From contig CAWDUQ010000001.1 of the NCBI GenBank assembly GCA_963805495.1, positions 131,432-195,431 on the forward strand: a stretch of DNA of 64,000 bases. Direction: 5' to 3'. The translations under genes were made by a program, and so were the position numbers. Shown here one piece after another: positions 1 through 64,000 of the stretch; the first letter of the stretch is position 1, and the number at the start of each line of letters is the position of its first letter. A model generated the notes under the pieces. The model did not search any database. It was not told the DNA's origin and saw only the letters and a program-made list of their open reading frames with translations. Origin of the DNA: an uncultured Acidobacteriota bacterium. Its GTDB lineage: Bacteria; Acidobacteriota; Thermoanaerobaculia; UBA5066; Gp7-AA6.

Positions 1-237
1 GCGAACGGCACACACGCGCCGGTCGTGAGAGTCGCGACCCACGCGCGCCAGCCCCAGAATGCACCCGCGATGCCGGTTGCCGCGAGCAACATGGCAACGA
101 TTACGATCGGACTGACCTCGCCCCCAAAAGTGACGTTGTCCACGGCAGCGATAGCCCCGCCAGCAAACAGGCCGACGACGACCCGGGCCGGCAGCGTATG
201 GGCGAGGCCCTCAGGTGGCATGCGATCTCTTTCCGAG

Positions 238-314
238 GCCTAACGCGCTGCGCGCCAGCGGCGAGAGAGGACGCGAAGCCGACGAACGAGTCCGCTGCAC
301 GCGCGTGGCTAGGC
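238..314 (-). other. attC: integron attC site (variant core GCTAGGC)
   Basis: 77-nt imperfect palindrome GCCTAAC...GCTAGGC homologous to array consensus. Confidence 0.7.
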
Positions 315-701
315 GGCCGCGCCCGCCGGCAACCACCGTGCGGCCGCATCGGCGCTGTCGTCGGGCCGCGTGTTGAAGGCAATCGCCGCGCGCGGGGCTG
401 CCTTGCGAACCGCGTTGATGACGACCTCGAAAATTGGCAGGAGCCGAGGCGGCAGCCGGACACCAGCGCCGATCACGACGCAGTCATAGCTTGCCGAGGC
501 GAGCTGCCGCTCGACCGCCGGCCCGGCGGTCTCATCGGGCCTGATGAAGCCGACGTCCGCTTCCCATCCGCGCGAGGCAAACTGCTTCATCGCAAGCTCG
601 ATACCGGCCTGAACCTTCTGGATGGTCATGCCTGGCGGCAGTGCGGGGTCGGAAAAATCCACGGTGGCCGGATCGTAGCCGAGCAAAAGAACCCTCGTCA
701 T
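309..701 (-). CDS. hypothetical cassette protein (130 aa)
   Basis: single ORF filling cassette, stop inside attC. Confidence 0.35.
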   Translation of the reverse strand: MTRVLLLGYDPATVDFSDPALPPGMTIQKVQAGIELAMKQFASRGWEADVGFIRPDETAGPAVERQLASASYDCVVIGAGVRLPPRLLPIFEVVINAVRKAAPRAAIAFNTRPDDSADAAARWLPAGAAA

Positions 702-767
702 GATCTCTCCTTCGTCTTTCGAATCCCTCGTCTCGGGCCGCCTGATGGGCGGCGGTCGGGCGGCTTA

Positions 768-1030
768 TCGATACGCGTCTTTGCGATCAGCGACTCGCAC
801 GACGAGCACCACCAATTCGGCATCAGCGATTGAGTAAACGATGCGAAATCGGCGTACGCGGATCCGGTACCGATCGTCCTGGCCTGCGAGCTTCTCGCAC
901 CCGACCGGCCGCGGCTCCTCGGCAAGAGCAAGACTGCTCGCCACGATGCGCTGCCCGTCTTTCTTCTGGTCAACGGCCTCGATCTCCCTGGCCGCGGACG
1001 GCTTGATCCGGATGTCTCGACCCCTGACGG
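768..1030 (-). pseudogene. relE/parE-family toxin remnant (paralog of 16853..17116) lacking start codon and antitoxin
   Basis: about 85% nt identity to relE cassette; N-terminus replaced by degenerate attC remnant at 1023-1060. Confidence 0.5.
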
Positions 1031-1060
1031 GCGGCGAGTCCGCCGTACGCGCATGTCAGG
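1023..1060 (-). other. attC: degenerate/truncated attC remnant (CCTGAC...GTCAGGC)
   Basis: collapsed attC-like inverted repeat. Confidence 0.4.
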
Positions 1061-1062
1061 CG

Positions 1063-1216
1063 CGGGACCCAGGCCCGCCATGTCCGAGAAAAAGGCTCCG
1101 AACCCGAACCAGAGCACTGGACGGGTGGCACTGGCCAAACGCCGGTTGCCAACGACTGAATCGTAGGTCACGCGTACCACGAAGGGGAGTACGGCGAACG
1201 CGCTGTGGACCCTCAC
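1063..1216. repeat. 155-bp repeat (second copy 11786-11945)
   Basis: about 90% identical copy elsewhere in array, both immediately after an attC core. Confidence 0.7.
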
Positions 1217-1253
1217 CTCTACCCCTCAGCTCGCCCGTCAGGTGCAGCGTTCG

Positions 1254-1793
1254 TCAGGTGACACGCGCGCCGAATCGGTGCGGCAATCGTGCGCGCAACC
1301 AGCGCATCTGCCCACGATGATTGATCTCATCTTCGGCGACGTGAAACCAGGCCCAATGCACGTTCATCCTCGGATCGGCGCTGACGGTTCGGTCCAACCA
1401 GGCGTCGTCGCGCGAGGCGAGAGCTTCCAGGGTCTTCTGGCGTACGGTCGCCAACTGCTCCAGATAGTACTCCAGGGGCTCGCCGCGCAGTGTGCGCTGC
1501 CCCTCGGGCCCCAGCGTCAAGGCGGCCGCCCACGTCGAGTCCTCCTGAGGCGACAAATCGCGGTCTTCGAAGGTGAGGACTTGGTAGGCGCGTTCTACCG
1601 TGACCACATGGGCCAGGAGCGCACCAATCGAGTTACTCCGATCATCGTGCAGATGATCCAGTTCAGGAATGGTCATCCCCTTGACAGCGGCAACTGTGGT
1701 GGAACGGGCATATGTGAGAATGCCGACGAGTCTCCCAATTACCGGCGTGTAGCCCGGCAGTGGCTCGATCCGCAGTGATTCTGGCATCAACAA
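1254..1793 (-). CDS. DinB/DUF664-family (metal-dependent hydrolase-like) protein
   Basis: 179-aa ORF with DinB_2-like helix-bundle motifs (WAWFHVAEDEINHRGQ). Confidence 0.6.
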   Translation of the reverse strand: MLMPESLRIEPLPGYTPVIGRLVGILTYARSTTVAAVKGMTIPELDHLHDDRSNSIGALLAHVVTVERAYQVLTFEDRDLSPQEDSTWAAALTLGPEGQRTLRGEPLEYYLEQLATVRQKTLEALASRDDAWLDRTVSADPRMNVHWAWFHVAEDEINHRGQMRWLRARLPHRFGARVT

Positions 1794-1807
1794 GGAAGCT
1801 TTGTGTC

Positions 1808-1883
1808 ACCTGACGGGTGGCGGGTTAGCAGCGGGCGAGGAGCCGAAGGCGACGAGCGAGTCCGCTGCACGCGCGTGTCAGGC
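1808..1883 (-). other. attC: attC site (CCTGAC/GTCAGGC core variant)
   Basis: 76-nt, homologous to consensus. Confidence 0.75.
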
Positions 1884-1952
1884 AGCGTTGTTGATTGGCG
1901 CCAGGGGATGGTGCGACCGCCTCCCACCGCGAAGGGTCCGACTGGCGTCAGG

Positions 1953-2351
1953 CTAGCCCAACTCATAGTTCAGTGTCAGTGGATGCTCGGTCCCGTGCCC
2001 AAGGGCCGAGGTGCCCTCGCCGCGCAGGCCCACAAGCTCTCCCGTGCCGGAGCCAGGGACTACGGAGTAGGACTCCTTCGCCACGCCGTTCTCGAAGGTT
2101 CCAACGCGTTGGAGCACGAAGGTGCCCGCTTTCCCGGCAACGCGCCCGATGAAGCGCTCGAGCCCGACGAATGCGGCCGAAGCATCGCTGCGGTACATCA
2201 TCAAATATTCGACATGTCCCTCGCCCGCGATATCGCCGGTGAACGTCTTTGTGACCGCGGCCCGAGTCAACTTTGGCAGGTCCTGGCCCTCGCTATATGG
2301 CTTCTCTTCCCAGCTCTTGATGGCGAACCGGGCGTTTGCTACGTTCTTCAT
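1953..2351 (-). CDS. hypothetical protein (DUF3224-like), start at MKNVANARF
   Basis: ORF with GGGGG RBS 8 nt upstream of ATG; track N-extension is artefact. Confidence 0.5.
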   Translation of the reverse strand: MKNVANARFAIKSWEEKPYSEGQDLPKLTRAAVTKTFTGDIAGEGHVEYLMMYRSDASAAFVGLERFIGRVAGKAGTFVLQRVGTFENGVAKESYSVVPGSGTGELVGLRGEGTSALGHGTEHPLTLNYELG

Positions 2352-2484
2352 GGTTCTACCCCCGGCAAATGATCGGAACCTCGTTGCCCATGAGTGTTCT
2401 CTCCTCGGACGCCTCAAATCATCGCACCGTTCCATGACTCGATTGGACCTGCCGAGAAAACCTGCCATCCGTGGCCCGTACGCT

Positions 2485-2560
2485 GCGTAATCGGTAGCGC
2501 GTCAGCGGCGAGCGAAGAGCCGAAGGCGATGAGCGAGTCCGCTGCCTGCACGTGTTAGGC
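2485..2560 (-). other. attC: attC site (degenerate left arm)
   Basis: 76-nt, right arm GAGTCCGCTGC...GTTAGGC conserved. Confidence 0.65.
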
Positions 2561-3085
2561 GCCACTTGCGATGACCCTTCTCATAGTCTCTTCGGGGGTA
2601 TCAAGGGAGGTATCTAAGAATGCGTTTCGCGGAAATATGGCGCCCGTGAATTTGGCGTGCAGCGATGCGACGCGCTCGGGCCCGAGGTTCCAGCTGCTGC
2701 GCGCCGAATCGCGAGCAATGGCAACCTCCAGCCTCGGGTGCAGAACACAGATGCGCCATGCGATGTGGTTTCGCTTGAAGAATTCGCTGTACTCAAGGAA
2801 GGACTCCGGTGGGCTCTCATGAACAGTTGCATCAATCACGACAGGTCTCCCGAGCGCGACTGCCTCGCGTACCAAGGCGAACACGGCATCGTGGACTCGG
2901 CGGCGCTTTCGACGGTGCGCCGACGAGCCAAAGACGCCCCGATTCCTGCCGAATCTCTCGTGCCAGATGTCGTCCTCCGAAACCCGTACCCAGCCAGCCC
3001 GCAACGCCAGGAGTTCGGCCACCGTGGTCTTCCCACTTCCGCAGGTGCCGGTAACGATCAGGGCCCGACCTGTCAAGTCATTGCG
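2555..3085 (-). CDS. P-loop NTPase / kinase-like protein (probable TTG start)
   Basis: Walker A GTCGSGKTT near N-terminus; track ORF extended through attC. Confidence 0.5.
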   Translation of the reverse strand, partial: RNDLTGRALIVTGTCGSGKTTVAELLALRAGWVRVSEDDIWHERFGRNRGVFGSSAHRRKRRRVHDAVFALVREAVALGRPVVIDATVHESPPESFLEYSEFFKRNHIAWRICVLHPRLEVAIARDSARSSWNLGPERVASLHAKFTGAIFPRNAFLDTSLDTPEETMRRVIASGA

Positions 3086-3097
3086 GTCCCTGGTGGC

Positions 3098-3173
3098 GCC
3101 TAACGGGTGGCGGGTCTGCGGCGAGTGACGAGCCGAAAGCGCCGAACGAGTCCGCTGCACCCGCGGGTTAGGC
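3098..3173 (-). other. attC: attC site
   Basis: 76-nt GCCTAAC...GTTAGGC imperfect palindrome. Confidence 0.85.
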
Positions 3174-3412
3174 GGCGATCCTACGCCAGCCATGCGACCT
3201 TGAGGCCGTTCACGCTCTCCAGCCTGGCCCGATCCGCGGGCGTCGCACACCCAATCACGGGCATCCTGGCCGCGGTCCTTTTCGTCGACATCGACATTGG
3301 TGAAGCGGTGGGTGGTATTCCGACGTCGTCGATGTTCTTCCCCCGATGACCCGCAGGGACCACCGGATCCCCGGCCTTTCCGGCCGCTATGGAAACGCGC
3401 GCCGTGAGTCCG

Positions 3413-5476
3413 TCAAATCGCCAGTCCAACGTCGCCTTCGAGCACCGATGTCTTCAGCTGCGGGCGGTCTCCGCTCTTCCACAGCGCAGCGGTGAGTACC
3501 ACCCGATACCGGAGGGGCCCCCCGTCGGGCCGTTCGCTGCGCGCAATGGGACGTGGGATGCAGACGAACTCGGTGCGCATTTCATCGTTCGACACCCGGA
3601 CCTTCGCATAACCGTGTCCTCCCAGATCCACGAACTCGAGGTGCGGAGCGAGATCCGGATTGGACAGCGACCGCGCGCGCTCGAGGTCGAAGCTCTTCGC
3701 ATATTCCAGACACGCGCGGACGCCGTGCCTCAGCAACATGTTGAGGGTCCACTCCGGCTTCGCCCCCCCATCCCTGTCGGCCAGAAACAGCGGCCGCAGC
3801 GGAGCGTCCTTCGGAAGCTTGTGCTCGTAGGCCTCCATGGGGCCGGGACTGACGAGTGACGCGCCGACGAAACTCAAGCCGACGGGCGCGAACTTGCCGG
3901 GCGGGAGTTCGGCAGTCGCATATCCGGCCCAGAAGCTGTGGCGGTCGCCCGAGACGATGGCGAAGCCCGTGATCTTCGCGTCGCGAACGACATCGTAGAT
4001 CTCGGCGCGCTCGACGTACGCCGTGCCGTAGTCACCCCCGCCCATCGATGCGTACGTGTCTTTCGGCCACGACTCTTTGGTGAGACCCGCCGGCAGGTTC
4101 TGCGGATCGGCTCGCGAATCCAGAGCGCCCATCGAGTTCGCCCAGATTTTCCAAACCGCGGTTGAGCTCCTGAGCTTGTCCTTGAACCAGGCCTTCTGCT
4201 CCGCGCCGAGAATCGTCTGTGGCGGCGCGCTCCGTTGTGGATTGGCAACGTGCGCATCGTTGAAACGGACCTCGGAAGGGGGAGCGCCGCCATGGAACGC
4301 GCGGCCGCCGTCGAGGACCTGCATGAGAGGCTCGGGAGCCATTCCGATGAACTCGTTGCCGCCGAGCTTCTCGAGAGACGAGTCGCTGAAGGGGTCCGCG
4401 CTCCGATAGCTGTGCTGGTCGGTGATGATCACGTCCAGGTTGTGACCGTACCGCAGCGCCCGGTAGCCCTTGAGGCTGTTGATCGCCGTCAGGTTGTTCG
4501 GCTCCATCCCCAGCCCGTCGCTGTCGAACTCCGTGATGGGGACGTCCTTGACGGCTGGCGGATCGAAACGCTCGAGCGAACCGCTCGGCGCGGCGACACG
4601 GGCGGGGAGGTACTCGAACCAGGCCTGGTTCGCCGCGATCTTGACGCTCTGGCCCGGTTGCTCGATCGGCCCCGCCTTGACGATGCTCTGCCAGCCCTGC
4701 CACGAGAACTCGTGGTTGTCCCAGATGGCGACGAACGGCCAGCGCGCGCGGGCATCCTGGAGGTCGGGATCGGCGAGATAGCCTTTGTAGACGGCCCGGT
4801 AGCCGTCGACGGTCAACGGTATGTGGAAGTTGCCGGCCTTCGGGCCGTCCGGGTACCGCGCCACCTCGTAGATCGTCCGGTCGTAGCGTGTCTTCACCTC
4901 GTCGGGATACTCGACCACCTCGTAGATGAAGTCCCCCAGGTGCAGAACGAAGTCGAGCCGTCGGGCGGCGGGAGCGCGCTCATCTTCGTAGATCATCCGG
5001 CGGTAGGCGTTGAGCTTGCCCTCGTTGACGTCCTGACAGCTCACGAATGCGAAGTTCACCGTGCGCGGATCGTTGGGCAACGGCGCCGTCATCGTGCGGC
5101 CGACCCGGCTGCCGTTCCCGCCGGTGTCGGTGAACCGATACCAGTAAGTGCGCGCCGGCTTGAGTCCGCCAATCAGAACGCGCGCGGTCCAGTCCGCGGC
5201 GCTTGAGACCGGTGCCTGCGCGTGCGCGACGACACGGCGGAATGCCCCATCCTCGGCGACCTCGACGGTCAGGAGCTGGCGCGTGCCCTGCGTAAACGGA
5301 CGCCTCGTCCACAGGATGACGCTGTGCGGATCGGGATCGCCCGAGGCGACCCCCTGGGGATAGAGATCGCGCCGCTCATGCCAGGGGACACGCGATCCGC
5401 GAGCCGGTCCGGCCCATGCGAGCGAAGCACCCATTGCTGCTGCAGTTTTGAGAAAGGATCGGCGGCTGATCGGCAT
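3413..5476 (-). CDS. phoD: PhoD-like alkaline phosphatase / phosphodiesterase, Tat-secreted
   Basis: 687 aa, RRSFLK twin-arginine signal, PhoD metallophosphatase motifs. Confidence 0.85.
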   Translation of the reverse strand: MPISRRSFLKTAAAMGASLAWAGPARGSRVPWHERRDLYPQGVASGDPDPHSVILWTRRPFTQGTRQLLTVEVAEDGAFRRVVAHAQAPVSSAADWTARVLIGGLKPARTYWYRFTDTGGNGSRVGRTMTAPLPNDPRTVNFAFVSCQDVNEGKLNAYRRMIYEDERAPAARRLDFVLHLGDFIYEVVEYPDEVKTRYDRTIYEVARYPDGPKAGNFHIPLTVDGYRAVYKGYLADPDLQDARARWPFVAIWDNHEFSWQGWQSIVKAGPIEQPGQSVKIAANQAWFEYLPARVAAPSGSLERFDPPAVKDVPITEFDSDGLGMEPNNLTAINSLKGYRALRYGHNLDVIITDQHSYRSADPFSDSSLEKLGGNEFIGMAPEPLMQVLDGGRAFHGGAPPSEVRFNDAHVANPQRSAPPQTILGAEQKAWFKDKLRSSTAVWKIWANSMGALDSRADPQNLPAGLTKESWPKDTYASMGGGDYGTAYVERAEIYDVVRDAKITGFAIVSGDRHSFWAGYATAELPPGKFAPVGLSFVGASLVSPGPMEAYEHKLPKDAPLRPLFLADRDGGAKPEWTLNMLLRHGVRACLEYAKSFDLERARSLSNPDLAPHLEFVDLGGHGYAKVRVSNDEMRTEFVCIPRPIARSERPDGGPLRYRVVLTAALWKSGDRPQLKTSVLEGDVGLAI

Positions 5477-5768
5477 GGTCTCACTCCGTCCAGGCTGCAG
5501 TTGGCGTCACCTCAGGGTTCGGACGCGAACGCCCGCTGAGACAAGTACGTACTCTCTGCCCGTAAGTTGCCGTGGCGTGCAACTCGTCGATCAAATGCGA
5601 CGATCCGGCGATCGGAACGCCGGACGTCGTCGCCGGCCTTCCGCTTCGTTCGGCCCATGGCTGGATGGGACTCGCTGAACCGGTTGATACTTCCAGGGCC
5701 GCCTGTTTCAGCCGGAGGGCATTGCTGTCCGACTCCCGAGATGACGCCTGACTGGCCTTCCGACTGTC

Positions 5769-5844
5769 GCCTGACGGCCGGCGGGTCAGCGGTGAGCTCC
5801 CAGCCGAAGCCGAGGAGCGACTCCCCTTCACGCGCGGGTCACGT
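5769..5844 (-). other. attC: attC site (variant GCCTGAC...GGTCACG)
   Basis: 76-nt attC-like palindrome overlapping stop of 5828..6013. Confidence 0.6.
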
Positions 5845-6013
5845 CCTGCACCTGGACATTCTTTGCGAGCGTCTTGAAGCGAGGTCCGTTGGGCGGAACC
5901 ACGGTGATGGTGACGTGACGGCTCTTGCTCTTGTTGATGTCGCGTACGGTGCCGGACTTGCCTTTGTGCGCGCCGGCGACCACGTTACAAAAGGCACCCT
6001 CTTTCAACTTCAT
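5828..6013 (-). CDS. small KOW-like protein (61 aa); paralog at 51296..51463
   Basis: ORF conserved in two cassettes. Confidence 0.45.
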   Translation of the reverse strand: MKLKEGAFCNVVAGAHKGKSGTVRDINKSKSRHVTITVVPPNGPRFKTLAKNVQVQDVTRA

Positions 6014-6045
6014 CTATCCCTCCGCCAATCCGCGTCTCGCGCTGC

Positions 6046-6122
6046 CCGGCGCCCCGCATCACCTGCCGGCGGAAGCGAGCGAAGCCCGCTGTAGCCGGTC
6101 AGCTGCATGCGGAGGTTATGCG
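6046..6122 (-). other. attC: degenerate attC-like site
   Basis: GTCAGCTGCA...GGTTATGCGGC resembles long-class right arm. Confidence 0.4.
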
Positions 6123-6257
6123 GCATTTCGCTGAGACCGCGTCTGACTGTCGTCGTTTTGGACCCACATCGACCCATGGTAGTCGGCCGCTACCTGTCTT
6201 GTTTCCGGGGCGCGGCGACGCCCGGTCGGACGCACAACGCCGCCGGTGTGCCCTTTG

Positions 6258-6786
6258 CTAAGAGTTGTCGGAAAGCTCAATTAAAGCCAGGGTTTCCCCC
6301 CAGGTTCGGTAGATTCCAGAAACCAGGAAGAGCGATGTTGAGCCCGCTACGGCGAAAGGGGCAAAAGCCTCTCCGGCGATCAATCCCGCGCCGCTGCAGA
6401 TCAGGACGACGCTGGCAACGATCGGAACGCCGTTGTGGACGATCCTGTCCATCTTCGTCCTAATGGCCCTGAGATGGAGACCGCTCTGCACGCGGACTAT
6501 ATTAATTCGATAGATTGAGTCCCCAATCCCCATCGCACCGAAAATAACTCCTCTTGGCCAACTGGACCGCTACGGCACCAACACCGCCATGCTCTGGAGG
6601 AGGACCTCGGTGAAGCTGTACATCGCAGGCGTCAGCGATGCATGGTGCGATGTCCAACTTCCGGGAGGTCGACAAGCCGGTGCCAAGCGTGACGACAACA
6701 AACAGCAATACCACAAATACCGAGCCAGCCGCCCCGGTCGTGGTGAAGAAGTCGCTCCAACCGTTAAGCATCAGACTGTTCCTCAA
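6258..6786 (-). pseudogene. possible frameshifted small membrane protein (two overlapping ORFs) in lower-GC cassette
   Basis: ORFs 6502..6786 and 6258..6533 overlap in different frames; both hydrophobic. Confidence 0.3.
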
Positions 6787-6932
6787 CGTTCAGCGCGTTA
6801 TTGTGAAACTGAGACGCCCCCACACTTGGCGACACAAGTGCCGGCATGGAGCAACGACACTCGCACTCCCCAGTGCCAGGCTATCGGCGATACCGGCCGT
6901 TGTGGGACAAATGCCGTGTGACATCTAATGTC

Positions 6933-6992
6933 GCCTGACGCCCGGCATCAGCCGCTGCGCCAAGGGCTGTCCGCTGCACGCTCTTGTTAGGC
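6933..6992 (-). other. attC: attC site, short (60 nt) variant
   Basis: GCCTGAC...GTTAGGC. Confidence 0.65.
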
Positions 6993-7022
6993 CGCAGCAG
7001 GGCATCGACATCACTCCCCTGC

Positions 7023-7661
7023 CTACATCTGCAATAAGAAATAGATGACAAACAGGAGAACTGCGCCCAGACAGGCGCCGTAAAGCAACTTGATCCCCAG
7101 CGACGTGCGAATGCCCTCAGCGGGTGGCGGGAAGGGAATGCTGATCGCCCGTATGGCCGCCAGATAGCCTACCGTCCCCATCGCAATCCTTAACCAGTCA
7201 AACGCAACCCACTGTCGCACCATCGCCCGGATCATCGCAGTATCAGTAGTCGCGCCTGGAGCGCCTCTGGCAACTGCCCACAGCGCAGCGTTGCGTGGCC
7301 AGAACGCGAGGACCGTGAATATCAATGTCGCAAAAATCATTATCGCCGATAGGAACAGCAACAGTCGGTACTTCGGCGGTGTTGCCCAGCCGCTTATCAA
7401 CGCTCCTAGAGAAGCCAGCAGCAGCGCGGCAGAGCTTGGAATGAAAAACTCGCCTGTGTCTACAGGGTATCGCGGCCCGTATGGCAATAAGCTCAATGAC
7501 TCCGGCGGAGAGGCACTCCAGGCGCCCACGAGGACGCGCAGATCGAACAGCTTCGCGCCCAGAAGGACTCCCCAGGCGATTACCAGGATCCACAGAAAGA
7601 ACCGGGTGACGCGCATGCGCGTGAAGATGGTTCTGCTCGAGGGCTCGATTGTGGTAGTCAC
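7023..7661 (-). CDS. integral membrane protein (212 aa)
   Basis: multi-TM hydrophobic ORF. Confidence 0.5.
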   Translation of the reverse strand: MTTTIEPSSRTIFTRMRVTRFFLWILVIAWGVLLGAKLFDLRVLVGAWSASPPESLSLLPYGPRYPVDTGEFFIPSSAALLLASLGALISGWATPPKYRLLLFLSAIMIFATLIFTVLAFWPRNAALWAVARGAPGATTDTAMIRAMVRQWVAFDWLRIAMGTVGYLAAIRAISIPFPPPAEGIRTSLGIKLLYGACLGAVLLFVIYFLLQM

Positions 7662-7816
7662 GATTCCTCCTCGCGCGCCCTAACGCTCCGCTTCAGGCGC
7701 GGGCCGCGCAGCGGGATCACGAGCGGTTCGACCATGAGCGCCCGCATGGGCCCGCCCATCACCGACGAAGAGTCTACGAGCGCGCTGATTCAAATGGTCC
7801 ATTGTTGATCTCCGGC

Positions 7817-7888
7817 GCCTAACGATGCCGAATCATCCGCGCGACGCCAAGCGACTCGCGGCGCGTCGGCTGCATTCGGAGGTTAGAC
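7817..7888 (-). other. attC: attC site, divergent (72 nt, core GTTAGAC)
   Basis: GCCTAAC...GGTTAGAC. Confidence 0.6.
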
Positions 7889-7904
7889 GTCAACGCCGGG
7901 ATGG

Positions 7905-8837
7905 TCAGGCCTGCGGACGGGCGTCGATCCCGAACTCTGCTTTGACTCGGGCGTACCAGGCATCGTCGTCGAGCGATCCCCAGGCCACCCACTCCTCGTC
8001 GGTCATCGCTTTGCGCCAGGTGAGAAATGGCACGGCGTCCGGTCCCACTGGATGTCGGAGCTGCCAGGTGCCGCTGATGGCGATCTCAAGGACTCTGTCC
8101 GCCACCAGAGACGGCAACGCTGGGCTCTTCAACACGCTGATGTAGAACGCGGCCATGCGATTCTGCTGCGGATAGTGGGAGGCGCCTTGCGGGCCGCTGA
8201 TGCGCCGGGCCATCGGCGTGTCGACGATGCCCGGCTCGACAATCGCAACACGGATGTTGAACGGCTTGGCCTCCTGGGCCAGGCATTCGCTGAGCGCCTC
8301 CACGGCGAATTTGGACGCCGCGTACGCCCCCTGCGGTGACACGGCGATCCGTCCGCCGATGGATGCCACGTTGATGATGCAACCGCTTCGACGTCGTCGC
8401 ATGGCTGGCAGCACAGCCTGAATGCAGCGAAGCGTCCCGAAATAGTTGGTCTCCATGACGGAACGGAAGTCCGCGAGCGGAAGCTCCTCGACAGAACCCA
8501 TCCGCTCGATGCCCGCGTTGTTGACGAGCACGTCGATTGGCCCCATCTCCTGCGCGATGCGGCCGACAGCGTCCCTGACGGACCGGTCGTCATCGACATC
8601 CATCATGTAGACGGCAATCGCCAGGTTTTCGTCGCCAGCAACCTTCGCAAGTGCGGGCGCCCTGGCGGGGTCGCGCATCGTCGCTGCGACCTTGTGGCCC
8701 GCTCGGCCGAATGCCAGCGCCGTCGCGAAGCCTATGCCGCTACTGGTGCCCGTAATCAGAATGTTTGCCAAGTGTCTTGTCCTCTCCAGTCTCCTGGTTA
8801 CCGTTATTGTAACGTGAGGCGATCTTGTTGAAGTCAA
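7905..8837 (-). CDS. short-chain dehydrogenase/reductase (SDR)
   Basis: TGTSSGIG Rossmann motif, YxxxK. Confidence 0.85.
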   Translation of the reverse strand: MTSTRSPHVTITVTRRLERTRHLANILITGTSSGIGFATALAFGRAGHKVAATMRDPARAPALAKVAGDENLAIAVYMMDVDDDRSVRDAVGRIAQEMGPIDVLVNNAGIERMGSVEELPLADFRSVMETNYFGTLRCIQAVLPAMRRRRSGCIINVASIGGRIAVSPQGAYAASKFAVEALSECLAQEAKPFNIRVAIVEPGIVDTPMARRISGPQGASHYPQQNRMAAFYISVLKSPALPSLVADRVLEIAISGTWQLRHPVGPDAVPFLTWRKAMTDEEWVAWGSLDDDAWYARVKAEFGIDARPQA

Positions 8838-8838
8838 C

Positions 8839-8915
8839 GTCTAACGGGCGACGGGTCGGCGGCGAGCGCCGTAGCGAGGCGCAGGCGCGAGTCCGCTGCA
8901 CCCCCGCGGTTAGGC
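8839..8915 (-). other. attC: attC site (GTCTAAC variant)
   Basis: 77-nt. Confidence 0.8.
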
Positions 8916-9145
8916 GGCGTGCCGAGGTTCAGGTACGGTGCCATGGCGGTACGACCAGGCCAACCGGAAGGGGCATTCCTCGGTAGAAAGAATAATCGCC
9001 AATCGGAAAGCCCGAATATGCCGTGATCCGTTGCTCCGCGAGCATGCCGCAAGGGAAGGCGAGCACCAGATAAGCAACGACGATCAATACGGACCTTTTC
9101 CAAGGAGAGGTGCCTGCCTCGCGACGTGCGCCGAGCTACCACCGC

Positions 9146-9228
9146 GCCCTCGGACGCCGGGCTCGCGCCCACAGACCTACGGCGACAAGGACGGAGCGCC
9201 GCGAGTCCGCTGCAACCGCATGTTAGGC
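9146..9228 (-). other. attC: attC site, degenerate left arm
   Basis: right arm GAGTCCGCTGCAACCGCATGTTAGGC. Confidence 0.5.
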
Positions 9229-9540
9229 GGCCGCACATTCTGCGACTCTGGACCGAGCTGAACTCTCCCGCGCGAGGCCCGCAGCTTCCGCCACGATGCG
9301 ACGAATAGCATCCTGACTGGGTCGAGGCTTTCGCCGCGTTCGCTCATCCGCGTGCTCAGGTTTAAGACACCCCGATCAACTCACCGGTTCCCATCCTCTT
9401 GATGGATCTAGGGTTGCGTGCGCCGAGCTGCTGCCTCGGCTGTCCCCGAGAAGAGAAGCGCGCCCTCGGGGACGACCGCCGTCGAAAACGCAGCCCGCGG
9501 TTGCGTTCCCCCTTGCATGCCGCCAGTCCGTGTGCTACAT

Positions 9541-9560
9541 ACTGAACCGAATGGTTCAGT
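9541..9560 (+). promoter_or_regulatory. perfect dyad ACTGAACCGAATGGTTCAGT overlapping arsR start, candidate ArsR operator
   Basis: 9-2-9 palindrome spanning ATG at 9551. Confidence 0.5.
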
Positions 9561-9916
9561 ATTCGCGCGCCCACCTCGATGCCTCGTTCGCCGCGCTCTC
9601 GGATGCCACCCGACGCGGCGTTCTGGAGCAGCTGGGACGTTCCGACGCTTCGATCACGGACCTTGCCGAGAAGTTCCACATGACCCTCACGGGCATCAAG
9701 AAGCACGTCGGCGTCCTGGAGCAGTCCGGGCTCGTCACCACGGAGAAGCTCGGGCGCGTGCGGACCTGCAAGCTCGGCCCGCGCCGATTGGAGGAAGAGA
9801 CGGCATGGCTCGAGAGGTACCGCCATCTCTGGGACGCACGCTTCGACGAGTTGGACAAGGTCGTCGAGGAATTGAAACGAAAGGAGAAGGTCGATGGACG
9901 CAAGAAGAGAGAGTGA
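9551..9916 (+). CDS. arsR: ArsR/SmtB-family transcriptional regulator (track GTG start 9530 also possible)
   Basis: LSDATRRGVLEQL...HTH motif. Confidence 0.85.
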   Translation: MVQYSRAHLDASFAALSDATRRGVLEQLGRSDASITDLAEKFHMTLTGIKKHVGVLEQSGLVTTEKLGRVRTCKLGPRRLEEETAWLERYRHLWDARFDELDKVVEELKRKEKVDGRKKRE

Positions 9917-10409
9917 GGCCACACCGATGAAGAACCGCACGACTGTGGAACGGAAGTCCGAGCGTGAAATCGTCGTCACGCGAACTTTCAACGGTCCGGC
10001 GCGCATCGTGTTCGAGGCGTGGACCAAGCCCGAGTTGTTCAAGCAGTGGTGGGTGCCGAAGTCGATGGGAATGTCCCTGCTTTCCTGCGAAATGGATGTT
10101 CGTGTCGGGGGCAGGTACCGTTTGGAGTTCGCACACGGGGACTCACAGGCGGCGTTCTTCGGCACGTACAAGGAAGTAACACCGCACTCGCGCCTCGTCT
10201 GGACCAATGAGGAAAGTGACGAGGGATCCGTCACGACGGTGACCTTCGCGGAAACAGGCGGCAAGACGTTGCTCGTCATGCACGAGCTCTATCCCTCGAA
10301 GGAAGCTCTCGACGCTGCCGGCACCGGAGCTGCGGACGCAATGAGCGAGACGTTCGAGCAACTCGACGAGCTTCTCGTCGTCCTCGGCGCGAGCGTGGGA
10401 CGGTCATGA
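9894..10409 (+). CDS. SRPBCC / Aha1-domain protein (typical ArsR partner)
   Basis: 171 aa, AHSA1-like fold motifs; overlaps arsR stop. Confidence 0.8.
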   Translation: MDARRESEATPMKNRTTVERKSEREIVVTRTFNGPARIVFEAWTKPELFKQWWVPKSMGMSLLSCEMDVRVGGRYRLEFAHGDSQAAFFGTYKEVTPHSRLVWTNEESDEGSVTTVTFAETGGKTLLVMHELYPSKEALDAAGTGAADAMSETFEQLDELLVVLGASVGRS

Positions 10410-10575
10410 ACTCGTCGATCGCGCGGTCGTCGGCTGCCTCGCTGATTGGTCCCGACCTCGATCCCCCGTGGCACACCGTCTGCGAGTGGGCAATCGGTCC
10501 TCACGGCTGACCTCGGCGCGCTGCTCGCCCCGGCCGGCATGGCTCACATGCTGGCCGGGGCTTCCTGAAAGCAGA

Positions 10576-10651
10576 TCGTGCATCGGTCCGCAGCCGGGCC
10601 AAGGGCCGAGGCGAAGCCGAGCAGCGACTCCGCTGCACCCGGGGGTCAGGC
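10576..10651 (-). other. attC: attC site, degenerate (core GTCAGGC)
   Basis: right arm GACTCCGCTGCACCCGGGGGTCAGGC. Confidence 0.5.
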
Positions 10652-10712
10652 CCGGTAGATTCGCGCCGCGCCTCGGTCAATTCGCGGGCGCGACGGCTGG
10701 TAGACTGGCCGT

Positions 10713-11186
10713 ATGAAAACTCGACGCAGCAGGCTCGCTCTAGCCACCTGTCTTCTCTTCGTGACGGGCAGGGCGCTCGCCCAGGATTTGCCGAAGCTCG
10801 TCACCAGGGCGGACGTCGAGAAAGCCGCCCACGCGAAGTTCAAGGATGGCTGGCAGCCGATGCCGACGCAGGTCTCGTTCGCAGAAGATGGCGGCAACCT
10901 GCAGGTCAGCGTGAGCGTCGAGCCCCGTGAAGCGCAAAGCACCGTGCGGACCTGGGAAGCGACAATGAAGAAGATGAAGCCGGGCACCAAGGTCGACACC
11001 GTTCCGGGGCTGGGCAAAGACGCGATCTTCGTCAGCACCCGCCCGGACTCGGGTGCGCTCTATGTCGACTTCGACAAGCCGCTCGTGCAGCTCAACGTCG
11101 GCGTCGCCGGTGCCAAGACCCCCGAGCAAGCAAAGCAGCTCGCCCTCGACCTCGGCAAAGTGATCAGCCCACGGATCGGAAAATAG
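10713..11186 (+). CDS. secreted hypothetical protein (signal peptide)
   Basis: MKTRRSRLALATCLLFVTGRALAQD leader. Confidence 0.55.
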   Translation: MKTRRSRLALATCLLFVTGRALAQDLPKLVTRADVEKAAHAKFKDGWQPMPTQVSFAEDGGNLQVSVSVEPREAQSTVRTWEATMKKMKPGTKVDTVPGLGKDAIFVSTRPDSGALYVDFDKPLVQLNVGVAGAKTPEQAKQLALDLGKVISPRIGK

Positions 11187-11216
11187 TGTCTGGCGCGCAG
11201 GCTGCCGAACCCGCGG

Positions 11217-11678
11217 CTATGCGTCGGCGTACGCTCTTTCCAGTGCCGCCACGTCGAGCTTGACCATCTTCATCATCGCTTCCATCACAGCCTGCACTTT
11301 CTTCCGGTTCTTGTCGCCGATGAGCTCCATGAAGCGTCTCGGGACGATCTGCCAGGTGATGCCGAACTGATCCGTGATCCAGCCACACTGCGATGGGGTT
11401 GCGCCGGCGCTGATGAGCTTGTTCCAGTACTCGTCAACTTCTTCCTGGTCTTTGCAGTCGACAAAGAGCGAGAAACCTTCGGAGAATTTGAAGTACGGGC
11501 CGCCGTTGTAGCCCATGAAGGACTGACCACCGATGACGAATTCGGCGGAAGTGATCGGGCCGTCCTTGCCAGTGCGAGCGACGGTCTTGATCTCAGAGTC
11601 CGGGAACGTGGTGGTGTAGAACGCCATGGCAGCTTCGAGCTGGCCGTTGAACATCAGGAAAGGTGTCACTTTGGTCAT
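11217..11678 (-). CDS. VOC-family (glyoxalase/PhnB-like) protein
   Basis: 153 aa, PhnB/3-demethylubiquinone MT-like domain motifs. Confidence 0.7.
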   Translation of the reverse strand: MTKVTPFLMFNGQLEAAMAFYTTTFPDSEIKTVARTGKDGPITSAEFVIGGQSFMGYNGGPYFKFSEGFSLFVDCKDQEEVDEYWNKLISAGATPSQCGWITDQFGITWQIVPRRFMELIGDKNRKKVQAVMEAMMKMVKLDVAALERAYADA

Positions 11679-11706
11679 CTGTGTGTCTCCTTTGTTTTCG
11701 GTCTCC

Positions 11707-11782
11707 GTCTAACGGTTGGCGGGGCAGCGGCGAGCGCCGTAGCGAAGCGCAGGCGCGAGTCCGCTGCACCCGCGGGTTAGGC
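11707..11782 (-). other. attC: attC site (GTCTAAC)
   Basis: 76-nt. Confidence 0.85.
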
Positions 11783-11785
11783 GCG

Positions 11786-11945
11786 GGATCCAGACTCGCC
11801 ATAACCAAGGAAACAGGCTCCGAAACCGAACCAGAGCACTGAACGGGTGGCACTGGCTGAACGCTGGTTGCCAACGACCGAATCGTACGTCACACGTACC
11901 ACAAAGGGGAGTACGGCGAACGCGCTGTGGACCCTCACCTCTACT
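11786..11945. repeat. 155-bp repeat copy 2
   Basis: paralog of 1063-1216. Confidence 0.7.
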
Positions 11946-12130
11946 CGGGCCGCTACCAGCTGCTCGATATCTCGATCTGTGGCATGCCCAGACGCTCGCG
12001 CCGCATCTATCATCTGCCGCGACTCGAGCGCAGGCAGCTGTTGAATTACCGCAGGAACTCCTACCAAGCCTGTTATCAAGTACAGCGCCGCAGTCACCCC
12101 GAATGACCACAGGAGCTTGCGCCTCATCAT
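11945..12130 (-). CDS. small membrane-anchored protein, 3' part runs into 155-bp repeat
   Basis: N-terminal TM helix; ORF continues through repeat. Confidence 0.3.
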
Positions 12131-12141
12131 CGCTTTCCTGC

Positions 12142-12217
12142 GCCTAACGGGCGGCGGGTCAGCGGCGAGCGCCGTAGCGAAGCGCAGGCGCGAGTCCGCT
12201 GCACCCGCGGGTTAGGC
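12142..12217 (-). other. attC: attC site
   Basis: 76-nt. Confidence 0.85.
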
Positions 12218-12454
12218 GGCCACGTGAAGTTTGTCGTACAAGAACTCCGGTGCGAAGTCCGCGCCGTTGGGCCATGAGACTGTTCCGAGGTCGCGCGAAA
12301 CCACAAAGCGACGAAAGTAGTCTCGGTCCCGAAGCGGTTCGAAAACTGGTCCGTAGAGGTCGGCTGAGAGATCCACCTCGCCGCTCACGCCATCCTCGAA
12401 CTTCAACCAGATCGTGTAGTCTCTGATGTACCTAGCTTCCACGACGTCAACCAT
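12212..12454 (-). CDS. DUF2442-family protein (putative TA component)
   Basis: 80 aa; recurrent pairing with DUF4160. Confidence 0.7.
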   Translation of the reverse strand: MVDVVEARYIRDYTIWLKFEDGVSGEVDLSADLYGPVFEPLRDRDYFRRFVVSRDLGTVSWPNGADFAPEFLYDKLHVAA

Positions 12455-12458
12455 CTCT

Positions 12459-12800
12459 CTACTCCAAAGGTCGTATCGCCTTCAGCTCACGTCCCTCATG
12501 CGCCAGACGCCAGTTCTCGGCCAGTTCCTGGCGATGCAAACTCCACCATTCCATCACGTGACCCAACGCACGCGGCGGGAAGTCTCCCTCCACCGCACCG
12601 TCCGCGATTCGCACGGTCACTTTGTGCCCCGAGTATCGAGCGTGAAAATGGGCGGGCTCGTGCTCCCGGTGGTACATCGTGATCACGATTCCGAGAAACC
12701 GGCAAATCTCCGGCACCTGCAAATCGTAACCCGATGCACCCGGGCCGCCCAATAGGCGGAGAGCCGACGACTCCCAAGCATCCGTGGTCAGGCGCCCCAT
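12459..12800 (-). CDS. DUF4160-family protein
   Basis: 113 aa. Confidence 0.7.
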   Translation of the reverse strand: MGRLTTDAWESSALRLLGGPGASGYDLQVPEICRFLGIVITMYHREHEPAHFHARYSGHKVTVRIADGAVEGDFPPRALGHVMEWWSLHRQELAENWRLAHEGRELKAIRPLE

Positions 12801-13012
12801 TCCTTGCCAGCCGTGTCACCTGCAGCCCGGTGAATCCGCCGAACCTCTGATGCCTTGTGCGCGCCCAGCCCATCCATCTTGCTGGTTGAGTTCCCAACGA
12901 CCTTCTGAGGCTTGCACATGCCGTGGCGAGCTCCGCCCGCACGCTGCTTCTTAGCCCTTCCGCGCTTGTGGTGCACGTTGAGACTCTAGGCCCACATCCG
13001 TGGCCTGGGGCC

Positions 13013-13130
13013 GCCTAACGGGTGGCGGGTCAGCTGCGGGCGCCCAACCGCCACCAGGTCCCTTGACTCACCACAGCGTCCCTTCCGCCATTTCTGCATG
13101 GCGACCGTCAGCTGCACCCGCGGGTTAGGC
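13013..13130 (-). other. attC: attC site, long class (118 nt)
   Basis: GCCTAACGGGTGGCGGGTCAGCTGCGGGCGCC...GTCAGCTGCACCCGCGGGTTAGGC. Confidence 0.85.
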
Positions 13131-13409
13131 GCCCTTTGATAGCTCACGCTGCAGCCGCTCGGCTAGAAATTGCTTCAGCAGGGACTGATACGGAATGTCG
13201 CGCTTGTTGGCCAGGACCTTGAGGTGACCAATCATCGACTCGGGGAGCCTCAGGGAAATTGTGCGAAGCGTCGGTCTTAGACTCGGGAAGGCCCGACGCT
13301 GAGCACCGCTCCAGTCCACAAAGTCAGCCGAGTCGTGCTCAGCCCAGAAGCTGCGCTCCTGCTCCTCTGTTTCGAACGTCGGAAGCTGCTTACGCTTTGC
13401 TTTGCTCAT
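13125..13409 (-). CDS. brnA: BrnA-type antitoxin (CopG/RHH)
   Basis: 94 aa. Confidence 0.75.
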   Translation of the reverse strand: MSKAKRKQLPTFETEEQERSFWAEHDSADFVDWSGAQRRAFPSLRPTLRTISLRLPESMIGHLKVLANKRDIPYQSLLKQFLAERLQRELSKGA

Positions 13410-13698
13410 AGGTCTGTAGTTCCTTTCGCGTCATGTCGCGTGCCGAGATCACTCGGATGAGTGACTTGCGGACCGTGAAGCTGATGAAGAGCCGGCGCCC
13501 AGAGTCCGCTTGCCCAAGCGCGAAGTGCCGAGATTCAGAAGCTGAGTGCTCGCGATCTGGTGAGACAACCAGCGGCTCGTTAAAGAAGACCTCCTCGGCC
13601 TCCCAAAACGGCACGCGGTGGCGTTCCCAGTTCTTCTCGAGGTTGCCCTCATCCCAATCAAAGCCGGTGCAGCCAGCCAGGAGGTCATCCGCCGCCAC
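13390..13698 (-). CDS. brnT: BrnT-type toxin (DUF497)
   Basis: 102 aa, overlaps brnA. Confidence 0.75.
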   Translation of the reverse strand: MAADDLLAGCTGFDWDEGNLEKNWERHRVPFWEAEEVFFNEPLVVSPDREHSASESRHFALGQADSGRRLFISFTVRKSLIRVISARDMTRKELQTYEQSKA

Positions 13699-13705
13699 GG
13701 TCGAA

Positions 13706-13724
13706 GTATATGTCAGACATATAC
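13706..13724 (-). promoter_or_regulatory. perfect palindrome GTATATGTCAGACATATAC upstream of brnTA, candidate operator
   Basis: 9-1-9 dyad 8 nt upstream of brnT start. Confidence 0.45.
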
Positions 13725-13747
13725 GCCAAGCAAGACCCTAAAGAGGC

Positions 13748-13826
13748 GCCTAACGGGTGGCTGGTCAGCGGCGAGCGAGCCCGAGCAGAGCGAGGGACGC
13801 GAGTCCGCTGCACGCGCATGTTAGGC
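13748..13826 (-). other. attC: attC site (79 nt)
   Basis: GCCTAAC...GTTAGGC. Confidence 0.8.
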
Positions 13827-13888
13827 CGCCGCCTAGCTGGCAGCGGTCGGTCGGAACCCCAAGCGGCGGGAGCAATCGGACGGTGGCA

Positions 13889-14791
13889 TCACGGCCCGTC
13901 CGTCGACTCGAAGAACTCTTTGGTATCGGGACGACTGAATGGGTTGCGAAAGAACGTTTCAACGGTCAGATTGAACAACGCGGGGTCCTGCCAAGGAATC
14001 ATGTGGGTCGCTGCAGGGAAGATGCGGAGCTGTGCCTTTGGGAGATCATGAAATATCTGCAACGTGTGAGCATCCCGTATCACATCCTTGTCGCCCGCCA
14101 TTACCAGCGTCGGTGCAGACACGCTCTTTAGTTTCTCGGCCGGAATATTCGGTTGCTTCCCCAGCAGATCCAATTGCTGCTTGTAGACCGACCACGGCTG
14201 GGACGTATCGGCCTTCTTAATCATCGCATCCACTAGCCTCTCCTGCCTTGCGACCCAGGCACGGGCCCAATCATAGGCCCCACTGGGATTCAGATTGGCA
14301 CCCATGATGGCCAATTTCGCCACCTTGTCCGGATGGTTGATGGCAAGCAGCAGACCGACAATCCCGCCGTCACTCCACCCCAGCACGTACACGTCTTTCA
14401 AGCCCAGTGCTTGCAGCAAGGCGTTGGCGTCTTCAGCCATCTGCTCGTAGGTCAAGCGCCCGGCCCCCATTTCGCTCTTTCCATGACCTCGACTGTCAGC
14501 TGCGACGACTTGGTATTGCTCGGAGAAGAACTTGATCTGATTGCCCATGGCGGAAATGCTTTGTCCGTTGCCGTGAATCTGTAACATCGCTGGACCCTTG
14601 CCATAGGTCTCAAGGTAGAGCTTGATCCCGTTGAGCTCTTGGAATCGGCCGGTGGATTCGTTGCTGCCGTAGGGAGGGTCAAACGTGGGCGGTGTCAGCG
14701 GCTCAGAGTTCACCGATCCAGACGAAACGTTGAGCAGGCTCGGCGCCAACAACAGAGTCCAGAGTGGGTTCCGGCTCCTTGGAGCTCTCAT
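13889..14791 (-). CDS. alpha/beta-hydrolase, secreted
   Basis: 300 aa, signal peptide, GWSDG nucleophile elbow. Confidence 0.8.
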   Translation of the reverse strand: MRAPRSRNPLWTLLLAPSLLNVSSGSVNSEPLTPPTFDPPYGSNESTGRFQELNGIKLYLETYGKGPAMLQIHGNGQSISAMGNQIKFFSEQYQVVAADSRGHGKSEMGAGRLTYEQMAEDANALLQALGLKDVYVLGWSDGGIVGLLLAINHPDKVAKLAIMGANLNPSGAYDWARAWVARQERLVDAMIKKADTSQPWSVYKQQLDLLGKQPNIPAEKLKSVSAPTLVMAGDKDVIRDAHTLQIFHDLPKAQLRIFPAATHMIPWQDPALFNLTVETFFRNPFSRPDTKEFFESTDGP

Positions 14792-14829
14792 CTTCCTCCC
14801 TAAATGAGGTTGTCGACCGTTTTCCAGCG

Positions 14830-14905
14830 GCCTAACGGGTGGCGGGTCAGCGGCGAGCTCCGAGGCGAAGCCGAGGCGCGAGTCCGCTGCACCCGCGGGT
14901 TAGGC
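14830..14905 (-). other. attC: attC site
   Basis: 76-nt. Confidence 0.85.
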
Positions 14906-14927
14906 CGCGGCCTGCACGCCGATTGAC

Positions 14928-14948
14928 AATATGTCAGACCTGACATAT
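14928..14948 (+). promoter_or_regulatory. palindrome AATATGTCAGACCTGACATATT upstream of higBA-like operon
   Basis: 9-3-9 dyad 13 nt upstream of ATG; half-site similar to brnTA operator. Confidence 0.45.
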
Positions 14949-14961
14949 TCTCGACTCGGCA

Positions 14962-15291
14962 ATGGAGAAACCGCTCGCATGGCTAAAGGGCGAGATCAAG
15001 ACTCCCCCATTCTCCTCCGAGGCTCGGACCGAGGCCGGGTTCCTTCTGCGCAGGCTGCAGCAAGGCGAACGGCTGAGCCTTCCACAGTCCCGGCCCATGC
15101 CAACGGTCGGACCCCGTTGCCACGAGCTGAGGATCAGGGACCGTGAACAGACCTGGCGAATCGTTTATCGGATCGACCCGGATGCCATCTTGATCCTGGA
15201 GATCTTCGGCAAGAAGACCCCGGCGACACCCAAGGGCGTCATCGGCGACTGCAGACGGCGATTGAGGCTCTATGACGAACACGTGAGGTAG
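14962..15291 (+). CDS. HigB-like (RelE/Gp49 superfamily) toxin
   Basis: 109 aa, followed by HTH antitoxin. Confidence 0.65.
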   Translation: MEKPLAWLKGEIKTPPFSSEARTEAGFLLRRLQQGERLSLPQSRPMPTVGPRCHELRIRDREQTWRIVYRIDPDAILILEIFGKKTPATPKGVIGDCRRRLRLYDEHVR

Positions 15292-15295
15292 CGAG

Positions 15296-15628
15296 ATGAA
15301 GAAGGAAAAGAGAAAGAAGCTCGAGGCTGCCGGCTGGAAGGTTGGTACCGCAAGCCAACTGCTGGGACTCTCAAAGGAGGAGGCAGAACTCGTTGAGCTC
15401 AAGCTCGCGCTCGCCCAGGGGCTGCGCCTGCGACGGGAGGCTCGCCGACTCACCCAGGGACGACTTGCGAAACTCATTGGCTCCAGCCAGTCCCGCGTGG
15501 CCAAGATGGAGGCTGCGGATTCAACGGTGACTTTGGATCTCCTCTTGCGGTCATTGCTAGCCACCGGCGCGACAAGGCGCGAACTCGCGAAGATCATTCA
15601 GCGGCCAACTCGATCCAGCGCGGCCTAA
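15296..15628 (+). CDS. XRE-family HTH antitoxin (HigA-like)
   Basis: 110 aa. Confidence 0.7.
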   Translation: MKKEKRKKLEAAGWKVGTASQLLGLSKEEAELVELKLALAQGLRLRREARRLTQGRLAKLIGSSQSRVAKMEAADSTVTLDLLLRSLLATGATRRELAKIIQRPTRSSAA

Positions 15629-15698
15629 CGGGCGGCGGGTCAGCGGCGAGCGACGATCCGAAGGCGAGGAACGAGTCCGCTGCACCCGCGGGTTAGGC
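15623..15698 (-). other. attC: attC site
   Basis: 76-nt. Confidence 0.85.
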
Positions 15699-15708
15699 GG
15701 CAGCGCCG

Positions 15709-16158
15709 TCACAATTCCTTCCGATAGCACTGGATCCTCCCGACATCAGTGAAGCCGATTGCCCGGTGGGCTGCGATTCCTAAGGTGTTTCCAGGTTGCG
15801 TGTCCGATGCAAACTCTTTGCAGCCCTTAGCCCGAGCCCATTTCTCTGCGGCCTCGACCAAGGCCCTTCCCACGCCTTGCCTTCGTGCCTCTGGCATGAC
15901 AAACCAGCCCTCGAGATACGCCACTCGGTTGGTTCGGCAACCCTCCGCACAGGGCCGAATCGAAAGCTCAGCGATACCGACTTGCCGACCGGCTTGGTCC
16001 TCAGCAATGAGGACAGCCAGCGGCTCTCGCGCGCGGCCGGAGAGGAATTCCTCTATTTCCTCGCCATGTTCGCCTTCCGAACTATCGGGCCACAGAGCCT
16101 GGCGCAGCTTTAGCCACGCTCCCGCGTCTCTTCGCTCGACCGGCCGCACATCAATCAC
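15709..16158 (-). CDS. GNAT acetyltransferase, AAC(6')-I-like (possible aminoglycoside 6'-N-acetyltransferase)
   Basis: 149 aa, motifs RRQGVGRALV, DTQPGN, AIGF similar to AAC(6')-Iy/Iz group. Confidence 0.7.
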   Translation of the reverse strand: MIDVRPVERRDAGAWLKLRQALWPDSSEGEHGEEIEEFLSGRAREPLAVLIAEDQAGRQVGIAELSIRPCAEGCRTNRVAYLEGWFVMPEARRQGVGRALVEAAEKWARAKGCKEFASDTQPGNTLGIAAHRAIGFTDVGRIQCYRKEL

Positions 16159-16166
16159 CTTCTGCC

Positions 16167-16242
16167 GCCTAACGCGTGGCGGGTCAGCGGCGAGCGCCGT
16201 AGCGAAGCGTAGGCGCGAGTCCGCTGCACCCGCGGGTTAGGC
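16167..16242 (-). other. attC: attC site
   Basis: 76-nt. Confidence 0.85.
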
Positions 16243-16261
16243 GGCGGCGATCGATCGCCGT

Positions 16262-16516
16262 TCAGCGAATGATGCGTTCGTACTCCGCGTGGGTACCGAT
16301 CCAGAACCAAATGATAGCGTCCGCGGCGTCGACTCCCACAGCTCGATACGACCGCCCGACACGAACCGACCAGAATTGCCCGAGCCGCTTGAAGTGAAGA
16401 GAGGGATGGTAAGGATTTGACTGGAGCAGGCCGTAATTCTTGCGTGCCAACTCCTGGACGTCGGCTGGCAGGCTCTCCAGACTCGCCCAGAACCGAGACG
16501 TTGCGAGGTGCTTCAA
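16262..16516 (-). CDS. parE: ParE/RelE-family toxin
   Basis: 84 aa. Confidence 0.75.
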   Translation of the reverse strand: MKHLATSRFWASLESLPADVQELARKNYGLLQSNPYHPSLHFKRLGQFWSVRVGRSYRAVGVDAADAIIWFWIGTHAEYERIIR

Positions 16517-16719
16517 ATCTCCTTGGTGTCGCCCCGCCTGTGTTCGGCCAGAGCCTCCGCCGCAAGACGATCAAGCTTTCCCGCCTTCGCATCGGCTTCC
16601 ATCTGCCGATCCCAAGCGTCTGCATCGTATTTCGCGAACCAATCGCGAAACGTCGCAAGCTCCTCAGCCGACAACTTCTCGACCTCACGCTCGAGAGTCT
16701 CAACCTTGCTCATGTCCAA
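16513..16719 (-). CDS. addiction-module antitoxin (ParD-like)
   Basis: 68 aa, overlaps toxin start. Confidence 0.65.
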   Translation of the reverse strand: MDMSKVETLEREVEKLSAEELATFRDWFAKYDADAWDRQMEADAKAGKLDRLAAEALAEHRRGDTKEI

Positions 16720-16773
16720 ATGATACCAAGCAACAAGTCTGCCTGCCCATCACGGGTTCAGAGCGCTTCCGCG

Positions 16774-16849
16774 GCCTAACGGGTGGCGGGTCAGCGGCGA
16801 GTGAGGAGGCGAAGCCGACGAACGAGTCCGCTGCACCCGCGGGTAAAGC
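16774..16849 (-). other. attC: attC site with mutated core (GTAAAGC)
   Basis: 76-nt. Confidence 0.7.
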
Positions 16850-16852
16850 GGC

Positions 16853-17116
16853 CTATCGATACACGTCTTTGCGATCAGCGACTCGCACGACGAGCACCAG
16901 CAGTTCGGCATCAGCGATTGAGTACACGATGCGATATCGGCCGACTCGGATCCGGTAACGGTCTTCCTGCCCCGCCAGCTTCTCGCACCCGACCGGCCGC
17001 GGCTCTTCAGCCAGCGCGAGAATGTTCGCCACGATGCGTTGCCTGTCTTTCTTATGGTCAACGGCCTCGATCTCCTTGGCCGCGGACGGCTTGATCAGGA
17101 CGCTATAGCTTGCCAC
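16853..17116 (-). CDS. relE: RelE/ParE-family toxin
   Basis: 87 aa. Confidence 0.8.
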   Translation of the reverse strand: MASYSVLIKPSAAKEIEAVDHKKDRQRIVANILALAEEPRPVGCEKLAGQEDRYRIRVGRYRIVYSIADAELLVLVVRVADRKDVYR

Positions 17117-17345
17117 GCCGCTTGAGAGCCTTCACGAACTGCTCAAAATCGAGATTCGGCTCCCGCTTGCGCTTCTCGAACGCCTCCAGGTCCTCGACAT
17201 CCTCGGCCAGTGACAGTTTCACGGCGTCGTTGACCATGTCGGATATCGACTTGTCGGACGTCGCAGCCTTGAGCCGCAGGGCCCGGTGGATCTCCGGTTC
17301 GAAGTACACGGTGGCTCGCTTAGCGTCGCTACTCATGAACGACAT
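17103..17345 (-). CDS. relB: RHH antitoxin (RelB/DinJ-like)
   Basis: 80 aa. Confidence 0.7.
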   Translation of the reverse strand: MSFMSSDAKRATVYFEPEIHRALRLKAATSDKSISDMVNDAVKLSLAEDVEDLEAFEKRKREPNLDFEQFVKALKRRGKL

Positions 17346-17354
17346 GTTAGCGCT

Positions 17355-17372
17355 TTGACGTTAAGACGTCAA
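17355..17372 (-). promoter_or_regulatory. palindrome TTGACGTTAAGACGTCAA upstream of relBE, candidate operator
   Basis: 8-2-8 dyad 10 nt upstream of relB start. Confidence 0.45.
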
Positions 17373-17385
17373 GCTGCCCAGAGCC

Positions 17386-17461
17386 GCCTAACGGGTGGCG
17401 GGTCAGCGGCGAGGCCCGACGCGAAGCGGAGGGCCGAGTCCGCTGCACCCGCGGGTTAGGC
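17386..17461 (-). other. attC: attC site
   Basis: 76-nt. Confidence 0.85.
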
Positions 17462-17513
17462 GGCCTATCAATGCGTGTACCAGAGGGAGCGATTCGCATC
17501 TCGTTCAGGCAGT

Positions 17514-17930
17514 TCATTTTTCGAAGAAAAGCGCAATGGTGTCGGCCGGCCAGTCCATCGCCCGATTCGTCCCCTTGTCCACGCATGCCACGATCATGAG
17601 GCAGCGCGAAACGCTCTTGCCAGCCTCATCGACCATAGTGCACTCGATGTGCGCATCGGGTCCACGGAACTCGCGCACGAACGACGTGATCGTAATCTTC
17701 TGGTCTCCGACGGCAGGCTGTACAAAGTCGACTTCCATCCTTCGGACCCAGGCCATGAACGGCAGCTTCGCAAGGGTCTTCAAATCCCAGCCGCAATACT
17801 CACGTAGGCCGTTCATCCGATGATCAACGTAGTAGCCCGAATAGACCGCAGTACGGAGATGATTGTAAGGATCGAGCTCGGAGAACTTGATCCTGTGCGT
17901 GCTCTTGAAGACTACTGGTGTCTTCGGCAT
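17514..17930 (-). CDS. hotdog-fold acyl-CoA thioesterase (YbgC/4HBT-like)
   Basis: 138 aa; identical paralog at 20021..20437. Confidence 0.7.
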   Translation of the reverse strand: MPKTPVVFKSTHRIKFSELDPYNHLRTAVYSGYYVDHRMNGLREYCGWDLKTLAKLPFMAWVRRMEVDFVQPAVGDQKITITSFVREFRGPDAHIECTMVDEAGKSVSRCLMIVACVDKGTNRAMDWPADTIALFFEK

Positions 17931-18056
17931 TCGGTTCCTTTATGTCTCGCGGCAGCCGCTGCTGGTGGGGCGACGCGCTACGAGCCCCGCACGCCGCTGG
18001 CTGGCATTAGCCAGACCTGCAAGGACGCGCCGAGCAGCCACCTTGGTGATCTGGCC

Positions 18057-18132
18057 GCCTAACGGGTGGCGGGTCAGCGGCGAGCGCCGTAGCGAAGCGT
18101 AGGCGCGAGTCCGCTGCACCCGCGGGTTAGGC
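18057..18132 (-). other. attC: attC site
   Basis: 76-nt. Confidence 0.85.
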
Positions 18133-18142
18133 GGCCCTTGCA

Positions 18143-18478
18143 TCAAGGCTCTAGAAGCGCGCCGAGCTTGCCAAGGACTTCATCCTTCGCGTCGGCAGGA
18201 AGGCGGCCTGCAAACTCCGCCTCTCGCGCGCGCCAATCCAAGCTCTTGACCTGATCAGCAAGAACGACCCCACCAACCGAAAGACCCTCCGGTACCGAAA
18301 CTTCAAAGGGATAACCCTTCACTTGACTCGTGATCGGACAGAACAGGCCGAGACCGACCTTTCCGTTGTACGACTTGGGCGATACGACAACGGCCGGTCT
18401 GCGCCCCGCCTGCTCGTGGCCAGCTTGAGGATTCAGGCTGATCCAAACGATGTCGCCGCGCTCGGGCACGTACGGCAT
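18143..18478 (-). CDS. mazF: MazF/PemK endoribonuclease toxin
   Basis: 111 aa. Confidence 0.9.
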   Translation of the reverse strand: MPYVPERGDIVWISLNPQAGHEQAGRRPAVVVSPKSYNGKVGLGLFCPITSQVKGYPFEVSVPEGLSVGGVVLADQVKSLDWRAREAEFAGRLPADAKDEVLGKLGALLEP

Positions 18479-18484
18479 CTGTGC

Positions 18485-18724
18485 TTACCAGGACTCCCGG
18501 CCAACCGGCTGCCCAGAGTCCGCCTCGGCATGCCGGTTCCGCATCGTCACCTTGGAAACGAGCGTTCGCAGCTCCCACCGCGGTCGAACTGCTGAGAATC
18601 GCAGACTCCCCTTCTCCAGAGACACCTCGACCTCCGTTGCCAGTTTCAAACCTGCACCCTCCGCGAAGGGCTTGGGAATTCGCACCGCGAGACTGTTTCC
18701 CCACTTCTGGACCTTCGTCCTCAT
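18485..18724 (-). CDS. mazE: MazE (AbrB/SpoVT-type) antitoxin
   Basis: 79 aa. Confidence 0.85.
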   Translation of the reverse strand: MRTKVQKWGNSLAVRIPKPFAEGAGLKLATEVEVSLEKGSLRFSAVRPRWELRTLVSKVTMRNRHAEADSGQPVGRESW

Positions 18725-18785
18725 GACACCTCCGTATCTACAATGAGTCTACCATGAAGCAAGAGCCGCAGGGTTACTTCGGGCC

Positions 18786-18861
18786 GCCTAACGGGTGGCG
18801 GGTCAGCGGCGAGCTCCGAGGCGAAGCCGAGGAGCGAGTCCGCTGCACCCGCGGGTTAGGC
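18786..18861 (-). other. attC: attC site
   Basis: 76-nt. Confidence 0.85.
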
Positions 18862-18870
18862 GGCCGACCC

Positions 18871-19320
18871 TCACAAAACGTCATACGCCCACTTGAACGC
18901 TAGCCAACTCACCGCGAGCGCCGCGACAACGAAGTAGAACCGAAAGGCAACGTACCAGGCATAGAACGCCGCTGAGAACGGCGACATGAGCACCGCCGAT
19001 GCTGGAAGACCACCGCCGACGACGAGGGTGATAGTCCCCAGAGTGACGAACGCTATGATCGAGAAGCCCAAAAAAAGAAAAGCCGCTGGGACATTCATCC
19101 AGCCTCTAGCGTCTGTGATGAATCGGCGGCACGCCAAGGAGGCTAGGAACAAGGCGAACGTGAGATGGGCGCCGATGATCAGCCAGTAAAACAGGGACTC
19201 CTGGCTCCAACTTGTCGCACCCAGCGCAACCAGCCACACGAAAGATAGCCCGATGGATACCAGGAGGGCCTTCAGCGTGGAGGTGAGGCCCGAGGAAGCA
19301 GCGAACGCACGCGCGGACAT
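18871..19320 (-). CDS. integral membrane protein
   Basis: 149 aa hydrophobic. Confidence 0.5.
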   Translation of the reverse strand: MSARAFAASSGLTSTLKALLVSIGLSFVWLVALGATSWSQESLFYWLIIGAHLTFALFLASLACRRFITDARGWMNVPAAFLFLGFSIIAFVTLGTITLVVGGGLPASAVLMSPFSAAFYAWYVAFRFYFVVAALAVSWLAFKWAYDVL

Positions 19321-19334
19321 CAGCTCTTGGGGCC

Positions 19335-19410
19335 GCCTAACGGGCGGCGGGTCAGCGGCGAGCGCCGTAGCGAAGCGTAGGCGCGAGTCCGCTGCACCCG
19401 CGGGTTAGGC
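19335..19410 (-). other. attC: attC site
   Basis: 76-nt. Confidence 0.85.
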
Positions 19411-19878
19411 GGCCGACGCACGCTGCCCCCTTCTAATCATCGGGAAAAGTCGAGCGAAGACTACGAACCACAGGATAGGGCCGATGACCATGTAGGACCA
19501 GAACAGCAGCACGCCAATGACATCAACCTCGGGCACCAACGACCCGATTGCCATGGGAACTAGCCAACCCAGCCCGTAGCTCAGACCTGCCAAGGTACCT
19601 ACCCATGCACGCTCCCGCCAGCTTCTTGGCCTCAACACGCTCTCAGCGGCCACGAAACCGATTCCTGCCGAAATGACTGAAACCCCGACGATGATCCAAA
19701 GGCCGAAGTAGAACCAACCCCAGAGATCGGCATCCAGGTCAATCGCCAGTTTGCCCGCGTGCGCCTCGAAAAGGCGGTAGAGCACCAACGAAAGCCCGAA
19801 GCCCAGTTCGAACAGGATGATCCCGACCAGGCATTCACGAATACGAAGCGCCGCACCCAACCGTCGCGTTGTCACCAT
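19405..19878 (-). CDS. integral membrane protein
   Basis: 157 aa hydrophobic. Confidence 0.5.
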   Translation of the reverse strand: MVTTRRLGAALRIRECLVGIILFELGFGLSLVLYRLFEAHAGKLAIDLDADLWGWFYFGLWIIVGVSVISAGIGFVAAESVLRPRSWRERAWVGTLAGLSYGLGWLVPMAIGSLVPEVDVIGVLLFWSYMVIGPILWFVVFARLFPMIRRGQRASAA

Positions 19879-19892
19879 GACTACTTCGGCCC

Positions 19893-19968
19893 GCCTAACG
19901 GGTGGCGGGTCAGCGGCGAGCTCCGAGGCGAAGCCGAGGAGCGAGTCCGCTGCACCCGCGGGTTAGGC
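19893..19968 (-). other. attC: attC site
   Basis: 76-nt. Confidence 0.85.
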
Positions 19969-20020
19969 GGCCTATCAATGCGTGTACCAGCGGGAGCGAT
20001 TCGCATCTCGTTCAGGCAGT

Positions 20021-20437
20021 TCATTTTTCGAAGAAAAGCGCAATGGTGTCGGCCGGCCAGTCCATCGCCCGATTCGTCCCCTTGTCCACGCATGCCACGA
20101 TCATGAGGCAGCGCGAAACGCTCTTGCCAGCCTCATCGACCATAGTGCACTCGATGTGCGCATCGGGTCCACGGAACTCGCGCACGAACGACGTGATCGT
20201 AATCTTCTGGTCTCCGACGGCAGGCTGTACAAAGTCGACTTCCATCCTTCGGACCCAGGCCATGAACGGCAGCTTCGCAAGGGTCTTCAAATCCCAGCCG
20301 CAATACTCACGTAGGCCGTTCATCCGATGATCAACGTAGTAGCCCGAATAGACCGCAGTACGGAGATGATTGTAAGGATCGAGCTCGGAGAACTTGATCC
20401 TGTGCGTGCTCTTGAAGACTACCGGTGTCTTCGGCAT
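20021..20437 (-). CDS. hotdog-fold thioesterase (duplicate cassette)
   Basis: identical protein to 17514..17930. Confidence 0.7.
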   Translation of the reverse strand: MPKTPVVFKSTHRIKFSELDPYNHLRTAVYSGYYVDHRMNGLREYCGWDLKTLAKLPFMAWVRRMEVDFVQPAVGDQKITITSFVREFRGPDAHIECTMVDEAGKSVSRCLMIVACVDKGTNRAMDWPADTIALFFEK

Positions 20438-20563
20438 TCGGTTCCTTTATGTCTCGCGGCAGCCGCTGCTGGTGGGGCGACGCGCTACGAGCCCCGCACG
20501 CCGCTGGCTGGCATTAGCCAGACCTGCAAGGACGCGCCGAGCAGCCACCTTGGTGATCTGGCC

Positions 20564-20639
20564 GCCTAACGGGCAGCGCGTCAGCGGCGAGTGAGGAGGC
20601 GAAGCCGACGAGCGAGTCCGCTGCACGCGCGTGTTAGGC
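20564..20639 (-). other. attC: attC site
   Basis: 76-nt. Confidence 0.85.
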
Positions 20640-21050
20640 GCCTTCAAGTGAATTCTCCTGCCTCGTCCAGAGCAGGCCACCTAGAACCAGAAGAACTGTT
20701 GCCGCGGCGAGACCGAATGTGCCCACAAACAAGCCGACGAATCGGAGGAGCAGGGCCGTGTCAGCTGCGGGGATGAGCGCGCATGCCAGGACGATCCGCC
20801 TGGCTCCCGACACCCTGCAGGCCAGGATGACCACGAGGGCGAGGATGACGAGGTGCACCGAAAACATGAGCCATAGCGCCCTCACAGCTGCGATCAGGGA
20901 AGGATTGAGTCCACTCGCCAGGATGGTGCTGGAGACCGAGGGGTAGCCGGCGGCGTGGAAGGCGGCCGTGGCGACGAGGAGAATGCCTGCTCCGATGATG
21001 AGCCAGCGACTCACTCGGATCGGCTCAGCCACGGCCGCACCATCCGTCAA
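20634..21050 (-). CDS. integral membrane protein
   Basis: 138 aa. Confidence 0.5.
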   Translation of the reverse strand: MTDGAAVAEPIRVSRWLIIGAGILLVATAAFHAAGYPSVSSTILASGLNPSLIAAVRALWLMFSVHLVILALVVILACRVSGARRIVLACALIPAADTALLLRFVGLFVGTFGLAAATVLLVLGGLLWTRQENSLEGA

Positions 21051-21071
21051 GTCGCGTGTGTGTTCTCCGGG

Positions 21072-21147
21072 CGCCTAACGGGTGGCGGGTCAGCGGCGAG
21101 CGCCGTAGCGAAGCGTAGGCGCGAGTCCGCTGCACCCGCGGGTTAGG
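21072..21147 (-). other. attC: attC site
   Basis: 76-nt. Confidence 0.85.
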
Positions 21148-21362
21148 CGACGCTTGCTCGCCACTGCGCCACGCTGCGGTCACCCGCTTTAGCTCTACGC
21201 CCACGGACTTGATTCTCCGGGTGCCACCACTGCCTCTAGCCCTGACGTCAGACGCCCTGCAACCCACGACCCGCGGCTATCGTTGACGGGCCAGGCCAAT
21301 CGCCACGCTGGAAAAGCCCCGGGCAGGAAGGCGGAACTCGGGGACCTCATTCGTCTCACGTC
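21148..21362. repeat. family B2 cassette body (no confident ORF)
   Basis: paralogs at 33507-33720, 52093-52306. Confidence 0.7.
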
Positions 21363-21480
21363 GCCTAACGGGTGGCGCATAAGCTGCGGGCGCCCGACCG
21401 CCATCAGATCCCTGAACACACCACGAGTTTCCCTTGCGACGGAGTGCAGGGCGACCGTCAGCTTCATGCGCGTGTTAGGC
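21363..21480 (-). other. attC: attC site, long class
   Basis: 118-nt. Confidence 0.85.
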
Positions 21481-21843
21481 GCCCCTTCCCTTAAGGGCTT
21501 ACACGCCACGCGACACCTCGCTCACCTCAGACCACGACCACGGGATGCGCCGGCTGGCGCGCGCCTCGGATTGTCCTCCCTCTCGCCACTCGCGCGCCAG
21601 AGCGGCGCCGATTAGGACGGGGGGCGGGCCGACAGATAAGCCGTCAGCTGCCACGTTCCCAGAAAATGCCATGCTGCGCCCCGCTCCTGGCGCCGAGGTA
21701 GTCGGCCCGCATCCCGGAGGCGGACGGCGCGCAGAACTTTTACCGATTACGCCAGACTCTCCCCTCCGGACACAATCGCAAGCCTCGCGATCGTCGACGC
21801 GACTATTCAGCCCGCGCGCCGGCCGCCGTCTTGAGTCCGAAGC
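21481..21843. repeat. family A cassette body (no confident ORF)
   Basis: 1 of 12 paralogs. Confidence 0.75.
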
Positions 21844-21919
21844 GCCTAACGGGCGGCGGGTCAGCGGCGAGTGACGAGCCGAAGGCGAGGAACGAGTCCG
21901 CTGCACCCGCGGGTTAGGC
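21844..21919 (-). other. attC: attC site
   Basis: 76-nt. Confidence 0.85.
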
Positions 21920-22130
21920 GGCGCTTCACAGCCACCGTGACCTGCAGCCGAAAGCCTTTCGAGGCTTACGCCCATAGCGGTGCTTCTCCGGGAGCCACGA
22001 CAGCCCCATAGATAGAGACACCGGAACTCGTACGTTCGCAACTATCGTTGTCGACCCGAGCGCCCCGCCACGCTGGAAAAGCCCTGGGCAGGAGGGCGTG
22101 ACTCGGGGCCCTCATTTCTCCGGAACGCCC
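21920..22130. repeat. family B cassette body
   Basis: 1 of about 18 paralogs. Confidence 0.75.
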
Positions 22131-22248
22131 GCCTAACGGGTGGCGCATAAGCTGCGGGCGCCCGGAAGTGACCAGATCCCTGGCCTCGCCACGAGCTTCC
22201 CTTCCGACGGAGTGCATGGCGACCGTCAGCTTCATGCGCGGGTTAGGC
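22131..22248 (-). other. attC: attC site, long class
   Basis: 118-nt. Confidence 0.85.
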
Positions 22249-22611
22249 GCCCCTTCCCTTGAGGGTTTACACGCCAAGCGACACCTCGCTCACACCAGAC
22301 CTTGACCACGGGATGCGCCGGCTGGCGCGCGCTACGGATTGTCCTCCCTCTCGCCACTCGCGCGCCAGAGCGGCGCGGATCAAGCCGGGGGGCGGGCCGA
22401 CAGATAAGTCGTCTGCTGCCACGCCTCCAGAACTTGCCACCCTTCGCCCCGCTCCTGGAGCCGAGATAGTCGGCCCGCATCCCGGAGGCGGACGGCGCGC
22501 AGAACTTCTACCGATTACGCCAGCCTCTCCCCTCCGGACACAATCGCGAGCCTCGTGATCGTGGACGCGACTATTCAGCCCGCGCGCCGGCCGCCGTCTT
22601 GAGTCCGAAGC
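22249..22611. repeat. family A cassette body
   Basis: paralog. Confidence 0.75.
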
Positions 22612-22687
22612 GCCTAACGGGTGGCGGGTCAGCGGCGAGCTCCGAGGCGAAGCCGAGGAGCGAGTCCGCTGCACCCGCGGGTTAGGC
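22612..22687 (-). other. attC: attC site
   Basis: 76-nt. Confidence 0.85.
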
Positions 22688-22901
22688 GGCGCTTCACCAC
22701 CAAGATGCTGAGCCACCGACCGGCTTTCAGCGCCTATGCCCACGGCCAACCTTCTTTGTGAGCCACGACAGCCTCATGAATAGAGACACCGCAACTCGCT
22801 TCGCGTTCAGAACTATCGTTGTCGACCCGAACGCCTCGCCACTCTGGAAAAGCCCTGGGAAGGAGGGCGTGGCTCGGGGACCCCATTTCTCCGGAACGCC
22901 C
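22688..22901. repeat. family B cassette body
   Basis: paralog. Confidence 0.75.
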
Positions 22902-22977
22902 GCCTAACGGGTGGCGGGTCAGCGGCGAGCGCCGTAGCGAAGCGTAGGCGCGAGTCCGCTGCACCCGCGGGTTAGGC
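22902..22977 (-). other. attC: attC site
   Basis: 76-nt. Confidence 0.85.
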
Positions 22978-23191
22978 GGCGCTTCACAGCCACGATGGCC
23001 GGACGCCAAACGCCTTTCGGAACCTATGCCCACGACAGTGCTTCCCCGGGAGCCACGACAGCCCCAAGCATGGAGACACCGCAACTCGACCCGCGTTCGC
23101 AACTATCGTTGTCGACCCGAGCGCCTTGCCACCTTGGAGAAGCCCTGGGCAGGAGGGCGTGACTCGGGGACCCCATTTCTCCGGAACGCCC
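22978..23191. repeat. family B cassette body
   Basis: paralog. Confidence 0.75.
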
Positions 23192-23309
23192 GCCTAACGG
23201 GTGGCGGGTCAGCTGCGGGCGCCCCGCAGAGATGAAACCCCTAGCCTCGCGACAACTTCCCTTGCGCGGCAATGCCAGGGCGACCGTCAGCTGCACCCGC
23301 GGGTTAGGC
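23192..23309 (-). other. attC: attC site, long class
   Basis: 118-nt. Confidence 0.85.
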
Positions 23310-23672
23310 GCCCCTTCCCTGTCGGGTTTACACGCCACGCGACACCTCGCTCGCACCAGGCCTCGACCACGGGATGTGCCGGCTGGCGCGCGCTACGGAT
23401 TGTCCTCCCTCTCGCCACTCGCGCGCCAGAGCGGCGCCGATTAAGACGGGGGGCGGGCCGACAGATAAGCCGTCTGCTGCCACGCCTCCAGAAAATGCCA
23501 CGCTGCGCCCCGCTCCTGGAGCCGAAATAGTCGGCCCGCATCCCGCAGGCGGACGGCGCGCAGAACTTGTACCGATTACGCCAACCTTTCCCCTCCGGAC
23601 ACAATCGCGAGCTTCGCGATCGTTGACGCAACTATCCAGCCCGCGCGCCGGCCGCCGTCTTGAGTCCGAAGC
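23310..23672. repeat. family A cassette body
   Basis: paralog. Confidence 0.75.
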
Positions 23673-23748
23673 GCCTAACGGGTGGCGGGTCAGCGGCGAG
23701 CGCCGTAGCGAAGCGTAGGCGCGAGTCCGCTGCACCCGCGGGTTAGGC
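23673..23748 (-). other. attC: attC site
   Basis: 76-nt. Confidence 0.85.
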
Positions 23749-23959
23749 GGCGCTTCACCGCCACGATGACCTGCCGCCAACGACTTCCTCAGCCTTACGC
23801 CCACGACAGCAATTCTCCGGGTGCCACGATCGCCCCATGAATAGCGACGCTGCGCGGATCGCGTTCGCAACTATCGTTGTCGACCCCTGCGCCTCGCCAC
23901 CATGGAAAGGCCCTGGGCAGGAAGACGAGACTCGGGGCCCTCATTTCTCCGGCACGCCC
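23749..23959. repeat. family B cassette body
   Basis: paralog. Confidence 0.75.
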
Positions 23960-24035
23960 GCCTAACGGGTGGCGGGTCAGCGGCGAGCGCCGTAGCGAAG
24001 CGTAGGCGCGAGTCCGCTGCACCCGCGGGTTGGGC
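23960..24035 (-). other. attC: attC site (core GTTGGGC)
   Basis: 76-nt. Confidence 0.8.
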
Positions 24036-24038
24036 GGC

Positions 24039-24518
24039 CTACTGTTTTGCACTGGCGCCTTCATCGGGCCATAACTTAAAGGCAAATACGTCATCGCAAC
24101 GCGCTGTGCTACAACCTCGCCCTGACGCAGCAAGGCCATGCGCGAAAGCCACGCCATCCATCTTGCGAATCGCTACCCGCTCCCAGCCTTCCTCAGGATA
24201 CGCAATGGTGAGGACGAGGCTCTCACCCGCGGCAAGCGGTCTCGGCGTTTGACCGACGGGCCACAGCTGCCGGAAGCCCGGTGGCAGAACCCCGTAGTCA
24301 ATCTTGCTGACGTCTTGCGGCGTTGAACTATCAATCGCCCAGAGGACGTCGTTGCCCGGGCCGGGTGGCGCGACTCGCGTGGGCTTCCCCGCGACTTCGA
24401 GACGGAGAATGGCGAATGGCTTCGCCGGGGCCACGAGGTGGGGAACTGGTGTCTCGTCGCTGTGACATCCAGACGCGAGAACGCTGACAGTCGCTGTCGC
24501 GACGAGTACCGATAGCAA
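24039..24518 (-). CDS. lipoprotein (signal peptide + Cys), start uncertain (TTG?)
   Basis: LSVLVATATVSVLASGC lipobox-like leader. Confidence 0.5.
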   Translation of the reverse strand: MLSVLVATATVSVLASGCHSDETPVPHLVAPAKPFAILRLEVAGKPTRVAPPGPGNDVLWAIDSSTPQDVSKIDYGVLPPGFRQLWPVGQTPRPLAAGESLVLTIAYPEEGWERVAIRKMDGVAFAHGLAASGRGCSTARCDDVFAFKLWPDEGASAKQ

Positions 24519-24527
24519 CTTCGAGCC

Positions 24528-24603
24528 GCCTAACGGGTGGCGGGTCAGCGGCGAGCGCCGTAGCGAAGCGTAGGCGCGAGTCCGCTGCACCCGCGGGTTA
24601 GGC
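24528..24603 (-). other. attC: attC site
   Basis: 76-nt. Confidence 0.85.
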
Positions 24604-24817
24604 GGCGCTTCACAGCCACGGTGACCTGCAGCCGAAAGCCCTTCGAAACCTACGCCCATGACGGCGCTTCTCCGGGAGCCACGACAGCCCCATACATAGA
24701 GACACCGCAACTCGCCCCGGGTCCAGAACTATCGTTGTCGACCCGAGCGCCTCGCCACTCTGGAAAAGCCCTGGGCAGGAGGACGTGACTCGGGGACCCC
24801 ATTTCCCCGGGACGCCC
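24604..24817. repeat. family B cassette body
   Basis: paralog. Confidence 0.75.
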
Positions 24818-24893
24818 GCCTAACGGGTGGCGGGTCAGCGGCGAGCTCCGAGGCGAAGCCGAGGAGCGAGTCCGCTGCACCCGCGGGTTAGGC
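24818..24893 (-). other. attC: attC site
   Basis: 76-nt. Confidence 0.85.
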
Positions 24894-24909
24894 GGCTGTT
24901 GATCGAGAT

Positions 24910-25203
24910 TCATGGGCCGAAGGTGTTTGCACCAGGCAGCAGTTTGCCTTGCTCGGCGAGATCCATGGCCTCAAGAGCGTCAGCCACCCACATGTCAAAC
25001 TCTGAGGCGTCGTACTCCCCCTTAGGTACTAGCCGAAATGCACCTGGCCTATGCTGCTTCCCAAGCTCGAGAACGAGCTCGGGCGTCGGAATCTCCTTGA
25101 GACGCTTCAGCTCGACAACTTGGCCCTGACGATTGAAAAAGACGACGGTCATCAACCCTTCTGCGACTTTCGCTAGGACCTCCGATGCCGAATACGTGCG
25201 CAT
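24910..25203 (-). CDS. hypothetical protein (97 aa)
   Basis: single ORF filling cassette. Confidence 0.45.
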   Translation of the reverse strand: MRTYSASEVLAKVAEGLMTVVFFNRQGQVVELKRLKEIPTPELVLELGKQHRPGAFRLVPKGEYDASEFDMWVADALEAMDLAEQGKLLPGANTFGP

Positions 25204-25216
25204 TCGTTGTTCAGCC

Positions 25217-25334
25217 GCCTAACGGGTGGCGGGTCAGCTGCGGGCGCCCGACCGCCACGATGCCCCTCGACTCGCCACAACCATCCCTCTCGCCAAACCG
25301 CATGGCGACCGTCAGCTGCACCCGCGGGTTAGGC
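25217..25334 (-). other. attC: attC site, long class
   Basis: 118-nt. Confidence 0.85.
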
Positions 25335-25697
25335 GCCCCTTCCCTGTCGGGTTTACACGCCACGCGACACCTCGCTCGCACCAGGCCTACACCATGGGAT
25401 GCGCCGGCTGGCGCGCGCCACGGATTGGCCTCCCTCTCGCCACTCGCGCGCCAGAGCGGCGCGGATTACGACGGGGGGCGGGCCGACTGTTGAGTCGTCT
25501 GATGCCCTACGAGATCCTCGACCCACGCTGCGCCCTGCTCCTGGAGCCGAGATAGTCGGCCCGCATCCCGGAGGCGGACGGCGCGCAGAACTCCTACCGA
25601 TCACGCCAACCTCTCCCCTCCGGACACAATCGCATGCCTCGCGATCGTCGACGCGACTATTCAGCCCGCGCGCCGGCCGCCGTCTTACGTGCGAAGC
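25335..25697. repeat. family A cassette body (identical to 37206-37568)
   Basis: paralog. Confidence 0.75.
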
Positions 25698-25773
25698 GCC
25701 TAACGGGTGGCGGGTCAGCGGCGAGTGACGAGCCGAAGGCGAGGAACGAGTCCGCTGCACCCGCGGGTTAGGC
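25698..25773 (-). other. attC: attC site
   Basis: 76-nt. Confidence 0.85.
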
Positions 25774-25987
25774 GGCGCTTCACCGCCACGATGACCTGCA
25801 GCCGAAAGCCTTCCGAAACCTACGCCCATGACGGCGCTTCTCCGGGAGCCACGACAGCCCCAAACATAGAGACACCGCAACTCGACCGGCGTTCACAACT
25901 ATCGTTGCCGACCCGAGCGCCTTGCCACTCTGGAAAGGCCCTGGGAAGGAGGGCGTGACTCGGGGACCCCATTTCCCCGGAACGCCC
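25774..25987. repeat. family B cassette body
   Basis: paralog. Confidence 0.75.
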
Positions 25988-26101
25988 GCCTAACGGGTGG
26001 CGGGTCAGGTGCAAGCGCATGCCGTAGATGCCTGCGCGCTCGCGGCCGCGGACCAATCGCCTCGCTGTCATCGCGCTTGCAGCTGCACCCGCGGGTTAGG
26101 C
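25988..26101 (-). other. attC: attC site, long variant (114 nt, distinct centre)
   Basis: GCCTAAC...GTTAGGC. Confidence 0.75.
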
Positions 26102-26354
26102 GGCCGCAGATGCGATGGCTCTAGACCGAGACCCGGGCGACCAGCCGCGCTGCAACGCGCTCCGACAGCCGCGCCGCTCTTGAAGGGCTTGAGAGCACCG
26201 GCCCAACCGCCAACCTGCGACATCAGTCTGTTGCTTTCCGCGACACCAAGATGATCTCACCGACTCCAGAACTCTGTTGCCGGCCCAGCCCGTTGAGCCG
26301 TCGAGTTGCCGCGATGCCCGCCCTGCCGAGGACCTGATGACTGGTCTTCGGCCC
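26102..26354. repeat. family C cassette body (shares TCTCACCG..TCCRGAACTC motif)
   Basis: related to 26431-26657, 26734-26956, 29093-29329. Confidence 0.6.
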
Positions 26355-26430
26355 GCCTAACGGGTGGCGGGTCAGCGGCTCGTGAGGCGCCGAAGGCGCC
26401 GAACGAGTCCGCTGCACCCGCGGGTTAGGC
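26355..26430 (-). other. attC: attC site
   Basis: 76-nt. Confidence 0.85.
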
Positions 26431-26657
26431 AGCCGCACGCTCGATGGAACTAGACCGCGGTGAAGCTGCCCGATCCGAGATGCCGCACCCGCAGCTTCCG
26501 CCACGATGCGACCTGCCAGCATCTTGATGGGACCGGGGCTAACGCCACGATGTCTCATCGGCTTGCCTGTTAGTTAGACACCTTATCTTCTCACCGGTTC
26601 CAGAACTCTGCTGGACTACGGGCAGACGAGCCGCGCTGTTGAGGGTGTTTCCGGCCT
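26431..26657. repeat. family C cassette body (near-identical to 29093-29329)
   Basis: paralog. Confidence 0.7.
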
Positions 26658-26733
26658 GCCTAACGGGTGGCGGGTCAGCGGCTCGTGAGGCGCCGAAGGC
26701 GCCGAACGAGTCCGCTGCACCCGCGTGTTAGGC
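26658..26733 (-). other. attC: attC site
   Basis: 76-nt. Confidence 0.85.
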
Positions 26734-26956
26734 AGCCGCAGTTTCGCCGCCCGTAAACCGCGATGCCCGCGACCAGCCGTGAGACAACGGTCTGCCTCTG
26801 CTGAGGCCGGGCGACTTCTCAGCTCCTTGATGGGACAGGTACTTCCGCCCAACTCGATCATCTGTGTGCCTAAGGTAGCCCCGATGATCTCACCGGTTCC
26901 GGAACTCCGATGGAATCAGGCTGGACTTGCCACGCCGCCGAGCGCGACTTCGGCCT
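26734..26956. repeat. family C cassette body
   Basis: paralog. Confidence 0.6.
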
Positions 26957-27032
26957 GCCTAACGGGTGGCGGGTCAGCGGCGAGCTCCGAGCCGAAGGCG
27001 AGGAGCGAGTCCGCTGCACCCGCGGGTTAGGC
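26957..27032 (-). other. attC: attC site
   Basis: 76-nt. Confidence 0.85.
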
Positions 27033-27437
27033 CGCACGCCCGAAGTAATTAACAACGCCTTTCCTCCAATACAGGTACCAAATGGCAATCGGAAGGCAGG
27101 GCACCCAAAGGAAGTCCGCTTTACCGGACGCAGCCAAGTTCCACGCACTCAAGCCGGCGAGGAGCAACCAAAACACGATCATCAGATGACGCGCCCACGG
27201 AGCCCGACTTCGAATGCCTAGGGCGATAATGAAAAGGAGACTGCCAAACACCAGCATCGCCATTCCCCAAACCGGCAAAGACCAGGATGGCAGATTCCGG
27301 AAGGACGAGGTGTCAACCAAACCGGCGGCACCGAGGATGGCACCCAGCAAGAATACTGAGCCGGCAAGAAACGATAGAACCATGCCGATCGTCAGCAACA
27401 TGGGGCGATGAGGAGCTGGCGATATCGGATCGGTCAT
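27027..27437 (-). CDS. integral membrane protein
   Basis: 136 aa. Confidence 0.5.
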   Translation of the reverse strand: MTDPISPAPHRPMLLTIGMVLSFLAGSVFLLGAILGAAGLVDTSSFRNLPSWSLPVWGMAMLVFGSLLFIIALGIRSRAPWARHLMIVFWLLLAGLSAWNLAASGKADFLWVPCLPIAIWYLYWRKGVVNYFGRAA

Positions 27438-27448
27438 GGCTTTGAGCG

Positions 27449-27524
27449 GCCTAACGGGTGGCGGGTCAGCGGCGAGCGCCGCCGCGAAGCGGAGGCGCGA
27501 GTCCGCTGCACCCGCGGGTTAGGC
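27449..27524 (-). other. attC: attC site
   Basis: 76-nt. Confidence 0.85.
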
Positions 27525-27533
27525 CGCCAAGTC

Positions 27534-28010
27534 TTACTTTGGATATGGCTCATCTAGGACCCAGGGGACATGTGCCTCGAATTCCAATTGCAGGAGCGGA
27601 CAGTCTTTCATCGACGACGGAACCAGCGCCAGGTCTGCCGTGAGGCCAAGCCAGAATCCGGGGGTGACGTTCTCTAGGTCCATCGTCCCTGATGTTTCGG
27701 TTAGCTTTACGGTCGAATCGCGTCCGATCAGGTTGCTACCAACAAAGTGAAACCAGCCGGCGTAGAAGTATTTGCCATCCACAGCCCAGCCTCCCTCCCA
27801 AATCTCCGACTCACGATCCGGGCGAATACCGAGTTGATCGAATAGAGCCAATACATCTGGGGGATAGATCAATGACCGAGCCGCGGCAAAGTTCCGGCAG
27901 TACAGGCAGCCGCACTCCTCGGGACTGCCGGACTGGCGTGATTCATGGGCCGTGCGAGTAGCCTCTCGATCAGCCTCGAAAGTCCAGCGCTTGAAGCCGA
28001 CCCTGGCCAT
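27534..28010 (-). CDS. hypothetical protein (158 aa)
   Basis: single ORF filling cassette. Confidence 0.5.
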   Translation of the reverse strand: MARVGFKRWTFEADREATRTAHESRQSGSPEECGCLYCRNFAAARSLIYPPDVLALFDQLGIRPDRESEIWEGGWAVDGKYFYAGWFHFVGSNLIGRDSTVKLTETSGTMDLENVTPGFWLGLTADLALVPSSMKDCPLLQLEFEAHVPWVLDEPYPK

Positions 28011-28027
28011 CAGAAGCGGCCTAACGG

Positions 28028-28103
28028 GTGGCGGGTCAGCGGCGAGTGACGAGCCGAAGGCGAGGAACGAGTCCGCTGCACCCGCGGGTTAGGCGGCGGG
28101 AAC
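28028..28103 (-). other. attC: attC site
   Basis: 76-nt. Confidence 0.85.
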
Positions 28104-28116
28104 TCGCCCGCAACAG

Positions 28117-28497
28117 CTACCGGGTACACGGCTTCAGCTCAATCGCAATGGCTCGCGCCTCCGTCGCTCCGACGTTTTCGCCCGTGTGCGTCGTGTTTTC
28201 GCGCCACAAGACATCCCCTGCCTTGAGAGATGTCGCCGAGCTCGTACCGTCGGGCAGCACATTTCGAATCGTGGCATCTGCCAACAGGTACACCACCCCC
28301 GGAGGATGCGAATGCATTGCCTCCTTCTCGCCTGGTTTCATGTGGAACTCAAGAACGCGCACTCGATCATTCTCGAAACGCACTGCGTAGTACTGAGGAG
28401 ACAACTTCACCGGATCTTGCGTCGTCACACGGCCCGCGGCGGACACGGCCAATGCCCCGAGCCCGATCCCAACTGCCAGATAAGATAGTCGCTTCAT
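28117..28497 (-). CDS. secreted cupin-domain protein
   Basis: signal peptide; cupin His motifs. Confidence 0.6.
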   Translation of the reverse strand: MKRLSYLAVGIGLGALAVSAAGRVTTQDPVKLSPQYYAVRFENDRVRVLEFHMKPGEKEAMHSHPPGVVYLLADATIRNVLPDGTSSATSLKAGDVLWRENTTHTGENVGATEARAIAIELKPCTR

Positions 28498-28545
28498 CGG
28501 TTACCTCGATCAACCGGACGTTTCTGTTTCAAGCCGCCGGTCGCC

Positions 28546-28663
28546 GCCTAACGGGTGGCGGGTCAGCTGCGGGCGCCCGACCGCCACGATGCCCCTCGAC
28601 TCGCCACAACCTTCCCTCTCGCCAAACCGCATGGCGACCGTCAGCTGCACCCGCGGGTTAGGC
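28546..28663 (-). other. attC: attC site, long class
   Basis: 118-nt. Confidence 0.85.
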
Positions 28664-29016
28664 GCCCCTTCCCTGTCGGGTTTACACGCCACGCGACACC
28701 TCGCTCACCTCAGACCGTTACCACGGGATGCGCCGGCTGGCGCGCGCTACGAATTGTCCTCCCTCTCGCCACTCGCGCGCCAGAGCGGCGCCAATTACGA
28801 CGGGGGGCGGGCCGACTCTTGAGTCGTCTGATGCCCAGCCAGACCCACGAGCCACGCTGCGCCCTGCTCCTGGAGCCGAGATAGTCGGCCCGCATCCCGC
28901 AGGCGGACGGCGCGCAGAACTCTTACCGATGACGCCCAACTCTCCCCTCCGGACACAATCGCCAGCCTGGCGATCGTCGACGCGACTATTCAGCCCGCGC
29001 GCCGGCCGCCGTCTTA
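28664..29016. repeat. family A cassette body
   Basis: paralog. Confidence 0.75.
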
Positions 29017-29092
29017 CATCCGAAGCGCCTAACGGGTGGCGGGTCAGCGGCTCGTGAGGCGCCGAAGGCGCCGAACGAGTCCGCTGCACCCG
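29017..29092 (-). other. attC: attC site
   Basis: 76-nt. Confidence 0.85.
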
Positions 29093-29329
29093 CGTGTTAG
29101 GCAGCCGCACGCTCGATGGAACTAAACCGCGGTGAAGCTGCCCGATCCGAGCCGCCGCACCCGCAGCTTCCGCCACGATGCGACCTGCCAGCATCTTGAT
29201 GGGACCGGGGCTAACGCCACGATGTCTCATCGGCTTGCCTGTTAGTTAGACACCTTATCTTCTCACCGGTTCCAGAACTCTGCTGGACTACGCGCGGACG
29301 AGCCGCGCTGTTGAGGGTGTTTCCGGCCT
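29093..29329. repeat. family C cassette body (duplicate of 26431-26657)
   Basis: paralog. Confidence 0.7.
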
Positions 29330-29405
29330 GCCTAACGGGTGGCGGGTCAGCGGCGAGCGCCGCAGCGAAGCGTAGGCGCGAGTCCGCTGCACCCGCGGGT
29401 TAGAC
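29330..29405 (-). other. attC: attC site (core GTTAGAC)
   Basis: 76-nt. Confidence 0.8.
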
Positions 29406-29663
29406 GGCGCCGACGAGCAGTGGCTTGGTCGAAAGCAGACTCTCGACGGAGATGTCTTCATCAACGTCCTCCCAATGGAGGCCGATTCCGCCGCCGATCA
29501 ACCGCCACCGCTTGCGCTGTTCGGGAGTCGCTTTCTGGAGGCGGGGAAACCACGCGAGTGGCACGAGGATCTCGCGCCCGTCTGCCAGGACCACCCGCAA
29601 CGCCTCATCCGTGGTGCTGACATCGACCGCGAGCGGCTCGACGTTAACGTTTAAGGTGCTCAT
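29400..29663 (-). CDS. DUF2442-family protein (start MSTLNV)
   Basis: paralog of 12212..12454. Confidence 0.7.
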   Translation of the reverse strand: MSTLNVNVEPLAVDVSTTDEALRVVLADGREILVPLAWFPRLQKATPEQRKRWRLIGGGIGLHWEDVDEDISVESLLSTKPLLVGAV

Positions 29664-29880
29664 GCCATCTCTCCTCGAAAAGCGCCCTGTGCTCCTCCAC
29701 GATACGCTGGATCTCGGCGATTTCGCCCGTCCGGAATCCACGAGAGCGGGCCAGGGACACGGGTCTGAGCCAAAACTTGGCATATCGCTCGGCCTGCTCG
29801 ACATGGATGTGCGGCGGTTCCTGCGCTTCCGAACTGAAGAAGAAGAACCGATAGCCCTTCACGCGCAGAACTAGAGGCAT
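29644..29880 (-). CDS. DUF4160-family protein
   Basis: 78 aa. Confidence 0.7.
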   Translation of the reverse strand: MPLVLRVKGYRFFFFSSEAQEPPHIHVEQAERYAKFWLRPVSLARSRGFRTGEIAEIQRIVEEHRALFEERWHEHLKR

Positions 29881-29929
29881 CGGAAGAGTTTAACGCTCTG
29901 GAGCGGCAGCCGGATGGCAACTCGGGGCC

Positions 29930-30005
29930 GTCTAACGGGCGGCGGGTCAGCGGCGAGCGCCGTAGCGAAGCGTAGGCGCGAGTCCGCTGCACCCGCGGGT
30001 TAGGC
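29930..30005 (-). other. attC: attC site (GTCTAAC)
   Basis: 76-nt. Confidence 0.85.
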
Positions 30006-30015
30006 GGCGGCTGAC

Positions 30016-30435
30016 TCACTTCCACACGCCCCGGTCAGCCGCGCTCCACCTCCGGTAGCCTTCAAGCTCATCCGGCGTTACTACCGATCTTGCAATTAGA
30101 ACCGGGGTCAGGGCCGCAAACGCCGACTGGGAGAGCGGCGCGTGATCCGTTCCCGGCTCGCGATCAGCAGGGCCGCCAAGAGTCAGCCTGACACCCTCGA
30201 GTGTTACCGGGCGATTCCGGAAAGACTCCCTGTATATTCGGACGTGAACCGCTTCGTCGACCGCGAGGACCTTGGCCACGTGGTACTCCCTCGGGCTACC
30301 GAACTCGTTTTCTTCGTCCTGCACGGAGTAAAGACCTCCGACTTCAAGCTTGAGCTGGCGCCTGTGAGTGGCCACCGCTAATGCGACAGCGACAATGAGA
30401 CCAACGAGCGCGATGGCTACAACTCGCGGCCTCAT
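30016..30435 (-). CDS. membrane-anchored hypothetical protein
   Basis: 139 aa, N-terminal TM. Confidence 0.5.
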   Translation of the reverse strand: MRPRVVAIALVGLIVAVALAVATHRRQLKLEVGGLYSVQDEENEFGSPREYHVAKVLAVDEAVHVRIYRESFRNRPVTLEGVRLTLGGPADREPGTDHAPLSQSAFAALTPVLIARSVVTPDELEGYRRWSAADRGVWK

Positions 30436-30449
30436 CGGAGCTTTCCGAC

Positions 30450-30525
30450 GCCTAACGGGTGGCGGGTCAGCGGCGAGGGCCGAGGCGAAGCCGAGGCCCG
30501 AGTCCGCTGCACCCGCGGGTTAGGC
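30450..30525 (-). other. attC: attC site
   Basis: 76-nt. Confidence 0.85.
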
Positions 30526-30534
30526 GGCGGCTGA

Positions 30535-30807
30535 CTACCCACGACCATAGGACACCAAGAGGACCTCCAGCGCTCCGGCGGGCCCGAAGAAGAGAACATG
30601 GCTCTGGAGCCGGTTTCGCACCGCATCCGAGAGGAGCTCATCCTGCCCCAGAACCCGATGGAGTCGAATAAGGGAGGCGCCGACAACGCCGACGCCGACA
30701 ACCAGGAACCAGGCGGGCGGGTCACTCAAGGCGAAGCCAATCCATGAGAATCCTGCGAGCGCCGCGACTGAAAACCAAGCCCACATCTTCACAGGTTTAC
30801 TAGCCAC
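30535..30807 (-). CDS. small membrane protein
   Basis: 90 aa. Confidence 0.45.
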   Translation of the reverse strand: MASKPVKMWAWFSVAALAGFSWIGFALSDPPAWFLVVGVGVVGASLIRLHRVLGQDELLSDAVRNRLQSHVLFFGPAGALEVLLVSYGRG

Positions 30808-30823
30808 GATTCGTGCTCCGCCC

Positions 30824-30941
30824 GCCTAACGGGTGGCGCATAAGCTGCGGGCGCCCGGAAGAGGCCAGATCCCTAGTTTCGCCACGAGCTTCCCTACCGA
30901 CCGAGTGCATGGCGACCGTCAGCTTCATGCGCGTGTTAGGC
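30824..30941 (-). other. attC: attC site, long class
   Basis: 118-nt. Confidence 0.85.
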
Positions 30942-31304
30942 GCCCTCACTCATTCGGGTTTACACGCCACGAGACACCTCGCCCGCACCAGGCCTCGACC
31001 ACGGGATGCGCCGGCTGGCGCGCGCTACGAATTGTCCTCCCTCTCGCCACTCGCGCGCCAGAGCGGCGCGGATTAAGCCGGGGGGCGGGCCGACTGTTAA
31101 GTCGTCTGATGCCCAACCGAATCCTCGAGCCACGCTGCGCCCCGCTTCTGGAGCCGAGATAGTCGGCCCGCATCCCGGAGGCGGCCGGCGCGCAGAACTT
31201 CTACCGATTACGCCGGCCTCTCCCCTCCGGACACAATCGCCTGCCTCGCGATCGTCGACGCGACTATTCAGCCCGCGCGACGGCCGCCGTCTCGAGTCCG
31301 AAGC
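30942..31304. repeat. family A cassette body
   Basis: paralog. Confidence 0.75.
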
Positions 31305-31380
31305 GCCTAACGGGTGGCGGGTCAGCGGCGAGCTCCGAGCCGAAGGCGAGGAGCGAGTCCGCTGCACCCGCGGGTTAGGC
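31305..31380 (-). other. attC: attC site
   Basis: 76-nt. Confidence 0.85.
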
Positions 31381-31390
31381 GGCGCCAGGT

Positions 31391-31642
31391 TCACGGGAGC
31401 ACAGCTCCGAGAAACGCGAAGCCAATTAGAACGACCCCGATGGCAAGGTACACCTGCTGAGCCGCCTGCCCCTTAAGCCCAAAGACTGATCCATGAAACC
31501 TGCTACCTACTGCCATTCCAAGCCCAACGACGAAAAGCGCGAGAGGGAGGGGCTGACGCGGGCCGCGTAACCAAAGAGCTCCGAACAACGCTAGGACTGC
31601 GACTGCGGCAGCAAGACCCTTCACTTTGACCGGCGCCTCCAT
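31391..31642 (-). CDS. small membrane protein
   Basis: 83 aa. Confidence 0.45.
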   Translation of the reverse strand: MEAPVKVKGLAAAVAVLALFGALWLRGPRQPLPLALFVVGLGMAVGSRFHGSVFGLKGQAAQQVYLAIGVVLIGFAFLGAVLP

Positions 31643-31653
31643 GTTGAAGTGCC

Positions 31654-31729
31654 GCCTAACGGGTGGCGGGTCAGCGGCGAGCGCCGTAGCGAAGCGTAGG
31701 CGCGAGTCCGCTGCACCCGCGGGTTAGGC
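31654..31729 (-). other. attC: attC site
   Basis: 76-nt. Confidence 0.85.
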
Positions 31730-32095
31730 GTCACGCCGAACTTCGCCCTGACGGCCGGTAAACCGGCCGACGAGCGTTCCTACAAGCCACCACCCTTCCA
31801 AGAAGGCCAAAAGATAGATAACCCCGATGATGATCTGGCCACTCTGCGACTCCCTGAACGACGCCGGGAGAGCGAGACTCGCCCAACCGACGAGGGCGAA
31901 GAGGGGATTGATCACCAGAAAGGCACCGATGAGGAGTCTGCCGACCACATCGAGCCTTCCAAACGTCGCGGCGCCAATCTGGCCGTCCGTAGCTTTCCCC
32001 AGTGCAAAGGTGGAGAGAAGCACGAACACCGCGACGAGCATTAGGCTCATCAGAATACCTGCGACAAACACTTGCGTACGCTTCTTCAGCCGCAC
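31724..32095 (-). CDS. integral membrane protein
   Basis: 123 aa. Confidence 0.5.
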   Translation of the reverse strand: MRLKKRTQVFVAGILMSLMLVAVFVLLSTFALGKATDGQIGAATFGRLDVVGRLLIGAFLVINPLFALVGWASLALPASFRESQSGQIIIGVIYLLAFLEGWWLVGTLVGRFTGRQGEVRRDA

Positions 32096-32109
32096 TGGTG
32101 CTCCGTGAC

Positions 32110-32185
32110 GCCTAACGGGTGGCGGGTCAGCGGCGAGCTCCGAGGCGAAGCCGAGGAGCGAGTCCGCTGCACCCGCGGGTTAGGC
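32110..32185 (-). other. attC: attC site
   Basis: 76-nt. Confidence 0.85.
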
Positions 32186-32204
32186 GGCGGCGACATCGAG
32201 CTGG

Positions 32205-32861
32205 TCATGACTTTTCCGTTTCCGGCAGAAGAGCCCGTATTCTGGCCTCGTCAGGCTCCCGCCGGCCGCCCCCGGATTGAGACCAAGCGAGTAAGCCAGC
32301 AGAGCCGAACACATACAAAAGCCACCCCTCGTCATCAAACGTCAGCCAGACTCGGTCCTGCGGAACCGCCTCGATCGCTTTGCAGAGCGAACCGAAGTCA
32401 TGGTCGCTCATCTCAGTCAATCTCTCGCGATTCACGTGAAGCACTCCCCGCCTAGGCCAGAGGTTGCACAGATGCCTGAGGAACCACTGATCACCGGTTT
32501 CGAAAAATAGGCTGAGATCGCTGTCCGTACACGTGAAGACTCGATCTAAATCGCCACTGGACATCTCCGAGAGGCTCACGAGGCGAAAGAAATCTTGTGC
32601 GCCTCCGTCTGCCCTCACGAGGTGACGTAGCAGGGACTGAGCGCCACGCTGCTTTCTACGGTCCCACCAGATTAGGCTGGTGATTGAAGCCTTGTACTTT
32701 TCGATCAGCGGCCACGTCTCAGATTGGAAAGACGGCGACGAATCGGGAAACTCACTCTCATCTGGCCTGAGGACTTCGCCAGGCTCGATCCGATTCCAGA
32801 TCGTCACGTAGCGAAGCTGGGGCTTCACTGCCTCACGCTCGGTCAATCGCTCACCGTTCAT
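32205..32861 (-). CDS. hypothetical protein (218 aa)
   Basis: single ORF filling cassette. Confidence 0.55.
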   Translation of the reverse strand: MNGERLTEREAVKPQLRYVTIWNRIEPGEVLRPDESEFPDSSPSFQSETWPLIEKYKASITSLIWWDRRKQRGAQSLLRHLVRADGGAQDFFRLVSLSEMSSGDLDRVFTCTDSDLSLFFETGDQWFLRHLCNLWPRRGVLHVNRERLTEMSDHDFGSLCKAIEAVPQDRVWLTFDDEGWLLYVFGSAGLLAWSQSGGGRREPDEARIRALLPETEKS

Positions 32862-32868
32862 TTCCGAC

Positions 32869-32944
32869 GCCTAACGGGTGGCGGGTCAGCGGCGAGCGCC
32901 GTAGCGAAGCGTAGGCGCGAGTCCGCTGCACCCGCGGGTTAGGC
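32869..32944 (-). other. attC: attC site
   Basis: 76-nt. Confidence 0.85.
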
Positions 32945-32957
32945 GGCGCGCTCTCAC

Positions 32958-33422
32958 TCATGGTTGGCTGACCACCATCACCGATACTCGCGGCAACTCG
33001 ATTGTCGAGTCGCTACCGCTTGGGCCGACTCGAACGCCCATGTCCACGACGAGAGTTGCCTCGCCCACGGGTACGAATACCGGAACCGTGAAATCACGAA
33101 CAAGGGTTCGCGACTCGCCCGCGTCCAGCCGAAAGGAATCGCTACAGCCGCCGTCAGTCGTCCAACCGGACGAGTAAGCCGGCCAGGTACGGCCGACGCC
33201 CGAGGAGAGGACACCGACCGAAATTCCTTTCCGCACACAAACATCTGCCGGCTGGACACCGGAGTTTGTGAGTAGGCACGCGAGTTCAAACCGCTGGTTC
33301 TGAACCAACGGTGGAAGTCGGCCCGAGACGGACAAGGAAAGCTGCGCCGCCGACTGCTGCGTCGTTGATGAGCACGAGCTGAGGGCCAGAAGAATCCCTG
33401 CGCCGAGGGCCCACACCTTCAT
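32958..33422 (-). CDS. lipoprotein (154 aa)
   Basis: signal peptide with LSSC lipobox. Confidence 0.55.
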   Translation of the reverse strand: MKVWALGAGILLALSSCSSTTQQSAAQLSLSVSGRLPPLVQNQRFELACLLTNSGVQPADVCVRKGISVGVLSSGVGRTWPAYSSGWTTDGGCSDSFRLDAGESRTLVRDFTVPVFVPVGEATLVVDMGVRVGPSGSDSTIELPRVSVMVVSQP

Positions 33423-33430
33423 TTCGAGCC

Positions 33431-33506
33431 GCCTAACGGGTGGCGGGTCAGCGGCGAGCGCCGTAGCGAAGCGTAGGCGCGAGTCCGCTGCACCCGCGGG
33501 TTAGGC
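33431..33506 (-). other. attC: attC site
   Basis: 76-nt. Confidence 0.85.
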
Positions 33507-33720
33507 GACGCGTTTTCGCCGCGACGCCACGCTACGGTCACCCGTTCTTGATCTACGCCCACAGACTCGACTTTCCGGGTGCCACGACTACCTGCAGAAT
33601 AGACGCCACACGCCCTGCAACCCACGACCCGCGGCTATCGTTGTCGACCCGGCTGCCCCGCCAGGCTGGTAAAGCCCCGGGCAGGAAGACGCAACTCGGG
33701 GACCTCATTCCTCCCACGTC
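33507..33720. repeat. family B2 cassette body
   Basis: paralog. Confidence 0.7.
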
Positions 33721-33796
33721 GCCTAACGGGTGGCGGGTCAGCGGCGCGTGAAGAGCCGAAGGCGATGAACGCGTCCGCTGCACCCGCGGGTTAGGC
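33721..33796 (-). other. attC: attC site
   Basis: 76-nt. Confidence 0.85.
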
Positions 33797-34387
33797 GGGC
33801 CGCTCGCCTTCGGCTTGCGCGAGCTTGATCAGATAGTTCTTCAATTGTTCATAGTCCGCCCACCAGTTCTGGCGGCCGTGTGTTTCGAGCGGGCCTTGCT
33901 CTATCGTGGCAGGAAGATCCTCCTTCATTCTCACAAGAGCTACGATTGAATCCTTGCGACCGAGTCGTGGCTCATAAATCACGGGGAACGTTACGCCGCG
34001 GCGAGCCGTCGGTACCAGGAATTCCGCATCTCCGGGGAAGGGAGCTAGGGGGACGTGGCGCTCGAGCTTCTCGAGTTCACCGAGCGTGTGTCCCGCCTTC
34101 TTGAGAAACACCAGATATCGGGACCCCAGCTCGCACCCCTGCCAGCACCGAAAATAGATGAGCTCGTTGTTGAATGCACCCTTGAAAGACCAATTGACGC
34201 GCGCTTGAACAACAAACCAGGGCCCACCGATACCTTCGGGAAGCCCGGCCGTAATCCAGACGATAGCGACAGCGTCGGACCGCTGAAAGAGCTCTCTGAA
34301 GCTCTTAGGCTCGTTGGTGTCAACAGTTATTTCCCCGAGAACCGGCGCCGGCATCGCCAAGCAAGTGATCCAAGCGATTACCGTCAC
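33791..34387 (-). CDS. secreted hypothetical protein, start uncertain (GTG?)
   Basis: about 195 aa, hydrophobic leader. Confidence 0.5.
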   Translation of the reverse strand: MTVIAWITCLAMPAPVLGEITVDTNEPKSFRELFQRSDAVAIVWITAGLPEGIGGPWFVVQARVNWSFKGAFNNELIYFRCWQGCELGSRYLVFLKKAGHTLGELEKLERHVPLAPFPGDAEFLVPTARRGVTFPVIYEPRLGRKDSIVALVRMKEDLPATIEQGPLETHGRQNWWADYEQLKNYLIKLAQAEGERPA

Positions 34388-34421
34388 AATCGGAAGCCAG
34401 AACTTCGGCCCGCCTAACGGG

Positions 34422-34497
34422 TGGCGGGTCAGCGGCGAGCGCCGTAGCGAAGCGTAGGCGCGAGTCCGCTGCACCCGCGGGTTAGGCGGCGCTTCAC
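34422..34497 (-). other. attC: attC site
   Basis: 76-nt. Confidence 0.85.
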
Positions 34498-34701
34498 AGC
34501 CACGGTGACCTGCAGCCGAAAGCCTTTCGGGACCTACGCCCATGACGGCGCTTCTCCGGGAGCCACGACAGCCCCATATATAGAGACACCGTAACTCTCC
34601 CCGCGTTCAGAACTATCGTTGTCGACCCGAGCGCCCCGCCACACTGGAAAAGCCCTGGGCAGGAGGGCGTGACTCGGGGACCCCATTTCCCCGGGACGCC
34701 C
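34498..34701. repeat. family B cassette body
   Basis: paralog. Confidence 0.75.
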
Positions 34702-34777
34702 GCCTAACGGGTGGCGGGTCAGCGGCGAGCGACCGAGCGGAGCGAGGGAGCGAGTCCGCTGCACCCGCGGGTTAGGC
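34702..34777 (-). other. attC: attC site
   Basis: 76-nt. Confidence 0.85.
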
Positions 34778-34992
34778 GGCGCTTCACCGCCAACACGCTG
34801 AGCAACCGATCGGCTTTCCAGCCTTACGCCCACGACTGCCCTTCTCCGGGGGCCACGACCGCCCCATACATTGGGGACACCGCAACTCGCCCCGCGTTCG
34901 CGACTATCGTTGTCGACCCTGCCGCCTCGCCACGTTGGAAAAGCCTTGGGCAGGAGGGCGTGACTCGGGGCCCTCATTGCTCCGGGACGCCC
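34778..34992. repeat. family B cassette body
   Basis: paralog. Confidence 0.75.
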
Positions 34993-35068
34993 GCCTAACG
35001 GGTGGCGGGTCAGCGGCGAGCGACCGAGCGAAGCGAGGGCGCGAGTCCGCTGCACCCGCGGGTTAGGC
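34993..35068 (-). other. attC: attC site
   Basis: 76-nt. Confidence 0.85.
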
Positions 35069-35078
35069 GGCTTCTCGA

Positions 35079-35417
35079 TCACTGGGGACGAATTGAGACT
35101 GTAACCGTTAGCCATGTCGCCACTCGCCTGCCGTCCAATGTCGCCGGCCTGTACTTCCATTTGCGAAGCGCGTTCACGTAGCACGGATCTAGCCCTGCCC
35201 CAGCGGAACGAATCACTTTGACCTGGGCAACATCCCCCTCGGCCGTGATCCGAGCCTTCAAGATGGCCGTTGTGGGAAGAGAACCAGGCGGCAGCTCGGG
35301 CTCCACTCTTGTGATCAGCTCGGGAAGCGTCTTCGTCGCGTCGTTCCGAGTGGGCGTTGGAGAGGACGGCTCAGCCATGGCCAAGACCTGAACGGAGGTA
35401 GCGAGGCACACGAACAA
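35079..35417 (-). CDS. TonB C-terminal-domain protein with signal peptide (start uncertain)
   Basis: TonB_C-like motifs in C-terminal 80 aa. Confidence 0.5.
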   Translation of the reverse strand: MFVCLATSVQVLAMAEPSSPTPTRNDATKTLPELITRVEPELPPGSLPTTAILKARITAEGDVAQVKVIRSAGAGLDPCYVNALRKWKYRPATLDGRRVATWLTVTVSIRPQ

Positions 35418-35429
35418 CAGGACAAGCCC

Positions 35430-35505
35430 GCCTAACGGGTGGCGGGTCAGCGGCGAGCTCCGAGCCGAAGGCGAGGTGCGAGTCCGCTGCACCCGCGGGT
35501 TAGGC
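35430..35505 (-). other. attC: attC site
   Basis: 76-nt. Confidence 0.85.
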
Positions 35506-35514
35506 GGCCGACAC

Positions 35515-35868
35515 CTAGGCAAGACAGCGCCTCCTCAGCCAGCGAACGAATCGAACGCCATAGGTCGCCACGGGAATACAGAAGAGCAGCAGCCAGAGCG
35601 GGACAAACAACAGGCCGAGGCCGTCCGAAGGCCCAAGTTTGGCCACAAAGTCAGGAATCACGACTGCCAAGGCCGCAGCCACCACCTGCGCGGGGTCATG
35701 AGTTATCGGCTGGACAGCAAGTAGGACAAGGTACGGAACCATTCCCCAGAGGAATACGAAGGCTGTAAGCAAGTCGAGCTTGCTGGCTCCGCGCAGAGCT
35801 GATCCTTGCAGGACTGCACCAACTGCAATAACAATTCCGAGGAACACACCGTGGGATGAGTGCTTCAT
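35515..35868 (-). CDS. integral membrane protein
   Basis: 117 aa. Confidence 0.5.
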   Translation of the reverse strand: MKHSSHGVFLGIVIAVGAVLQGSALRGASKLDLLTAFVFLWGMVPYLVLLAVQPITHDPAQVVAAALAVVIPDFVAKLGPSDGLGLLFVPLWLLLFCIPVATYGVRFVRWLRRRCLA

Positions 35869-35897
35869 TGCATCGAGCGACCATGCCGCTTCGGCCC

Positions 35898-35973
35898 GCC
35901 TAACGGGCAGCGCATCAGCGGCGAGCGAAGAGCCGAAGGCGATGAGCGAGTCCGCTGCATGCGCGTGTTAGGC
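35898..35973 (-). other. attC: attC site
   Basis: 76-nt. Confidence 0.85.
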
Positions 35974-35980
35974 GCGCCGG

Positions 35981-36460
35981 TCATTGACCAGGCTCCTTGG
36001 ACTCGCCGACCACAAAGCGGAAGTCTATGTAGCCACTGAGAAATCCGGCTTGCGCTCCGCGCCCCTTCTCCTTGGCATCGACAAGGCACACGCTCAAGTC
36101 CCAGCCCGTGGATCCGATTGGGAAGCGGAGAGGCACCTTGACTCTCGCCCAGTCGTCCGCCTCGATTGCGACCTTGTACCCCCGTTCAGGTCCATAACTG
36201 AAGTGCTCATGGGGTAGCAGATTCTCCTTCGAATCCCTATCTTCTGCCCGATAGACGCCAACCAGCCATCCGTTGCCGATCAAGCCATTGTCCTCGCCCC
36301 TGAGCTCTAGCGTTCCGTCCGTGATCTGTGTAAGGCGGACCTTGAACGACCCAGCAGCGCGGAGCGATAACCGAAGAACTAGTTCACCAGGGCAGCTCGG
36401 CGATTTAGCCGCGCCCGGCGACAACGCGAGAGTCAGCAACAACCACCCGACGGCGATCAT
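35981..36460 (-). CDS. secreted hypothetical protein
   Basis: 159 aa, signal peptide. Confidence 0.55.
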   Translation of the reverse strand: MIAVGWLLLTLALSPGAAKSPSCPGELVLRLSLRAAGSFKVRLTQITDGTLELRGEDNGLIGNGWLVGVYRAEDRDSKENLLPHEHFSYGPERGYKVAIEADDWARVKVPLRFPIGSTGWDLSVCLVDAKEKGRGAQAGFLSGYIDFRFVVGESKEPGQ

Positions 36461-36468
36461 GCGGAAGC

Positions 36469-36544
36469 GCCTAACGGGTGGCGGGTCAGCGGCGAGTGAC
36501 GAGCCGAAGGCGAGGAACGAGTCCGCTGCACCCGCGGGTTAGGC
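36469..36544 (-). other. attC: attC site
   Basis: 76-nt. Confidence 0.85.
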
Positions 36545-36563
36545 GCCGAGAGACTCACGCTCA

Positions 36564-37076
36564 TCAGAAGCTCCGCCACAGCAGGGACGCCCCAACCAAG
36601 GCGAGGAGCGCCACGGCCGCCGCCTCTGCTTGCCAGCTTGTGGTTGGGACCGGATTCGCAGCCCCACCGACCACGACCGTGATCTGGGCAGTGCCCGGCG
36701 TCAGGATCCCATTCATGTCCGATACCGTGATGGTCTGTGGCCCAGGCGTTTGGAACACGCTGTCTGCAAAGCTGGTGCACGTCGGGTTAGGCGGTGAAAA
36801 GGTGCAAGGGGCAGGCAGCGTCGCCAGCGGATCCGAGCTCGTGAAGACAACCGTCCCCGCCCATGTTGGGTCGGTCTGCTCATTGGCGTCGTGTGGCTCG
36901 AAGTTGATGCACCGGACCTCGCCAGGCTGGGTCACAGTGACTCGACACATACCCGGTCCAGCCGGGCAGCAAGGGAAGATGACACTGAGATGAGTTGCTG
37001 GAGCCGCCTGGCCAACCTTCGCGAGTGCAATCAGTCCAACGCACAACACAAGTCGCCTCACCATTAGCCCCTCCAA
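36564..37076 (-). CDS. secreted Cys/Pro/Thr-rich protein with C-terminal VPTTSW-TM-R tail (IPTL-CTERM-like?)
   Basis: signal peptide; C-terminal hydrophobic anchor. Confidence 0.55.
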   Translation of the reverse strand: MEGLMVRRLVLCVGLIALAKVGQAAPATHLSVIFPCCPAGPGMCRVTVTQPGEVRCINFEPHDANEQTDPTWAGTVVFTSSDPLATLPAPCTFSPPNPTCTSFADSVFQTPGPQTITVSDMNGILTPGTAQITVVVGGAANPVPTTSWQAEAAAVALLALVGASLLWRSF

Positions 37077-37087
37077 TTCTTATCGGC

Positions 37088-37205
37088 GCCTAACGGGTGG
37101 CGGGTCAGCTGCGGGCGCCCGACCGCCACGATGCCCCTCGACTCGCCACAACCATCCCTCTCGCCAAACCGCATGGCGACCGTCAGCTGCACCCGCGGGT
37201 TAGGC
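37088..37205 (-). other. attC: attC site, long class
   Basis: 118-nt. Confidence 0.85.
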
Positions 37206-37568
37206 GCCCCTTCCCTGTCGGGTTTACACGCCACGCGACACCTCGCTCGCACCAGGCCTACACCATGGGATGCGCCGGCTGGCGCGCGCCACGGATTGGC
37301 CTCCCTCTCGCCACTCGCGCGCCAGAGCGGCGCGGATTACGACGGGGGGCGGGCCGACTGTTGAGTCGTCTGATGCCCAACGAGATCCTCGACCCACGCT
37401 GCGCCCTGCTCCTGGAGCCGAGATAGTCGGCCCGCATCCCGGAGGCGGACGGCGCGCAGAACTCCTACCGATCACGCCAACCTCTCCCCTCCGGACACAA
37501 TCGCATGCCTCGCGATCGTCGACGCGACTATTCAGCCCGCGCGCCGGCCGCCGTCTTACGTGCGAAGC
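37206..37568. repeat. family A cassette body (identical to 25335-25697)
   Basis: paralog. Confidence 0.75.
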
Positions 37569-37644
37569 GCCTAACGGGTGGCGGGTCAGCGGCGAGCTCC
37601 GAGCCGAAGGCGAGGAGCGAGTCCGCTGCACCCGCGGGTTAGGC
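37569..37644 (-). other. attC: attC site
   Basis: 76-nt. Confidence 0.85.
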
Positions 37645-37660
37645 GGCGGCTCGACACAGG

Positions 37661-38062
37661 TCACGGAGTCCTCGTTTCAATAACCGGCTGCGCACGATAC
37701 AAAAGCAGGACGGGTACGCACACCACGGTTAGGGCAGGCACGCCGAACAACACGACGTAGACTGGATGACGCGGCCATTCCGCTACCAACGCTCTGATCA
37801 TGACGAGACCGAGCAGCAGGTTGGCTGCGATACCGACGCCGCGCTGCCATCGCCGTTGACCACTCACAAGGTAGGCCGCTCCAGCGATAGCCGTGACCGT
37901 CAATAGGCCCCACGGCACTCCTGCGCCGGTCGGCAACGACACTCCCCTCTTAAGAACTAGAAGCACGGTTGAGGTTGCGTAACCCAGCAACACGGCCAAC
38001 CAGATTACTCGGTTGAGCCAGAGCCAAAAGGCCGGATTCCGAAGGTGCACCAGTTCTTCCAC
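37661..38062 (-). CDS. integral membrane protein
   Basis: 133 aa. Confidence 0.5.
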   Translation of the reverse strand: MEELVHLRNPAFWLWLNRVIWLAVLLGYATSTVLLVLKRGVSLPTGAGVPWGLLTVTAIAGAAYLVSGQRRWQRGVGIAANLLLGLVMIRALVAEWPRHPVYVVLFGVPALTVVCVPVLLLYRAQPVIETRTP

Positions 38063-38080
38063 CGCTAGTTCCTACCGTCC

Positions 38081-38156
38081 GCCTAACGGGTGGCGGGTCA
38101 GCGGCGAGCGCCGTAGCGAAGCGTAGGCGCGAGTCCGCTGCACCCGCGGGTTAGGC
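38081..38156 (-). other. attC: attC site
   Basis: 76-nt. Confidence 0.85.
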
Positions 38157-38172
38157 GGCCCGGACTTCGAGA

Positions 38173-38514
38173 CTACCGAGCCAGCCATTCGACCGCCTTC
38201 CATGGATCATGGGGGTGCCTGGCTATCCCTTTCACGACGGGGAAAACGTCGAACGACTTGGGGACTCGAACGGATGGGTCCGTCACGACTACCGTGATGC
38301 TCCACCCGGCCCGGCTAAAGAAAGCGGTTCCAGCAACGGCCTTTTCGAACAGTTGCGGATGTGCTGCACCGAATCCTTCAAGGATTGCCGCTCGAGTGCG
38401 TTCGCCAATCCAGGGTCTGGCTGGATCCCACTTGCGATCCATGATCTCGCGCTTCTGCGCAGAAGGCAGCCGTCGCCACGCCAGAAAAGACTGGCGATCA
38501 CGACGCTCGCTCAT
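38173..38514 (-). CDS. hypothetical protein (113 aa)
   Basis: single ORF filling cassette. Confidence 0.5.
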   Translation of the reverse strand: MSERRDRQSFLAWRRLPSAQKREIMDRKWDPARPWIGERTRAAILEGFGAAHPQLFEKAVAGTAFFSRAGWSITVVVTDPSVRVPKSFDVFPVVKGIARHPHDPWKAVEWLAR

Positions 38515-38522
38515 TTCGGGCA

Positions 38523-38598
38523 GCCTAACGGGTGGCGGGTCAGCGGCGAGCCCCGTAGCGAAGCGCAGGGGCGAGTCCGCTGCACCCGCGGGTTAGGC
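38523..38598 (-). other. attC: attC site
   Basis: 76-nt. Confidence 0.85.
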
Positions 38599-38608
38599 GG
38601 CCCTTGCA

Positions 38609-38944
38609 TCAAGGCTCTAGAAGCGCGCCGAGCTTGCCAAGGACTTCATCCTTCGCGTCGGCAGGAAGGCGGCCTGCAAACTCCGCCTCTCGCGCGCGCC
38701 AATCCAAGCTCTTGACCTGATCAGCAAGAACGACCCCACCAACCGAAAGACCCTCCGGTACCGAAACTTCAAAGGGATAACCCTTCACTTGACTCGTGAT
38801 CGGACAGAACAGGCCGAGACCGACCTTTCCGTTGTACGACTTGGGCGATACGACAACGGCCGGTCTGCGCCCCGCCTGCTCGTGGCCAGCTTGAGGATTC
38901 AGGCTGATCCAAACGATGTCGCCGCGCTCGGGCACGTACGGCAT
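38609..38944 (-). CDS. mazF: MazF toxin (duplicate cassette)
   Basis: identical to 18143..18478. Confidence 0.9.
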   Translation of the reverse strand: MPYVPERGDIVWISLNPQAGHEQAGRRPAVVVSPKSYNGKVGLGLFCPITSQVKGYPFEVSVPEGLSVGGVVLADQVKSLDWRAREAEFAGRLPADAKDEVLGKLGALLEP

Positions 38945-38950
38945 CTGTGC

Positions 38951-39190
38951 TTACCAGGACTCCCGGCCAACCGGCTGCCCAGAGTCCGCCTCGGCATGCC
39001 GGTTCCGCATCGTCACCTTGGAAACGAGCGTTCGCAGCTCCCACCGCGGTCGAACTGCTGAGAATCGCAGACTCCCCTTCTCCAGAGACACCTCGACCTC
39101 CGTTGCCAGTTTCAAACCTGCACCCTCCGCGAAGGGCTTGGGAATTCGCACCGCGAGACTGTTTCCCCACTTCTGGACCTTCGTCCTCAT
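38951..39190 (-). CDS. mazE: MazE antitoxin (duplicate cassette)
   Basis: identical to 18485..18724. Confidence 0.85.
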   Translation of the reverse strand: MRTKVQKWGNSLAVRIPKPFAEGAGLKLATEVEVSLEKGSLRFSAVRPRWELRTLVSKVTMRNRHAEADSGQPVGRESW

Positions 39191-39251
39191 GACACCTCCG
39201 TATCTACAATGAGTCTACCATGAAGCAAGAGCCGCAGGGTTACTTCGGGCC

Positions 39252-39327
39252 GCCTAACGGCCAGCGCATCAGCGGCGAGCGAAGAGCCGAAGGCGATGAG
39301 CGAGTCCGCTGCATGCGCGTGTTAGGC
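39252..39327 (-). other. attC: attC site
   Basis: 76-nt. Confidence 0.85.
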
Positions 39328-39726
39328 CACCCTTACTCGCGGTCTGAGCCGCTCCCCAAGCCACCAACCGACAACACATGCAATACAGAGGCTGACAACC
39401 TGCGTGACGCCAGGGCCGTGTGACGAACCGCCAGTGAGCAGCCCGAGACCGAAAAGCCCTAACAGCGAAACCACCACGAGCCCAATAATCCAGGAGACAC
39501 GCTTTCCGCCCGCGGCCGCGCATCCCAGGAGGAGCCCTGCAACCAAACCGCCTACGGCCCGCGGAAGGCTAAGCAGTACTGGCACCATTGCTTCAGCATT
39601 GCTCGCGTTCACGCCGTCAAGCGTACGAGGGAGTAAACGGACAGTCGCCAAGTAGACCGCGGTCCCTACCCAGGAACCGATGGCAACCGCGCCAAAGACA
39701 AGGAGTACGGAACGCAGCTTCGTCAT
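39322..39726 (-). CDS. integral membrane protein
   Basis: 134 aa. Confidence 0.5.
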   Translation of the reverse strand: MTKLRSVLLVFGAVAIGSWVGTAVYLATVRLLPRTLDGVNASNAEAMVPVLLSLPRAVGGLVAGLLLGCAAAGGKRVSWIIGLVVVSLLGLFGLGLLTGGSSHGPGVTQVVSLCIACVVGWWLGERLRPRVRVA

Positions 39727-39752
39727 GGTCTCGATCGCCGTGCTGTCAGGTG

Positions 39753-39828
39753 GCCTAACGGGTGGCGGGTCAGCGGCGCGTGAAGAGCCGAAGGCGATGA
39801 ACGCGTCCGCTGCACCCGCGGGTTAGGC
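39753..39828 (-). other. attC: attC site
   Basis: 76-nt. Confidence 0.85.
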
Positions 39829-40039
39829 GGCGCTTCACCGCCACGATGACCTGCAGCCGACCGCCTCTCCTGCCTTACGCCCACGACCGCACTTCTCGGG
39901 GCGCCACGAATGCCCCTTGAAAAGAGACACCGCCACGACCGCATTCGCAACTATCGTTGTCGACCCCGGCGCTTCGCCACGCTGAAAAAGCCCTGGGCAG
40001 GAGGGCGTGACTCGGGGCCCTCATTGCTCCCCACCGTCC
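39829..40039. repeat. family B cassette body
   Basis: paralog. Confidence 0.75.
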
Positions 40040-40115
40040 GCCTAACGGGTGGCGGGTCAGCGGCGCGTGAAGAGCCGAAGGCGATGAACGCGTCCGCTGC
40101 ACCCGCGGGTTAGGC
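40040..40115 (-). other. attC: attC site
   Basis: 76-nt. Confidence 0.85.
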
Positions 40116-40326
40116 GGCGCTTCACCGCCACGATGACCTGCAGCCGACCGCCTCTCCTGCCTTACGCCCACGACCGCACTTCTCGGGGCGCCACGAATGC
40201 CCCTTGAAAAGAGACACCGCCACGACCGCATTCGCAACTATCGTTGTCGACCCCGGCGCTTCGCCACGCTGAAAAAGCCCTGGGCAGGAGGGCGTGACTC
40301 GGGGCCCTCATTTCTCCCCCACGTCC
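40116..40326. repeat. family B cassette body
   Basis: paralog. Confidence 0.75.
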
Positions 40327-40402
40327 GCCTAACGGGTGGCGGGTCAGCGGCGAGCCCCGAAGCGAAGCGCAGGGGCGAGTCCGCTGCACCCGCGGGTTAG
40401 GC
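40327..40402 (-). other. attC: attC site
   Basis: 76-nt. Confidence 0.85.
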
Positions 40403-40409
40403 GGCAGCC

Positions 40410-40856
40410 TCATGGGAGTTCGTGGAGCGTAGCCTTGCCCACCTCGTCGAACGCAAGCACGCGGAACTGAAATCCACAGCACGCAAGGTGCCCGAACTCT
40501 CGAACTCCACTGCCACTTAAGGCGCCGACCGCTACCACGCCGACCTCTCTTGTTCCCAGGTCAGACTGAAGAGAGGGCAGATCGCTGTACTTGCGAATGA
40601 CTCCGGAGGATGTGTTCTCACGCCAGTGATCATCGAACTCCACCCACGTTCGCGGTTCGCAGTGCTCACCGACAAATATCGAAGTCTCATAACCGGCGTA
40701 GTAGGTCGCACGGACTCGCACGACTTGACCGAGGTACTTGGCAGGCTGAGCCACGAGATCGCAGTATTCAACTACGGTTCGCTCCTCTTGCGTCGTAGAA
40801 CGAGGTTGCGTTGAGCACGCTGTCGATAGCGCTAAAGCGACTGCCACGACGGCGGT
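40410..40856 (-). CDS. lipoprotein (start uncertain)
   Basis: AVALALSTAC lipobox-like leader. Confidence 0.5.
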   Translation of the reverse strand, partial: TAVVAVALALSTACSTQPRSTTQEERTVVEYCDLVAQPAKYLGQVVRVRATYYAGYETSIFVGEHCEPRTWVEFDDHWRENTSSGVIRKYSDLPSLQSDLGTREVGVVAVGALSGSGVREFGHLACCGFQFRVLAFDEVGKATLHELP

Positions 40857-40865
40857 GATTCTGCC

Positions 40866-40941
40866 GCCTAACGGGTGGCGGGTCAGCGGCGAGCGCCGAG
40901 CCGAAGGCGAGGAGCGAGTCCGCTGCACCCGCGGGTTAGGC
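40866..40941 (-). other. attC: attC site
   Basis: 76-nt. Confidence 0.85.
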
Positions 40942-40950
40942 GGCCGCTGC

Positions 40951-41208
40951 CTAACGGCCTGGCGCCGGAACGCCGCGCAGTATTCCAGCAACGCTGAGGT
41001 CTTCATCAACGTCGGGCCAGTGGATTCCCTCGCCATCGCCCAGCAGTTCCCACTTATTCCGTTGTGCGGGCGAGGCGTGAAGTAGCCGCGGAAACCACGC
41101 AAGGGGGACACTCACCCGGCGTCCATCGGCCAGGGCCACGGTCAGTTCGTTTTCCGTGACCTCGACCTGCTGCGCACGGGGATTTGCTTCAACGACCGAA
41201 GAACTCAT
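40951..41208 (-). CDS. DUF2442-family protein (3rd copy)
   Basis: 85 aa. Confidence 0.7.
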   Translation of the reverse strand: MSSSVVEANPRAQQVEVTENELTVALADGRRVSVPLAWFPRLLHASPAQRNKWELLGDGEGIHWPDVDEDLSVAGILRGVPAPGR

Positions 41209-41425
41209 TCCACGCCTCCAAGAATCGCGCCTGGTTCTCCCCTACGATACGCTCGACTGCTCGCAGTTCGGGAGCCGAGAACCTTCCCGAAGAGGCCAAG
41301 GCTACCGGATCCAGCCAAAACTTGGCCATTTTCCGGTCGTGTTGCACGTGTACATGCGCCGGTTCGTCCCCTTCGTTGCTGAAGAAGAAGAACCTGTATG
41401 GGCCGATGTTGGCGATCCTGGGCAA
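41189..41425 (-). CDS. DUF4160-family protein (3rd copy)
   Basis: 78 aa. Confidence 0.7.
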   Translation of the reverse strand: MPRIANIGPYRFFFFSNEGDEPAHVHVQHDRKMAKFWLDPVALASSGRFSAPELRAVERIVGENQARFLEAWNEFFGR

Positions 41426-41493
41426 ATCTGTCTCCCCATCAAGGAGGCGAATTCCAAGTCATGGTAGCTCACACCGCGAGAGGACTTCGGCCC

Positions 41494-41569
41494 GCCTAAC
41501 GGGTGGCGGGTCAGCGGCGAGTGACGAGCCGAAGGCGAGGAACGAGTCCGCTGCACCCGCGGGTTAGGC
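41494..41569 (-). other. attC: attC site
   Basis: 76-nt. Confidence 0.85.
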
Positions 41570-41783
41570 GGCGCTTCACCGCCGCCGTGACCTGCAGCCG
41601 AAAGCCTTTCGGGACCTACGCCCATGACGGTGCTTCTCCGGGAGCCACCACAGCCTCATACATGGAGACACCGCAGCTCGCTCCGCGTTCGGAACTATCG
41701 TTGTCGACCCTAGCGCCCCGCCACGATGGAAAAGCCCTGGGCAGGAGGGCGTGACTCGGGGCCCTCATTGCTCCGGCACGCCC
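41570..41783. repeat. family B cassette body
   Basis: paralog. Confidence 0.75.
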
Positions 41784-41859
41784 GCCTAACGGGTGGCGGG
41801 TCAGCGGCGAGTGACGAGCCGAAGGCGAGGAACGAGTCCGCTGCACCCGCGGGTTAGGC
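41784..41859 (-). other. attC: attC site
   Basis: 76-nt. Confidence 0.85.
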
Positions 41860-42072
41860 GGCGCTTCACCGCCACGATGCTGAGCCACCGACCGGCTTTC
41901 AGCGCCTATGCCCACGGCCAACCTTCTTTGGGAGCCACGACAGCCTCACGAATAGAGACACCGCAACTCCCCCGCGTTCGCGACTATCGTTGTCGACACG
42001 GGCGCCTCGCCACTCTGGAAAAGCCCTGGGCAGGAGGGCGTGACTCGGGGCCCTCATTGCTCCGGAACGCCC
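41860..42072. repeat. family B cassette body
   Basis: paralog. Confidence 0.75.
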
Positions 42073-42148
42073 GCCTAACGGGTGGCGGGTCAGCGGCTCG
42101 TGAGGCGCCGAAGGCGCCGAACGAGTCCGCTGCACCCGCGGGTTAGGC
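42073..42148 (-). other. attC: attC site
   Basis: 76-nt. Confidence 0.85.
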
Positions 42149-42167
42149 CGCGGGAAATTGGCTCCCC

Positions 42168-42695
42168 TCATGGCGATTGCCGATACGGCAGCGGCTCGGC
42201 CCGTAGCATTAGCGTTGGAATGGCGAGGCCGGGATGCTTGCGCTGGAGTCTAGCTCTGTCACTTGCGCCCAGGCTGCGGCTGTCGTCGTTGTGATACGTG
42301 ACGACAAGCAGATATCGGCGCCCCGCCTCGAGACCGTACCGCTCGTTCCCGTCGACCGTTAGTACAAATCGGTTTTCAACCGAGAGATCGAGCTCCGTCC
42401 CGAAGACTCTCGCCCCAGGGTCTTGACGCGCGCCTATTACCTGGAAGTCCGCTCCCGTTGGGCTTGGGCAGCCGGCTCGAGGACCGAGATGTCCAATCGC
42501 GGCTCCACTGGCGTCCTGAATCTCGACTTCGAGATAGCACCCGAGCGTGGTTTTCGGCGTAACGAGTACCGGCGCCGTCCCTGTCGCGACGATCAGAACC
42601 TGAAGGAAGTGTCCCCGCACGATCTGCGGCCGTAGCTCAAATGACCCAGCTAGAGAAGCGGCAGCGGCCAACGTGTTGAGAAGAAGCACCGTCAC
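42168..42695 (-). CDS. secreted hypothetical protein (175 aa)
   Basis: signal peptide. Confidence 0.5.
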   Translation of the reverse strand: MTVLLLNTLAAAASLAGSFELRPQIVRGHFLQVLIVATGTAPVLVTPKTTLGCYLEVEIQDASGAAIGHLGPRAGCPSPTGADFQVIGARQDPGARVFGTELDLSVENRFVLTVDGNERYGLEAGRRYLLVVTYHNDDSRSLGASDRARLQRKHPGLAIPTLMLRAEPLPYRQSP

Positions 42696-42703
42696 TTCAC
42701 GCG

Positions 42704-42779
42704 GCCTAACGGGTGGCGGGTCAGCGGCGAGCCCCCGAGCGAAGCGAGGGGGCGAGTCCGCTGCACCCGCGGGTTAGGC
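42704..42779 (-). other. attC: attC site
   Basis: 76-nt. Confidence 0.85.
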
Positions 42780-42810
42780 GGCGGGAACTGACCAGCAGTA
42801 ACGGAATCCT

Positions 42811-43257
42811 TCATGGTTGCCGTTCAGCGCTTTCTTGCCCGGCAGCCTCACGGATCGCGCCAACGGCCGGACCTTCCCAGCCTGACCGGGGGATGAACCG
42901 AATACTTCGCCCGAACGTCGTCGGAGACTTGAACTCGATCACCACGGTCACCGGACTTAGAAAAGGAACCTGTGTCACTCGTAACACCTCGCTGAGCGGC
43001 ACGCGGGCTGTCCTCCTGAAGTTGCCGATCACGAGGTCCTCATCATCCTTCGAGACGACCTTGAGACGCAGACAGGCCCACCAGATGAAGACTGAGCCGG
43101 CTATGGTGACCGCCGGGAAAATGATCCGAAAGTAGGGTGGCGCCGCGTCGAACGCTCCCGTGAAGATCATGATGTCGGTCGCGAGAAACCCGCCGATCCA
43201 CCAGATCGGAAACCAGATCTTCCACCACGCTGTTAGTCGGCTCGACAGCTTCTCCAA
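42811..43257 (-). CDS. integral membrane protein
   Basis: 148 aa. Confidence 0.5.
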   Translation of the reverse strand: MEKLSSRLTAWWKIWFPIWWIGGFLATDIMIFTGAFDAAPPYFRIIFPAVTIAGSVFIWWACLRLKVVSKDDEDLVIGNFRRTARVPLSEVLRVTQVPFLSPVTVVIEFKSPTTFGRSIRFIPRSGWEGPAVGAIREAAGQESAERQP

Positions 43258-43277
43258 GGGCGCTAGCTCCTTCCGAC

Positions 43278-43395
43278 GCCTAACGGGTGGCGCATAAGCT
43301 GCGGGCGCCCGACCGCCATCAGATCCCTGAACACACCACGAGCTTCCCTTCCGACGGAGTGCAGGGCGACCGTCAGCTTCATGCGCGTGTTAGGC
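43278..43395 (-). other. attC: attC site, long class
   Basis: 118-nt. Confidence 0.85.
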
Positions 43396-43758
43396 GCCCT
43401 CCCTCCTTCGGGTTTACACGCCACGCGACACCTCGCTCACCTCAGGCCGCGACCACAGGATGCGCCGGCTGGCGCGCGCCTCGGATTGTCCTCTCTCTCG
43501 CCACTCGCGCGCCAGAGCGGCGCGGATTACGACGGGGGGCGGGCCGACAGATAAGTCGTCTGATGCCTCGCCCCCACAAAATGCCACGCTGCGGTTCGTT
43601 CCTGGAGCCGAGATAGTCGGCCCGCATCCCGGAGGCGGACGGCGCGCAGAACTTTTACCGATTACGCCAGCCTCTCCCCTCCGGACACAATCGCAAGCCT
43701 GTCGATCGTCGACGAGACTACTCAGCCCGCGCGCCGGCCGCCGTCTTGAGTCCGAAGC
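43396..43758. repeat. family A cassette body
   Basis: paralog. Confidence 0.75.
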
Positions 43759-43876
43759 GCCTAACGGGTGGCGGGTCAGGTGCGGGCGCCCCACCGCCAC
43801 GAGGTTCCTGGACTGCCCATCATCTTCCCTCTCGCCAAACCGCATGGCGACCGTCAGCTGCACCCGCGGGTTAGGC
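43759..43876 (-). other. attC: attC site, long class
   Basis: 118-nt. Confidence 0.85.
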
Positions 43877-44254
43877 GCCCTATCCCTTACGGATTTACAC
43901 GCCACGCGACACCTCGCTCGCCCCAGGCTCTGACCGCGGGATGCGGCGGGCTGGCGCGCCCACGCCTCGCCTTCCCTTTCGCTCCTCGCGCGCCAGGCCG
44001 ACGCGGATCACGACGGGGGGCGGGCCGACTCTTGAACCGTCTGAAGCCACGGCCTCGCCCCATGACAGATCCGCCCTGTTCCTGACACCACGATCGTCGG
44101 CCCGCATCCCGGAGGCGGTCGGCGCGCTGGTGACCACGTCGAATCCGCCAACATTCACCTTCCGCCACCATCCGACGTGCGGCTGCTGCCACGAACCCTG
44201 CCCAAGCCTGCTGCTTTCCGACAAAGCGCCGGCCGCCGTCTTAAGTGCCATTGC
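43877..44254. repeat. family A cassette body (divergent copy)
   Basis: paralog about 70% identity. Confidence 0.6.
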
Positions 44255-44330
44255 GCCTAACGGGTGGCGGGTCAGCGGCGCGTGAAGAGCCGAAGGCGAT
44301 GAACGCGTCCGCTGCACCCGCGGGTTAGGC
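44255..44330 (-). other. attC: attC site
   Basis: 76-nt. Confidence 0.85.
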
Positions 44331-44795
44331 GGCCACACTTGTAGGCCTCCAGAGTCTTAGCAGCAGTATGACCGAGCATCCGGCGGCCAGAACGCAGACG
44401 GCTGCCAATGGCGCGGGATGCCGAAGAGGGACCCAAGCGTCCCATGGAGATACTACCGCGTCACCTCTGACTGCCATCATCACGAACCAAGGAGCGGTGA
44501 CCACAATGAGAATGATCGCTCCATCGAGCAATGCTCTTGACATCGGCCGCGTCGCCTCACGTCTCACGATCAGGATCGCACACGCAAGTAGGCAGAGGAC
44601 AAAAGTAGTGATTAGCGTTGCGCGGAATGCATGCGAGATGACATCTTCGAGCCGGATTGTGGTCTGCCCCTCTATCCTGAGCCCCTGTCGGGACATTGTG
44701 CGACCAATGGACCGAAAGTAGGTAGCCGGGAGAGCAAGGGGCCAGAGCGAGCAGACCACGGCAGCTATTCCGTACCGCCCGCGACCGTCACGCAT
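44325..44795 (-). CDS. integral membrane protein
   Basis: 156 aa. Confidence 0.5.
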   Translation of the reverse strand: MRDGRGRYGIAAVVCSLWPLALPATYFRSIGRTMSRQGLRIEGQTTIRLEDVISHAFRATLITTFVLCLLACAILIVRREATRPMSRALLDGAIILIVVTAPWFVMMAVRGDAVVSPWDAWVPLRHPAPLAAVCVLAAGCSVILLLRLWRPTSVAA

Positions 44796-44808
44796 GTGAC
44801 TTTCGGCC

Positions 44809-44884
44809 GCCTAACGGGCGGCGGGTCAGCGGCGAGTGACGAGCCGAAGGCGAGGAACGAGTCCGCTGCACCCGCGGGTTAGGC
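44809..44884 (-). other. attC: attC site
   Basis: 76-nt. Confidence 0.85.
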
Positions 44885-45098
44885 GGCGCTTCACCGCCAG
44901 GATGCCCTGCCACCACCCCACCACGTTGACTCACGCCCACCGCCTCCATTGGTTGGGCACCACGACGGCCCCATTTCTGGGGACACCGCAACCCGGTCGC
45001 TGCCGGGAAGTTTCGTTGTCGACCATCGTGCCCTGCCACCATGGAAAGGCCTTGGGCAGGAGGGCGTGACTCGGGGACCTCATTTCCCCGGGACGCCC
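44885..45098. repeat. family B cassette body (divergent)
   Basis: paralog. Confidence 0.6.
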
Positions 45099-45174
45099 GC
45101 CTAACGGGTGGCGCGTCAGCGGCGAGCGAGGAGCCGAAGGCGACGAGCGAGTCCGCTGCACGCGCGTGTTAGGC
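45099..45174 (-). other. attC: attC site
   Basis: 76-nt. Confidence 0.85.
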
Positions 45175-45199
45175 GGCTCGGCGTCACTCACTTGGTTCG

Positions 45200-45780
45200 T
45201 CATTTCGATGATTCCGCGCTGCGATTCTCCAGGGTGAGTGATCTGATGACTTGCATTAGCTTTGGCTTGACTCGCCTGCCCCGCTCGTCACCGGCTTTGT
45301 CGTGGTCCACCCCGCGATGCTCCTCTACGACTGCCATGATCACGAAGCATCCGGAGGTGAGTGGCGTTGTAAGTATGTCTGCCACGATCGAATTACTAGT
45401 CCAGGCGTCGCCGCTGTAAAAGCTGTAGAAACGCCTGTTCCCAACGGCCACGGTCAAGCTACTAGCCCCGACTTCACTCAGGGCGCTACCGGGATGGCAC
45501 CACTCGTCACCCTCGGTTCCAATCGCCACGAATGCTCGAACGATAGTCGAGCCCTCAAGCTCGGACTCAGGAATGGAGATCGTCACAGCTTCTTTTGGCC
45601 AGCCCAAGACTCCGTAGGACGACAGATCAGCCGTGCCTAGGATCATTGATGACGGATAGAGAAGCGACAGACCTAGCGCAGGGTTTCGGTAGGTCAGCCA
45701 GCCCTTTTTCTGTGCCGCGACCGGGGATCTCGCGACAAAGCCCGCTAGGAAGATACTGGCGCACATTAAAGCGCCCACTC
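45200..45780 (-). CDS. secreted hypothetical protein (start uncertain)
   Basis: about 190 aa, signal peptide. Confidence 0.5.
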
Positions 45781-45790
45781 GCCACCAGCC

Positions 45791-45866
45791 GCCTAACGGG
45801 TGGCGGGTCAGCGGCTCGTGAGGCGCCGAAGGCGCCGAACGAGTCCGCTGCACCCGCGGGTTAGGC
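45791..45866 (-). other. attC: attC site
   Basis: 76-nt. Confidence 0.85.
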
Positions 45867-45873
45867 AACCGGC

Positions 45874-46260
45874 TCACACGACCACCAATTGCGCCAACTC
45901 CAGGTAGTACTCATCGAAATCAAGAATGCTGACGCCTCCCTGCGAGACGAGCACTGCCCCACAAAAAGTGTGCGGGCTGCAAAAGAGAATCGCGGTTGCC
46001 TTCAGCTCCCGGATTCTGTTCTTGGACACGCGGACATATCCGTCAAGGGATTTGCCGACCGCTACGAATCGGCCGTCTGCAGCCACCAGTGTGACTTCAA
46101 CCCCTGACAGGTCGACCGGAGGCTGACTGCGAGCCAAGCGGACGTGAAACAGCACGTCTGGGCTTTGCGCAAGGGCGAGAGGCCTCGCCATGGGAGGAGC
46201 CGCCTGAGAACACGCCGTCATCACCAACAGGAGACAGAGACTTGTGAGGCCGCGCCGCCC
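45874..46260 (-). CDS. lipoprotein (start uncertain)
   Basis: LLLVMTAC lipobox. Confidence 0.5.
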   Translation of the reverse strand, partial: GRRGLTSLCLLLVMTACSQAAPPMARPLALAQSPDVLFHVRLARSQPPVDLSGVEVTLVAADGRFVAVGKSLDGYVRVSKNRIRELKATAILFCSPHTFCGAVLVSQGGVSILDFDEYYLELAQLVVV

Positions 46261-46266
46261 TCGGTT

Positions 46267-46342
46267 GCCTAACGGGTGGCGGGTCAGCGGCGAGCGCCGT
46301 AGCGAAGCGTAGGCGCGAGTCTGCTGCACCCGCGGGTTAGGC
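46267..46342 (-). other. attC: attC site
   Basis: 76-nt. Confidence 0.85.
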
Positions 46343-46351
46343 GGCGGCACT

Positions 46352-46790
46352 TCAGTGCCTCGCTTGGCCATCACTGGACGGGTTGGGAACTGCATCGTGC
46401 CCCTGGCCAGTCCACCATGCCTCCCAACGTGAAGCCTCTACTCCGAAATCGTGACCCGTCACGCGTTTGAGCGCTTCGGCACAGTGAGCCGTCGTATCGA
46501 TCATTAGTGTGACGCCCGGCGAACCCTCGAGTGGCGCCGGTGGGTACAGCTTGAGCGCATAAATCAATGAAGGCACCGATGCTTCCGTGCCAACTCGATC
46601 CAGAGTAAGACATGCGTCGTGGACCAATCGCCCGCGCCAGATCCAACATTCCGCCACCTCCCGTGCCTGCGACTTCGTCCACTCGCCACGTGGTTCTGGG
46701 CAACCAGCCACGTCCGGTTCTGGCTGCTGCTTGCTAGCGCTGCAGTTGACGAAGCACGCCAACACCAGCGCCGTCGCCGTTATGAGCTTT
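46352..46790 (-). CDS. secreted hypothetical protein (start uncertain)
   Basis: signal peptide, Cys-rich. Confidence 0.5.
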
Positions 46791-46795
46791 CCGCC

Positions 46796-46871
46796 GCCTA
46801 ACGGGTGGCGGGTCAGCGGCGAGCGCCGTAGCGAAGCGCAGGCGCGAGTCCGCTGCACCCGCGGGTTAGGC
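46796..46871 (-). other. attC: attC site
   Basis: 76-nt. Confidence 0.85.
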
Positions 46872-47085
46872 GGCGCTTCACCGCCACGATGACCTGCAGC
46901 CGAAAGCCTTTCGGGACCTACGCCCATGACGGTGGTTCTCCGGGAGCCACGACCGCCCCACACATAGAGACACCGTAACTCGCCACGGGTCCAGAACTAT
47001 CGTTGTCGACCCGAGTGCGTCGCCACGCTGGAAAGGCCTTGGGCAGGAAGGCGTGGCTCGGAGACCTCATTTCCCCGGGACGCCC
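46872..47085. repeat. family B cassette body
   Basis: paralog. Confidence 0.75.
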
Positions 47086-47203
47086 GCCTAACGGGTGGCG
47101 GGTCAGCTGCGGGCGCCCTGCAGAGTTGAGACCCCTGACCTCGCGACAACTTCCCTTGTGCGGCAACGCCAGGGCGACCGTCAGCTGCACCCGCGGGTTA
47201 GGC
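47086..47203 (-). other. attC: attC site, long class
   Basis: 118-nt. Confidence 0.85.
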
Positions 47204-47566
47204 GCCCCTTCCCTGTCGGGTTTACACACCACGCGACACCTCGCTCGTACCAGGCCTCGTCCACGGGATGCGCCGGCTGGCGCGCGCCTCGGATTGTCGT
47301 CCCTCTCGCCACTCGCGCGCCAGAGCGGCGCGGATTGAGCCGGGGGGCGGGCCGACTGTTGAGTCGTCTGATGCCAGGCCGAGCCCGATCGCCACGCTGC
47401 GTCCTGCTCCTGGAGTCGAGGTAGTCGGCCCGCATCCCGGAGGCGGACGGCGCGCAGAACTTCTACCGATTACGACCAACTCTCCCCTCCGGACACAATC
47501 GCAAGCCCCGCGATCGTCGACGCGACTATTCAGCCCGCGCGCCGGCCGCCGTCTTACGTCCGAAGC
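47204..47566. repeat. family A cassette body
   Basis: paralog. Confidence 0.75.
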
Positions 47567-47642
47567 GCCTAACGGGTGGCGGGTCAGCGGCGAGCGCCGT
47601 AGCGAAGCGTAGGCGCGAGTCCGCTGCACCCGCGGGTTAGGC
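47567..47642 (-). other. attC: attC site
   Basis: 76-nt. Confidence 0.85.
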
Positions 47643-47646
47643 GGCC

Positions 47647-48345
47647 TCATGACGGTACCCCCTGCGCCGCAGACTCTACGGACCGATCCGCCTCAGGGAG
47701 AGATGACCCGTGCGAACGCGCGAGCAGCCTCAGGCCACAAGTTGCGACAACGGCGCCAGCAAAGAGGATCACGAGGGTCAATAGTATTCGCCAACCCATG
47801 GGCCACAATGATGGAGCGCCTGCTCTGTTAAGCCTAAGCGTGAATCCGAACAAGTTGAACAGTGCATGCAATGAAAAGGTCACCCAGTAGGCAAGGCGCA
47901 GGGACTTCTCCCACCAAGCAACGAAGGCTGCTGAGAGCAGGACGAATCCCCACAGCACGGTAATGCCTTGGAGTGGCTCCCCGAGGGCATGGAGGCCACC
48001 CCAGATTACTGCCGACGCGCCGATTAGTAGCGACTTGCGCGAGGAGACCCGTCGCAGCAGCCAGAACACTGGAATCATCACGAGTGTTTCGACGGCAGGG
48101 GCGATTAGAACCATCAGCATGAACGTAATCGCTGACGCCGAGCGGTGCAGGACGGGAAGTCCCTCAAATAGACGGGCCTGGCCGAAGAGCAGAGGTAGCA
48201 GGTTGAGGACCGCCAAATAGAGCACGTTCCCAACGAACTGCACCAGCCATATCTTGAGAACATACAGACTCGGAGAGGGACGCGGCGCAGCTAGCCACGC
48301 TAGAAATCGTCGTGGAGCCTGCAACAATCGATCTGCGAGGATCAT
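47647..48345 (-). CDS. CPBP-family intramembrane metalloprotease (CAAX protease/Abi-like)
   Basis: 232 aa multi-TM, conserved His motifs (GGLHAL, SLHALFN). Confidence 0.65.
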   Translation of the reverse strand: MILADRLLQAPRRFLAWLAAPRPSPSLYVLKIWLVQFVGNVLYLAVLNLLPLLFGQARLFEGLPVLHRSASAITFMLMVLIAPAVETLVMIPVFWLLRRVSSRKSLLIGASAVIWGGLHALGEPLQGITVLWGFVLLSAAFVAWWEKSLRLAYWVTFSLHALFNLFGFTLRLNRAGAPSLWPMGWRILLTLVILFAGAVVATCGLRLLARSHGSSLPEADRSVESAAQGVPS

Positions 48346-48379
48346 GGCGGCGGCGCCACCACGCCTAACACTAAGGGCC

Positions 48380-48455
48380 GCCTAACGGGTGGCGGGTCAG
48401 CGGCGAGGCCCGACGCGAAGCGGAGGGCCGAGTCCGCTGCACCCGCGGGTTAGGC
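48380..48455 (-). other. attC: attC site (extra GCCTAAC half-site at 48363)
   Basis: 76-nt. Confidence 0.85.
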
Positions 48456-48459
48456 GGCC

Positions 48460-48837
48460 TCATCGAGCTGGCCCCACCCGCACCCGGGCAACCCACCACA
48501 CTATGAGGCCGGTCGCCAGCCCGACGCACGCGAACGGCCAGACCGTCTTCTGCAAAACGACGATGAAAACGATCGGGTTGACCGCGAGGCCACCGATCAA
48601 CGGCGACAGAAGACCGGCGACGATACCCGCCAGCACCCCACTGGCCTTTCGGATGAAAAATCGCCCTATTGCTACCCAGAACGCGACCGATACGACCATC
48701 ACTACCGCGTAGACAGGCCAGGTGAAATACCACCAGCCGGGCCCGGGCTTCATTTCAAGCTGCGCCGTGACTAGTGCACTGCCTACGACGGCCATCACCC
48801 CGGCCACGACCCCAATGATGACAAGCCGAGTCCTCAT
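48460..48837 (-). CDS. integral membrane protein
   Basis: 125 aa. Confidence 0.5.
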   Translation of the reverse strand: MRTRLVIIGVVAGVMAVVGSALVTAQLEMKPGPGWWYFTWPVYAVVMVVSVAFWVAIGRFFIRKASGVLAGIVAGLLSPLIGGLAVNPIVFIVVLQKTVWPFACVGLATGLIVWWVARVRVGPAR

Positions 48838-48845
48838 GCATGGCC

Positions 48846-48921
48846 GCCTAACGGGTGGCGGGTCAGCGGCGAGCTCCGAGCCGAAGGCGAGGAGCGAGTC
48901 CGCTGCACCCGCGGGTTAGGC
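48846..48921 (-). other. attC: attC site
   Basis: 76-nt. Confidence 0.85.
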
Positions 48922-49344
48922 GGCCCCACTTCGTTGCTCCAGTAGTGGCCTGGCAAAGTGCTGTCGCAAATCTGAGAAGTAAACGATTCCTAGAATCAGG
49001 CCCGCAGCGACCGTGGAGAGCAGCGCTGCTGCCCCCGGTGGCCCAGGATAGACACGTGGGCCTTTGACGACAGTGCCCACCACGCCAAGCAACCAGCCCA
49101 CGGTGTAAATGGTCCGGGCTCGCCACCAAAGACGCCAAAGCCCAATCCAACCCACGACAAGAAGAACGAAACTGCTGCCTCCCAACCAGGATGCGATGGC
49201 GCCCTGCCGCTTCCACTGCAGCGCCGCGAAGCTTCGTAACTCTGGAGGAAGCGAGTCCTTCAACAGAAGTGTCCAAACCACCCACGCGAGACCACACGCG
49301 ATCTCGCACACAATCAATATCCTGAGCACGCGCTTGAGGTTCAT
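48916..49344 (-). CDS. integral membrane protein
   Basis: 142 aa. Confidence 0.5.
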   Translation of the reverse strand: MNLKRVLRILIVCEIACGLAWVVWTLLLKDSLPPELRSFAALQWKRQGAIASWLGGSSFVLLVVGWIGLWRLWWRARTIYTVGWLLGVVGTVVKGPRVYPGPPGAAALLSTVAAGLILGIVYFSDLRQHFARPLLEQRSGAA

Positions 49345-49355
49345 GCGCTTGGGCC

Positions 49356-49431
49356 GCCTAACGGGTGGCGGGTCAGCGGCGAGCTCCGAGCCGAAGGCGA
49401 GGAGCGAGTCCGCTGCACCCGCGGGTTAGGC
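49356..49431 (-). other. attC: attC site
   Basis: 76-nt. Confidence 0.85.
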
Positions 49432-49447
49432 CGCGCCGCCATCGTCG

Positions 49448-50110
49448 CTAATCGTCAACCTCTGGGCAAGGGGCTGGCGTCTCTTTCACTCGCGTCACGC
49501 GATTGGAGCCGGGTATGCGAGCATATTCTCGGCACGCATACCAATCGGGATCGCCGAACGCCGTGTACCGAAAGCCGTGGGCTGTGAGGTCAAAGCAGAT
49601 GGAGTTGCCGAATTGGCTCTTCACGAATATGTGGTCGTCGAGAATTCGCGCGATTGTACCGTTGGGCTCCACAGTGAGCATGGTGTAATCCCATCCCCGG
49701 CATCCGGAATACTGTCCCAAGGCAAAGTCCGGTCCGCCGTCGTGATTGTAATCCGCAAGCTCTAACGTCCAGGGCTCAGCACGAAACCACAGGTCTGGCT
49801 GATCGAGCTGCCGTCTGCCGTACTGCCAGTAAACGTTTGGGTCAATGAGGAGTGGGTTCAGCGGAGTGCAGACTGGAGTGCCGCTTGTGAACTCAACGCA
49901 TATCTCGAACACCCCCTCAATCTTCGTGGTACCGGAGCCGCCGCACCACAGCTCCTCGTCAACGTACTCACGGCCCCGGATCAAATTGATAGAAAGGCGA
50001 TCGGCCACGCCGTCGCCGTTGAGGTCCTGCCACACGGTTATCACTGTCCCGCTCTCCTGTGCCTGCAAGGGGCTGCGAAGTGCTAAGGTGACGAGCAGGA
50101 CGAGCCCAGT
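49448..50110 (-). CDS. secreted hypothetical protein (start uncertain)
   Basis: about 220 aa, signal peptide. Confidence 0.5.
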   Translation of the reverse strand, partial: TGLVLLVTLALRSPLQAQESGTVITVWQDLNGDGVADRLSINLIRGREYVDEELWCGGSGTTKIEGVFEICVEFTSGTPVCTPLNPLLIDPNVYWQYGRRQLDQPDLWFRAEPWTLELADYNHDGGPDFALGQYSGCRGWDYTMLTVEPNGTIARILDDHIFVKSQFGNSICFDLTAHGFRYTAFGDPDWYACREYARIPGSNRVTRVKETPAPCPEVDD

Positions 50111-50118
50111 GATAGCGC

Positions 50119-50194
50119 GGCCTAACGGGTGGCGGGTCAGCGGCGAGCTCCGAGCCGAAGGCGAGGAGCGAGTCCGCTGCACCCGCGGGTTAGG
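50119..50194 (-). other. attC: attC site
   Basis: 76-nt. Confidence 0.85.
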
Positions 50195-50204
50195 CGGCCC
50201 GTGA

Positions 50205-50810
50205 CTACTTACACTCGCCAACGTGACTCTCCGCCACCTTGCCGAACAGCAGCCGCCAGCCTCGTGACTGATCGTGGTCGGCTAGAGCCTCTCTTTGCCA
50301 ATCAACAGCGCAACTCGCGTTTGAGGAAGGGAACGCGTACTTCAAGATGATCTTCCAAGGCTCAGCCGTCTTTTCGAACGAGATGGCGTCCTCAAACAGG
50401 TTGGCCGCATCGGCGCTGCGAAAGCTGCCCATGCTAGCCATCCGGGTCAGATCGACTGCGCCAAAGATTGCGAAGTGGCACCACCGACATGGCTCGTCTA
50501 TCTCCTCTATGGCCACTATCAGGAAGTCCTCTCCAGCGACTCCAAGGTCTGACCTCTCGTATGACATCACGGAGGCCTCGTAGGTATGCCACCAAGACAT
50601 TTCATCTGAGCGGTTGGCGAGCATCTCGGCCGACTTCTTCAGCTTCTGCTCGTAATTCGGAACGAGCATTCTGAGGACTTCTTCCTGCGAGATAGGGACA
50701 CTACTCGGAAGAATATTGTGGTTCTTGAAGGCATAACCGGGTTGCGGAGGCCCTTGACCGACGAGATTCCCGCTGATGCCCAGAACGATAGCGGCGCAGA
50801 CTGAGGCCCT
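50205..50810 (-). CDS. secreted hypothetical protein (start uncertain)
   Basis: about 200 aa, signal peptide. Confidence 0.5.
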   Translation of the reverse strand, partial: RASVCAAIVLGISGNLVGQGPPQPGYAFKNHNILPSSVPISQEEVLRMLVPNYEQKLKKSAEMLANRSDEMSWWHTYEASVMSYERSDLGVAGEDFLIVAIEEIDEPCRWCHFAIFGAVDLTRMASMGSFRSADAANLFEDAISFEKTAEPWKIILKYAFPSSNASCAVDWQREALADHDQSRGWRLLFGKVAESHVGECK

Positions 50811-50816
50811 CAGGCC

Positions 50817-50892
50817 GCCTAACGGGTGGCGGGTCAGCGGCGAGCTCCGAGGCGAAGCCGAGGAGCGAGTCCGCTGCACCCGCGGGTTAGGC
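50817..50892 (-). other. attC: attC site
   Basis: 76-nt. Confidence 0.85.
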
Positions 50893-50917
50893 GGCGGGGT
50901 TCTCGGACACTCCCGAC

Positions 50918-51205
50918 CTAGCACGGTCCCTTCACCTTGAGCACGCCACGGCCATGCTCGTACGCTGAAGCCATTCGGTCCACCCAGTACTCGGAAAACC
51001 CTGCAAGTTGAAAGGTGCGACGCATCTGCTTATCACTTCGCTTGATTTGGTAACGATGGCACGCAACTACAAACTCGTAAAACCGGTCCCAGTCGTTCGA
51101 GTGCAACAGCCCCTTGTTGGCCAGTCGCTCGAAACGAGCGAAAACGGGAGTCGTAAAGCGGGTGAGACCCCACTCAGCGCGGGAGACCAAGCCACTTCTT
51201 TTCAT
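50918..51205 (-). CDS. hypothetical protein (95 aa)
   Basis: single ORF filling cassette. Confidence 0.45.
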   Translation of the reverse strand: MKRSGLVSRAEWGLTRFTTPVFARFERLANKGLLHSNDWDRFYEFVVACHRYQIKRSDKQMRRTFQLAGFSEYWVDRMASAYEHGRGVLKVKGPC

Positions 51206-51213
51206 CTCCGTCC

Positions 51214-51289
51214 GCCTAACGGCTGGCGGGTCAGCGGCGAGCTCCGAGGCGAAGCCGAGGAGCGAGTCCGCTGCACCCGCGGGTTAGGC
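51214..51289 (-). other. attC: attC site
   Basis: 76-nt. Confidence 0.85.
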
Positions 51290-51295
51290 CGCGCC

Positions 51296-51463
51296 CTACA
51301 CTTGGACATTCTTGGCCAGCGTCTTGAACCGAGGCCCGATCTGTGGCACCACGGTGATGGTGACGTGACCGCTCTTACTCTTTTTGATGTCGCGTACGGT
51401 ACCGGATTTACCTTTGTGCGTGCCGGCGATGACTTTACAGAAGGCACCCTCTTTCAATTTCAT
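51296..51463 (-). CDS. small KOW-like protein (55 aa), paralog of 5828..6013
   Basis: about 85% aa identity to first copy; below ORF-track cut-off. Confidence 0.45.
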   Translation of the reverse strand: MKLKEGAFCKVIAGTHKGKSGTVRDIKKSKSGHVTITVVPQIGPRFKTLAKNVQV

Positions 51464-51496
51464 CTATGCCTCCGCGTCCACTCCGTGCGTTGCGCG

Positions 51497-51572
51497 GCCT
51501 AACGGGTGGCGGGTCAGCGGCGAGCGCCGTAGCGAAGCGTAGGCGCGAGTCCGCTGCACCCGCGGGTTAGGC
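51497..51572 (-). other. attC: attC site
   Basis: 76-nt. Confidence 0.85.
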
Positions 51573-51584
51573 GGCGTATTCACG

Positions 51585-52010
51585 TCAGCTCACCGTGCGC
51601 GCCGGGTCCGAGTCCAAGTGGATAAACAACTTCACCGTGCATCTCTGGTTTGCCCCGAGCTCAAAAGGGTACAGAACCGGATCGAAGCCAGACAAGCTCG
51701 CATCAACTCGCCACGTTCCGGGCGGCATCCGAAGGGTCGCGATTCCATGAGGGTCCGTCAGCTTCTCGGCCACGATCTCTCCGTCCGGGCGTCTGAGCCT
51801 CACCGTCACTCCTGGCAGCGGAGCCAAACCCTTGTGGTCCCGTACATTCACAGCGACGGTCCAATCGGCCTCCCCACCGACTTCCTGGCATGACGAACTC
51901 GAGACCGCTGACGGCCTCGCAAAGGTCCAATATTGCTTGCCGTCGATCGTCTCGCATCCAGTGGCGAAGATGATCGATCCAGTCGCTATTCCAACCGCCA
52001 ATGTGAAGTA
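51585..52010 (-). CDS. lipoprotein (start uncertain)
   Basis: IIFATGC lipobox. Confidence 0.5.
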   Translation of the reverse strand, partial: YFTLAVGIATGSIIFATGCETIDGKQYWTFARPSAVSSSSCQEVGGEADWTVAVNVRDHKGLAPLPGVTVRLRRPDGEIVAEKLTDPHGIATLRMPPGTWRVDASLSGFDPVLYPFELGANQRCTVKLFIHLDSDPARTVS

Positions 52011-52016
52011 GAAGCC

Positions 52017-52092
52017 GCCTAACGGGTGGCGGGTCAGCGGCGAGCGCCGTAGCGAAGCGTAGGCGCGAGTCCGCTGCACCCGCGGGTTAGGC
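52017..52092 (-). other. attC: attC site
   Basis: 76-nt. Confidence 0.85.
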
Positions 52093-52306
52093 GACGCTTG
52101 CTCGCCACTGCGCCACGCTGCGGTCACCCGCTTTAGCTCTACGCCCACGGACTTGATTCTCCGGGTGCCACCACTGCCTCTAGCCCTGACGTCAGACGCC
52201 CTGCAACCCACGACCCGCGGCTATCGTTGACGGGCCAGGCCAATCGCCACGCTGGAAAAGCCCCGGGCAGGAAGGCGGAACTCGGGGACCTCATTCGTCT
52301 CACGTC
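52093..52306. repeat. family B2 cassette body (identical to 21148-21362)
   Basis: paralog. Confidence 0.7.
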
Positions 52307-52382
52307 GCCTAACGGGTGGCGGGTCAGCGGCGAGCTCCGAGGCGAAGCCGAGGAGCGAGTCCGCTGCACCCGCGGGTTAGGC
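52307..52382 (-). other. attC: attC site
   Basis: 76-nt. Confidence 0.85.
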
Positions 52383-52877
52383 GGCTGCATTTGAGGCCTT
52401 CGCTGCCTGATGAGTTAGAAATGCGAACGACAGCCCGGCAAGCGCCGCGCAGATAGCTGGAAGGATGGCGGTGTCAGCCGGTACCCAAAAGTCGAGCATT
52501 TCCCGCCAGGCCGGCGCGCCACCTTGGAGACCATTCACGAGCCACGGACTTACAAACAGCGAAGCCAAGACACTCAGATCCAAGAGTACGCGAGGCAGAA
52601 GGCGATTCGCGGACCGATGGACCAAGACAGCGACACAGACCAGAACAGACGCGAGCGCGGCCACGGATACCGTGGCGACAAGGGCATGCCAAAGCAAGAC
52701 CTCAATCGACCGAGACGCCAAAGCGCTAGCCCCTGCCGGATGTTCACTGGGTAAGTCGATTGTCAAACCTCGAATGAGAAGGATCAACCGCCCGTAGAAA
52801 AGGACGGGCAGCAGAAGCGGCCACGCCGCGGACAAGGCGAGCCGCCAGGCCACCGACTGTTTCCTCGGTTCAGTCAT
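52377..52877 (-). CDS. integral membrane protein
   Basis: 166 aa. Confidence 0.5.
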   Translation of the reverse strand: MTEPRKQSVAWRLALSAAWPLLLPVLFYGRLILLIRGLTIDLPSEHPAGASALASRSIEVLLWHALVATVSVAALASVLVCVAVLVHRSANRLLPRVLLDLSVLASLFVSPWLVNGLQGGAPAWREMLDFWVPADTAILPAICAALAGLSFAFLTHQAAKASNAAA

Positions 52878-52898
52878 GGGATCAACGTTGAACAGCCG

Positions 52899-52974
52899 CC
52901 TAACGGGTGGCGCGTCAGCGGCTCGCGAAGAGCCGAAGGCGATGAGCGAGTCCGCTGCACGCGCGTGTTAGGCG
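52899..52974 (-). other. attC: attC site
   Basis: 76-nt. Confidence 0.85.
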
Positions 52975-53021
52975 CCACCGCCACGGCTGCCTGCGCCTGC
53001 GATTGCTCACTCCCGACTACG

Positions 53022-53786
53022 CTAGTTCGGCCAGTACAAACCGAGCGCCGTCGAGATAAAGGCAGCCGCCTGAGCGCGTGTAAGCGGCGCATCAGGGCAG
53101 TAATTGCCGCCGCCGCAACCAACAGTAACACCTGCGTTGTAGAGCGCCTCGATAAACCGATAGAACTGATGAGTGCTGGGAACATCAGTGAAAGTGGGCA
53201 CGGCAGGCGGCGGGCTTAGCTGAAGTTCATAGTATACACGAACCGCAGCATAGTAGGTGCTGCCGTCAGTAGGAAAGTTCTGCAGATCGAAGGTGTAGAC
53301 GTTGTTTTGGTTATCCACCGTTACCGGAGGAGAAATGGGAGCTTGGAACACGTTGCAACCAGGAGTTTCCTCAGACCCGGTGTATATCGTAACAATGGCG
53401 CCTCCCATGCCTGCCGGCGAGGCGGCGCTTACGAAAGTGCCTATGAGTTGTCCAGCTGCCGAGTTGTCACAGCCTTCGATTTCGACCATTCGAATCGACA
53501 CGCCCTGTGGAAGGTGAATGGGAGCTACGAAGGATCCTGACGTTAAGTATCGGTCGGGCGTGCCGAGCACTGGCGACCAAGTGTCGTCCTGGTCGAATGT
53601 CTGAAACTCAGTTGCACTGGCTACCCAGGTCGTAAGGCCATTGATACCGAACTCGGGGCGTCTGCCGGGAGGTGTCGGATGCCCCGGCGGCGACTGAAGC
53701 ATCACCTCGGGCTGCGCCGACAGGCCCGTGGTTCGCACAAGACTGAATGCACTCACGATGAGGCAGGCGCGCAATGCAATGCTCAT
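53022..53786 (-). CDS. secreted protein with C-terminal SLH-like domain
   Basis: signal peptide; C-terminal FTDVP..HQFYRFIEAL..GVTVGC..NYCP..PLTRAQAAAF resembles S-layer homology motif. Confidence 0.55.
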   Translation of the reverse strand: MSIALRACLIVSAFSLVRTTGLSAQPEVMLQSPPGHPTPPGRRPEFGINGLTTWVASATEFQTFDQDDTWSPVLGTPDRYLTSGSFVAPIHLPQGVSIRMVEIEGCDNSAAGQLIGTFVSAASPAGMGGAIVTIYTGSEETPGCNVFQAPISPPVTVDNQNNVYTFDLQNFPTDGSTYYAAVRVYYELQLSPPPAVPTFTDVPSTHQFYRFIEALYNAGVTVGCGGGNYCPDAPLTRAQAAAFISTALGLYWPN

Positions 53787-53878
53787 GATCTCCTCCTGTT
53801 CTGGCGAACAGAGCCGATGATTTGGCGATTGTGGGGGCGCGGCACCGACTCGCCAGCCCCGGCGGCATCGTCTGAGGC

Positions 53879-53954
53879 GCCTAACGGGTGGCGGGTCAGC
53901 GGCGCGTGAAGAGCCGAAGGCGATGAACGCGTCCGCTGCACCCGCGGGTTAGGC
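53879..53954 (-). other. attC: attC site
   Basis: 76-nt. Confidence 0.85.
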
Positions 53955-54168
53955 GGCGCTTCACCGCCACCATGACCTGCTGCCGACCGCCTTTCGACAC
54001 TTACGCCCATGACGGTGGTCCCCCGGGAGCCACGACAGCCCCAAAGATAGAGACACCGCAACTCGTCCAGCGTTCGCAACTAACGTTGTCGACCCGAGCG
54101 CCTCGCCACCATGGAAAAGCCCTGGGCAGGAGGGCGTGACTCGGGGCCCTCATTGCTCCGGAACGCCC
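53955..54168. repeat. family B cassette body
   Basis: paralog. Confidence 0.75.
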
Positions 54169-54244
54169 GCCTAACGGGTGGCGGGTCAGCGGCGCGTGAA
54201 GAGCCGAAGGCGATGAACGCGTCCGCTGCACCCGCGGGTTAGGC
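54169..54244 (-). other. attC: attC site
   Basis: 76-nt. Confidence 0.85.
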
Positions 54245-54458
54245 GGCGCTTCACCGCCACCATGACCTGCTGCCGACCGCCTTTCGACACTTACGCCCAT
54301 GACGGTGCTTCCCCGGGAGCCACGACAGCCCCAAAGATAGAGACACCGCAACTCGCCCAGCGTTCGCAACTATCGTTGTCGACATGCTCGCCTCGCCACC
54401 ATGGAAAAGCCCTGGGCAGGAGGGCGTGACTCGGGGCCCTCATTGCTCCGGAACGCCC
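54245..54458. repeat. family B cassette body
   Basis: paralog. Confidence 0.75.
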
Positions 54459-54534
54459 GCCTAACGGGTGGCGGGTCAGCGGCTCGTGAGGCGCCGAAGG
54501 CGCCGAACGAGTCCGCTGCACCCGCGGGTTAGGC
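54459..54534 (-). other. attC: attC site
   Basis: 76-nt. Confidence 0.85.
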
Positions 54535-54816
54535 GGCTTCGTCACGGCGGCCTTCGAGGCGATCACCAAGCCACAACTCCCACACGACGAAACCGACGAC
54601 AGGGACGACCGCGACGAGTGCCCAAGCAGGATTGAGTCCTCGAGCACGAAGGATCAGAGACACGCCAGTTGCCGCGAGCAGTATTCCGGCACCTATCAGC
54701 ACGTACGCCAGCGAGGTGTCGGCGTCAAGCATCCACAGACCAACAAGTTGGCAAGCCACCCCCGGCACGCCAACGACCCAACTCAAGCGATCGAGACGTT
54801 GATGCGAAGGCGTCAT
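54529..54816 (-). CDS. small membrane protein
   Basis: 95 aa. Confidence 0.45.
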   Translation of the reverse strand: MTPSHQRLDRLSWVVGVPGVACQLVGLWMLDADTSLAYVLIGAGILLAATGVSLILRARGLNPAWALVAVVPVVGFVVWELWLGDRLEGRRDEAA

Positions 54817-54827
54817 GTTCTTGAGCC

Positions 54828-54945
54828 GCCTAACGGGTGGCGGGTCAGCTGCGGGCGCCCGACCGCCACGATGGCCCTTGACTCGCCACGAACTTCCCTC
54901 TCGCCAAACCGCATGGCGACCGTCAGCTGCACCCGCGGGTTAGGC
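54828..54945 (-). other. attC: attC site, long class
   Basis: 118-nt. Confidence 0.85.
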
Positions 54946-55308
54946 GCCCTATCCCTGTCGGGTTTACACGCCACGCGACACCTCGCTCACCTCAGACCCC
55001 GACCACGGGATGCGCCGGCTGGCGCGCGCTACGGATTGTCCTCCCTCTCGCCACTCGCGCGCCAGAGCGGCGCGGATTACGACGGGGGGCGGGCCGACAG
55101 ATAAGCCGTCTGGATGCCGTGCCCATGCCCGAGCCTGACTGCGCTCTGCTCCTGGAGCCCAACTAGTCGGCCCGCATCCCGCAGGCGGACGGCGCGCAGA
55201 ACTCCTACCGATTACGCCAACCTCTCCCCTCCGGACACAATCGCCTGCCTCGTGACCGTCGACGCGACTATCCAGCCCGCGCGCCGGCCGCCGTCTTACG
55301 TGCGAAGC
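54946..55308. repeat. family A cassette body
   Basis: paralog. Confidence 0.75.
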
Positions 55309-55384
55309 GCCTAACGGGTGGCGGGTCAGCGGCGAGCGCCGTAGCGAAGCGTAGGCGCGAGTCCGCTGCACCCGCGGGTTAGGC
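55309..55384 (-). other. attC: attC site
   Basis: 76-nt. Confidence 0.85.
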
Positions 55385-55598
55385 GGCGCTTCACCGCCAC
55401 GGTGACCTGCAGCCGAAAGCCTTTCGGGACCTACGCCCATGACGGCGCTTCTCCGGGAGCCACGGCAGCCCCATACATAGAGACACCGCAACTCGCTCCG
55501 CGTTCAGAACTACCGTTGTCGACGCAAGCGCCTCGCCACGCTGGAAAAGCCTTGGGGAGGAGGGCGTGACTCGGGGCCCTCATCTCTCCCCCACGTCC
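55385..55598. repeat. family B cassette body
   Basis: paralog. Confidence 0.75.
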
Positions 55599-55716
55599 GC
55601 CTAACGGGTGGCGCATAAGCTGCGGGCGCCCGACCGCCATCAGATCCCTCGCCTCGCTACGGCGTCCCTTCAACCACTTCTGCATGGCGACCGTCAGCTT
55701 CATGCGCGGGTTAGGC
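55599..55716 (-). other. attC: attC site, long class
   Basis: 118-nt. Confidence 0.85.
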
Positions 55717-56079
55717 GCCCTTTCCCTTTCGGGTTTACACGCCACGCGACACCTCGTTCACCTCAGGCCTCCACCACGGGATGCGCCGGCTGGCGCGCGA
55801 TACGGATTGTCCTCCCTTTGGCCACTCGCGCGCCAGAGCGGCGCGGATTACGACGGGGGGCGGGCCGACAATTGCGTCGTCTGTCGCCCAGGCCGATACC
55901 CGAGCCACGATGCGCCCTGCTTCTGGAGCCGCGATAGTCGGCCCGCATCCCGCAGGCGGCCGGCGCGCAGAACTTGTACCGATTGCGCCGAGCTTTCCCC
56001 TCCGGACACAATCGCGAGCCTCGCGATCGTGGACGCGACTACTCAGCCCGCGCGCCGGTCGCCGTCTTACGTCAGAAGC
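55717..56079. repeat. family A cassette body
   Basis: paralog. Confidence 0.75.
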
Positions 56080-56155
56080 GCCTAACGGGTGGCGGGTCAG
56101 CGGCGCGCGAGGAGCCGAAGGCGATGAACGAGTCCGCTGCACCCGCGGGTTAGGC
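56080..56155 (-). other. attC: attC site
   Basis: 76-nt. Confidence 0.85.
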
Positions 56156-56367
56156 GGCGCTTCACCGCCACGATGACCTGCAGCCGACCGCCTCTCCTGC
56201 CTTACGCCCACGACCGCACTTCTCGGGGCGCCACGAATGCCCCTTGAAAAGAGACACCGCACACGACCGCATTCGCAACTATCGTTGTCGACCCCGGCGC
56301 TTCGCCACGCTGAAAAAGCCCTGGGCAGGAGGGCGTGACTCGGGGCCCTCATTGCTCCCCACCGTCC
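56156..56367. repeat. family B cassette body
   Basis: paralog. Confidence 0.75.
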
Positions 56368-56443
56368 GCCTAACGGGTGGCGGGTCAGCGGCTCGTGAGG
56401 CGCCGAAGGCGCCGAACGAGTCCGCTGCACCCGCGGGTTAGGC
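56368..56443 (-). other. attC: attC site (first, intI-proximal)
   Basis: 76-nt. Confidence 0.85.
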
Positions 56444-56923
56444 CGCTGGTTCACGCCGGCCCCTCTTCCCGCCAACGGGAAGACCCAGACGAACACCGAT
56501 TCGTTCCGCGATCCACGCGATGCCAATAGTTCCGCCGATCCACAGCACGGTGCGCGCGTAACGATCGGCTGGAGCAGGAATGAGCATCGACAGCGGTAAA
56601 CCGACAAATGGAACGACGAGGGTCCAGAGGATCAGCGTTGCGGCGGCTGTTAGAGCGAACGCGTGCAGCTTAAATGGAATCTGCCTGCCCATCCGGGCCG
56701 AACCCAAGAGCGACAGGCGGACCGAGATCTCCGTCACGACCAAAAGGCCCGTCAGGAGGCAGAAGAGCAAGAGACCTGACGCCACGCGCGTGTTAATGCC
56801 GGAGACAACAAGGCTTTCCTTCCATGAGGCCGCATGCAACTGAAATCCCACGAACACGAGCGCCCAGCTTCCAATCATCAAGACAACTAAGACCCATCCG
56901 CGTGCGGCCTCCGAGCGCTTCAT
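56438..56923 (-). CDS. integral membrane protein (first cassette)
   Basis: 161 aa multi-TM. Confidence 0.5.
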   Translation of the reverse strand: MKRSEAARGWVLVVLMIGSWALVFVGFQLHAASWKESLVVSGINTRVASGLLLFCLLTGLLVVTEISVRLSLLGSARMGRQIPFKLHAFALTAAATLILWTLVVPFVGLPLSMLIPAPADRYARTVLWIGGTIGIAWIAERIGVRLGLPVGGKRGRREPAA

Positions 56924-56933
56924 GACTTCGAGC

Positions 56934-57014
56934 GGCCTAACGCTTGCATAGGCTGTAACTTCGACTTCCTAAGCGATTCTGTCAATCGCTGCATCGCCCA
57001 CCCCCCGCGCCTCT
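56934..57014 (-). other. attI: putative attI site between intI stop and first cassette
   Basis: GCCTAAC half-site at 56936 followed by non-attC sequence up to intI stop codon (57015). Confidence 0.5.
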
Positions 57015-58211
<1,197 letters not shown>

Positions 58212-58214
58212 GGT

Positions 58215-58500
58215 CTAGTGGCGCCGGGGGGATCGCCCCGGACGCCGGCTGTCGTGCATGACGGCGAGGACGCGAATCGTTCCGGCCTTGACGGAGAAGA
58301 GAACGCTGTAGGGAAACTGGCTCAGCCTTCGACGGCGAAGCCTGGCTCTGACGATTGGAGCGGATCTCGGGTACGTCCGGATGTCGTCCAGGGCGGCCGT
58401 GATGTCGCGAACGAAGCGGGTACCGAGATCGGTCCTTCGGGCCTCGTAGAACTCGAAGGCCTCGATAATCTCTTCGACGGCCTGTCGAGCGATGACGATT
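58215..58500 (-). CDS. ParE/RelE-family toxin (start uncertain); stop codon in frame with and 3 nt from intI start
   Basis: [33 protein letters not shown]... Confidence 0.5.
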
Positions 58501-58504
58501 CGGT

Positions 58505-58753
58505 CTAGCCGCCGCGGGCCTTCCTCACCGTCCCGGACCTCAAGCGGCCGAGCACCTCGCGGGCCGGAATCGTATCGGCTCGCTCGGTGTCCAACTCCCG
58601 CTCCCGGCGCTCGGCCTCGTCGAACCAGAGGCGTTCGATGGCCGTCTCGCCGGCGGGGGGCAGGCTCGCCATGAGCCTCCGTGCGAGAGCGGCTCGCGCC
58701 CGGGCTCCGAGCTTCAAGGCTTCGGCTTCGATCTCTTCGAGTTTCCGAGGCAT
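58505..58753 (-). CDS. putative addiction-module antitoxin
   Basis: 82 aa [15 protein letters not shown]... Confidence 0.6.
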
Positions 58754-58830
58754 ACCCGTGACCTCCGGCGCTCATCCAGTCTACGCCGCCTTTCGCCTGT
58801 CTACTGATTGTCGCGAAGGGGCCGGCGACC

Positions 58831-59271
58831 TTACGCGAACGGGTTCCTGACGGTCACGCCCTCGTAGGTCTGGCCGTCGCTCAACTCCTCGGACCAGAGC
58901 GTCCGGCATCCCATGCGGAGGGCGCTCTGCAGGATCATGGCGTCCCAGAACGCGACGTGCAGGCGGCGCTGAAGTTCGATGGCGGACAGCAGATCGCCGC
59001 GACCAGGCTCGTGGACGCGCCACTCGGCGAGCACGGAGGTTTCCGACGCCGCTTCCTCCGGCGTGAGCGCCGGTCGCAGCCGCGCGGTCGCGGTGACGTA
59101 GAACTCCTGGAGGACCTGGAGACTCAGGCAGCCGGTTCCGCCGGCCCAGAGCCGGTCGAGCAGCCGAAGCGCGAGCTCGCGTTTGCGGCCGGCGCTCCGA
59201 TCGTAGGAATAGACGAGTACGTTCGTATCGACGAACTCGGGCGTCCGGTCAGCGGCGCTCGTGGAGCTCAT
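58831..59271 (-). CDS. vapC: VapC PIN-domain toxin
   Basis: 146 aa; FVDTNVLVY...D...D PIN acidic residues. Confidence 0.8.
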   Translation of the reverse strand: MSSTSAADRTPEFVDTNVLVYSYDRSAGRKRELALRLLDRLWAGGTGCLSLQVLQEFYVTATARLRPALTPEEAASETSVLAEWRVHEPGRGDLLSAIELQRRLHVAFWDAMILQSALRMGCRTLWSEELSDGQTYEGVTVRNPFA

Positions 59272-59500
59272 CGCGGGTCCAGGGGATCTTGCCGCCGGTG
59301 CCGAGGTCCCGAGGGTTCTTCATGCTCTCGCGCCACCGCTCGTACGCCTGCTCGTAGGAGTCGTTGTGGCGCACGAGCTCCTCGAGCGCTTCGACGAGGA
59401 GCCGGGAAATGGAAGTCTCCTTCTCGACGGCGAGGTGTTTGACCCGGCGAAGGAGGGCCTTGGGCACGACGAGTGTGACGTTCTGGTTTTCCACGCCTCT
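59249..59500 (-). CDS. vapB: VapB-like RHH antitoxin (start uncertain)
   Basis: overlaps vapC start; VTLVVPKALLRRVKHLAVEKETSISRL. Confidence 0.5.
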   Translation of the reverse strand, partial: RGVENQNVTLVVPKALLRRVKHLAVEKETSISRLLVEALEELVRHNDSYEQAYERWRESMKNPRDLGTGGKIPWTRDELHERR

Positions 59501-59535
59501 ACCTTCTTTATGGGTGTTGTCGCGAGCGCCGGCCT

Positions 59536-59558
59536 TCACGTAAATAAGTGTAGCACGT
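59536..59558 (-). promoter_or_regulatory. direct repeat ACGTGAATACGTGAAC in AT-rich region upstream of vapBC
   Basis: candidate operator/promoter. Confidence 0.3.
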
Positions 59559-59599
59559 GAATACGTGAACAAATATCTAAATAACTGTCCGGTAAAGTC

Positions 59600-60220
59600 T
59601 TATGTCTTAGGAAGCTCGACCCAGGGGGCGATGGAGAGGGCGTTCATCACGATCTCGACGGAGAGGGCGGCGAGGATGAGGCCCATGACGCGAACGAGGA
59701 CGGAGGCGCCCTGGCGGCCGATGACCTTGAGGATCGCGTCCGACGCGAGGAGGAGTCCCCAGTTCAGGAGAAGGACGGCCACGAGCACCCCGGCCGTCAT
59801 CGCCTGCTGCGGCACGGTGTAGACGTCGTTGTCGGTCAGGAGGATGACCGCCATGATGGCGCCGGGTCCGGCGATCGAGGGCACCGCGAGCGGAAAGATG
59901 GCGATGTCGCGGTCTTCCTGGCCGGCCGGGCTCGGGGCGTCCGCCGAGCCGAAGAGCATCTGAAGAGCGAAGAGGAAGAGGATGATGCCGCCCGCGAGCT
60001 TGAGCGAGAGCAGATGGACGCCCATCGCGTCGAGCACGATCTGGCCGATGACGACCGCGCCCACGAGGATCATCGCCGCGTAGAGGGTCGCCCGGAGCGC
60101 GACGCGGCGCCGCTGCCCGCGATCGAGCGAGGCGGTCAGGCCGGCGAAGAGCGCGAGGGTGCCGATCGGATCGACGGTCGTCCAGATCAGCACGAAGTCG
60201 CGGATGAGTTTTTCGAGCAT
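59600..60220 (-). CDS. marC: MarC-family (UPF0056) membrane protein
   Basis: 206 aa multi-TM. Confidence 0.8.
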   Translation of the reverse strand: MLEKLIRDFVLIWTTVDPIGTLALFAGLTASLDRGQRRRVALRATLYAAMILVGAVVIGQIVLDAMGVHLLSLKLAGGIILFLFALQMLFGSADAPSPAGQEDRDIAIFPLAVPSIAGPGAIMAVILLTDNDVYTVPQQAMTAGVLVAVLLLNWGLLLASDAILKVIGRQGASVLVRVMGLILAALSVEIVMNALSIAPWVELPKT

Positions 60221-60259
60221 GGGCCGCTTGCGAGCGACTATACGACGGCGCGCGCGGCC

Positions 60260-62221
60260 TCAGTCGTAGACGCCGTCGGCAAACCAGGCGCCGTCGCGGC
60301 GGTCGCGGTAGACGCGGTAAAGGCCGCCGTCGGAAAGCTCCACGTCCCAGTAGTCGCGATCGGCGGGGGCCTCGGTCCACCAGCCGTCCTCGAGGGACCA
60401 CGGGCCCGAGGCGACGCGCACGGATCCGGAGACGGGCGGCGCCGCGTCGGGCGCGGATTTGATGGCGTATGGGCGACCGCTGCCAGGCCGTCGATCTTCC
60501 GCGCTCCCGTCGTAGGGGCGGCCTTTATGGCCGCCCTCATCCGCCACCGACGATGGAAGGGCGGGGACCAGCCCCGCCCCTACGACCGGGGGCGGAGGCG
60601 AGGTCAGCACTTCGAGCGCCACTGGCGGCCGCAGCACGCGCACCGACAGCAGCCCCCTGCCGTTTCTCGACGGCGAACGCAGCTTCGGCGGAGGGGGCGG
60701 CGTGTAGCCGGTCGAGGCGTAGCGCTCGGGGCGGTGACCGTCGACCGGGCGAGGCGAGCCGACGCGGTCGGCGCCGAGAAGAGCCGCGAGGCGAGCGATC
60801 GTCGTCGCGAGGCGGTCGGGCGAGAGGGCCGCGGGGCCGAAGAGGGAGAGCTGCGCGCGGCGCGGCGCGTCCGGATGCGCGGAGAAGACGAAGCCGGCAA
60901 CGGGTGCGCCGGGCGGGCGCGCTTCGAGCTCGAGGCGGACGAGGGTCAGGAGCGTCCTGGCGTCGCGGGTGGGGGCGGGCAGCGCGATCGCGCGCGCGTC
61001 GTGGCCGTCGGGGTCGAGCTTCAGCGTCACTTCCAGGCGCGTGCAGGAGAGGGCGCGGGACTCGAGCCGCGCGAGCAGGCGCTCGAGCGCGGCGTGCGCG
61101 AGAAAGAGGAAGGGCTCGAGGGTCGCGAGCGGCCACTCGAGGTCCATGCCCTCGGTGAAGGAGGGCGGCGGGACCCAGGGCTCGAGCGGCTGCGGGTCGA
61201 GACCGCGCGCGGACATGTGGAGGGCGCGGCCGATCTCGCCGAGACGGCTCGCGACTTCGCCCTCGGGCAGCTTCGCGAGCTCGCCGATCGTCGAGAGGCC
61301 CCAGCGGTCGAGGGTCGCGGCGATCTCGAGCTGCGGGGCGAGCTTCTCGAGCGGGAGCGGCGCGAGGAAGTCCGCCTCGGCGCCTCGGGCGACGACGGTC
61401 GGCGAGTCGGGAAGGCCCGCGGCGACATGGGCGGAGAGCTTCGAAGCCGCGACTCCCACCCGCGCCGGCAGTCCCGCCTTCTCCGCCGCGCGGATCATGT
61501 CCCGCGCGAGGTCTTTCACGGCGTCGCCCTGGTCGTAGGGGCGGCCCTTGTGGCCGCCCTGCATTTTCGCGCTCCCGTCGTAGGGGCGGCCCTTGTGGCC
61601 GCCCTCCTCCGCCACCGACGATGGGAGGGCGGGGACAAGCCCCGCCCCTACGACCGGGGCCTGCACCTCGCTCCCGCCGACGAACCCCGCCCCTGCGACC
61701 GCCTGAACATCGGCTCGGCTCCCGTCGTAGGGGCGGCCATTGTGGCCGCCCTGCATTTTCGCGCTCCCGTCGTAGGGGCGGCCCTTGTGGCCGCCCTCCT
61801 CCGCCACCGACGATGGGAGGGCGGGGACAAGCCCCGCCCCTACAACCGGGGGCCGGACCAGCTCGCCGACACGTGCGGGGCTCAGCCGCGCATGCCCCTC
61901 CAGGTCCACGTACGCCACGCCCTCCCCCGCGTCCTCGATGCGCGGCGAGAAGGATTCCGCGACCTCGAGCAGCGCCTCCGACGCGGCGCGCTCGCACTCG
62001 GCGTCGCGTCCGCGCGCGACGAGGCCGGGCATGCGCGCGCGCGCCTGGGGCAGCGTCATGCCGGGGACGATGCCGGCCCGGCGCGCCTTGCGCGTCGCGG
62101 CGACGACGCGCGCGGCGTTGCCGTTGCCCTCGAAGATCGCGACGGCCTCGCCCTTCAGCTCCGGCTCGCTCCGCAGCCGCGCCGCGAGCGGGAAGAGGGG
62201 GACGAAGAGGCAGGCGATCAT
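60260..62221 (-). CDS. imuB: ImuB-like Y-family polymerase paralog carrying in-frame hairpin-repeat insertions
   Basis: N-terminus MIACLFVPLFPLAA...AVAIFEG... typical of ImuB; repeated GHKGRPYDGS peptide units encoded by REP-like repeats. Confidence 0.7.
   Translation of the reverse strand: MIACLFVPLFPLAARLRSEPELKGEAVAIFEGNGNAARVVAATRKARRAGIVPGMTLPQARARMPGLVARGRDAECERAASEALLEVAESFSPRIEDAGEGVAYVDLEGHARLSPARVGELVRPPVVGAGLVPALPSSVAEEGGHKGRPYDGSAKMQGGHNGRPYDGSRADVQAVAGAGFVGGSEVQAPVVGAGLVPALPSSVAEEGGHKGRPYDGSAKMQGGHKGRPYDQGDAVKDLARDMIRAAEKAGLPARVGVAASKLSAHVAAGLPDSPTVVARGAEADFLAPLPLEKLAPQLEIAATLDRWGLSTIGELAKLPEGEVASRLGEIGRALHMSARGLDPQPLEPWVPPPSFTEGMDLEWPLATLEPFLFLAHAALERLLARLESRALSCTRLEVTLKLDPDGHDARAIALPAPTRDARTLLTLVRLELEARPPGAPVAGFVFSAHPDAPRRAQLSLFGPAALSPDRLATTIARLAALLGADRVGSPRPVDGHRPERYASTGYTPPPPPKLRSPSRNGRGLLSVRVLRPPVALEVLTSPPPPVVGAGLVPALPSSVADEGGHKGRPYDGSAEDRRPGSGRPYAIKSAPDAAPPVSGSVRVASGPWSLEDGWWTEAPADRDYWDVELSDGGLYRVYRDRRDGAWFADGVYD
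61530..61860. repeat. cluster of twin-hairpin REP-like repeats (GGGCGGCCCTTGTGGCCGCCC / GGGCGGGGACAAGCCCCGCCC); other copies 60509-60592, 62310-62392, partial 62413-62450
   Basis: each arm self-palindromic, arms mutually inverted. Confidence 0.8.
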
Positions 62222-63115
62222 CGGCGGATGCGCAGCGGAGCGGGGATGAGCGCGTTCTCGTCGCAGGGGCGACGCGCCGCCGGGGCCCGGTTACGCCCGG
62301 TCCGGCCCCCGTCGTAGGGGCGGCCCTTGTGGCCGCCCTCATCCGCCACCGACGATGGGCGGGCGGGGATGAACCCCGCCCCTACACCCGGGGGCCGGAT
62401 GCTGGGGGACGGACCGTGGCCGCCCTCATCCGCCACCGACAGCGCGAACGACTCTCCCATCCCCGTCCGCGCCCGCCCGTCCTTCTCGAGCGTCAGCCGC
62501 ACGACCACGCCTTCGAGCAGCCGCGGTGATTTTCCCGCTCCGCGCCAGATCGCGCGCGCGTTCTGTGCGGAGACGACCGACTCGGCGGCGACGCCGCTGA
62601 CGCGATAGGGCGCGAGCACGAGGAGCGCCGCTCGCCGGTCGCGGGCCGCGCGCGTCAGTCGCACCCACGCGGCGTCGGGCACGAAGCGGCCGCGCACGGG
62701 CGCAAGCCCCAGGTCGACGACGACGAGCGGGAAGCCCGCCGCGAGAAGCATCTCCGCGCTCGCGACGGCTTCCTTCAGCTTCGACGGCCGCACCCAGAGG
62801 AGACGCTCGAGCTCGACGCCGGCTTCCTCGGCCGACTGCGGATCGAGGTGACCGCCGAGATCGACGAGCGCCGCGGCTTCGCCGGCGGAGGTCATGGCGG
62901 CGAGCGACGCGATGCCGATCGAGAAGCGGCCGCACGAGCGCCGTCCCGAGATCTCCGTCAGCGCGCCGCGCGGGAGCCCGCCGGAGAGCAGCCGGTCGAG
63001 CACGGGGACTTTCGTCGCGAACGGGTTGCGCGCGTCGGAAAGCGACGGCAGCTCCGACGCGCGTGAAAGCCGGGCTCCCGATTCCTCCAGCAGCCGCTCG
63101 ATCGCCGCAGCGCCC
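62218..63115 (-). CDS. imuA: ImuA-like (RecA/SulA-fold) protein; C-terminal tail encoded by hairpin repeats
   Basis: LPSLSDARNPFATKVPVLDRLLSGGLPRGALTEISG motif; precedes imuB with 4-nt overlap. Confidence 0.6.
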
Positions 63116-63239
63116 ATGTCCGCCTCCCCGCTGTCGTAGAAGAGGAGACGATAGGCGTAAATAAGGCGTAACTCAAGTGGATAATTCAAATGTCATCTGA
63201 ACTTGTCTATAAGTAAAGTCAGCATTACATTACGTTGGT

Positions 63240-63461
63240 ATGAGGAACCGTCTGCGCGTCCTTCGAGCCGAAAAAGACTGGTCTCAGGCGGACCTCGCGG
63301 GGCGGCTCTCGGTCTCGCGCCAGGCCGTCAACGCGATCGAGACAGGACGCGCGAATCCCGGCCTGCCTCTCGCCTTCGACATCGCGAAGCTCTTCGACGC
63401 GCTGATCGAGGAGATTTTCATCCCCGACGGCGAGCCGCTTCCGCAGTCTTTCGGGACCTGA
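63240..63461 (+). CDS. XRE-family HTH transcriptional regulator
   Basis: 73 aa, Cro/C1 HTH; divergent from imuA. Confidence 0.75.
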   Translation: MRNRLRVLRAEKDWSQADLAGRLSVSRQAVNAIETGRANPGLPLAFDIAKLFDALIEEIFIPDGEPLPQSFGT

Positions 63462-63566
63462 GGTGACTCGACCCGGCCGGCTCTCCGTCTCGGCCTCGAC
63501 CGGTCACCCTTCATCCCGACTCGCGGCCGGCCCTCCTGACCGGTATCCTCTCGGCCAACTGGATCC

Positions 63567-64000
63567 ATGAATCTCTTCGTCAAGGGAATGATCGTGGGAT
63601 TTTGCCTGGCGGCGCCCGTCGGGCCGATCGCCGCGATCTGCGTGCAGCGCACGATCGCCAAGCGCTGGATCTCGGGCATCGTCTCGGGGCTCGGAGCGGC
63701 GGCGGCCGATGCCGTCTACGGCGCGGTCGCGGCCTTCGGCGCAACGATCGTCTCGGAGTTCCTGATCAGCGAGCACGCGTGGCTCCAGCGGGTGGGGGGG
63801 GTCATCCTGCTCGTCCTCGGGCTCCGCCTTCTCCTCATGCGGCCGATCGAGCGGGAGACCTCGAACGGAAACGGCGGCCGCGGCCTCGTCGGCGACTTCG
63901 CGTCGACCTTCGTGCTGACGCTGACCAACCCCATGACGTTCGTGGCGTTCGCCGCGATCTTCGCCACGATGGGAATCGGCGCCGTGCGTGGGGAGCCGAT
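63567..64000 (+). CDS. LysE/RhtB-family amino-acid exporter (partial, continues past window)
   Basis: N-terminal conserved LysE helices. Confidence 0.8.
   Translation, partial: MNLFVKGMIVGFCLAAPVGPIAAICVQRTIAKRWISGIVSGLGAAAADAVYGAVAAFGATIVSEFLISEHAWLQRVGGVILLVLGLRLLLMRPIERETSNGNGGRGLVGDFASTFVLTLTNPMTFVAFAAIFATMGIGAVRGEP

Follow-up and report, generated by a model that had tools for sequence, protein, structure and literature searches.

REPs are normally intergenic, non-autonomous elements whose mobilisation, as single-stranded DNA, is attributed to RAYT, a HUH/Y1 tyrosine transposase related to the TnpA of IS200/IS605. The activities demonstrated for E. coli TnpArep are limited to cleavage and rejoining in vitro, and to our knowledge RAYT-mediated transposition of a REP has never been observed directly. 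Palindromes that lie in frame in functional genes are also known as Rickettsia palindromic elements (RPEs), which are AT-rich, ~100–150 nt long and restricted to Rickettsia, and encode peptides thought to be surface-exposed; we know of no transposase for them. Bacterial MITEs (Nezha, Correia/NEMIS) are small non-autonomous repeats that coding regions can tolerate internally or at their ends, and are characterised by terminal inverted repeats that match an IS transposase and by target-site duplications. Intragenic GTAG REPs, the dimers of which encode 20–30 aa, were described in 2013, with an enrichment in genes for replication and repair, dnaE2 among them (Di Nocera et al., PMC3733652). The ImuA-ImuB-DnaE2 mutasome, including an ImuB1 group of Proteobacteria and Acidobacteria, was treated by Timinskas and Venclovas in 2019 (PMC6511836), from which the domain scheme for ImuB was taken.

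The window analysed here, a 64-kb stretch of DNA of an uncultured member of the Thermoanaerobaculia (Acidobacteriota), carries imuB (60260–62221, reverse strand; 653 aa) and, upstream of it, imuA (62218–63117, reverse strand; 299 aa), the imuA stop overlapping the imuB start as ATGA. marC (59600–60220, reverse strand) follows imuB, and intI (57015–58211, reverse strand) is near the pair. This is the arrangement given by the first-pass annotation, and gene calling, a profile match of ImuB to PF00817 (IMS) at 1e-18 and a match of ImuA to an ImuA model all agree with it. A very large chromosomal integron lies beside the imuA-imuB operon, and the GC content of the region is 0.70–0.74.

In ImuB, the PF00817 match spreads 261 residues across 144 profile positions, and IMS and IMS_C (PF11799) are the only Pfam families found. 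One entry of the protein database matched ImuB at 100%, and the closest PDB sequence matches were structures of Pol eta and Pol IV. The Y-family core was modelled confidently by AF2. A weak local alignment places F6, G101 and V102 of ImuB opposite the catalytic D13, D115 and E116 of Pol eta; with moderate confidence, ImuB is thus a Y-family polymerase homologue that lacks the catalytic carboxylates and is probably catalytically dead. The clamp motif QLSLFG occupies aa 457–462 and is invariant across a 20-sequence alignment and at least 90% conserved across a 58-sequence alignment. The C-terminal end is β-rich, with β-strands predicted over aa 529–652 (AF2). ImuB hence combines a Y-family fold, a clamp motif and an ImuB-C region.

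ImuA probably has a RecA fold (PF00154 at 7e-12) and matches the NF033429 ImuA model at 4e-11 with 43 bits, under the cutoff of 150; PF27531 (MT3502_N) was found on the ImuA orthologues of relatives. The probably dead Y-family core, clamp motif, ImuB-C, upstream RecA-like ImuA and translational coupling are shared with the known ImuA-ImuB-DnaE2 systems. The locus differs from them in its very large integron neighbour, a divergent XRE-family neighbour, the lack of a known LexA box and a non-adjacent dnaE2. The last point had been noticed before and stands, as no ORF of dnaE2 size is present in the 64-kb window; in four relatives, no dnaE2 was found within 10 kb of imuAB. A split arrangement, with dnaE2 apart from imuA-imuB, is known elsewhere.

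The window contains ten exact 25-nt repeats, each consisting of GTAG and a GC hairpin, all of them at 60512–62385 (0.03 expected), which substantiates the repeat copies first noticed in imuAB. The two arm sequences gave 6 and 4 matches, all at 60.5–62.4 kb, as compared with 0.04 and 0.00 expected. The unit is the tetranucleotide GTAG followed by an 8-bp GC stem with a 5-nt loop, with the consensus GTAGGGGCGG[CC/GG]-5 nt-[GG/CC]CCGCCC, and occurs in two stem variants, A with GGGCGGCC and B with GGGCGGGG. A REPIN of 72 nt is made up of an A and a B in inverted orientation with a conserved spacer of 22 nt between them. Four such doublets are present, each exactly 72 nt (24 codons) from GTAG to CTAC, with a mutual identity of 65–72/72, spacer included. 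They fold into one long hairpin or twin hairpins at ΔG −31 to −37 kcal/mol (lowest −36.7; z −3.4 to −6.2), in keeping with the mutually inverted, hairpin-forming arms recognised at the outset. The stems stay perfectly paired, whereas the loops vary.

GTAG REPs are imperfect palindromes of 20–40 nt that carry GTAG at the 5′ end. The repeats are therefore GTAG-type REPs in REPIN doublets, by their palindromes, GTAG tag and doublet organisation; the initial description as REP-like was right and is hereby made more precise. The 5′ GTAG, the GC hairpin and the two variants in inverted doublets are features in common with the REP/BIME/REPIN elements (E. coli REP/TnpArep, Pseudomonas REPINs). The likeness to RPEs is functional only: there is no sequence relationship, and membership of that family was rejected on the GC-rich GTAG REP architecture and the RAYT partner. 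The REP architecture and a Y1/HUH partner likewise set the elements apart from MITEs.

The inserts occupy three sites, namely a loop of the ImuB palm domain (site 1), the loop that starts ImuB-C (site 2) and the C-terminal tail of ImuA. Site 1 is the loop after the β-strand AYVDLEG, inside the IMS/palm domain, and bears two triplets A-A-B. The first (61535–61651) consists of A at 61535–61559, A at 61580–61604 and B at 61627–61651 (reverse strand), its second A and the B making up a 72-nt REPIN. The second (61727–61843; A at 61727–61751, A at 61772–61796, B at 61819–61843) repeats the first as a tandem duplication of 192 nt (61519–61667 versus 61711–61859, 93% identity, family D1), and the REPINs of the two are identical at 72/72 positions. 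Between the triplets lies a degenerate half of a B-type REP (61679–61701; 87% identity, family D3). Site 2, between the first two β-strands of ImuB-C, holds a 72-nt REPIN at 60512–60583 (aa ~547–570), with REP A at 60512–60536 (forward) and REP B at 60559–60583 (reverse). The ImuA-tail site, at the imuA-imuB junction and downstream of the conserved ImuA core, holds a 72-nt REPIN at 62314–62385 (A at 62314–62338, B at 62361–62385). A REPIN remnant in the same tail, comprising half an A stem and the spacer (62416–62440), is 100% identical to 62329–62353 (family D2) and common to the relative L001; the partial copy reported earlier is thus real. All these elements are given in forward-strand orientation, and an example of the sequence across an insert junction is ...EEGGHKGRPYDGSAK...

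The additional REP copies derive from a 45-nt (15-codon) repeat and the 192-nt (64-codon) tandem duplication, both in frame. The first-pass annotation had assigned the element a length of 85 nt and, this not being a multiple of three, had taken the open frames as a sign of selection. The 85-nt unit is a boundary error. As the 72-, 45- and 192-nt events are all multiples of three, there is no open-frame paradox. Its observation of open frames with GHKGRPYDGS-type peptides was sound, every copy being read in frame as VVGAGLVPAL...GGHKGRPYD. The stop frame of GTAG is avoided in 11/11 gene-sense REPs, a reading-frame bias.

In the AF2 model, aa 122–225 and 547–577 of ImuB have pLDDT <50 and no secondary structure, except residues 149 and 561, and the ImuB inserts are accordingly predicted to be disordered. 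The palm-loop stretch is unaligned in both proteins when ImuB is compared with human Pol eta by local alignment (query residues 125–242 versus chain residues 139–203). The site-2 insert, which is shared with L001, diverges by 11.5–16.8% between the two genomes, as compared with 15.7% at third codon positions of the core and 6.4–6.9% over the whole core; it evolves at about the neutral rate. The suggestion of tolerated insertions in an ImuB interdomain linker and the ImuA tail holds for tolerance and for the tail; the central site is an IMS/palm-domain loop instead.

A genuine protein repeat domain was rejected on the Pfam content of ImuB, the predicted disorder of the segment and the near-neutral shared insert. 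When the 46-aa REPIN peptide was used in a word-index search of proteins, a single irrelevant match resulted. An exhaustive HMMER search with a 47-aa REPIN peptide against 1.84 billion representatives gave 11 matches, and the 8 with sequences inspected are repeat-array ORFs that belong to other REP families. For annotation, peptides of the GHKGRPY/VVGAGL type in GC-rich genomes are translated REPs and not protein repeats.

Both genes are alive and under purifying selection. Against four relatives, dN/dS is 0.11–0.18 for the imuB core and 0.15–0.42 for the imuA core, and amino acid identity outside the inserts is ~90%, with many invariant columns. The low dN/dS, the conserved functional motifs and the confident Y-family core together carry this conclusion.

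In the relative L001, whose ImuB is 91% identical to that of the window, a 155-aa gene is bordered on both sides by REPs of types A and B, some of them identical to copies in the window. The gene product matches NF047646 (REP-associated tyrosine transposase) at 5e-33 with 114 bits (cutoff 80), and the closest protein of solved structure is TnpArep of E. coli (4ER8, 2e-10). L120 has a 65% identical, REP-flanked RAYT in the same syntenic place. A cognate RAYT flanked by matching REPs (a REPtron) is thus present in both, and identical copies flanking the RAYT are a further likeness, in the relatives, to known REP/RAYT systems. No RAYT is visible in the window, which ends at 64000 inside LysE; the RAYT of the relatives is just beyond LysE. 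REPs are confined to imuAB within the window and are also intergenic in the relatives.

Occupancy differs between the relatives. L118 has imuAB without REPs, L119 carries a single REP at site 2 and L001 a 60-nt doublet at site 1, both of these inserts being in the opposite orientation, and in L120 and L080 the sites are occupied in yet other arrangements. Some relatives carry unrelated palindrome families at the same sites.

More widely, a REP pattern scan of genome contigs gave at least 116 stretches, with many phyla among the matches listed. Among the 35 REP clusters sampled from Acidobacteriota, 17 lack a spanning ORF, and Pfam confirms only three as genic, of which two lie in an imuB and the third in a VWA-TPR linker.

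The locus is most probably explained by GTAG REPINs inserted in frame at three tolerant spots of two living error-prone repair genes, with the mutasome functional. REPINs would have landed at the three places of imuA-imuB in a Thermoanaerobaculia lineage by RAYT-catalysed insertion, as suggested by the presence/absence and orientation polymorphism among relatives. Selection would then have filtered the insertions, the survivors being only events of multiple-of-three length (72, 45 and 192 nt) that avoid the GTAG stop frame. With only in-frame events surviving, ImuA and ImuB would therefore carry disordered passenger peptides, and the genes would stay functional.

In-frame REP insertion in DNA-repair genes is itself a known phenomenon, which imuB and imuA now join. 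As compared with the report of Di Nocera et al. (PMC3733652), the hosts are different, imuB and imuA being unnamed in that paper or its tables. As compared with known REPs in general, the locus belongs to uncultured Thermoanaerobaculia and combines three sites in one operon with a number and orientation that are polymorphic among close relatives. The latter form a clean natural series of empty, single, double and inverted occupancy at the same three positions. It may serve to test whether a REP in a repair gene is a neutral passenger or modifies mutagenesis, to test target choice, orientation and local hopping from RAYT in REPIN insertion, and to learn which ImuB loops mutasome assembly can do without.

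The strong preference for imuB calls for a further explanation, as pure tolerance does not obviously account for frequent hits in imuB compared with other flexible-loop genes. Targeted or local insertion, by local hopping from a nearby RAYT, by a preferred target sequence or hairpin, or by REPs seeding further REPs, might account for it; this idea, which is tentative and on balance doubtful, refines the insertion of REPINs at tolerant spots and does not replace it. L001 and L120, where 1.7–4 kb separate the RAYT from imuA, have two and three occupied sites, respectively, as compared with none in L118 and one in L119, both without that RAYT. REPs also cluster at the sites, with A-A-B triplets, partial copies and both orientations at one site. 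However, the genes between RAYT and imuAB (LysE in L001, XRE) are not hit, the 7-kb contig of L080 has REPs in imuB and lacks a RAYT, the same sites are used by other repeat families that are presumably mobilised differently, and the sample is five genomes only.

It is unlikely that imuAB retains the REPIN hairpins or their peptides for a tuning effect on the mutasome, whether by mRNA hairpins that set ImuA:ImuB stoichiometry or mRNA stability, by loop lengths that alter contacts with the clamp, ImuA or DnaE2, or by hairpin-driven hypervariability resembling that of a contingency locus. Such a role would fit the striking over-representation of imuB among the genic sites of the 35 sampled Acidobacteriota clusters, the presence of REPs at the same positions in 5/6 related genomes and of REP-type peptides at these sites in ~31% of 89 ImuBs of the clade, as well as the perfect pairing of stems despite changing loops and the reading-frame bias. 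It was also speculated that REP insertions modify repair proteins (Di Nocera et al., PMC3733652). On the other hand, the insert-free ImuB of L118 is under the same purifying selection, insert number, orientation and family differ between close relatives, the divergence of the shared insert is near-neutral, and disorder is predicted for the ImuB inserts. The unrelated palindrome families at the same sites suggest a permissive sink rather than a specific function. A still bolder proposal, that RAYT/REPIN and imuAB are functionally linked in the Thermoanaerobaculia, with REPINs preferentially targeted to or retained in the two ImuB loops and the imuA-imuB junction and serving there as rapidly evolving modules (mRNA or DNA hairpins, or variable linkers) that tune expression or activity of the error-prone polymerase complex, is improbable; if true, this link would explain mechanistically why REPs are in excess in DNA-repair genes, an old puzzle.

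Local tandem slippage without any mobile element, which the first-pass annotation coupled with absence of the element elsewhere, is very improbable. At the central site slippage does account for the additional copies, the 45-nt A-A repeat and the 192-nt duplication being of slippage/duplication type. As the sole cause it was rejected, since the 72-nt unit recurs at three separate sites in two genes and is found between genes and around RAYT in relatives, and the REP motif occurs in many phyla among the matches listed. The view that the genes are dead and their long ORFs are high-GC artefacts, also considered at first, draws on the GC content and on other open frames (ORFs of 767 and 601 aa) and is scarcely credible, being rejected on dN/dS values far under 1 against four relatives and countered further by the conservation outside the inserts, indel events that are all multiples of three and the avoided GTAG stop frame.

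Upstream of imuA, a LexA box had been expected; no match with one mismatch or fewer to eight known motifs was found in five genomes, and the motif of this class may differ. A conserved 30-nt block, CTTGAGTTACGCCTTATTTACGCCTATCGT (63147–63176, reverse strand), is located 30 nt upstream of the imuA ATG and contains a promoter-like TTGAGT-N17-TATCGT and a TTACGCC direct repeat. Identical in 4/5 genomes and near-identical in L120, it is a putative promoter, a function suggested by these motifs. The region upstream of intI does not contain the conserved motifs that precede imuA, and an Rfam scan of 59–64 kb gave no known RNA family. Divergent from imuA is a gene for a 73-aa XRE-family HTH protein (63240–63461, forward strand; PF01381 at 6e-12), the start of which adjoins a palindrome, ATGTAA-N8-TTACAT (63211–63230, forward strand), that has one mismatch in the window and is kept in relatives. 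The XRE-imuA synteny is kept in 4/4 relatives.

The imuA and imuB genes lie on the minus strand between marC (59600-60220, minus strand) and a divergently oriented XRE-family HTH gene of 73 aa (63240-63461, plus strand). imuB (60260-62221) encodes a 653-aa protein with a PF00817 IMS domain (1e-18), and imuA (62218-63117) a 299-aa protein with a RecA fold and a weak match to the ImuA model NF033429; the imuA stop and the imuB start overlap in ATGA. intI is located at 57015-58211 (minus strand; TIGR02249, 3e-130), and no dnaE2-sized ORF was found in the whole window. By the names of close homologues the organism belongs to the Thermoanaerobaculia (Acidobacteriota), and database proteins identical to this ImuB and ImuA come from one 1.37-Mb contig.

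In the first-pass annotation, 85-nt twin-hairpin repeats were reported in frame inside these two genes, and the arm sequences quoted do recur at 60.5-62.4 kb only (6 and 4 matches, 0.04 and 0.00 expected). A count of the pattern GTAGGGGCGG[SS]N5[SS]CCGCCC in the window gave 10 true copies, as compared with 0.03 expected, all at 60512-62385. Every repeat arm is preceded by GTAG, and the stem occurs as variant A, GGGCGGCC...GGCCGCCC, or variant B, GGGCGGGG...CCCCGCCC. One A, a conserved spacer of 22 nt and an inverted B make up a doublet, the length of which, counted from GTAG through CTAC, is exactly 72 nt. Doublets are present at 60512-60583, 61580-61651, 61772-61843 and 62314-62385, with pairwise identities of 65-72/72; when folded, they give either twin hairpins or a single long one (dG -31 to -37 kcal/mol, z -3.4 to -6.2). 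At the central site, an additional A copy is found 45 nt upstream of each doublet, and the resulting A-A-B block is a tandem duplicate with a 192-nt period and 93% identity. Two further pieces, at 61679-61701 and 62416-62440, are degenerate. The 85-nt unit, said not to be a multiple of three, was a boundary artefact: the real unit is 72 nt and the secondary duplications are 45 and 192 nt. As these lengths are 24, 15 and 64 whole codons, respectively, the paradox of the open frames disappears.

The repeats had been called REP-like, and by sequence they are identified as a GTAG-type REP/REPIN family with its REP-associated tyrosine transposase (RAYT), the latter and its flanking REPs being read in relatives. 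In the closest relative, whose ImuB is 91% identical, the corresponding locus (L001) has the gene order of the window and, past the XRE and LysE genes, a 155-aa gene with REPs on either side, of types A and B as in the window and in some copies identical. Its product matches NCBIfam NF047646 'REP-associated tyrosine transposase' (5e-33, 114 bits, cutoff 80), and its relative of solved structure is E. coli TnpArep (4ER8). This gene (L001 6975-7442, minus strand) lies between the CDGSH-ferredoxin and LysE genes, and a REP-flanked RAYT gene 65% identical to it occupies the same syntenic position in the relative L120 (4462-4920, minus strand); at that position RAYT is absent from the relatives L118 and L119. 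The window ends at 64000 within the LysE gene, short of the RAYT position in L001 and L120. Additional REPs are located between genes in the relatives and, among the matches listed, the GTAG motif occurs in Acidobacteriota, Hymenobacter, Flavonifractor, Desulfobacterota and other groups. The LysE called in L120 is over-long (296 aa), as the gene caller fused part of the RAYT region into it. A TIR-domain (PF13676) gene is present between the LysE and XRE genes of L119 (7361-8284) and L120 (5703-6614), though not in the window or L001. Predicted database proteins P0122-P0131, which consist of reiterated G(x)HKG(R/C)PY units, are REP arrays read as protein; they belong to related families in other organisms and are likely spurious gene calls.

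Of the readings proposed at first, that of tolerated insertions was borne out: the genes are under purifying selection, and the ImuB inserts fall in segments of low pLDDT. In comparisons with four relatives, the ImuB core has a dN/dS of 0.11-0.18 and the ImuA core one of 0.15-0.42. Except in two segments, identity between ImuB and its nearest homologues is ~90%; conservation includes the clamp-binding motif QLSLFG (aa 457-462) and the ImuB-C region at the C-terminus (domain scheme from PMC6511836). The catalytic residues D13, D115 and E116 of Pol eta are opposite F6, G101 and V102 of ImuB in a weak local alignment, the pattern expected of a catalytically dead ImuB. As judged from these sequence comparisons, imuA and imuB are alive.

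Site 1 (aa ~113-235) lies within the IMS/palm domain of ImuB, after the strand AYVDLEG. The Pfam match spreads 144 profile positions across 261 residues, and in a local alignment with human Pol eta both residues 125-242 of the query and 139-203 of the chain are unaligned. Site 2 (aa ~541-583) is between predicted ImuB-C beta-strands one and two, and a third one is in the tail of ImuA, beyond the conserved core, which stops near ...LTLEKDGRAR. From an alignment of 58 homologues, AlphaFold2 models the Y-family core and ImuB-C strands of ImuB with confidence; for residues 122-225 and 547-577 it gives pLDDT <50, except at residues 149 and 561, and no secondary structure.

In a five-way DNA alignment, the coding sequences are near-identical and differ completely in content at precisely the three sites. 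L001 has at site 1 a 60-nt A-B doublet in the orientation opposite to that of the window, and L120 has REPs at the ImuA tail, site 1 and site 2. At site 2, L119 carries one B, in opposite orientation, and at the imuA-imuB junction a third palindrome family; in L118, imuAB is free of REPs and the junction holds another palindrome, CCCTCTCCC...GGGAGAGGG. The two non-GTAG families found at the junction of relatives without a GTAG REP there are CCCTCTCCC...GGGAGAGGG and GTCATCCYGAGCG..., with repeats at L118 9910-9990 and at L119 354, 9894 and 9973. imuA was not called in L118, which may reflect a frameshift or an assembly error. L080, an unrelated 7-kb contig from the REP pattern scan, encodes an ImuB 62% identical over the full-length alignment, in which site 1 holds a REP and site 2 a doublet. 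In more distant homologues these places are taken by other peptides of repeat origin, of the PLPPGEGRGEG and CHPERSEGSAP types. Among 89 ImuBs of the clade, a regex heuristic found peptides of the GTAG-REP type in ~31% and of the GEGRGEG type in ~39%, and the variable segments span 34 to 183 aa and 32 to 389 aa.

In a sample of 35 REP clusters from 33 Acidobacteriota 8-kb loci, a spanning ORF was absent for 17. Pfam was run on 20 of the 25 candidate spanning ORFs and confirmed only 3 genic clusters, two in L080 imuB and one between VWA and TPR domains. The latter (L084 1-2721, minus strand, another Thermoanaerobaculia MAG), a same-family doublet in frame in a 907-aa ORF, adds a second case of a REP placed in the linker of a gene product. 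imuB is clearly over-represented among genic REP sites, with its two clusters not independent and the sampling not strictly random. This recurrent preference is the main unexplained point. It may be due to RAYT proximity or to seeding by resident REPs: 2 and 3 sites are occupied in L001 and L120, with RAYT beside the locus, and 0 and 1 in L118 and L119, with none there, but a set of five genomes is too small to settle this.

The site-2 insert common to the window and L001 has diverged by 11.5-16.8%, and the core by 15.7% at third codon positions and 6.4-6.9% overall. The insert is therefore near the third-position rate and well above the core, and its peptide is not detectably constrained; an adaptive role, in which REP inserts tune the mutasome, is improbable. 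All 11 gene-sense REPs read GTA-GGG, avoiding the xxG-TAG stop frame, and none uses the open xGT-AGG frame; 13 of 16 antisense REPs read CCC-TAC. Since the events share ancestry, this bias is taken as unexplained, not as meaningful. The account we regard as probable, with good confidence, has four steps. REPINs would be mobilised by RAYT as single-stranded DNA, as homology suggests; purifying selection would spare those imuAB insertions that are multiples of three, off the stop frame and in dispensable loops; hairpin-rich DNA would be duplicated locally, here in the 45-nt and 192-nt events; and the passenger peptides would then drift neutrally.

In-frame REP insertion has been described before in other repair genes, and the Rickettsia RPEs are the classic parallel among palindromic inserts in frame. 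A survey of REPs tagged GTAG or CGTC (Di Nocera et al. 2013, PMC3733652) found some wholly inside ORFs, more than half of these being dimers or groups encoding 20-30 aa. Genes for replication and repair were where they were concentrated (uvrABCD, recBCD, polA and the error-prone dnaE2). Its authors suggested that the inserts lie in flexible loops and speculated that they might alter repair activity; neither imuB nor imuA is named in its text or tables. New here are these host genes, the three recurrently used sites, orientation-polymorphic in close relatives, and the neighbouring RAYT.

No known LexA box was recovered upstream of imuA: 8 published LexA motifs, with up to one mismatch, gave 0 matches there across five genomes. 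The intergenic region 63118-63239 contains a conserved 30-nt block, CTTGAGTTACGCCTTATTTACGCCTATCGT (63147-63176, minus strand), that can be read as TTGAGT-N17-TATCGT with a TTACGCC direct repeat, and a conserved ATGTAA-N8-TTACAT palindrome adjoins the XRE gene; neither recurs upstream of intI. The XRE gene is conserved as the divergent imuA neighbour in 5/5 genomes, and its product, not LexA, may control imuAB, which is a lead rather than a finding. No Rfam families were found in 59-64 kb.

The region from 1 to ~56.5 kb is a single very large chromosomal integron cassette array beside intI, with roughly 85-95 attC-like repeats (GCCTAACGGGTGGCGGGTCAGCGGCGAG...GAGTCCGCTGCACCCGCGGGTTAGGC) spaced at 290-2700 nt and several cassettes in 10-16 near-identical copies (300-nt families D5, D9, D11 and others). 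No REP copies occur anywhere in the array, the GC content of which is 0.60-0.67, as compared with 0.70-0.74 in the imuAB region. In IntI, a Pro/Ser/Arg-rich insert at aa ~249-267, not REP-derived, splits the integron-integrase model match in two. Between intI and marC (58505-59572, minus strand) there are small genes that are toxin-antitoxin-like by position and length: a 146-aa ORF (58831-59271, minus strand), equal in length to the relatives' PIN-domain gene at the corresponding place, and an 82-aa ORF (58505-58753, minus strand), equal in length to the Unstab_antitox gene of L001.
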